Part shown: piece after piece, positions 1 to 32,258 of the stretch
How positions within the stretch are numbered: position 1 is the first letter of the stretch
Layout: the number at the start of each line of letters is the position of its first letter
Source: Candidatus Nealsonbacteria bacterium
GTDB lineage: Bacteria > Patescibacteriota > Minisyncoccia > Minisyncoccales > PWPS01
DNA length: 32,258 bases
NCBI GenBank assembly: GCA_003557645.1
Contig: PWNV01000004.1
Location: 1 to 32,258 of the forward strand
Direction of reading: 5' to 3'
Position numbers and translations under genes: made by a program
Notes under the pieces: generated by a model
Database searches by the model: none
What the model was told of the DNA's origin: nothing
Seen by the model: only the letters and a program-made list of their open reading frames with translations

Positions 1-2
1 CG

Positions 3-422
3 GAAAGATTAGAGTATCATATAGGAACCCGGGCAAAAGCAAGGGCAGGATATCTACACGAACTAACTCCCAGCACCTACTTTGACATAGCATGGCAAAC
101 TCCCGTAAGAATCACCTACTTCTATTTCGCCCCCCTCCCATGGCAAGTGGAAACAAAAGAAGACGTTATGGGGGTAATAGACGCTTCACTTTACCTTATT
201 CTCATCATCTTCTCTGCTATTACTCTTAAAAAGCTAAAAAAGAAAGACAAAGCGCTCTTCATTTCATTGCTACTTATCCTCCTCGTCTTTTCCACCACCT
301 TCGCCTGGGGAACATCCAATTACGGAACATCTCTCCGTCACCGGCAAAAAATAGCCTTCGTCCTTATCATCACCGCTTCTTACTCTATCGCCGAAAGGAG
401 ATCTCTCAAAGAGGGGGCTTGA
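3..422 (+). CDS. Partial (5'-truncated) polytopic membrane protein, possibly glycan polymerase / GT-C-like
   Basis: Frame open from base 3 (ERLEYHIG...YFYFAPLPWQVE...) to TGA at 420-422; several hydrophobic segments; P-x-PW and N-x-GT-x-x-R-x-R motifs reminiscent of surface-glycan membrane proteins. Confidence 0.5.
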   Translation, partial: ERLEYHIGTRAKARAGYLHELTPSTYFDIAWQTPVRITYFYFAPLPWQVETKEDVMGVIDASLYLILIIFSAITLKKLKKKDKALFISLLLILLVFSTTFAWGTSNYGTSLRHRQKIAFVLIITASYSIAERRSLKEGA

Positions 423-447
423 CACATATTCATTATGAATATATACT
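419..447 (+). promoter_or_regulatory. Sigma70 promoter for DUF5320-DUF134
   Basis: TTGACA (419-424), 17 nt, TATACT (442-447). Confidence 0.8.
426..442. promoter_or_regulatory. Perfect palindromic operator candidate
   Basis: ATATTCAT-T-ATGAATAT (8-1-8) filling the promoter spacer. Confidence 0.6.
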
Positions 448-486
448 CATTATAGAAAGGTCGATTATAAACCAAAAAATAATACT

Positions 487-687
487 ATGCCAAGATTTGA
501 CGGAACTGGTCCTATGGGCTGTGGTCCCCTCACGGGAAGAGGCTTTGGCCCTTGCAATATGGGACGAAGAAGATTCTTCTCCAAGAAGAACGAACTTGCT
601 GCCTTAGAAGAAGAAGAAAGAATGCTTCAAGAAGAACTAGAAGCTATTCAAGAAGAGAAAAGAGCCCTTCAGGACCAGGCTAAATAA
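487..687 (+). CDS. DUF5320 family protein
   Basis: N-terminal MPRFDGTGPMGCGPLTGRGFGPC signature and C-terminal coiled coil. Confidence 0.85.
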   Translation: MPRFDGTGPMGCGPLTGRGFGPCNMGRRRFFSKKNELAALEEEERMLQEELEAIQEEKRALQDQAK

Positions 688-738
688 AAAGAAGGCACGG
701 GAGCCGGCCTCTTATAAAGGGGCCGCGTGACCTTCTTT
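688..738 (+). other. Extended bulged stem-loop between DUF5320 and DUF134
   Basis: AAAGAAGG/CCTTCTTT, CACG/CGTG and CGGCCTCTT/AAGGGGCCG pairings with a GGAGC bulge. Confidence 0.6.
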
Positions 739-768
739 CAACTTAAAGAGTAACACAAGAATAAAATC

Positions 769-1047
769 ATGCCAAGACCAAGACTTTGTCGGAGAGTAAG
801 GTTCCGGCCGAAAACAACCTATTTCAAACCCCGAGGAATACCGCTAAGAGAGCTTGAAACAATCACCCTAACTCCCGAAGAAATAGAAGCTTTAAGGCTT
901 AAAAACATAAAAAACCTCGACCAGAAAGAGTGTGCCAAGAAAATGGAAACTTCTCAGAGTACGTTTCAGCGAATCCTCTCTTCTGCTTATAAAAAAACAG
1001 CAAAAGCATTGACGGAAGGAAAAGCAATTGAAATAAGAGAAAATTAA
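769..1047 (+). CDS. DUF134 family predicted DNA-binding (HTH) protein
   Basis: MPRPRLCRRV..P...YFKPRGIP...EEIEALRL...QKECAKKMETSQSTFQRIL...GKAI pattern. Confidence 0.9.
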   Translation: MPRPRLCRRVRFRPKTTYFKPRGIPLRELETITLTPEEIEALRLKNIKNLDQKECAKKMETSQSTFQRILSSAYKKTAKALTEGKAIEIREN

Positions 1048-1075
1048 AGCCGCCCCTAGAAAAGGGGCGGTTTTT
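1046..1075. terminator. Bidirectional intrinsic terminator
   Basis: AAAGCCGCCCCT-AGAAA-AGGGGCGGTTTTT between convergent stop codons. Confidence 0.85.
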
Positions 1076-1118
1076 AAAAGGGATCTACCTCTCTCCAGTC
1101 ATCGGGAAGTGGTGGCCT
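1074..1118 (-). repeat. Conserved C-terminal tail, copy 1 (copy 2 at 32137-32181)
   Basis: 38/45 nt identical to 32137-32181; encodes RPPLPDDWREVDPF*. Confidence 0.9.
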
Positions 1119-2102
1119 TACCGTAATAATCTCCGTATCAGTACAGCTTAACCCGTCTTTTGTAACGGTTAAAGTTACTTCTTTTGGCCCTTCTATCTCA
1201 AAAACTACACTCAGGCTCGCTTCCGAGCTTTCTTCCGGATCTCCTCCTTCAAACGTCCAGCTTCTAGTATCAAAATCGCCTCCACTATCAGAGAAGATAA
1301 CTTCTTTATCTACAATCGGCTTAGAAGGCTCCCAAGTAAAGCTTGAATCCGGGTACTCGGGGAGCGTTTCAAACGTAGTGCTTACCCAGTCCGACCATAA
1401 TCCATGGTCATTTCTTGACCTTATCTCCCAAACATAACTACTACTGTAATCAAGATTAGTGTAAACATACCCTCCTTCAGAACTGGTAGTAAACTCATCG
1501 GCATTTATCTTCATCTCAGATCTACTATATCCTCCTCCAAAATCTTCGTAATCCCAGTTAAGCGTTACTTGCGGAGTGATCTCACAGTAGTCCGGTGGGT
1601 GAGACACGTCTAAATTCGAGACCACCGGTTTTGGATATGGATAATATCCAGCCATATCCCAACTCATCCATCCTAAAAATCCATCTCCAAAAGAATATCC
1701 AGAGAGAGATCCTTCGTCATACAAAATTCCGTAACCCTCCCCGCTAAGAGATATCCACTCCTCAGGATCTAGTACTTTTGCCCATCCGGTTATCTCTCCT
1801 TCCTCCATGTCAAATCTCGGTACACACGGCACCTCAGGACAACCTCCTACATCAGTAAAACTAATCCACCCAAGAGCATCAGACCAAGCTTTTCCACTTA
1901 TATACCCCTCATCATCAATCTCAACTCCGTAGTTAGAGCCACAAAAACTAATCCACCCTACATTATCGGACCAAGCAAAACCAAAGATACTGTCTTCCGA
2001 GCAGTCCGTGTTAACACTACCCACTCTGTTAAAACTAAAAAGAAAAATCCCCATAAAGATTAAAAAAGAGAGGATTAAGATTTCAGTTTTTTTCAAAAAC
2101 AT
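1074..2102 (-). CDS. Secreted protein: GxAWSxxxGWISF repeats, FN3-like and PKD domains, WREVDPF tail
   Basis: Likely start ATG at 2102 (MFLKK + hydrophobic stretch); four Trp/Gly repeats; FN3-like VTLNW...L..SSSY.WEIRSRN..GLWSDW; PKD-like SWTFEGG...KEVTLTVT. Confidence 0.75.
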   Translation of the reverse strand: MFLKKTEILILSFLIFMGIFLFSFNRVGSVNTDCSEDSIFGFAWSDNVGWISFCGSNYGVEIDDEGYISGKAWSDALGWISFTDVGGCPEVPCVPRFDMEEGEITGWAKVLDPEEWISLSGEGYGILYDEGSLSGYSFGDGFLGWMSWDMAGYYPYPKPVVSNLDVSHPPDYCEITPQVTLNWDYEDFGGGYSRSEMKINADEFTTSSEGGYVYTNLDYSSSYVWEIRSRNDHGLWSDWVSTTFETLPEYPDSSFTWEPSKPIVDKEVIFSDSGGDFDTRSWTFEGGDPEESSEASLSVVFEIEGPKEVTLTVTKDGLSCTDTEIITVRPPLPDDWREVDPF

Positions 2103-2110
2103 ATTTTTAT

Positions 2111-2368
2111 TTATAACTCCTCTTCCAGCTCCATCAAACAATCGATATTTATGAGCTGTACTTCTCCTTCGTCAGAGTAAATAAAGAAAGGCTCACAGTC
2201 TTCTTTAGCGTGCAGGATTATCTCGTTTACCGCTTGAGCATACCCTTGAACCCAGAAACTATTTAAAACTCTTGTTGAGATATCCCAGATTACGTAACTG
2301 GCAAGTAAAACGACAACAACAATTAACAGCGTGTTCTTTTGAAATATCTTCTTAAAATTACCAGACAT
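2111..2368 (-). CDS. Small single-TM hypothetical protein with two Cys
   Basis: ATG at 2368 follows a consensus promoter; N-terminal TM helix; G-Y-x-x-A...C-x-P...LIN.DCL. Confidence 0.7.
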   Translation of the reverse strand: MSGNFKKIFQKNTLLIVVVVLLASYVIWDISTRVLNSFWVQGYAQAVNEIILHAKEDCEPFFIYSDEGEVQLINIDCLMELEEEL

Positions 2369-2374
2369 ATCAAC

Positions 2375-2403
2375 ATTATAATAAAGCAAAGATTAAATGA
2401 CAA
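2375..2403 (-). promoter_or_regulatory. Sigma70 promoter, leaderless configuration
   Basis: TTGTCA, 17 nt, TATAAT, 6 nt, ATG(2368). Confidence 0.8.
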
Positions 2404-2413
2404 GTAATAAATG

Positions 2414-2497
2414 CGGAGGAGGTGGGATTCGAACCCACGTGAGCTTGCGCTCGCACGCTTTCCAAGCGTGTGGAATAGACCGCTATCCGACTCCTCC
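2414..2497 (-). tRNA. tRNA-Ser(GGA)
   Basis: Acceptor stem starting GGAGGAG, anticodon arm CACGC-TTGGAAA-GCGTG, long variable arm, GGTTCGAATCC T-arm, discriminator G; CCA not encoded. Confidence 0.97.
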
Positions 2498-3031
2498 CTA
2501 TGCGCTTGGAAGATTGGAAATGGCTTTCGAGAGAAACGGCCTCTTTCCCGCAAAGCGGTACTTTAAGAGACTAAGCACAGTGAGAACATCACCGACTTCT
2601 TCTCTTAGTGGCCCAGGACCAACAAAAACCTCACCTACTTCCTCAAGCAGTGTCCTCGCGTAATCGTTCATTATCTTCTCTCCGCCCTCCTTTTTTAAAT
2701 ACGTCATTATCTTTTTAAACTCCCCTCTATCAAGCCACACCCCCTGGCAAACGTTACAGACATCTACTTTTATTCCAGAATCACCATAATTTACTTCATA
2801 AAGCGGCATGATACAAGTCGGGCAGTGTTTCTTTTCTTTGGAAACACGAAAATCTTTCTCGTTTTTCCATAAATCAACATCCAGCCAATCCAACTTCTTT
2901 TCCTTCATATCTTTAGCTTGAAAAAACTCATCTTTTTCAAACCAAATACCCAAGCAAGTCGGGCAGTGATCAATCTCCGTGTTCTGAAAAACCGCCTTTT
3001 CTAATTTCTGCTCACAATTTGGACAATTCAT
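2498..3031 (-). CDS. Tandem zf-TFIIB-like zinc-ribbon protein
   Basis: Two modules: CPNC...IDHCPTCLGIWFEKDE and CPTC...VDVCNVCQGVWLDRGE. Confidence 0.85.
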   Translation of the reverse strand: MNCPNCEQKLEKAVFQNTEIDHCPTCLGIWFEKDEFFQAKDMKEKKLDWLDVDLWKNEKDFRVSKEKKHCPTCIMPLYEVNYGDSGIKVDVCNVCQGVWLDRGEFKKIMTYLKKEGGEKIMNDYARTLLEEVGEVFVGPGPLREEVGDVLTVLSLLKYRFAGKRPFLSKAISNLPSA

Positions 3032-3924
3032 ACATCTATTGATCTTAAGTTTTTAATACGCTCCTCTACCGGAGGATGAGTCATAAAAAGCTTTCTGATA
3101 CGACTCTTCGCCTCCTTCCCTCGAAAGGGACTAACAACATAAAGATGTGCTGTAGCGTCATTTGCTGCCTTGAGCTGGTGAGGATCACTGGAGATCTTCT
3201 CTAAAGCTCTGGCAAGTGCTTCTGGATATCGCGTAGTAAGTGCTGCTGTAGAATCAGCAAGATGTTCTCTTTTACGGGAAATAGCAAACTTCATCACTTG
3301 AGCTAAAACAGGGGCAAGGATGAGGAAAAGGAGAGCACCAGCTAAAACGGCGAGACCAACTCCTCCTTCTCTCTGTCTCATTCCTCCAAAAAACGCCATA
3401 CGGAAGAAGAAATCAGCAATAAGAACAACTACCCCTACCAGCACCACTACCACAGATTGAATAAGAATATCACGGTTTCCGATGTGAGCAAGCTCGTGCG
3501 CTATAACCGCCTCCAGTTCCACTCTTTCCAGCCTCTCTAAAAGCCCTGTGGTAACAGCAATAACACCGTGCTTAGGATCGCGCCCTGTGGCGAAGGCGTT
3601 GGGCTGTTTATCTTCTATCACAAAAAGACGAGGGACCGGAAGACCATTTGTAATCGCCAGATTCTCTGCAATACGATACAGCTCTGGATTGTCATCCTTT
3701 TTTATCGGCGTGGCCTTACTCATTCTCAAGATAATCTTGTCCGAGTACCAGTAAGAGCTAAAACTCATCACCACCGAAATCCCTACCGCCAAGTAGAGTA
3801 TCCACTGCCCTTCAAACACGTAACTTAAAACCCATCCCACGGCCATAATGAGAAGAAAAAATCCAAACAAATAAAGATACGTGCGAAAAATATTCTTTTC
3901 CGCTTCTCTGTATAGTGTTGCCAT
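3028..3924 (-). CDS. htpX: M48 zinc metalloprotease HtpX
   Basis: PNAFATG, HELAH, SRKRE..AD, F.THPP..ERI motifs; four TM segments. Confidence 0.95.
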   Translation of the reverse strand: MATLYREAEKNIFRTYLYLFGFFLLIMAVGWVLSYVFEGQWILYLAVGISVVMSFSSYWYSDKIILRMSKATPIKKDDNPELYRIAENLAITNGLPVPRLFVIEDKQPNAFATGRDPKHGVIAVTTGLLERLERVELEAVIAHELAHIGNRDILIQSVVVVLVGVVVLIADFFFRMAFFGGMRQREGGVGLAVLAGALLFLILAPVLAQVMKFAISRKREHLADSTAALTTRYPEALARALEKISSDPHQLKAANDATAHLYVVSPFRGKEAKSRIRKLFMTHPPVEERIKNLRSIDV

Positions 3925-3927
3925 GTT

Positions 3928-4494
3928 TTAGAAACTTACGTTTACAGGATCTCTTTCTTCTTTATTTTCTATTTCAAAGAAATCCTGCTTTTCAAATCCA
4001 AACATACCAGCGACAAGATTTACCGGGAACATCTCTACTTTAGTATTAATCTCTTTGACGTTGCGATTGTAGAATCTTCTGGAAGCCTGAATCTTGTCCT
4101 CGGTATCCCTAATCTCTTTTTGTAGTTCAATGAAATTTTCTGATGCCTTTAAATCGGGATAATTCTCTGAAACCGCAAAAAGACTCTTTAGTGCGCCCGC
4201 AAGTTGGTTTTCCGCTTCTCCCACTTTCTTGGGATCACCGGACTGCTCTGCGCTCATTGCACTCGCTCTCGCCTTGGTTACTCTTTCAAAAATCTCTCTT
4301 TCGTGAGTTGCATATCCTTTCACCGTCTCTACTAAGTTAGGGATAAGATCATATCTTCTCTTAAGCTGTACGTCTATATCTGCCCAAGCTTCCTTTACCC
4401 TGTTTCTTAAAGTTACAAGGCGGTTATAGGAAAAGACAAGCCAGAGAAGAAGTAAAACAATCAGTCCTATTAAAATATTAACTGGCGTAAACAT
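3928..4494 (-). CDS. lemA: LemA family protein
   Basis: YNRLV..RN.V.EAWADIDVQLKRRYDLIPNLVETVKGY; ENYPDLKA. Confidence 0.97.
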   Translation of the reverse strand: MFTPVNILIGLIVLLLLWLVFSYNRLVTLRNRVKEAWADIDVQLKRRYDLIPNLVETVKGYATHEREIFERVTKARASAMSAEQSGDPKKVGEAENQLAGALKSLFAVSENYPDLKASENFIELQKEIRDTEDKIQASRRFYNRNVKEINTKVEMFPVNLVAGMFGFEKQDFFEIENKEERDPVNVSF

Positions 4495-4525
4495 ATTTTT
4501 GTTAAATTACTTTATTACTTCTTAG

Positions 4526-4554
4526 ATTATAAATCACTTTCGCCATCCTTACAA
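4526..4554 (-). promoter_or_regulatory. Sigma70 promoter for lemA-htpX operon
   Basis: TTGTAA, 17 nt, TATAAT. Confidence 0.75.
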
Positions 4555-4593
4555 GAAAACCGCAAAGAAAACAAGTCCTTCGCGGTTTCTTGT
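4551..4593 (-). terminator. groEL intrinsic terminator
   Basis: Minus-strand stem AAACCGCGAAGGA...TTCTTTGCGGTTTT with G-U pairs and U-rich end. Confidence 0.7.
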
Positions 4594-4606
4594 CTTCTTT
4601 TTCTTT

Positions 4607-6537
<1,931 letters not shown>

Positions 6538-6571
6538 ATTAATTAATACTTTACTTTTAAAACGACCATTT

Positions 6572-6598
6572 TTAGCAGTTAACCTGCAAGAGTGCTAA
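6572..6598 (-). promoter_or_regulatory. CIRCE element (HrcA operator)
   Basis: TTAGCACTC-N9-AACTGCTAA versus consensus TTAGCACTC-N9-GAGTGCTAA, upstream of groES. Confidence 0.9.
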
Positions 6599-6602
6599 GT
6601 CC

Positions 6603-6631
6603 ATTATTACCTATCTTTTATTCTCTGTCAA
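6603..6631 (-). promoter_or_regulatory. groESL sigma70 promoter
   Basis: TTGACA, 17 nt, AATAAT, directly upstream of CIRCE; -35 lies inside the end of the preceding gene. Confidence 0.7.
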
Positions 6632-7261
6632 GTAGATAAAAAAAACAGGGCAGAACAACAGCTCTACCCTTCTTTCGATATAAATAATAAACAAAGAAAA
6701 AAATAATCCTTGATAAAAAAGAATCTTTTTATCTAGAGGAACAGGGTCAAGAAACGCTAATTGAAAAGAACTCTTTTTATGTTTAATGTCAATTTCAGGA
6801 CGACTAAAAGAACGCCTTTCTTTATCTGCAACAATCATTGCTACTTCGTTATTTTCTCTCTTCGTTGGCTTTTTTCCTTCATACTCTAACCATATATGCG
6901 TAGGAGAAAATACTGCCTTGTAAGGAATATCAAGGAACTCAAACACGGAAGCTAAAATAATAAATCTTGTTTTACAGTCCCCTTTTCCCATCAACAACGC
7001 CTCTTTTGTGCTAGGGAAGTACCAAGGCTTGCCGTAAGTTTTCCAGTCATGGCTGTAAGGAACAGCAGATTTAATAAAATTCTCAATCTCTGCGGGTTCC
7101 TCTGGAAGATCCTCAAAAAATCCTGCTACAGCAATCTCATCTACTGGAGAATTAAAAAGACGATAAACACTTTTCCCAAGGTCCAGTGGATTAGGATAAC
7201 AAACAAAGAACGTCCATAAAAATAAAAACCCAAAACCAAAAAAGAGACCTTTCTTTGTCAC
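6611..7261 (-). CDS. Membrane-anchored transglutaminase-like (Cys-His) protein
   Basis: Y..D...YG..WY..ST.E.L..GKGDCK...ILAS...HIWLEY; hydrophobic N- and C-terminal segments; GTG start. Confidence 0.7.
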   Translation of the reverse strand: MTKKGLFFGFGFLFLWTFFVCYPNPLDLGKSVYRLFNSPVDEIAVAGFFEDLPEEPAEIENFIKSAVPYSHDWKTYGKPWYFPSTKEALLMGKGDCKTRFIILASVFEFLDIPYKAVFSPTHIWLEYEGKKPTKRENNEVAMIVADKERRSFSRPEIDIKHKKSSFQLAFLDPVPLDKKILFYQGLFFSLFIIYIERRVELLFCPVFFIYLTENKR

Positions 7262-7269
7262 TGTTTATT

Positions 7270-7278
7270 ACCTCCTTT
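7270..7278 (-). promoter_or_regulatory. Strong Shine-Dalgarno sequence
   Basis: AAAGGAGGT, 8 nt before GTG at 7261. Confidence 0.8.
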
Positions 7279-7294
7279 CAAATGAACTGCTGAG

Positions 7295-7303
7295 ATTATA
7301 GCA
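7295..7303 (-). promoter_or_regulatory. Extended -10 promoter for the transglutaminase-like gene
   Basis: TGcTATAAT. Confidence 0.7.
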
Positions 7304-7311
7304 CAAAAACC

Positions 7312-7339
7312 TTGCAAAATCCACTATTTATGGTACACT
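7312..7339 (+). promoter_or_regulatory. Promoter for holin-like/secG operon, near-leaderless
   Basis: TTGCAA, 16 nt, TACACT with TG extension; ATG 9 nt downstream. Confidence 0.65.
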
Positions 7340-7348
7340 GCGGAAAGT

Positions 7349-7693
7349 ATGAATCTTCTCTCGCATATTGTCGCTGGAATAGTAGGGTTCTTCCTAGCAG
7401 AATGGCTCATAGAAGGCGTAACGATAGATCCCTCACAAATAATTATCTATGCAGGAGTGGTCTTGGGAATTCTTAACTTCTTTGTAAGGCCTGTCTTAAG
7501 GCTTCTTACTTTCCCTTTTCACATAATTACTCTCGGCCTCTCCTCATTTCTTTTAAACATTATTATTATCTGGTTCGTGCAGGCAATTTTTCTAGAGATA
7601 CGTATTGACGTTTTTCTCCCCTTGCTTTACACTACCATTATTATCTGGCTTTTGGAGTTTGCACTTCAATCCTTTGCTGAAAACAAAACATGA
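7349..7693 (+). CDS. Phage_holin_4_2 / YvlD-like 4-TM membrane protein
   Basis: VLGILNFFVRPVL.LLTFP..IITLGL...LLN motif. Confidence 0.85.
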   Translation: MNLLSHIVAGIVGFFLAEWLIEGVTIDPSQIIIYAGVVLGILNFFVRPVLRLLTFPFHIITLGLSSFLLNIIIIWFVQAIFLEIRIDVFLPLLYTTIIIWLLEFALQSFAENKT

Positions 7694-7905
7694 AAGAAAT
7701 ACTACCTTTTCTACAAATCATTATTTCTATACTTCTTATCACTGTAATTCTCCTCCAACAAGGAAGAGCGGCCATGGGATCTGCCTTTGGTCAAGGAGAG
7801 GGGTTTCACTCGGAAAAAAGAGGGATGGAGAAAACTCTTTACCTTGGGACTATTATTCTCGGGATAACTTTTGTTTCTCTTGCTGTCCTCAATCTCTTCC
7901 TGTAA
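7690..7905 (+). CDS. secG: Preprotein translocase subunit SecG
   Basis: Two TMs; ILLQ...GSAFG...RG.EK.L...T pattern. Confidence 0.9.
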   Translation: MKEILPFLQIIISILLITVILLQQGRAAMGSAFGQGEGFHSEKRGMEKTLYLGTIILGITFVSLAVLNLFL

Positions 7906-7911
7906 TAGAGT

Positions 7912-9876
7912 ATGTACAATAATCTAAAGGAACTCTGGCCAAAAGAATGGCCGTCTAGAGGAAAGTGGAAATACTTGCCTCGAGTACTAAACAAGAAAGA
8001 AAAAATCATCTTTTCCGGGATGTGTCTTGTTTTTTTGATTTCCGGATTTTTCCTTCTTCTCGGAACTTACTACTCGCAAACAGAGGTCGTCCCTGGGCCC
8101 GGAGGAATTTATCGTGAAGGTTTTGTTAAATCAAGTCGCTGGCTTACTATTAATCCTCTTTACGCTTCACACAGCGACGCAGAAAGAGATATTATTGAGG
8201 TAGGCTTTGATGAATTGATGCGCTATGAAGATGGAGAGCTTGTTCCTCGGCTTGCAGAAAGCTACGAGGTCACAGACAACCGTATCTTTGAAATAGAGCT
8301 TCGTGATGATATTTACTGGTCAAACGGAGAAAAAATTACTTCTCAAGATGTTCTATTTACCGTAGGAGCCATTCAAAACCCCGCTTTCCAAAGCACTTTA
8401 AGACAACAATGGACAGGAGTGAAAACAGAAAAACTGTCCGAAAGAAAAGTACGTTTTACGCTTGACAGTCCTTCCGCCGTTTTCGCACAAAATCTCACAT
8501 TAAAAATCATTCCCGAGCACATCTTTAAAGATACCACTCCTCAAAATCTTCGTTACGATATTCATAATATGCAGTTTGTCGGCTCCGGCCCTTATCGCTA
8601 CAAGGACTTTGAGGAAGATGAAGAAAGAATTAAGTCTATCACTTTGGAGCGTAATCCTTACTATGTTTTTTCTGATCCTTTTATAAATGAAGTTGTTTTC
8701 CTTTTTTACGAAAGCGAGAGTGACCTTTTAGAAGCACAAAGAAAAGGAGAGATTGATGGATTTACGCCATCACGAAGCATGCAGGATTACCAAACCTCAC
8801 TATCAACTTATGAGTTTTTCCTTCCCCGATACTTCTCCGTTATTTTTAATCTGGAGCAAGAAAGTGTCTTAGAAGATCACAACATCAGAAAGGCTTTAAA
8901 CTACGCCACAGATAAAGAAGAGATTCTTCGCAAAGTTCTTAATAATAAAGGAACTGTTGTCGACTCTCCAATTCTTCCATCTTTTTACGGAATAACACCA
9001 CCAGAAAAAAGGTATGACTATAATCCCGAAAAAGCAAAGGAGTTAATAAGCAGTGCTGGGTTTGTAGACGGAATAAAAGTAGATGAAGATCCTTTCCGTT
9101 TTACAGAAGACCTGAAAGAGGGATCACAAGGAGAAGAGGTAAGAAACTTGCAAAGATGTTTTATTAGTATAGAAGAAGATTTTTACCCTGAAGGAGAGGT
9201 CACCGGATTCTTCGGATCAGAAACAAAAGAAGCTGTAAATCGCTTTCAAGAGTTCTATTTTGAAGATATTCTTGCTCCACACGGATTTACCAAAGGAACG
9301 GGTATGGTTGCGGGAAGCACAAGAGAAAAATTAAACGAACTTTGCGCTGACATCTTTAAGGGGGCGATCCCGCTAGAAATCTCAGTTACTACCATTAATG
9401 ATCCAACCCTTGTTGAGCTTACAGAAGTCCTTAAAGAGCAGTGGGAAAAAGTAGGGATTAATTTGATTGTAAAAGCAAAAGATGTGCAAAGATTTACAAC
9501 AGAAACGATTCCATCTAGGGATTACGAGTCTCTTCTTCTTGGAACAACACTTACCGCAATCCCCAACCCTCTCCCCTTGTGGCACTCTACGAAAAGAGAA
9601 GAGCCGGGAATAAATCTCTCTGGATACGAAAACGAAACGGTAGACGAGCTTACTGAGATTATAATTAAGAAAACCGGAGAAGAGCGAGAAGAAGCGCTTT
9701 TACAATTGCAAGAGTTAATTCTAGAAGACGCACCAGGAATATTTCTTTACAATCCTTCTTTTTCCTACTACGTTTCTCCAAGAATAAAGGGAATTGAGGA
9801 GGGAAAACTTATTGACGCATCAAAAAGACTAAAAAACATTGACAAGTGGTATATAGCCACTCGAAGGACGTTTTAA
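7912..9876 (+). CDS. Family 5 (OppA/DppA-like) solute-binding protein with inserted peptidoglycan-binding domain
   Basis: INPL, LVPRLAESYE, LRDDIYWSNGEKITSQDVLFT, VGSGPY, IRKAL.YA.D; insert LKEGSQGEEVRNLQ...TGFFGSETKEAVNRFQ; N-terminal TM anchor. Confidence 0.88.
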   Translation: MYNNLKELWPKEWPSRGKWKYLPRVLNKKEKIIFSGMCLVFLISGFFLLLGTYYSQTEVVPGPGGIYREGFVKSSRWLTINPLYASHSDAERDIIEVGFDELMRYEDGELVPRLAESYEVTDNRIFEIELRDDIYWSNGEKITSQDVLFTVGAIQNPAFQSTLRQQWTGVKTEKLSERKVRFTLDSPSAVFAQNLTLKIIPEHIFKDTTPQNLRYDIHNMQFVGSGPYRYKDFEEDEERIKSITLERNPYYVFSDPFINEVVFLFYESESDLLEAQRKGEIDGFTPSRSMQDYQTSLSTYEFFLPRYFSVIFNLEQESVLEDHNIRKALNYATDKEEILRKVLNNKGTVVDSPILPSFYGITPPEKRYDYNPEKAKELISSAGFVDGIKVDEDPFRFTEDLKEGSQGEEVRNLQRCFISIEEDFYPEGEVTGFFGSETKEAVNRFQEFYFEDILAPHGFTKGTGMVAGSTREKLNELCADIFKGAIPLEISVTTINDPTLVELTEVLKEQWEKVGINLIVKAKDVQRFTTETIPSRDYESLLLGTTLTAIPNPLPLWHSTKREEPGINLSGYENETVDELTEIIIKKTGEEREEALLQLQELILEDAPGIFLYNPSFSYYVSPRIKGIEEGKLIDASKRLKNIDKWYIATRRTF

Positions 9877-9877
9877 A

Positions 9878-9960
9878 GGGCAGGTGGTGAAATTGGTAAA
9901 CACGCCAGATTCAGGTTCTGGTGCCCTTGCGGCTTGAGGGTTCGAATCCCTCCCTGCCCA
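9878..9960 (+). tRNA. tRNA-Leu(CAG)
   Basis: Acceptor GGGCAGG/CCTGCCC-A, anticodon arm CCAGA-TTCAGGT-TCTGG, long variable arm, GGTTCGAATCC; followed by CCT, not CCA. Confidence 0.97.
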
Positions 9961-10001
9961 CCTTAAAAGGTTCTAAATTAAAAGATAAACTAAAACAAAG
10001 T

Positions 10002-11660
10002 ATGAACGAAGAAGACTTAAAAATTATTCCCCTGGGAGGCTTAGGGGAAGTAGGACGTAATATGACGCTGTTTGAGTGGGAAGATAAAGTTCTTATTGTT
10101 GATATGGGATTTAACTTTCCAGAAGAAAGAACTCCGGGAGTTGATTACGTAATTCCCAACATCTCCTACTTAACCAAAAACAAAAAACAAGTATTAGGAC
10201 TTGTTCTTACACACGGTCATTATGATCACATCGGAGCAATTCCTTATCTCATGGAAAAAGTAGGAAATCCTCCTATTTTCGGTTCTCCTCTTGCTTTGGG
10301 AATAACCAAGAAAAGACAAGAAGAGTTTCCAAACAAACCTAAATTAAGAACTACAGAGATAAGCGACGGTTCTAAGATTGAGCTTGGTCCTTTCTCGTTA
10401 GAATTTTTTCACCAAAATCACAACATTCCGGATAATCTCGGTTTTCTGATGGAGACTCCGGTGGGAAACATTGTTAACACTTCCGATTTTAAGTTTGACT
10501 TTACTCCCACCAACGCTCCCGCTACCAGCCTTGAGACCTATAAGAAGATCGCCTCTAAGGGTGTGCTTTTATTAATGTCCGACTCTACTGGTGCAGAGTC
10601 AGAAGGAAAATCGCTCTCGGAAAAAGTAATTCAAGAAAATCTGGAGAAAATATTTCAAAGATCAAAGGGGCGTATTATCTCTTCTACTTTTGCTTCTCTC
10701 ATAAACCGTGTTCAAGATATCATCGCTCTTTCAGAGAAGTACGGAAGAAAAGTAGCAGTTGAAGGATACGGAATGAAAACCAATCTGGAAATTTCTAGAC
10801 AGCTTGGCTTCATTAGGTCCAAGAAAGGGACCATTATTCCTTCAGAGAAAGCCGCAGACTACCCAGATAATAAGATAACCGTACTTTGCACAGGAGCACA
10901 AGGAGAAGGCAACGCCGCTCTCATGCGCATTCTAAGCAAACAACACCGTTTTTTCCAACTAAAAGAAGGAGACACCATCGTTCTCTCTTCTTCCGTAATT
11001 CCAGGAAACGAGCGCGCTGTTCAAAACTTGAAAGACGACATGATACGCCAAGGAGCAGACATTTATCACTCCCAAATGATCGACATTCACGCAAAAGGAC
11101 ACGCCCAAGAAGAGGAACTACAAGAGATGATAAGAATCATGAAACCAAGGTTCTTTATGCCAATTCACGGTCAGTACTCTATGCTGGCAAGTCACGCTAA
11201 GATTGCAGAAGGAGAAGGACTCCCAAAAAGCCGTATCGCTCTTACTGATAACGGGCATGTTATAAGGCTCAATTCGGAAAAACTAAGCATTGATAAAAAA
11301 CCACTCCCTGTAAGTCCAGTAATGGAAGACGGCCTAGGAGTTGGAGATGTGGGAGGAGTAGTTTTACACGATCGTATGGAGCTAGCAGAAAGTGGTATTT
11401 TTGTCATTATCGCCGTTATCGACAAGAAAACAGGTAAACTCAAAAACTCTCCTGACATTATTTCTCGTGGTTTTGTGTATCTTCGGGAATCACAAACCCT
11501 ACTGACAGAAACAAGAAAAAAAGTAATGGAAACCATCAACAAAGAAAAAGGAGGTGATAAAAAGGAAATCCGAGCAAAGATCAAGAAAAGGTTGGAAAGT
11601 TTTCTCTTTAGCAAAACACAAAGAAAGCCAATAGTGCTTCCCGTGATAATCGAACTATGA
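10002..11660 (+). CDS. rnj: Ribonuclease J
   Basis: IIPLGGLGEVGRNM, THGHYDHIG, GAQGE, PIHG; start moved to ATG 10002 because the ORF-track start lies within the tRNA. Confidence 0.95.
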   Translation: MNEEDLKIIPLGGLGEVGRNMTLFEWEDKVLIVDMGFNFPEERTPGVDYVIPNISYLTKNKKQVLGLVLTHGHYDHIGAIPYLMEKVGNPPIFGSPLALGITKKRQEEFPNKPKLRTTEISDGSKIELGPFSLEFFHQNHNIPDNLGFLMETPVGNIVNTSDFKFDFTPTNAPATSLETYKKIASKGVLLLMSDSTGAESEGKSLSEKVIQENLEKIFQRSKGRIISSTFASLINRVQDIIALSEKYGRKVAVEGYGMKTNLEISRQLGFIRSKKGTIIPSEKAADYPDNKITVLCTGAQGEGNAALMRILSKQHRFFQLKEGDTIVLSSSVIPGNERAVQNLKDDMIRQGADIYHSQMIDIHAKGHAQEEELQEMIRIMKPRFFMPIHGQYSMLASHAKIAEGEGLPKSRIALTDNGHVIRLNSEKLSIDKKPLPVSPVMEDGLGVGDVGGVVLHDRMELAESGIFVIIAVIDKKTGKLKNSPDIISRGFVYLRESQTLLTETRKKVMETINKEKGGDKKEIRAKIKKRLESFLFSKTQRKPIVLPVIIEL

Positions 11661-11673
11661 TATCCTTAAAGTA

Positions 11674-12651
11674 ATGCGTATCTTTAGTGGAATACAACCG
11701 ACAGGAGAACTGCACATCGGAAATTATCTGGGCGCGATAAAGCAGTGGAACTCCTTACAACACCAGAACAACTGCATCTTTTGTATTGTAGACCTTCACG
11801 CCATAACCGTGCCCTACGATACAGAAAAGCTGTCTAATCTTATCCTTGAGAAAGCGGTAATCTATCTTGCTGCTGGTATAGATCCGGAAAAAGCCATCAT
11901 CTTTGTGCAATCACACGTAAAAGCACATACTGAACTTTGCTGGCTCTTAAATACTATCACTCCTCTCGGAGATCTCTACAGAATGACACAGTACAAGGAA
12001 AAGTCACAGAAAGGCAAAAAGAACGAAAACGCTGGGCTTCTAAATTATCCTATTCTAATGGCGGCAGATATTCTTCTCTACGACGCGGATATCGTCCCTG
12101 TAGGAGAAGATCAAAAGCAACACGTTGAACTCGCTCGAAGTATCGCCCGTAAGTTTAACAGTAAGTTCGGGGAAACCTTTACTCTTCCCAAGGAGCAACT
12201 CCCAACTGAAGGGGCTAGAATAATGAGTATCACCAACCCCAAAAAGAAGATGTCCAAATCAGACCCCGAAGCTTCTTACATCTCTCTTTTCGACTCTCCT
12301 GAAGCAATAAAGAAAAAAATAAAATCGGCGGTAACCGATACTTATAAAACTATTAAATATGATAAGGAGAAGCGTCCCGGAATCTCTAATCTTTTAACCA
12401 TTTATTCTCTTTTTTCTGAAATTGAAGTCAAGGAAGTGGAAAAAGAAATGAAAGGAAAAAGTTACAAGAAGTTTAAGGACGAGCTTGCCGAGTTAATGAT
12501 AATTAAACTTGCTCCTTTCCGAAAAAGAAGGGAAGAATTTCTCTCGAGAGAAGTTTACGTAAAAGAGATACTAAAACAAGGACAAGACGCGGCCAACTCT
12601 CTTGCTGAGTCTAAAATAAGCGAGGTAAAAAGAAAGATGGGGCTTATTTAG
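11674..12651 (+). CDS. trpS: Tryptophanyl-tRNA synthetase
   Basis: SGIQPTG.LHIGNY, YP.LMAADIL, VPVGEDQ.QH.E, KMSKS. Confidence 0.98.
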   Translation: MRIFSGIQPTGELHIGNYLGAIKQWNSLQHQNNCIFCIVDLHAITVPYDTEKLSNLILEKAVIYLAAGIDPEKAIIFVQSHVKAHTELCWLLNTITPLGDLYRMTQYKEKSQKGKKNENAGLLNYPILMAADILLYDADIVPVGEDQKQHVELARSIARKFNSKFGETFTLPKEQLPTEGARIMSITNPKKKMSKSDPEASYISLFDSPEAIKKKIKSAVTDTYKTIKYDKEKRPGISNLLTIYSLFSEIEVKEVEKEMKGKSYKKFKDELAELMIIKLAPFRKRREEFLSREVYVKEILKQGQDAANSLAESKISEVKRKMGLI

Positions 12652-13975
12652 TCAAAACAGAAATAATTCTCATTCTCTTATCTTCCAACAATTCTTTGTT
12701 TTCTGCTTCTATTCTAAGACGAACCACATCTTCCGTGTTGGATTTGCGAAGGTTAAACCACCATTTGGGATAACGCACGTATAGTCCATCAATATCCAAC
12801 TCCTCTCCATCACTAAAAAAACTTTTTACTCTGTCTATCGCGATATCCTTATTTCTTACCCTCAAACTAATCTCTTCACTTTGATAATATTTTTTGTAAG
12901 GGGCGAGAACTTGAGAGAGAGTCTTTTTTTCCTTAGAGAGAGTGTTCATCGCTTTTGCAGCAGCAAAAAGTCCGTCGTCTATTCCAAAATTTTCTCTAAA
13001 CATGATGTGCCCGGAAAGCTCGCCTCCCAGAAGACCGTTTTCTAAAATAATTTTTTCCTTATAAAAAGGATTCCCAACACGCATCATTACCGGCTCTCCT
13101 TTATTTTTTGTAATTACCTCTTCAATCACTCTGCTAAAACGTAAATCATAATAAACCTTCTCTCTTGGAAAAAGAGAAAGTTGCTCTTCTGCAAACAAGG
13201 CAAGCAGAATGTCCGGGGAGACAATCTCCCCTACTTCGTCAACCAAGATACTTCTATCAGCATCTCCATCAAAGAAAATTCCTAGATCTGCATTTTCCTT
13301 TAAAACTCTTTTTTGCAGTGAAGCGATATTCTGTAAGTTATGAGGATCTGCCGGGTGATTGGGAAAACTTCCATCAACCTCTTCATACATAAAAACAGTT
13401 TCTACTGGAAACCTGGAAAAAAATGGTCTTGCTGTAATACCTCCCGTTCCGTTTCCACAGTCCACCACTACTTTTAAATTTCTCATTTTTCCGATAAGAG
13501 GAGTGATGTGATTTAAATAGTCTTCTAGTGGATTTATCTTTTGAACATCTAACTTTTCATTCTCGTAGCTCTCTCTTACTTCTTCCGCTATTTTCTTAAT
13601 TCTTTTTATTTCATCTCCGTGTACCTGCAAAGCCTTTTCTTTAATCAGCTTTATTCCATTAAACTGTGCTTCGTTGTGCGAAGCAGTAATCACTGCTCCC
13701 CCATTGCAGTCGTAATTAATCACCGCAAAGTTTAAAAGAGGAGTTGGAGCAACACCGATATCAAGAACTGTTGCCTTTGCATCAATAACTCCTTTTATAA
13801 AAGCAGCTGAAAGAGAAGGAGAAGATTTTCTTCCATCACGAGCAACGACTACTCGAGGTTTGTCCTCGTTCAAGAAAAGCACGAAAGCTCTTCCTATCTT
13901 GTAAGCCATGTCTTCGTTTATCTCATCTCCGTAAATGCCTCTGATATCGTATGCTTTGAAAATTTCTTTTTTCAT
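12644..13975 (-). CDS. Phosphomannomutase/phosphoglucomutase
   Basis: FKAYDIRG, TASHN, DGDADR, GELSGH; start at ATG 13975 (MKKEIF) chosen from promoter position. Confidence 0.95.
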   Translation of the reverse strand: MKKEIFKAYDIRGIYGDEINEDMAYKIGRAFVLFLNEDKPRVVVARDGRKSSPSLSAAFIKGVIDAKATVLDIGVAPTPLLNFAVINYDCNGGAVITASHNEAQFNGIKLIKEKALQVHGDEIKRIKKIAEEVRESYENEKLDVQKINPLEDYLNHITPLIGKMRNLKVVVDCGNGTGGITARPFFSRFPVETVFMYEEVDGSFPNHPADPHNLQNIASLQKRVLKENADLGIFFDGDADRSILVDEVGEIVSPDILLALFAEEQLSLFPREKVYYDLRFSRVIEEVITKNKGEPVMMRVGNPFYKEKIILENGLLGGELSGHIMFRENFGIDDGLFAAAKAMNTLSKEKKTLSQVLAPYKKYYQSEEISLRVRNKDIAIDRVKSFFSDGEELDIDGLYVRYPKWWFNLRKSNTEDVVRLRIEAENKELLEDKRMRIISVLTK

Positions 13976-13982
13976 TGCTTCC

Positions 13983-14010
13983 ATTATACTAAACAATCTG
14001 TCAATTTCAA
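13983..14010 (-). promoter_or_regulatory. PMM/PGM promoter, leaderless configuration
   Basis: TTGAAA, 16 nt, TATAAT, 7 nt, ATG. Confidence 0.7.
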
Positions 14011-14033
14011 AATTTTGAGTATTGTGATAGCAT
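14005..14033 (+). promoter_or_regulatory. ychF operon promoter, leaderless configuration
   Basis: TTTCAA, 17 nt, TAGCAT with TG extension, 6 nt, ATG(14040). Confidence 0.6.
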
Positions 14034-14039
14034 TAAAAT

Positions 14040-14981
14040 ATGAGTTTAAAAATAGGAATCATTGGACTTCCTAACGCTGGAAAGTCCACTCTCTTTAAAG
14101 CGATTACCAAAAAGAAAGTTCTTATCGCTTCTTATCCCTTTACTACCATAAATCCTAATATTGGAGTTACGGAGGTTTTAGATGAAAGGCTCTTGGAAAT
14201 ACAAAAAAAGATAAAACCGAAGGAAACCGTGCCCGCAACCTTGGAGTTTGTAGACATCGCCGGCTTGATAGAGGGAGCACACAAGGGAGAGGGTCTTGGA
14301 AATCAGTTTCTTTCACATATTCGAGAATGTGATGCCCTTGTACAGGTAATAGACGCCTTTAAGGAGAAAAACATCGCCGAAGATAAGAGGATAATTCAAG
14401 AAGAGCTTCTCATGAAGGATGTTGAAACACTAGAAAGAATGATAGAAAAAATTCAAAAGAAAGAAGGGAAAAATAGCAAAGAAGTGTTTCGTTTAGAAAA
14501 AATAAAAGAAAACCTAAAAAATAAAGAAAGCTGTAATGATTTGCAACTACTCTCATCCAAGCCGGTTCTTTACCTCTATAACGGCCCAGAAAACAAAGAC
14601 GATTATTTCTATCTTGATCTAAAAACAGAAGAAGAAATTACCGAGCTTACAGATGAAGAAAGAAAAGAGCTGAATCTCTCTTCTTCTCTTGACCGTCTTA
14701 TTAAGGAGTGCTATAATTTGCTAGATTTAATTACATTTTTTACCGTCGTCGGAGGAGAAAAAGCACAAGCTTGGGCACTAAAAAGAGATGAAAACATCAT
14801 TACTGCTGCTGAAAAAGTGCACACCGATTTCAAAGAAAGATTTATTCGGGGAGAAGTGATCTCTTATGATGATTTTCTTGAAATAAATTCCCTACAAGAG
14901 GCAAGGTCAACGGGCAAGATAAAAACTGTTGGCAGGGATTACATTGTGCAAGACGGAGATATAATCGAGTTTAAAATATGA
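14040..14981 (+). CDS. ychF: Obg-like ATPase YchF (shortened)
   Basis: GLPNAGKST, YPFTTI.PN, DIAGL..GA..GEGLGNQFL, HTDF...FI..E, GRDYIVQDGD. Confidence 0.93.
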   Translation: MSLKIGIIGLPNAGKSTLFKAITKKKVLIASYPFTTINPNIGVTEVLDERLLEIQKKIKPKETVPATLEFVDIAGLIEGAHKGEGLGNQFLSHIRECDALVQVIDAFKEKNIAEDKRIIQEELLMKDVETLERMIEKIQKKEGKNSKEVFRLEKIKENLKNKESCNDLQLLSSKPVLYLYNGPENKDDYFYLDLKTEEEITELTDEERKELNLSSSLDRLIKECYNLLDLITFFTVVGGEKAQAWALKRDENIITAAEKVHTDFKERFIRGEVISYDDFLEINSLQEARSTGKIKTVGRDYIVQDGDIIEFKI

Positions 14982-15418
14982 ATATTTACGAAATAACTTA
15001 CCTATTTGATTCTTCTCTTTCCTTGGAAGAGGCGAAGTCTTATCAGGAAAAAATAAAAGAAATGATTAAAAAGGCGGGAGGAGAAACAGATAAAGAACAA
15101 TCCCCCTCCAAGAAGACGCTTGCTTATCCTATTAAAAAGAAGGAAGAAGCTTATTTATCCTGTTTTGACTTTAAAATAGAGGAAGAAGGGATAAAAAAAA
15201 TAACATCAAAAATAAAGGAAGAAGAAGAAATTTTACGCTATCTTTTGATTAAAAAGCCAATATTTAAGAATAAAGAAGAAGGCATTGCTGGGAAAAGAAG
15301 ATCTTTAAAGCCTCAAGATAAGATAGAAATAGAGGAAGAACCAGCAAAAGAAAAACCTGCGAAGCCAGAAAAAAGAAAATTAAGCGACATCGACGAAAAA
15401 ATAGAAGAAATATTATAA
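14978..15418 (+). CDS. rpsF: 30S ribosomal protein S6
   Basis: YEITY...LAYPIKK..EAY...ILRYLL; rpsF-ssb-rpsR synteny; charged C-terminal extension. Confidence 0.93.
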   Translation: MNIYEITYLFDSSLSLEEAKSYQEKIKEMIKKAGGETDKEQSPSKKTLAYPIKKKEEAYLSCFDFKIEEEGIKKITSKIKEEEEILRYLLIKKPIFKNKEEGIAGKRRSLKPQDKIEIEEEPAKEKPAKPEKRKLSDIDEKIEEIL

Positions 15419-15425
15419 AAAAAAT

Positions 15426-15854
15426 ATGAACTTCAATAAAGTAATAATCGCAGGAAATTTAACCAGAGATCCGGAGAAAAGAACCCTTCCGGATAGTGGA
15501 ACAAGCGTTGTTTCCTTGGGAATAGCTACCAATAGCTATTTTAAAGACAAGTCTGGTCAAAATCAGCAAAGAGCGGAGTTTCACAACGTCGTTCTTTTCG
15601 GCAATGTTGCTGATACTGTCGCAAAGTACTTAAAGAAAGGTTCTGTTGCCCTTGTTGAGGGAAGACTTCAGACCAGTAGCTGGGACGACAAGGAAGGAAA
15701 TAAAAGATATCGCACCGAGATAGTAGGCGAAAGAGTGCAGTTTGGACCAAAAGGCGATGACTCCCCGAAACAAGACTCCGAAGATAAAAAAGAACGAGAC
15801 ATTCCAGTAATAAACGAAGACGATGAAATCGATGTAGAAGATATTCCTTTTTAA
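15426..15854 (+). CDS. ssb: Single-stranded DNA-binding protein
   Basis: [20 protein letters not shown]...VEGRLQT..W, acidic tail ending DIPF. Confidence 0.98.
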
Positions 15855-15858
15855 TACT

Positions 15859-16056
15859 ATGCAGTGTTATTTTTGCCAAAACAACATCAAAAGAATAGAC
15901 TTTAAAGACAAGGACCTCCTTTTGAGGTTTATGTCAGAGATGTACAAGATAAAACCAAAAAGAAAGACTGGAACGTGCTCCAGTCATCAAAGAAAGCTTG
16001 CACAAGCGATAAAGCGTGCTCGCTACTTGGCTCTTATTCCTTACACCCGACTCTAG
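15859..16056 (+). CDS. rpsR: 30S ribosomal protein S18 (zinc-binding form)
   Basis: CYFC, IDFKD, TGTC..HQRKL..AIKRAR.LALIPY. Confidence 0.97.
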
Positions 16057-17054
16057 TCCTTCTCTTTAGTTAGTTTTTCTTTAACCTCTTCCTCGATCTT
16101 TTTTGCAAGATCGGGGTTTTCTCTTAGAAACTTCTTGGACTGCTCCATTCCCTGTCCAAGCTTTTTACTTCCGTAATTATACCAAGCTCCACTCCTACTT
16201 ATTATTTTCTCCTTTAGTCCTAGATTGATAAGCTCTCCTTCGCGTGATATTCCTTCATTATAATAAATATCGAACTCTCCGTTTCGGAAAGGAGCGCCTA
16301 CTTTATTTTTTACAACTTTTGCCCTGATGCGATTTCCAATAATATCTTCCTTGCTTTTGATTTGCGCTATCTGTGCTAGATTGATTCTTACAGAAGAATA
16401 AAACTTCAGTGCCAATCCTCCGGATGTGGTTTGCGGGTTTCCGAAACGTTGACCAATATTCATTCTTGTCTGATTCAAAAATACCACCACCGTACCGGTT
16501 TCAGAAATTATTTTTGAAAGCTTTCTCAATGCTGAAGACATTAATCTCGCTTGCAATCCAATTTGAAACTCACCTATCTCCCCCGCAATTTCTGTCTTAG
16601 GAGCTAGTGCCGCCACCGAATCCACCACAACCATATCTACTTCACCTGATCTAACCAGCGTTTCTACGATCTGAAGCGCTTGTTCGCCAGAATCAGGTTG
16701 AGATATTAGCAAATCATCCACGTTTACTCCTATTTTGCGCGCATACTGAGGATCTAGAGCATTCTCTACATCAATAAAAGCACCAACCCCATCATCTTTT
16801 TGCGCTTCCGCGAGAAGGTGAAGCGAAAGTGTTGTCTTCCCAGTAGAAGCACTACCGAAAATCTCTACCACTCTCCCTCGAGGAACTCCCCCAACACCAA
16901 GCGCTGTATCAAGAGCAATTGATCCAGTAGAGATGCTGTCCACATCCACCATCTTCATATCTTCTAGCTTCATAAGAGAGCCTTCTCCAAAGCGTTGTTT
17001 AATTTCTTCTATCGCCTCCTCTAGTCCTTTTTTTTCTTTTTTCTTTTTAGTCAT
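16053..17054 (-). CDS. recA: Recombinase RecA
   Basis: [53 protein letters not shown]. Confidence 0.99.
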
Positions 17055-17067
17055 ATAAATTATTATT

Positions 17068-19152
17068 TTATACCTTAGTCCAAGAATCTTCTTCGGGATT
17101 ATCGTCTTCCCTTATTGGTGTCTCGTATATCTCTCTTGGTTTTGCTCCTTCTGCAGGACCAACAACTCCTCTCATCTCCAGTATATCAAGTAGACGAGCT
17201 GCGCGAGCATATCCTACACGCAACCTCCTTTGCAAGAGAGAGGCAGAAGCTTTTCCTGATTCAACTACTAATTTCTTAGCATCCTCGTAGAGAACATCGT
17301 CATCTTCATCGCTATCTATGGTGTTTTCCTGCTGTTTCTTTTCCAAAGACTCTCCTAGATTTTCTGCTAGCTGATCGTCATCTGTCATCTCCACATTCTC
17401 TTTAAGCCAGCTTACCACATCTTTTGCTTCTTTTTCTGAGATATAAGGAGCCTGAATACGTCTTGGTTTTGAGTTTTCCGTGGAAACACATAACATGTCT
17501 CCCGAGCCAAGCAACTTTTCTGCTCCTGCCATATCAAGAATAGTTCTTGAATCAACCTGAGAAGCAACACGAAAGCTTACTCTTGAAGTAATATTCGCCT
17601 TAATAAGTCCGGTAATTACTTCCACCGAAGGCCTTTGTGTAGCAAGCACAAGATGAATTCCTACCGCTCTTGCCATCTGTGCGATACGTACAATTCCTCC
17701 CTCAATTTCATTGCCTTTTGTCGCCATTAAATCGGCTAACTCATCAACTATGAAAACAATATAGGGCATCTTTTCAAGTTCCGGTTTTTTAAGACAAACA
17801 TCTTGATAACTAGCAATATTTCTTGACCCTACTTCTGAGAGCACTTTAAATCTTCTTTCCATCTCTCCGATAACCCAACCTAAGGCGTTCGAAGTTTTCT
17901 CTGCGTCATAGATCACGGGAGTGAGAAGGTGAGGAAGGTTCGCGTAAAGCGAAAACTCTACTCGTTTGGGATCAACCATAATAAGTCTTAAATCTTCCGG
18001 AGAGTTCTTATAAATCAGACTGAGAATAAGAGTGTTAAGAAAGATCGTTTTACCACTTCCTGTGGATCCTGCAACAAGGAGATGTGGCATCTTAGAGAGA
18101 TCGGTATAAAGCGCCTCCCCTGAAACAGCCTTTCCAATCACAACAGTAAGAACTGAGTCCGACTGAAAAAAGGTTTTGTCCTTGAGAAGACCACCCAAAG
18201 TTATCTGCGCTCTTTTTCTGTTTGGCACTTCAATTCCAACCAGGGATTTCCCGGGAATCGGAGCTTCTGTTCTTACCGGATGCATCGCAAGGGATATTGC
18301 AAGATCATCGGAAAGAGAAGTAATACGGGAAAGCTTTACTCCTTCTGCCGGCTTAAGGGTGTACTGAGTTACGGAAGGACCAACGTTTACCTCGTTCATG
18401 CCAACAGCGATATCAAAATCACTAAAGGTCTTCTTAATAATAGAAGCATTTCTTTTTATGTCACCCGGATCCGCCTTTTCATCAGCAGCCTTTAGAATGT
18501 CTAAAGGAGGAATAAGGCTGGGAAGATCTCTGCTCTTGGGAGGAGACACTTCCTTTTTCTCTTCCTCTTTCTTCTCTTCTTTTTCTTTTCTCTCGTTGTT
18601 TGAAGAAATAAACACCTTACGAACTCTCGATAGTTCCGCCTCATCCTTTTTCTTGAAGATTCCTTTTAAGATATCAAAAAAAGAGAACTCTTTGTGTAGT
18701 AAGTGTAAAAAAATCATTACTCCTGCAGTAATGAGAGTTAGAAATATAATGTAAGCAGCAAAACCTAAGAAATCGACAAAAGGAAACCCGAGAACCCTTC
18801 CCCAAAAACCCCCGTTGTTTTTAACACTAGTAGCAATAAGAGTGGAAACTCCAGTAATTAAAAAAATATTAGATAAAAGAAGAGGTAAAAGAAAATTCTC
18901 ATACCTAGTACGAAAATAAACAAGAGCAGAAAAAAGGAAAAGAAAGGGAATTATAAACACCGTATTTCCAAAAAGAGAAAAGAAGATTTCGTAAATTATT
19001 TCTCCACCTCTTCCTGCTAAGCCGTCAAAAAAACTAAGAGCAGTAATTATTGAAAGAAGAAGAAAGACTACTCCAATGAGATTCCTTTTTATTTTATCGG
19101 AAAGAAACGGCTTCCTTTCTTCCTTGTTTTTCTTTTGCTTTCTCTTCGCCAT
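17068..19152 (-). CDS. ftsK: DNA translocase FtsK/SpoIIIE
   Basis: N-terminal TMs, [27 protein letters not shown], gamma domain [18 protein letters not shown]. Confidence 0.98.
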
Positions 19153-19161
19153 AATAGTTGT

Positions 19162-19170
19162 ATTTTACCA
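19162..19170 (-). promoter_or_regulatory. Extended -10 promoter for ftsK-recA, near-leaderless
   Basis: TGgTAAAAT, 9 nt before ATG(19152). Confidence 0.65.
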
Positions 19171-19180
19171 TAAAAAGCAC

Positions 19181-19210
19181 AAAAGAACAGGAGAGCCTGT
19201 TCTTTTTTTT
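19181..19210. terminator. Intrinsic terminator after rpoC
   Basis: AAAAGAACAGG-AGAG-CCTGTTCTTTT perfect 11-bp stem. Confidence 0.8.
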
Positions 19211-19232
19211 CTCTCCTTTTTACTATCAAAGC

Positions 19233-22200
19233 CTATTCTTTTTCTTTAAATCCACTTCCGGAGGGAATAAGTTTTCCAATGATAACGTTCTCTTTTAATC
19301 CTCTTAATCGATCTTCTTTGCCTTCTAGGGCGGCATCAATTAAAACTTTAGATGTTTGCTGAAAGGAAGCCGCAGAAAGGAACGAGTCTGTAGTAAGTGC
19401 TACTCTAGAGATTCCAAGAAGAATATCCTCTTCCTTAGGTGGCTTTTTCCCTTTCTTTTCCAACTCTTTCTTTTCTTCCAAAAATCTCTCTCTTTCAACA
19501 GTCTGTTTGTAGGTGAAAGAACTGTCTCCAGGATCAACGATACTAACTCGAGAAAACATCTGTCTGACAATTACTTCCAGGTGTTTTTCATGAATATCAA
19601 CTCCTTGTGAAACATACACCTTCTGTGCTTCTTTTAAAATGTATTTCTGAGTCTCTTCGGTTCCTCTTAACTTAAATAGCTTATTTAAATCAATGTTTCC
19701 TTCACAAAGGGCGTCTCCTTTCTTCACCTTGTCCCCTTCTTTCACGTAGAGAGCTTTTTTAGGTTCTATCTGGTAGTTTACCGTCTTAACCTTCTTTTCT
19801 TTGCTCTCAGGCCTTATTTTGATGACTTTAGTGTCTGTTATCTCTACTACTCGTCCATCCACTTCAGAGATATGAGCAAGTCCTTTAGGAACACGACGTT
19901 CAAAAATCTCTTGAATTCTCGGAAGACCGAGAGTAATATCTGCTCCCCCAGCAACTCCTCCTGTATGAAAAGTTCTCATAGTAAGCTGTGTTCCGGGCTC
20001 TCCAATTGCTTGTGCTGCAACAATACCAACCGCATCTCCTATTTTCACTCCTTTGTTTAGTCCCATATCCCAGCCGTAACACTTCGAACAAACCCCACCA
20101 ATCGTTTTACACTTAATAGCGGACCTTATATGCACCGAATCAATATCTGAATTCTCTATTTCTTTTGCTTGTCTCAAATTAATGATCTCTCCTTTCTTAA
20201 CCAAGGTCTTTCCTCCTACTTTAATGTCTTCCATAGTCGTCTGCCCTACAATCTTAAAAGAGAAGTCTTGCCCGATCTCATCCGCATCACTTCTTAGTGC
20301 TTTTTCTCCCTTTTTATCCTTACAGTCTTTCTCTCTAACGATTACTTCATGAGCAACATCGATAAGACGGCGAGTAAGATACCCTGCTTGTGCTGTCCTA
20401 AGAGCGGTATCTACCGTACCTTTCCTTGCTCCGTGAGTGGAGATAAAGTACTCAAGCACATCAAAGCCCTCTTTATAAGAACTTTTAATAGGAAGTTCAA
20501 GAATGTCTCCGGAGGGGTTTACTACGAGCCCTTTCATTCCCGCCATCTGAATCGGCTGAGACCAAGATCCACGAGAGCCAGAGTCTGTAATAACAAACGC
20601 TGAGCCGTCTTTGGGGAGAGTCTTTGGAACAAGCTCTTCAATCTTACCTTTAGCTTTGGTCCAAACTTCAACAATCTTTTCTGTTTTCTCTTCTTCTGAA
20701 AAGAATCCTTGCTCAAAGTAATTCTCTATCTCCTCTCTTTCTTTTTCCGCGGTTGCAAGAATCTCCGGTTTCTCCTCGGGGGTTATAAGATCACCCATTC
20801 CCCAAGAAACCCCTGACCTTGTAGCGTATTCGAATCCAAGATCTTTAATCTTGTCTAGTAAAAGATGTGCTTCTTCATTTTCGTGCTCTTGAATGATGTT
20901 TCCAACAAGCGCTTTCAGTTCACGAGACCTCATCGTTTTGTTTTGAAAAGGAATACTTTCCGGTAATACTTGATTAAAAATAACTCTCCCTGCGGTAGTT
21001 TCAATCATCTCTCCGTTGTGCCTCACTTTTATCTTGGCTTGAAGATCTATTGCTCCACTTTCTAAGACAAGCTCTACCTCTTTAGGAGAAGAAAAGACTC
21101 TTCCCTCTCCTTTTCCTTTTTCTTTTATAATCGTGAGCCAGTAGCATCCCAAAACAATATCCTGAGAGGGGGAGATAACAGGAAGTCCAGTTGCTGGCTT
21201 TAAAAGATTCAAGGAAGAAAGCATCTTTTCCTTGGCTTCTTTTTGTGCTTCATCAGAGAGCGGAAGATGAACCGCCATTTGATCTCCATCAAAATCAGCG
21301 TTAAATGCCTCACAAACAAAAGGATGAATACGAATAGCAAGCCCTTCAATTAAGATAGGCTTGAAAGCTTGAATTCCGAGCCTGTGTAGTGTGGGGGCAC
21401 GGTTAAGGAGTACTACCCGATCTTTAACAACTTCTTCAAGTATTGCCCACACTTCATCGGTCTCATCTTCAATGAGACGAGTCGCTCCACGCACATTATA
21501 GGTAAGTCTTTGTTCTAGTATCTTAGAAATCACAAAAGGCTTAAAAAGCTCTAGTGCCATTTTTTTAGGTATTCCGCACTGGTCAAGTCTTAAGTCAGAA
21601 CCAACTACAATTACCGATCTTCCCGAATAATCCACCCTCTTTCCAAGTAAGTTCTGTCTAAATCTTCCTTGTTTACCCTTAAGCATGTCCGCAAGTGATT
21701 TTAGAAGCCTTTTTCCTCCCGTAGAAGCCTGCGTTACCACTCCTTTTCTCATTTGATTGTCTAGGAGTGCGTCCACTGCTTCCTGAAGCATTCTTTTTTC
21801 GTTTCTAATAATTACTTCCGGAGCACTTATCTCTAATAAATACTTCAGACGATTGTTACGATTAATTACTCTTCTGTAAAGATCGTTTAAGTCGGAAGAA
21901 GCGTATCTTCCTCCGTCAAGTTGAATAATGGGGCGAAGATCGGGCGGAAGAACAGGGATAACGGTTACAAACATCCACTCTGGCCTTATTCCCGCTTTTT
22001 CCATTCTGCGAAAAAGGTCTAATCTTTGAAAAAGCTTTCTTTTCTTTGCCGAAGATGTTGTTCTGATCTTCTCTTTGTTCATCTCTTCAATTTTTTCCCG
22101 AAGATTGATCTTTTCAAAAAGATCTCTTAGAACTTCAGCTCCCGTTCCCGCATCAAACATCTCTCCGTATTTCCCAGAAAGTCTGTGATACTCCATTTCG

Positions 22201-22793
22201 GAAAGAACTTCTTTTTCCTTTATTAGCCTTAACTCTTCTTTAACTTTTTCTTTTTGTTTGTCCAGTTTTGCAATCTCTTCTTGCAAAGCCTCTCCTTTTA
22301 GTTCTGTCTTTAGACTCTTTACTCTTTCCTTGTACTCTTTATCTACTTTCTTTAGAATCTTTTTCTTTTCTTCTTTGTTGATATCAGTAATAATATAAGC
22401 AGCAAAATAAACAACTCTCTCCAACTTTTTCATGGGAATATCCAAAATAAGCCCCATTCGGGAAGGAACTCCTCGCAAAAACCAAATATGAGAAATTGGA
22501 CAGGCAAGCTTAATGTCTCCCATGCGTTCCCGACGCACAGAAGCTTTGGTCACCTCTACACCACAACGATCACAAACAACTCCTTTATAACGCACCTTTC
22601 GATACTTACCGCAGTAACACTTATAATCTTTCTCCGGACCAAAAATCTTTTCGCAAAAAAGACCATCTTTCTCTGGCTTTTGGTTGCGGTAATTTATCGT
22701 TTCCGCTTCTAGTACCTCGCCATATGACCATTTTAAAATATCTTCAGGAGAGGCAAGTTTTATTCTAATAGCGACTAAATCTTCTACGCGCAT
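19233..22793 (-). CDS. rpoC: RNA polymerase beta' subunit
   Basis: NADFDGDQM catalytic motif, zinc-binding CYCGKY...CDRC, GEPGTQLTMRTFH. Confidence 0.99.
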   Translation of the reverse strand: MRVEDLVAIRIKLASPEDILKWSYGEVLEAETINYRNQKPEKDGLFCEKIFGPEKDYKCYCGKYRKVRYKGVVCDRCGVEVTKASVRRERMGDIKLACPISHIWFLRGVPSRMGLILDIPMKKLERVVYFAAYIITDINKEEKKKILKKVDKEYKERVKSLKTELKGEALQEEIAKLDKQKEKVKEELRLIKEKEVLSEMEYHRLSGKYGEMFDAGTGAEVLRDLFEKINLREKIEEMNKEKIRTTSSAKKRKLFQRLDLFRRMEKAGIRPEWMFVTVIPVLPPDLRPIIQLDGGRYASSDLNDLYRRVINRNNRLKYLLEISAPEVIIRNEKRMLQEAVDALLDNQMRKGVVTQASTGGKRLLKSLADMLKGKQGRFRQNLLGKRVDYSGRSVIVVGSDLRLDQCGIPKKMALELFKPFVISKILEQRLTYNVRGATRLIEDETDEVWAILEEVVKDRVVLLNRAPTLHRLGIQAFKPILIEGLAIRIHPFVCEAFNADFDGDQMAVHLPLSDEAQKEAKEKMLSSLNLLKPATGLPVISPSQDIVLGCYWLTIIKEKGKGEGRVFSSPKEVELVLESGAIDLQAKIKVRHNGEMIETTAGRVIFNQVLPESIPFQNKTMRSRELKALVGNIIQEHENEEAHLLLDKIKDLGFEYATRSGVSWGMGDLITPEEKPEILATAEKEREEIENYFEQGFFSEEEKTEKIVEVWTKAKGKIEELVPKTLPKDGSAFVITDSGSRGSWSQPIQMAGMKGLVVNPSGDILELPIKSSYKEGFDVLEYFISTHGARKGTVDTALRTAQAGYLTRRLIDVAHEVIVREKDCKDKKGEKALRSDADEIGQDFSFKIVGQTTMEDIKVGGKTLVKKGEIINLRQAKEIENSDIDSVHIRSAIKCKTIGGVCSKCYGWDMGLNKGVKIGDAVGIVAAQAIGEPGTQLTMRTFHTGGVAGGADITLGLPRIQEIFERRVPKGLAHISEVDGRVVEITDTKVIKIRPESKEKKVKTVNYQIEPKKALYVKEGDKVKKGDALCEGNIDLNKLFKLRGTEETQKYILKEAQKVYVSQGVDIHEKHLEVIVRQMFSRVSIVDPGDSSFTYKQTVERERFLEEKKELEKKGKKPPKEEDILLGISRVALTTDSFLSAASFQQTSKVLIDAALEGKEDRLRGLKENVIIGKLIPSGSGFKEKE

Positions 22794-22804
22794 ATTACTA
22801 AAGT

Positions 22805-25800
22805 TTATCTACTACTTTTTTTTATTTCCACACTGAGCCCCATCGCCTTAAGTTCGGCAACCAGCAGCTCAAAAGAAGCCGGTATATTTGGAGTTTGAAT
22901 AGGCTCTCCTTTTAAAATAGATTCGTAAGCTGCTGCTCTTCCGGGAACATCATCTGATTTAATAGTGAGCATTTCCTGCAAAATATATGCTGCCCCGTAT
23001 CCTTCGAGAGCCCACACTTCCATCTCCCCGAATCTTTGTCCTCCAAATTGTGCTTTTCCTCCAAGGGGTTGTTGGGTAATAAGCGAATAAGGACCGATAG
23101 AGCGCATATGAATCTTATCTTCAATCATGTGCTCTAGTTTCATCATATAAATATATCCTACAGTAACTCTTTCGGGAAAAACTTCTCCTGTTCTTCCATC
23201 AATAAGTTTCATCTTTCCATCTTCCGGAAGTCCCGCTTTCTTGAGTTCGTTTTTAATATCTTCCTCGTTAGCACCAGAAAGGGAGGGAGTAACTGCGATG
23301 TAATTTAACTTTTTAGCCGCAATTCCAAGATGTGTTTCCAGCACTTGCCCTAAATTCATTCTAGAAACAACAGAAAGAGGATTTAATAAAATATCAACCG
23401 GCGTTCCGTCTTCAAGAAAAGGCATCTCCTCTTCAGGAAGAATTTGAGAAATAACCCCCTTATTACCGTGTCTTCCTGCGAGCTTATCACCAGCCCTGAT
23501 CTTTCTCATTTGGCTCACTTTCACCTCAATCCTTTTTATTACTCCAGTGTCTAGTTTATGTCCCTCATCTCTGGAAAAAACCTTTACTCCGATAACTCTT
23601 CCTCTCTTTCCATGCTCCATAACAAGAGAAGTGTCCTTAACATCCTTTGCCTTCTCTCCAAAAATAGCTTTCAATAATCTTTCTTCCGCAGTGAGATCCG
23701 TTTTTCCTTTCGGAGATATCTTTCCTACAAGAATATCATTGGGACCAACTTCTGCTCCAGGACGAACAATTCCCTCTTCGTCAAGATCTTTGAGTTTTTT
23801 CTCTGAAACATTGGGAATATCACTAGTAGTAATCTCTGGACCAAGCTTTGTCTCTCTTACATCACAAACAAAGTTCTCTATTTGAATGGAAGTATAGGTA
23901 TCGTCTTTAACCAGCTTTTCAGAGATAACTATTGCATCTTCGAAGTTCTTTCCTCTCCAAGAAAGAAAAGCTACTAAAAGATTCTGCCCAAGAGCAACTC
24001 TTCCTTGTGCTATCGCCCCTCCGTCGCTTAATACTTGTCCTTTCTTAACTTTCTCTCCTTTTTTAACAACTGGTCTTTGATGAAAACAGGTATACTGATT
24101 TGTTTCTGAAAAAACTTCTAAATCGTATCTTTTCTTTCCGTTCTTTGTTTTTAATAAAATATGGTCCGCATCAACCTCTTTTACTTCTCCTGCTTCTTCT
24201 GCAATAACAATTTGACCAGAATCAAGTGCAATTCTCTCTTCTATTCCGGTAGAAACTAAAGGAGCTTCCGGGTTTATTAGAGGAACGGCTTGTCTTTGCA
24301 TATTTGACCCCATCAATGCTCTGTTAGCATCATCACTTTGCAGAAAAGGAATAATAGAGGAAGCAACCGAAACCAGTTGTTCTGCGGAAACATCAATCAA
24401 ATCTATGTCTTTTTTTTCAATAATCATTGGATTTCCTTTCACTCTGGCTTCAACTTTGTTTTTGACAATATTTCCTTTTTCATCAACATCTACTCCGCCG
24501 TGAGCAATACGATACTTCTCTTCTTCATGAGCATCGAGATAAATCATCTCTTTGGTGACCTTCCCTTTTTTTACTTTAAAGTAAGGGGTTTCCAAGAAGC
24601 CGTAACGGTTTGTCCTTGCGTACAAAGATAAATGACCTACCAGCCCTACGTTTTGTCCTTCTGGGGTTTGAATAGGGCATATTCTTCCGTAGTGAGAAGC
24701 TTGAACATCTCTTGCTTCAAATCCAGCACGTTCTCTCCTTAATCCACCCGGTCCAGTTGCAGTGAGTCTCCTCTTGTGTTCTAGCTCAGAGAGTGGATTG
24801 TCGCAATCCATAAACTGAGATATCTGAGACGAGGCAAAAAATCTTTGCACTGCTGATGCAAAAGGACGAGAATTTATAATCTTTCCAGGATTAATGCTAT
24901 CAACTTCTAACGTAGATATCTTGTCTTTTACATTTCTTTCTATTCTCGCAAGCCCCACACGTAAGGTGCTTTCTAAGAGCTCTGTAAAAAACCTCATTCT
25001 TCTGTTGCCGAGATGGTCTATTTCATCTTCCTTAGCGGTAGGATCATTGTTCAACCTTATAATCTCTCTTAAGGTTGCCACAATATCTTCTGGATAAAGC
25101 AACCTGTCCTCAATCTCAATTTCCTTTTTCCTTGTTATTTCAGGAAGCCTTTGCCACATTCTCCAACGCCCAACATCAGAAAAATCGTAACGCTCAAAAT
25201 TAAAAAAAGTATTCTCTATTAGTTCCCTGGCTGTTTCTGGGGTTACCACATCTCCAGGACGTATTCTCTTATATATCTCTACAAGAGCTTCTTCCCTGTT
25301 TTTTGCCGAGTCACGTTCAATTGTTTTTTCAATATATCTTTTCTCTCCTTTATCAACATCTTTAAAGAGATCCATTACTTCCTTATCGCTAGCTTCTTTC
25401 CATCCAGGATACTTCATTCCTGGAAGTCCGAGAGCACGAAGTAACGTTGTTGCAGAAACCTTTCTCCTACGATCTATCTTCACTCCGATAAAACCGGATG
25501 ACTCCGTTTGAAATTCAAGCCAAGTCCCTCTGTTAGGAATGATTTTTGCTCCGAAACACTTTTCACCACGTGACATTTGAGCAGTAAAAAATGCTCCCGG
25601 AGAGCGAATAATTTGTGCAACAAGAACTCTTTCTACGCCGTTAATAATAAAAGTTCCCCTCTCTGTCATAAGGGGGAAGTCACACAAGAAAATCTCTTGT
25701 TTGCTTGTTTTTTTTGTTTTAAGATTACGAAGCTCTACCTCAACTTTCAAGGGTGCCTCGTAAGAATCGTTGTTCTCCTTTGCTTTTTTTCCGTTTTCGT

Positions 25801-25999
25801 ACTTAGGCTTTCCAAGACGATAGTCGGAAAAATAAAGTTCCCACTCTTTTCCGGTATAATCCCGAATAGGAGACGCTTCATGGAAGAGAGTCTTTAATCT
25901 TTCATCCCAAAAGTTTTTCCAAGGATCTTTTTGGGTACTTAAAAGATAGGGAGGAGGAAGCGATATTTTTTTCTTTCCAAAATATTTTACTTTTTGCAT
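22805..25999 (-). CDS. rpoB: RNA polymerase beta subunit
   Basis: GTFIINGVERV, RALMGSNMQRQA, GDKLAGRHGNKG, GGQRFGEMEVWAL; likely start ATG 25999. Confidence 0.99.
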   Translation of the reverse strand: MQKVKYFGKKKISLPPPYLLSTQKDPWKNFWDERLKTLFHEASPIRDYTGKEWELYFSDYRLGKPKYENGKKAKENNDSYEAPLKVEVELRNLKTKKTSKQEIFLCDFPLMTERGTFIINGVERVLVAQIIRSPGAFFTAQMSRGEKCFGAKIIPNRGTWLEFQTESSGFIGVKIDRRRKVSATTLLRALGLPGMKYPGWKEASDKEVMDLFKDVDKGEKRYIEKTIERDSAKNREEALVEIYKRIRPGDVVTPETARELIENTFFNFERYDFSDVGRWRMWQRLPEITRKKEIEIEDRLLYPEDIVATLREIIRLNNDPTAKEDEIDHLGNRRMRFFTELLESTLRVGLARIERNVKDKISTLEVDSINPGKIINSRPFASAVQRFFASSQISQFMDCDNPLSELEHKRRLTATGPGGLRRERAGFEARDVQASHYGRICPIQTPEGQNVGLVGHLSLYARTNRYGFLETPYFKVKKGKVTKEMIYLDAHEEEKYRIAHGGVDVDEKGNIVKNKVEARVKGNPMIIEKKDIDLIDVSAEQLVSVASSIIPFLQSDDANRALMGSNMQRQAVPLINPEAPLVSTGIEERIALDSGQIVIAEEAGEVKEVDADHILLKTKNGKKRYDLEVFSETNQYTCFHQRPVVKKGEKVKKGQVLSDGGAIAQGRVALGQNLLVAFLSWRGKNFEDAIVISEKLVKDDTYTSIQIENFVCDVRETKLGPEITTSDIPNVSEKKLKDLDEEGIVRPGAEVGPNDILVGKISPKGKTDLTAEERLLKAIFGEKAKDVKDTSLVMEHGKRGRVIGVKVFSRDEGHKLDTGVIKRIEVKVSQMRKIRAGDKLAGRHGNKGVISQILPEEEMPFLEDGTPVDILLNPLSVVSRMNLGQVLETHLGIAAKKLNYIAVTPSLSGANEEDIKNELKKAGLPEDGKMKLIDGRTGEVFPERVTVGYIYMMKLEHMIEDKIHMRSIGPYSLITQQPLGGKAQFGGQRFGEMEVWALEGYGAAYILQEMLTIKSDDVPGRAAAYESILKGEPIQTPNIPASFELLVAELKAMGLSVEIKKSSR

Positions 26000-26068
26000 A
26001 AGACAAAACAAAACTGCCCCACAACGAAACCGTGAGGTCTTAAAAACTTTTATTCACGAGCTATTAAA

Positions 26069-26077
26069 ATGATATCA
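26069..26077 (-). promoter_or_regulatory. Candidate extended -10 promoter for rpoBC
   Basis: TGaTATCAT about 70 nt upstream of the rpoB ATG; no convincing -35. Confidence 0.5.
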
Positions 26078-26151
26078 AACAAGAGAGTAATAATTTAAAC
26101 AAAAAAAGGGTCTTTCTGAGGACCTGTTGCTATAAGTAGTCCTAATTTTAC

Positions 26152-27264
26152 TTATAATATATTTTTTGTCAACCCCTCGTGGAAAGAGATGTCTTTTCTT
26201 ATGCTTTCCATTATTCCAAGTCCCAGAAAAACAAAAAGCAGATTACTTCCTCCATAACTTACCAAAGGAAGCGGTGTACCGATAATCGGCAGAACACCTA
26301 GATTCATTCCCATATTTATAAACGCCTGGGTAGCTATAATAACAACAAAACCAAAAACAAAAAGACGTGGAAAGTTCGTGTTTGAGTGTAAAATAACAAG
26401 GAAACTTCGCCAAAAGAACACAATGAATCCAAAGACAAGCAATACTACTCCGATAAAACCCATCTCTTCTGCGATGGCGGCAAAAATAAAATCTGTTTGG
26501 GGAAGAGGAAGAAAGCCTAGTTGGGTTTGAGAACCACTTCCAATCCCCTGACCAAGAAAACCACCGCTTCCTACCGCTATCTGTGCTTGCGTTTGCCCCC
26601 ATCCTATCCCTTGAGGATCAAGCTGAGGCTCCAAGAAAGCAATAACACGATCTTTTTGATAATCTTGCAAGAAAACCGACCAACCGACTCCTAAGAAAAC
26701 TACCCCTAAAAGACAAATAGCTATAAAGTGGCGTAACTTAATTCCAGAAAGCAAAAGTACACCGATCCACATAATAACAAGGATTAGTGCAGATCCAAGA
26801 TCTGGTTGTCTAAAAATAAGAAAGGTAGGAATAAGAACATATATCCCAGCAAGTACAATATGAGAAACCTTGTACATCTCCACGTGTCTGTTGGAAAAAA
26901 ACTTAGCCAATAAAATAATAATAACTATTTTGAAAACTTCTCCTGGGTCAAAAAGAAACGGCCCTATCTCATACCCCCTCCTTACATCTCTTATCTCTGG
27001 AGCAAAAAAGAAAAGTCCCACCAAAAGAAATAAGGAAAAGAAATAAAGTGCCAAAATTAAATAAGAGTTTTCTCGGAAAATTCGCCAGTCAATGAAAGAG
27101 ACTAAAAACATTAAGAAAATCCCTCCAACAAGAAAAAAGGCTTGCCTTACCGCAATTTCACTGTTAGACCCATAAATAGAAAGCATTCCGATCACAGCAA
27201 GAAGGAGTACAGAAGACAAAAGAATAAAGTCAAATCCCTTAATATGATCAATTATTTTTTTCAT
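26152..27264 (-). CDS. rodA: SEDS family protein, RodA-like
   Basis: About 10 TMs; QPDLGSA, YQKDR...FL.P..DP.G.G, AVGSGG..G.G, TDFIF..IAEE.GF, GTPLPLVSYGGS. Confidence 0.88.
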   Translation of the reverse strand: MKKIIDHIKGFDFILLSSVLLLAVIGMLSIYGSNSEIAVRQAFFLVGGIFLMFLVSFIDWRIFRENSYLILALYFFSLFLLVGLFFFAPEIRDVRRGYEIGPFLFDPGEVFKIVIIILLAKFFSNRHVEMYKVSHIVLAGIYVLIPTFLIFRQPDLGSALILVIMWIGVLLLSGIKLRHFIAICLLGVVFLGVGWSVFLQDYQKDRVIAFLEPQLDPQGIGWGQTQAQIAVGSGGFLGQGIGSGSQTQLGFLPLPQTDFIFAAIAEEMGFIGVVLLVFGFIVFFWRSFLVILHSNTNFPRLFVFGFVVIIATQAFINMGMNLGVLPIIGTPLPLVSYGGSNLLFVFLGLGIMESIRKDISFHEGLTKNIL

Positions 27265-29329
27265 TGATAAGATTCAAAAACTCTGCTTCGTTAATAATAT
27301 TTCTTTTTAAGGCTTTCGCCTCCTTAAGCTTGGACCCCGGATTATCTCCTACTACTAGATAGTTTGTGTTGCGAGAAACTGATGATGAAACTTTCCCTCC
27401 TAAATGAGAAATTTTTTGTTTCGCCTCTTCTCTTGTCATCTTCTCAAGACTACCAGTAATAACAAAAACTTTCCCATCAAACTTTTTTTGTGTTTTTTCT
27501 TTCTTTATTACTACTCCCACATCTTTTAACTTTTTAATGAGGTCTCTATTTTTTTCATCTTGGAAAAATTTAAAAATCTGTTTTGCAGTTTTTGGACCTA
27601 CATCAGGAACATTTTCCAGTTCTTCTAAAGAGGCACTTTCTACTTTTTCTAGGCTACCAAAAGCTCTTGCTATATCACGCGCAACACCCTCTCCCACATA
27701 AGAGATTGAAAGTGCTTGCAGAAACCGAGAAAGAGAGATGTGTTTGCTGTTTTGAATAGACGCAACCAATTTCTTGGAAGATAGTTCCGCGAAACGCTCT
27801 AGATGAGTTAAATCTCCTTCGTGAAGCATAAAGAGATCAGCCGGATCAGAGATGATTCCTTCCATTAACAGCTGATCAATAACTTTTTCTCCTAATCCAT
27901 CAATATCAAACCCTTTTTTGGAAACAAAATAACTAAGTTGTTGCCTTCTCTTTCCTTGACAGTTTTTATTAATACAGTACCATCTCGCCTCATCTTTCGG
28001 TCGCAAGACCTCTCCCTCACAAAGCGGACACTTTTTGGGGAAAACAATTTTCTTTTCTTCTCCCTTGCGAAACTCTTTTAATACTTTCACAACACGAGGA
28101 ATAACATCTCCCGCCCTTCCAACTATCACCGTATCTTTTTTCTTTACGCCCAAACGCTTGATCTCATCTTCGTTGTGCAGTGTAGCACGAGATACGGTTA
28201 CTCCTCCAAGAGAAATCGGTTCAAGTAAAGCCACCGGAGTAATCGCTCCCGTTCTTCCTATTTGAAAATGCACGTCGTTTATTGTTGTTGCTCTTTCCTC
28301 TAGTGGAAATTTGTAAGCAATCCCACCACGAGGAGACTTTCCAGCAACTCCCAATACTTCAAACAACTCGTTGTCATTTACAAACACAGCCACTCCGTCA
28401 ATTTGATAAGTGTACCTTTCTCTTTCCTTTTCCGTTTTTCTGTAAAAATGAAAAACCTCAGAGAGATCTCGACAGTACTTTTCACGATCCACTGTTTTAA
28501 ATCCAAGAGCACGTAGGAGAAGATGCTTTTCTTGGTGCGTTTTGGCTCCAAAGGGAGTCACCATTTCTTTTTCTTCTTTGTCCGCTACTAGGTTATAAGC
28601 AAGAAAACCAAGATTGCGGCTTGCAGCAATCTTTGGATCAAGCTGTCTTATTGATCCAGCGGCAATATTCCTTGGATTGGCGTAGAGAGGAAGTCCCATT
28701 TTTTCTCTTTCTTTGTTCTGTTTTAAAAACTCTTTTTTGGAAATAAAAACTTCCCCGTGAACAACAATACTTTTCCCGTCTTTTCTCCATCCAAAGCTCT
28801 GAGAAATTTTCTTTTCTTCTTTAGAAAAACTGCTTGGAGATCGAAGTCGTAAAGGAACTGCTTCTATGGTCTTCAAGTTTTGCGTTACATCCTCGCCAAT
28901 TTTTCCATCACCTCTTGTAGAGCCACTAACTAAAACATCATCTTCATAAACAAGCTCTACCGCTAAACCATCCACTTTAAGTTCACAAAAGTAATCTATC
29001 TTAACTTCGGGAGGAAGGAGACGTTTTATTCTTTTTTCAAAATTACACATATCCTCCTTACTAAAAGCATCTTGGAAAGAGAACATCTCTCTGTAGTGCT
29101 CTACTTTTTCAAACTCATCAAGCGTCTTTCCTTCCACTCTTTGTGTCGGCGAATCGGGAGTTACAAGATCAGGAAAATCGCTCTCCAAATCAAAAAGCTC
29201 TTTTTTAAGAGAGTCCAGTGCATCGGCGGACACCTCCTCTCTGTCGTGAACATGATAGAGATAGCGATAATGATTAATAACTTTCTTGAGATCTTCTATT
29301 CTTTTTTTTGCCCCCTCTTTATTCTTCAT
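27248..29329 (-). CDS. ligA: NAD-dependent DNA ligase
   Basis: ELKVDG, TRGDG..GEDVT.N, ANPRN.AAGS.RQLD, Cys4 zinc finger, HhH, BRCT. Confidence 0.99.
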   Translation of the reverse strand: MKNKEGAKKRIEDLKKVINHYRYLYHVHDREEVSADALDSLKKELFDLESDFPDLVTPDSPTQRVEGKTLDEFEKVEHYREMFSFQDAFSKEDMCNFEKRIKRLLPPEVKIDYFCELKVDGLAVELVYEDDVLVSGSTRGDGKIGEDVTQNLKTIEAVPLRLRSPSSFSKEEKKISQSFGWRKDGKSIVVHGEVFISKKEFLKQNKEREKMGLPLYANPRNIAAGSIRQLDPKIAASRNLGFLAYNLVADKEEKEMVTPFGAKTHQEKHLLLRALGFKTVDREKYCRDLSEVFHFYRKTEKERERYTYQIDGVAVFVNDNELFEVLGVAGKSPRGGIAYKFPLEERATTINDVHFQIGRTGAITPVALLEPISLGGVTVSRATLHNEDEIKRLGVKKKDTVIVGRAGDVIPRVVKVLKEFRKGEEKKIVFPKKCPLCEGEVLRPKDEARWYCINKNCQGKRRQQLSYFVSKKGFDIDGLGEKVIDQLLMEGIISDPADLFMLHEGDLTHLERFAELSSKKLVASIQNSKHISLSRFLQALSISYVGEGVARDIARAFGSLEKVESASLEELENVPDVGPKTAKQIFKFFQDEKNRDLIKKLKDVGVVIKKEKTQKKFDGKVFVITGSLEKMTREEAKQKISHLGGKVSSSVSRNTNYLVVGDNPGSKLKEAKALKRNIINEAEFLNLINEKNN

Positions 29330-29693
29330 GAGTTCTTCTAACTATCCAGATAGCTCTTCTGGTTCCTCTGTGCAGTCCTACAGATTTAATCTCCGTCTCA
29401 TAGTACCAGTCAATAAGAACCGGTCCTTCCTTTTCATACATATAATAAGTGTCTTCTGCAAGTTCATGTTCTGTGTCCCAATCAAGCTCGTCAAAACTTT
29501 CATCATCCCAAGAATACAGGATCTCTTCTATCCCTGTGTCAGCAGCGTAAAAAGCGGTTACCGATTCTCCGATATCTTCAATCATTCTAAGTTGACTGAT
29601 GAACATGTTCGTAGAGGAAAGTCCAAGAATAAAAAGCACTCCCATTATTATAATAGTAAAGTATAAAGCTGATCCTTTTTGTTTTTTATTCAT
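29319..29693 (-). CDS. PilX-like minor pilin (small)
   Basis: QKG|SALYFTII lacking Glu5; AFYAADTGIEE PilX_N-like motif. Confidence 0.8.
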   Translation of the reverse strand: MNKKQKGSALYFTIIIMGVLFILGLSSTNMFISQLRMIEDIGESVTAFYAADTGIEEILYSWDDESFDELDWDTEHELAEDTYYMYEKEGPVLIDWYYETEIKSVGLHRGTRRAIWIVRRTHEE

Positions 29694-29695
29694 AA

Positions 29696-30277
29696 TTAAG
29701 GGGTTGCAAAATCAATACCTCTTCTTGTAATAGTGGTCTGAATATCAAGCTCAAACCAGTCTTGATCTTCCTCTTTTGCGGTAAAGAGAACTGTTATCGA
29801 CGGTTGTATTTTATTAATATCCTTTTCTGCTTTTCCCTGATCTTCTTCTGGGTCTATAATCGTTCTAATCTGAAAGTTTTCAATAACGATATTAGAGGAT
29901 GTCAAAAATCCTTCCACTGTTTCTTCCCCCTCAATCACTATTTTCACTCTCTCATCTTCCTCAAAAAAACTAATACACCTCCCTTGATAATCGAAGAATT
30001 TCAATACTTCATTTTCTAGATTGTAAGTATAATCCTCGTATCCAATACAACTTCCATCGATGTCTTTTCTTGCCATTCTTGCTAGTCTGCTTATGTACTC
30101 CATCGCATAGTTTATCTCTCCCAGATTTCTTTGTGTAGTGAAAATTCTTTGTTTTACTCGAAGATTGGTAATAAGTGTTCCTGTAAGCATTACGATTATA
30201 AGTGAAAATATAAACATCGACACCAGCACCTCTACTAGCGTTATTCCTTTTTCATTTTGAAATATTTTCTTAGTCAT
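29696..30277 (-). CDS. PilW/GspJ-like minor pilin
   Basis: EKG|ITLVEVLV class III signal; third position in cluster. Confidence 0.8.
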   Translation of the reverse strand: MTKKIFQNEKGITLVEVLVSMFIFSLIIVMLTGTLITNLRVKQRIFTTQRNLGEINYAMEYISRLARMARKDIDGSCIGYEDYTYNLENEVLKFFDYQGRCISFFEEDERVKIVIEGEETVEGFLTSSNIVIENFQIRTIIDPEEDQGKAEKDINKIQPSITVLFTAKEEDQDWFELDIQTTITRRGIDFATP

Positions 30278-30779
30278 ACCATCTGTATAATTTAAGGTAA
30301 GCCTCTCTTCTCTCTTCTTCTCCTCTTTCTTCCCAAAAAACAGTGACCGTTACAAGTAAATAATCTTCTTCTGCGGTTTCTACTCTCTCAACATTTACTT
30401 CTCTTCTAAATCCAGAGTAATCTCCTGCGTCGTCGTGGCTGAAGAGACCGTCTCCATCAACGTAAAGCCTAAAAAAGTTAGCTCCTAAACCACCTTCAAT
30501 TTCTTCAGAGTTGTAATCAATTCTTCCTGTTCCCTCCATCTCGTCTACTATATCTTCCCACCCCTTCCCTTGAAGCCATCCCGAATCCCTAACTCTTCTA
30601 ACAGATTCAACCCCCTCTTGTGTTAGGTAAGAAGCTGTTAACTTATCAGCTAAAGGCATCGTAGATGTAAAAGCACTGGTAATCATGGCAACAGAAGCCA
30701 CCACTCCCGTGGAGATCACGCCAATAACAACTAAAAGCTCGATAAAAGTAAGTCCTTTTTGTAGTTTTTTTAATCTCAT
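30270..30779 (-). CDS. PilV/GspI-like minor pilin
   Basis: QKG|LTFIELLV; A.YL.QEGVE.VR; VTVTVFW. Confidence 0.8.
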   Translation of the reverse strand: MRLKKLQKGLTFIELLVVIGVISTGVVASVAMITSAFTSTMPLADKLTASYLTQEGVESVRRVRDSGWLQGKGWEDIVDEMEGTGRIDYNSEEIEGGLGANFFRLYVDGDGLFSHDDAGDYSGFRREVNVERVETAEEDYLLVTVTVFWEERGEEERREAYLKLYRWYD

Positions 30780-31315
30780 AGATGCTTAATGCTTACAAGG
30801 CCGACACTATTAACAATGATAATCATCTTAGGATCGTTTTCATAAGCATACCCTATCTCTATCTCAACTTCATCTACTTCTTCTTCGCTAAAGCGCACCG
30901 TCGGATCAGGAGGAGAAAAAGTAACCTCTAACGGATCTTCTGGTGAGAACACAACAACTTCTCTCTCCAGTTCTTTTTTTCTAATTATAACTCTTCTTAT
31001 CTCCTCATCTCCGCCACCAGTTGGAACTATTCGAGTTTCTGCAAACAATTCATAATTATCACTCTCAAACCTTATTCCGTATCTTCTCCCAGGAACAAAG
31101 TCATACAAATTCTCATCTATCTCAAAATCAACCTCTTTAGCAGAGATTGACATACCTCTTACTCTTTCTATCTCTTTTGCTATATTATTTACTTCTTCTT
31201 CCAAGAAAATATTTCTATTAAAAATCCCATAACCAGGAAAAACAAGCACCGAAACAATTGCTATTATCCCTATAGCTACCATTAACTCTATAATACTAAA
31301 TCCTTTTGTGCTCAT
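30776..31315 (-). CDS. FimT/FimU/GspH-like minor pilin
   Basis: TKG|FSIIELMV; C-terminal I.VN..G.V. Confidence 0.8.
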   Translation of the reverse strand: MSTKGFSIIELMVAIGIIAIVSVLVFPGYGIFNRNIFLEEEVNNIAKEIERVRGMSISAKEVDFEIDENLYDFVPGRRYGIRFESDNYELFAETRIVPTGGGDEEIRRVIIRKKELEREVVVFSPEDPLEVTFSPPDPTVRFSEEEVDEVEIEIGYAYENDPKMIIIVNSVGLVSIKHL

Positions 31316-32082
31316 ATAATAAAACTAAAATACCAATCTACTAAAAAATCTCCAAAAAAATAGGAAAGAATTGTACCGGTAATAAGAAAGGGTCCAAAAG
31401 GTATCTCACTTTTCATTCCCTTTTTTTTCAGTGTTAATAAGATTAATCCTATTATAGCACCAAGAGAAAAAGAAAGAAAAAGGCCAACGATGATTTCAGG
31501 AAATCCAAGGAAAAGACCCATGAAAATAACATATTTAACATCACCAAACCCCATCCCTTTTCCTTTAGAGAGATAGAAAATAAGAAAAAAGAATACAAAC
31601 GCTCCCAGAGCGGAAAAAACAGGATAAAGAAGATTATTTACATCTCCTTCTGTGAAAAAATGGAAAAAGCGATAAAGGAGAGCTATTCCTATAAGAGAGA
31701 AAACGGCAAAATCAGGAATAATATAATACTTTAAATCATAGACAAAAACAAAGGAAAGCAAAGACAGAACAAAAAACAAATAGAAAAGTGTAGCAAGAGA
31801 AAGTGCAGGAACGATAAATAAATAAGAAGACAGAAAAACCAACCCAACAGCAAGCTCTACCAGAGGATACTGTACTGATATTTTTTCTTTACAATACCGG
31901 CATCTTCCAAATAAAAAAACCCAACTTAAAAGAGGAACCAGGTCCTTGGCAAAAAGACTGTGCCTACAGTGAGGACAAAAAGATGTGCCTCTCATGCTTT
32001 GCTCGGTATAAACGCGATAAACGGCACAATTAATAAATGAACCGATGGCAAGTCCTAGTAAAAAAACAAATAGAAAATCCAT
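31312..32082 (-). CDS. pilD: Prepilin peptidase / N-methyltransferase
   Basis: GSFIN...YR, CPHC...CRYC, YDLK, GMGFGDVK, IPFGPF; likely start ATG 32082. Confidence 0.96.
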   Translation of the reverse strand: MDFLFVFLLGLAIGSFINCAVYRVYTEQSMRGTSFCPHCRHSLFAKDLVPLLSWVFLFGRCRYCKEKISVQYPLVELAVGLVFLSSYLFIVPALSLATLFYLFFVLSLLSFVFVYDLKYYIIPDFAVFSLIGIALLYRFFHFFTEGDVNNLLYPVFSALGAFVFFFLIFYLSKGKGMGFGDVKYVIFMGLFLGFPEIIVGLFLSFSLGAIIGLILLTLKKKGMKSEIPFGPFLITGTILSYFFGDFLVDWYFSFII

Positions 32083-32088
32083 ATCACA

Positions 32089-32117
32089 AGAATAACAAAA
32101 AAACACTGCCTCTTCAA
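32089..32117 (-). promoter_or_regulatory. pilD operon promoter, leaderless configuration
   Basis: TTGAAG, 17 nt, TATTCT with TG extension, 6 nt, ATG(32082). Confidence 0.65.
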
Positions 32118-32129
32118 TAGAAGGGCAGT
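32097..32129 (-). terminator. Intrinsic terminator after the partial PKD gene
   Basis: ACTGCCCTTC-TATT-GAAGAGGCAGT followed by G and seven T on the minus strand. Confidence 0.8.
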
Positions 32130-32136
32130 ATCTCTC

Positions 32137-32181
32137 TTAGAAAGGATCCACTTCTCTCCAGTCATCGGGAGGTGGTGGACG
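32137..32181 (-). repeat. Conserved C-terminal tail, copy 2
   Basis: 38/45 nt identical to 1074-1118. Confidence 0.9.
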
Positions 32182-32258
32182 AACGCTAACTGTCTGTGTG
32201 TTTTCGCAGGATTCAGTTGCACTTGAAACCTCCAGTGTCACTTCTTTGTCTCCTTCTC
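32137..32258 (-). CDS. Partial (3' end only) PKD-domain protein with WREVDPF tail; absent from ORF track
   Basis: Manual translation ...EGDKEVTLEVSSATESCENTQTVSVRPPPPDDWREVDPF*, homologous to the end of 1074-2102. Confidence 0.85.
   Translation of the reverse strand, partial: EGDKEVTLEVSSATESCENTQTVSVRPPPPDDWREVDPF

Follow-up and report, generated by a model that had tools for sequence, protein, structure and literature searches.

Pilus-plug-like C-terminal tails on PKD-domain proteins of a Candidatus Nealsonbacteria genome, a candidate docking peptide for the type IV pilus tip

The DNA analysed here, referred to as the window, spans contig C11 (32,258 bases) from end to end; the contig belongs to the genome of a Candidatus Nealsonbacteria bacterium, which comprises 596 kb in 22 contigs and is 98.5% complete. 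At the end of the window lies the 3′ end (39 codons and the stop) of a gene for a tail-bearing PKD protein, recognised by translation and truncated at the contig edge (32137..32258, minus strand). The frame 32137-32256(-) translates to EGDKEVTLEVSSATESCENTQTVSVRPPPPDDWREVDPF followed by the stop, and the ORF continues past the contig edge. The last 15 residues, VRPPPPDDWREVDPF (32140..32184, minus strand), form the tail, which is comprised of a Pro-rich linker, a W-R-E-V strand, and a D-P-F end. Between this gene and pilD is a strong, terminator-like hairpin with a U-run (32097..32137, minus strand; -23.2 kcal/mol, z -6.3); none of 200 shuffles folded as well, and its bulged stem was missed by a consensus terminator scan.

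The genes that follow on the minus strand encode the prepilin peptidase PilD (31312..32106; A24_N_bact 92.5 bits, Peptidase_A24 57.6 bits), whose start is likely the ATG at 32082, and a set of minor pilins: a FimU/GspH-like pilin of 179 aa (30776..31315; N_methyl 24.1 bits and a weak GspH match), a PilV/GspI-like pilin of 169 aa (30270..30779; type_IV_pilV N-terminal match of 26.8 bits, below the cut-off), a PilW/GspJ-like pilin of 193 aa (29696..30277; N_methyl 28.9 bits), and a PilX/PilK-like tip minor pilin of 124 aa (29319..29693; PilX_N, PF14341, 26.3 bits against a cut-off of 25.5), which is the proposed acceptor of the tail. The initial annotation had placed one tail copy directly upstream of pilD and a minor-pilin set, and the family scan agrees, having found the peptidase, three N_methyl genes, and the PilX_N gene. 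Past the PilX-like pilin, the gene order is ligA, rodA, rpoB, rpoC, ftsK, and recA.

In relatives (n = 39), pilD is mostly preceded by PilB-, PilT-, and PilC-size ORFs together with one to three prepilin-like ORFs, the latter mostly occupying the place next to pilD, and mostly followed by four minor pilins and a LigA-sized ORF, as judged by ORF length, order, the prepilin pattern, and BLAST to the window pilins rather than by a family scan. The FimU/GspH-like gene has a constant place after pilD in relatives, and the PilX-like gene, the last of the FimU-PilV-PilW-PilX-type set, occupies the same place in 31 of 40 fetched pilD loci. Pili are nearly universal in the order (105 of 121 genomes). 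In the present genome, 11 N_methyl matches and 5 T2SSE-type ATPase matches over the cut-off are spread across several pilus loci. Contig C14 contains T2SSE-type ATPase genes, PilM/N/O- and PilC-size ORFs, and a 159-aa pilin, the gene of which is followed by a secreted Fib_succ_major (FISUMP) and FN3 ORF that leaves the contig start. The orientation is compatible with joining the start of C14 to the end of C11, in which case the window-end gene probably encodes a signal peptide-FISUMP-FN3(n)-PKD-tail protein and is inserted between pilA and pilD. This join is tentative, as the FN3 repeat that ends the C14 ORF also ends a second FISUMP ORF, located on C5. An exact 40-base search of metagenome contigs across the boundary of the tail gene with pilD gave no match, and thus no 5′ part of the window-end gene.

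A second, complete tail-bearing protein of 342 aa is encoded at 1074..2102 (minus strand). It has a signal-like N-terminus, four GW(I)SF repeats, an FN3-like domain, a PKD domain, and the tail. Its N-terminus, MFLKKTEILILSFLIFMGIFLFSF..., is devoid of the G-F-T-L-x-E motif and is thus not that of a prepilin. The C-terminus of the product reads ...EGPKEVTLTVTKDGLSCTDTEIITVRPPLPDDWREVDPF (...TVRPPLPDDWREVDPF) before the stop, with the 15-residue tail VRPPLPDDWREVDPF at 1077..1121 (minus strand), and the consensus of the window-end and 1074-2102 tails is VRPP(P/L)PDDWREVDPF. The sole Pfam match of this protein is PKD_4 at 23 bits, under the cut-off of 27. The neighbours of the gene are housekeeping genes, coding for DUF134, a zinc-ribbon protein, an M48 peptidase, LemA, and GroEL/ES. 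A Foldseek search of the protein against the PDB returned FN3/PKD tandems only and gave no lead on the N-terminal module, and no usable match to the GW-repeat module was obtained in the protein atlas.

The initial annotation had reported two tail copies; both are real, but the total in the genome is four, three of which are truncated by contig ends. The other two are C10:1-516 (plus strand), a fragment of 172 aa with the C-terminus ...DDWREVDPF, and C7:2395-2979 (minus strand), a fragment of 195 aa with the C-terminus ...DDWQEVDPF, each reaching its contig edge. Their scores for the PKD domain (PF18911/PF00801), 31 bits for C7 and 30 bits for C10, exceed the cut-off of 27. The 3′ neighbours of the three partial copies differ (pilD, a 631-aa ORF, and an 830-aa ORF), and the copies are therefore separate loci. 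When longer relatives of the C10 fragment were sought by a word-indexed search, with a query lacking its last residue, none was found.

It had also been claimed that the PKD strands ahead of the tail are much more divergent than the tail itself, and a recount of the tail gave the same figures. Between the window-end and 1074-2102 copies, 14 of 15 tail residues are identical as compared with 11 of 24 just upstream. In the final 15 codons including the stop, 7 of 45 nucleotides differ with a single residue change (P/L), so that six of the seven differences keep the residue, while in the preceding 24 codons 36 of 72 nucleotides differ and 13 of 24 residues are changed. The paralogues are homologous across the FN3-like and PKD region, and their similarity is far from uniform: the 1074-2102 protein shares 39.5% identity with the C7 fragment (over 195 aa) and 42.9% with the C10 fragment (over 154 aa), as opposed to uniformly similar recent paralogues. 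Because the FN3-like and PKD region is only 39.5-42.9% identical, the tail is a conserved island in diverged paralogues. On the other hand, the C7 and C10 fragments are 78.6% identical to each other, and the last 107-124 nt of the window-end copy are 95-97% identical in DNA to the C7 and C10 copies.

Such near-identity of the three partial copies, all of which end at contig breaks as is typical of repeated DNA, would be expected if the shared end merely reflected recent duplication or gene conversion among paralogues with no functional selection. As a general explanation of the tail this is very improbable. It fails for the window-end and 1074-2102 pair, whose tails differ at 7 of 45 nucleotides with six residue-preserving changes and whose PKD regions are only about 40% identical, and the motif is found on unrelated DNA sequences in 43 of 121 genomes. 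Gene conversion may nevertheless homogenise the C7, C10, and window-end copies.

The search of the present and related genomes that the initial annotation had suggested bears the motif out. The DNA pattern P-x-W-x-E-[VI]-x-P-x-stop, which detects one tail variant only, gave 48 matches in 43 of the 121 genomes of the order, compared with 7 for the reversed control; the final residue, a position left free in the pattern, is Phe in 31 of the 48 matches as read from the strings. All of 30 fetched tail loci have the motif as the end of an ORF that is 82 aa or longer, with a PKD-like domain nearly always ahead of the motif, and GW repeats are present in 9 of the 30 tail-locus ORFs (L046, L048, L062, and L068 are complete ORFs devoid of them). 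Among 55 non-self homologues of the 1074-2102 protein, most of which were recruited via the N-terminal GW-repeat module, 27 end with [WFY]x[ED][ILVFM] no more than 5 residues from the C-terminus, and in 26 of these a Pro stands just before the motif; the internal motif frequency of the homologues predicts 0.018 per protein, or about one among 55. Both the motif and its recurrence are direct observations of this analysis, and the recurrence exceeds chance. The P-x-x-W spacing of the present genome is rare, with 6 matches distributed over 3 of the 121 genomes and 4 of these matches in the present one, and neither the P-x-W nor the P-x-x-W pattern matched two other searched genomes of the same family. 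Beyond the order, the long tail form is not enriched: in a phylum sample of 401 genomes it matched 8 times, in 6 genomes, versus about 17 matches in the control (own count).

A relaxed four-residue motif at ORF ends showed no enrichment in the present genome, with 21 occurrences against 16.4 expected among 680 ORFs; a 620-aa protein ending in APIWREFFESFL matched this relaxed motif and was taken as a chance hit. A PKD and tail profile (A6) was also compared with two large protein libraries, in which giant multi-PKD proteins dominated, and this search was uninformative on the tail. Among the A6-profile matches listed, the few with a named source come from Bacteroidetes-type bacteria.

The expectation that tail proteins carry signal peptides is supported: among complete tail proteins, 26 of 27 and 10 of 13 begin with a hydrophobic, signal-like segment, export being judged by a hydrophobicity rule only, and a prepilin signal was found in none of them. 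The expected linkage of tail genes to pil genes did not hold. One of the four tail copies here is pil-linked, 1 of 39 pilD loci of relatives holds a tail-like protein, and a prepilin ORF lies within ±1.5 kb of 1 of 30 tail loci, which is about as ORF density predicts and no more than chance. This rarity counts against a simple operon logic. It was reported that the PilC genes of Kingella are likewise unlinked to the minor pilin operon (PMC13711793). Two linked cases are genome G058, in which a 748-aa PKD protein ending in PLPEYKEVAPTE is encoded between pilD and the minor pilins, and genome G059, in which three prepilin ORFs come after a tail gene.

The scattered location of most tail genes, away from pilus genes, is one of the points that would fit a C-terminal sorting or retention signal for a non-pilus machine, which might anchor proteins to the cell wall or S-layer, act as a dedicated protease or transpeptidase, or take part in secretion. 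Conservation of the motif at the very end of surface-type proteins exported by the Sec pathway would fit as well, as would its order-level dialects, which sorting signals also show. However, signals of the LPXTG or PEP-CTERM type consist of a motif followed by a membrane helix and a basic tail, whereas the protein here stops 3 residues after W-R-E-V, with neither helix nor basic tail, and no match to the tail was obtained with NCBIfam models. This alternative is rather unlikely, and further points against it come from the pilins and the complex model described below.

With regard to known systems, the closest likeness is to the non-pilin adhesins PilC/PilY1, whose last 10-12 or so residues were reported in 2026 to form a strand, or plug, that completes the PilK/PilX sheet and is cradled by PilJ (PMC13533445, PMC13711793, bioRxiv 10.64898/2026.09.18.752573). 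According to the same sources, the plug is necessary for pilus function, and is partially or fully sufficient once fused to PilK. The tail motif of PilC/PilY has a conserved Trp, after which come Arg, Glu, and hydrophobic residues (PMC13711793). The SWRE(V)-like, strand-adding end of PilC/PilY1 that the initial annotation had described is therefore confirmed in PMC13711793 and PMC13533445. The proteins described here share with PilC/PilY1 the character of a Sec-exported non-pilin, a W-R-E-hydrophobic sequence in the last 10-12 or so residues, one tail common to paralogues, and, in the model presented below, a strand that extends the PilK/PilX sheet and lies beneath PilJ/PilW.

The two groups also differ in several respects. 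PilC/PilY1 belong to type IVa pili of Neisseria, Kingella, Acinetobacter, Pseudomonas, and Myxococcus, whereas the present tails are from Patescibacteria. The PilY1 propeller (IPR008707/PF05567), with its Ca-binding site, is absent here and a PKD domain precedes the tail; no match to PF05567 at E<=1 was detected across the 98.5% complete genome. PilC/PilY1 exceed 100 kDa, while the sole complete copy here has 342 aa, and the strand is preceded by a Pro-rich linker and followed by a conserved x-P-F end. Since the propeller is absent, the tail proteins fall outside the PilY1 family, and it is their working mode that would be PilY1-like. One preprint describes monoderm type IVa pili as having, in place of PilC/PilY1, only a PilI-like minor pilin together with modular pilins (bioRxiv 10.64898/2026.09.18.752573).

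A precedent for a donor unrelated to PilY1 is MshQ of the Vibrio cholerae MSHA pilus, which has no homology to PilY1 and is predicted to donate a strand to the PilK homologue (PMC13533445). Like the tail proteins, the large MshQ is no PilY1 homologue and has its predicted strand at the extreme C-terminus, and it is encoded beside minor pilins; it differs in being a single, operon-encoded protein of about 1200 residues, whereas several mostly unlinked paralogues and an order-wide motif occur here. In other systems, the strand is provided in cis on the PilK homologue, as in type II secretion, the Bacillus subtilis Com pilus, and the V. cholerae type IVa pilus (PMC13533445). GspK/XcpX, the Com and V. 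cholerae PilK orthologues, and CpaL of the Tad system are accordingly described as carrying a cis strand, as does the C17:11121-11531 pilin discussed below, and the long PilX-like forms found here resemble CpaL in their large insert before the cis strand. All of these are pilins or pilin-like subunits, unlike the separate secreted tail proteins.

Adhesion-type modules may also reach the pilus tip by fusion. The PilX1 and PilX2 proteins of Saccharibacteria are described as modular minor pilins (PMC12206443). A comparable arrangement among the homologues of the 1074-2102 protein is P0047, in which the GW-repeat module lies within a PilV-like prepilin (N_methyl 21.6 bits, cut-off 21.2). Streptococcus sanguinis PilB and PilC are modular minor pilins as well. 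In S. sanguinis PilB/PilC and Saccharibacteria PilX1/PilX2, the module is fused to the pilin, whereas here the attachment would be non-covalent via the tail. The N-terminus of another homologue, P0036, appears PilX-like by eye only. CofJ and TcpF are cargo proteins of type IVb pili. Cargo of this type is described as secreted non-pilin proteins that bind the tip minor pilins through a short peptide at one terminus (bioRxiv 10.64898/2026.09.18.752573); the cargo peptide is N-terminal, enters a homotrimer cleft, and serves secretion, while the tail here is C-terminal and would serve display.

The terminal strand of the PilX-like pilins themselves bears directly on the comparison. A second-locus PilX-like pilin of 136 aa is encoded at C17:11121-11531, with the C-terminus ...NPKILVWSWQEVGDY (...WSWQEVGDY). 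The operon-type PilX-like family (A4) was aligned to the second-locus type (A5) by hhalign with a probability of 96.9 and an E-value of 2e-10; residues 2-118 of A4 align to residues 8-117 of A5, and the A5 type has 19 extra residues, ISDINPKILVWSWQEVGDY. The last strand of the 29319-29693 pilin matches the penultimate strand of the C17-type pilin. In the AF2 model of the C17 type (pLDDT 76.8), the extra residues fold into a terminal strand (124-132) that makes a hairpin with strand 111-121. Among the C17-type ORFs recovered in relatives, 15 of 19 end with W-x-E-[VITK] and a sixteenth ends with WEDV; the small ones end ...SWQEVADF, and those of 411-605 aa end ...SW(R/K)EIE. On the other hand, the operon-type orthologues (27 aligned) end ...RRAIEIxx and have no terminal strand. 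Taken together, the profile alignment, the AF2 model, and the orthologue ends mean that the acceptor PilX lacks exactly the cis element of its paralogues, an element that has the sequence of the tail. The strand is thus missing in the operon PilX-like acceptor and present in its paralogues. A sorting signal would leave unexplained both the W-x-E-V-x-D-F cis ends on PilX-like pilins and the absence of the strand from the operon PilX-like pilin.

The AF2 model of the 1074-2102 monomer (pLDDT 87.7) contains a beta-sandwich at residues 255-329, with the last PKD strand at 318-329. DSSP assigned residues 330-342 as coil, so the tail is predicted to be free after the last PKD strand rather than to fold back into its own PKD domain. 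In the monomer, the tail has a pLDDT of about 74-82, above the 'very low' value reported for the PilC plug.

This fairly high value, and the position of the tail nearly always after a PKD-like domain, would suit a structural cap or stabiliser, that is, a conserved end of one PKD subfamily that has no partner. Such a role is quite improbable. In addition to the predicted coil past the last PKD strand, tails occur on P0019, P0029, and P0037, in which Pfam finds no PKD domain (E<=0.01), the tail is conserved at 14 of 15 positions versus 11 of 24 in the domain ahead, and the same peptide ends pilins that have no PKD domain.

Modelling of the tail with the minor pilins, as had been suggested, was carried out with ESMFold2 and our own alignments, using the PilV-like (residues 10-169), PilW-like (12-193), and PilX-like (8-124) pilins and residues 250-342 of the partner. 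The complex scored 0.63 (runs of 0.65, 0.61, and 0.63), a value that is the model's own confidence and was obtained with alignments lying outside the calibration of the tool. The best control scored 0.42 (PilW-like chain replaced), and two unrelated partners scored 0.00 and 0.00. Among solved complexes, 58 of 80 attain the score mark, as do 2 of 110 mismatched pairs; these counts are only roughly applicable here. At least 93% of contacts are shared between runs, and the pLDDT of the partner is at least 79.

In the modelled interface, the last strand of the PilX-like pilin (residues 112-123) pairs in antiparallel fashion with tail residues 327-342. The tightest PilX-like-tail pairs (116-337, 114-339, 118-335, and 120-331) keep an antiparallel register. 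PilW-like residues 64, 67-68, 97, and 186-187 and the C-terminus of the PilV-like pilin (167-169) touch the tail in the model. The tail is therefore predicted to add a strand to the PilX-like pilin, with the controls passed, and an interface with a pilin is predicted where none might have appeared. The geometry of the model is that published for the plug, which is a matter of likeness rather than of binding, and GspIJK-like tip complexes with a cis strand, learnt by the program, may account for part of the result. The complex model also argues against a sorting signal. The rival explanations each explain less than a docking tail does.

The tail is thus likely to be a pilus-tip docking peptide ('plug', or C-beta strand) resembling that of PilC/PilY1. 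Under this docking reading, tail proteins would be exported by the Sec pathway as ordinary non-pilins, with the last 13-16 or so residues (the Pro-rich linker, the W-R/Q-E-V strand, and the D-P-F end) free in the monomer. The strand would pair antiparallel with the last strand of the PilX/PilK-like pilin 29319-29693, which is devoid of the terminal cis strand of its paralogues, and the PilW-like and PilV-like pilins would then cover the added strand. Paired and covered in this way, the tail protein would consequently sit on the pilus-priming tip complex and be carried outward on the tip. Paralogues with the same tail could compete for one socket, giving alternative tips. The interface between the tail and the PilX-like pilin is a modelled one, while loading in the cell, a role in pilus assembly, and host attachment are inferred.

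The initial annotation had described the tail as a portable tag that loads different secreted proteins onto one tip. The docking part of this proposal is in line with the complex model, but the variety of cargo is borne out only in part: the copies in this genome share FN3 and PKD domains, and the N-terminal parts of three of them are lost at contig ends. The PKD domain and the tail could also be one inherited module, since the tail nearly always follows a PKD-like domain. Other observations counted against the docking reading are the rarity of linkage to pil genes, the terminator-like hairpin that separates the window-end gene from pilD, the confinement of the long tail to the order, the lack of matches in the two other genomes of the family, the lack of enrichment of the relaxed motif, and the fairly high pLDDT of the tail.

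Type IV pili are described as the best-supported candidates for finding and holding hosts by ultra-small episymbionts (PMC12206443). The plug was published in 2026 for diderm PilC/PilY1 adhesins, and one paper ties it to the propeller and assigns modular pilins to monoderms (bioRxiv 10.64898/2026.09.18.752573). No description of tails of this kind in Patescibacteria was found in the literature searches made and the passages covered. What appears to be new here, judging from sequence comparison and modelling, is the presence of PilC/PilY1-plug-like tails in Patescibacteria, the plug mechanism and a non-PilY1 donor (MshQ) being already known. If the tail is a plug, the mechanism would be uncoupled from the PilY1 propeller, its trans form would occur in Patescibacteria alongside the cis form, and candidate tip proteins could be identified by a label of ten residues across thousands of uncultured genomes. 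The tail may thereby mark the candidate attachment proteins of the cell.

A wider reading is offered tentatively, as possible and on balance somewhat doubtful. The PilX of the main type IV pilus of the order might have been left one strand short, so that any Sec-exported protein ending in P-x-W-x-E-[VI]-x-P-F could complete it, which would provide an interchangeable tip repertoire; assembly might wait for such a protein, and the dialect of the tail would co-evolve with the PilX/PilW socket. If this were true, candidate host-recognition proteins would be readable from their last ten residues. With a strand-short PilX, the repertoire of the present genome would consist of four proteins, with GW-repeat and probably FISUMP-FN3 modules.

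The duplication of tail genes, that is, of genes encoding the C-terminal W-x-E-[VI]-x-P-x peptide, extends to a related genome of the order (G031), since two identical tail-coding 30-mers, at 94517-94546 and 146241-146270, are found 52 kb apart on a single contig (C1), which appears to be complete. In the genome studied here, two secreted Fib_succ_major (FISUMP) ORFs on the minus strand, C14:3-992 and C5:3-1115, each run off the start of their contig, and both break within the same FN3 repeat (...VSCDATSQSRINVSWSSSSGATGYRVYRCS). The assembly breaks that truncate tail genes seem to result from such FN3 repeats. With regard to the tail protein encoded at 1074-2102, its N-terminal module (residues about 25-150) is comprised of a four-fold repeat, G(F/Y)AWS.N.GWISF, which is conserved among many surface proteins of Patescibacteria (homologues P0004-P0058) and gave no match in Pfam, NCBIfam, and protein atlas searches.

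PilX-like proteins of 411-605 aa were detected in six loci of relatives (L092, L097, L101, L103, L105, and L106). In each, a PilX-type N-terminus precedes a large middle part, and the protein closes with the conserved sequence ...SGP.GGW.V.SW(R/K)EI(E/Q) directly before the stop codon. It seems that cargo has been inserted in these proteins ahead of a terminal strand carried in cis. Cargo preceding a cis terminal strand has also been described for cyanobacterial PilX and for CpaL.

In the second pilus locus of the genome, on contig C17 (locus L075), two neighboring minor pilins of 210 aa (9743-10375) and 231 aa (10381-11076) share a near-identical Cys-rich C-terminal module, ...DYCISIGY.GG.CRQNSN.C..NDE.HE.DGD.FCPGTGGQNVCCCN, which ends at the stop codon and looks like a knot-like C-terminal domain common to both proteins of this one locus. 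Two very large prepilins, of 881 aa (C17:7079-9724) and 526 aa (C9:676-2256), are probably modular pilins bearing grafted modules.

A further repeated stretch, groEL-lemA-M48 peptidase, is present both in the window (3053-5992) and on contig C6 (2988 bases), the two copies being 71% identical. Either C6 arose by duplication and has since diverged, or it is a fragment of a related organism binned into the genome, and the contamination of the bin is 4.25%.

The stretch between the tail gene at the window end and pilD contains, at 32097-32137 on the minus strand, a hairpin of very high stability that is followed by a U-run. This candidate attenuator may keep expression of the tail gene above that of the tip genes.
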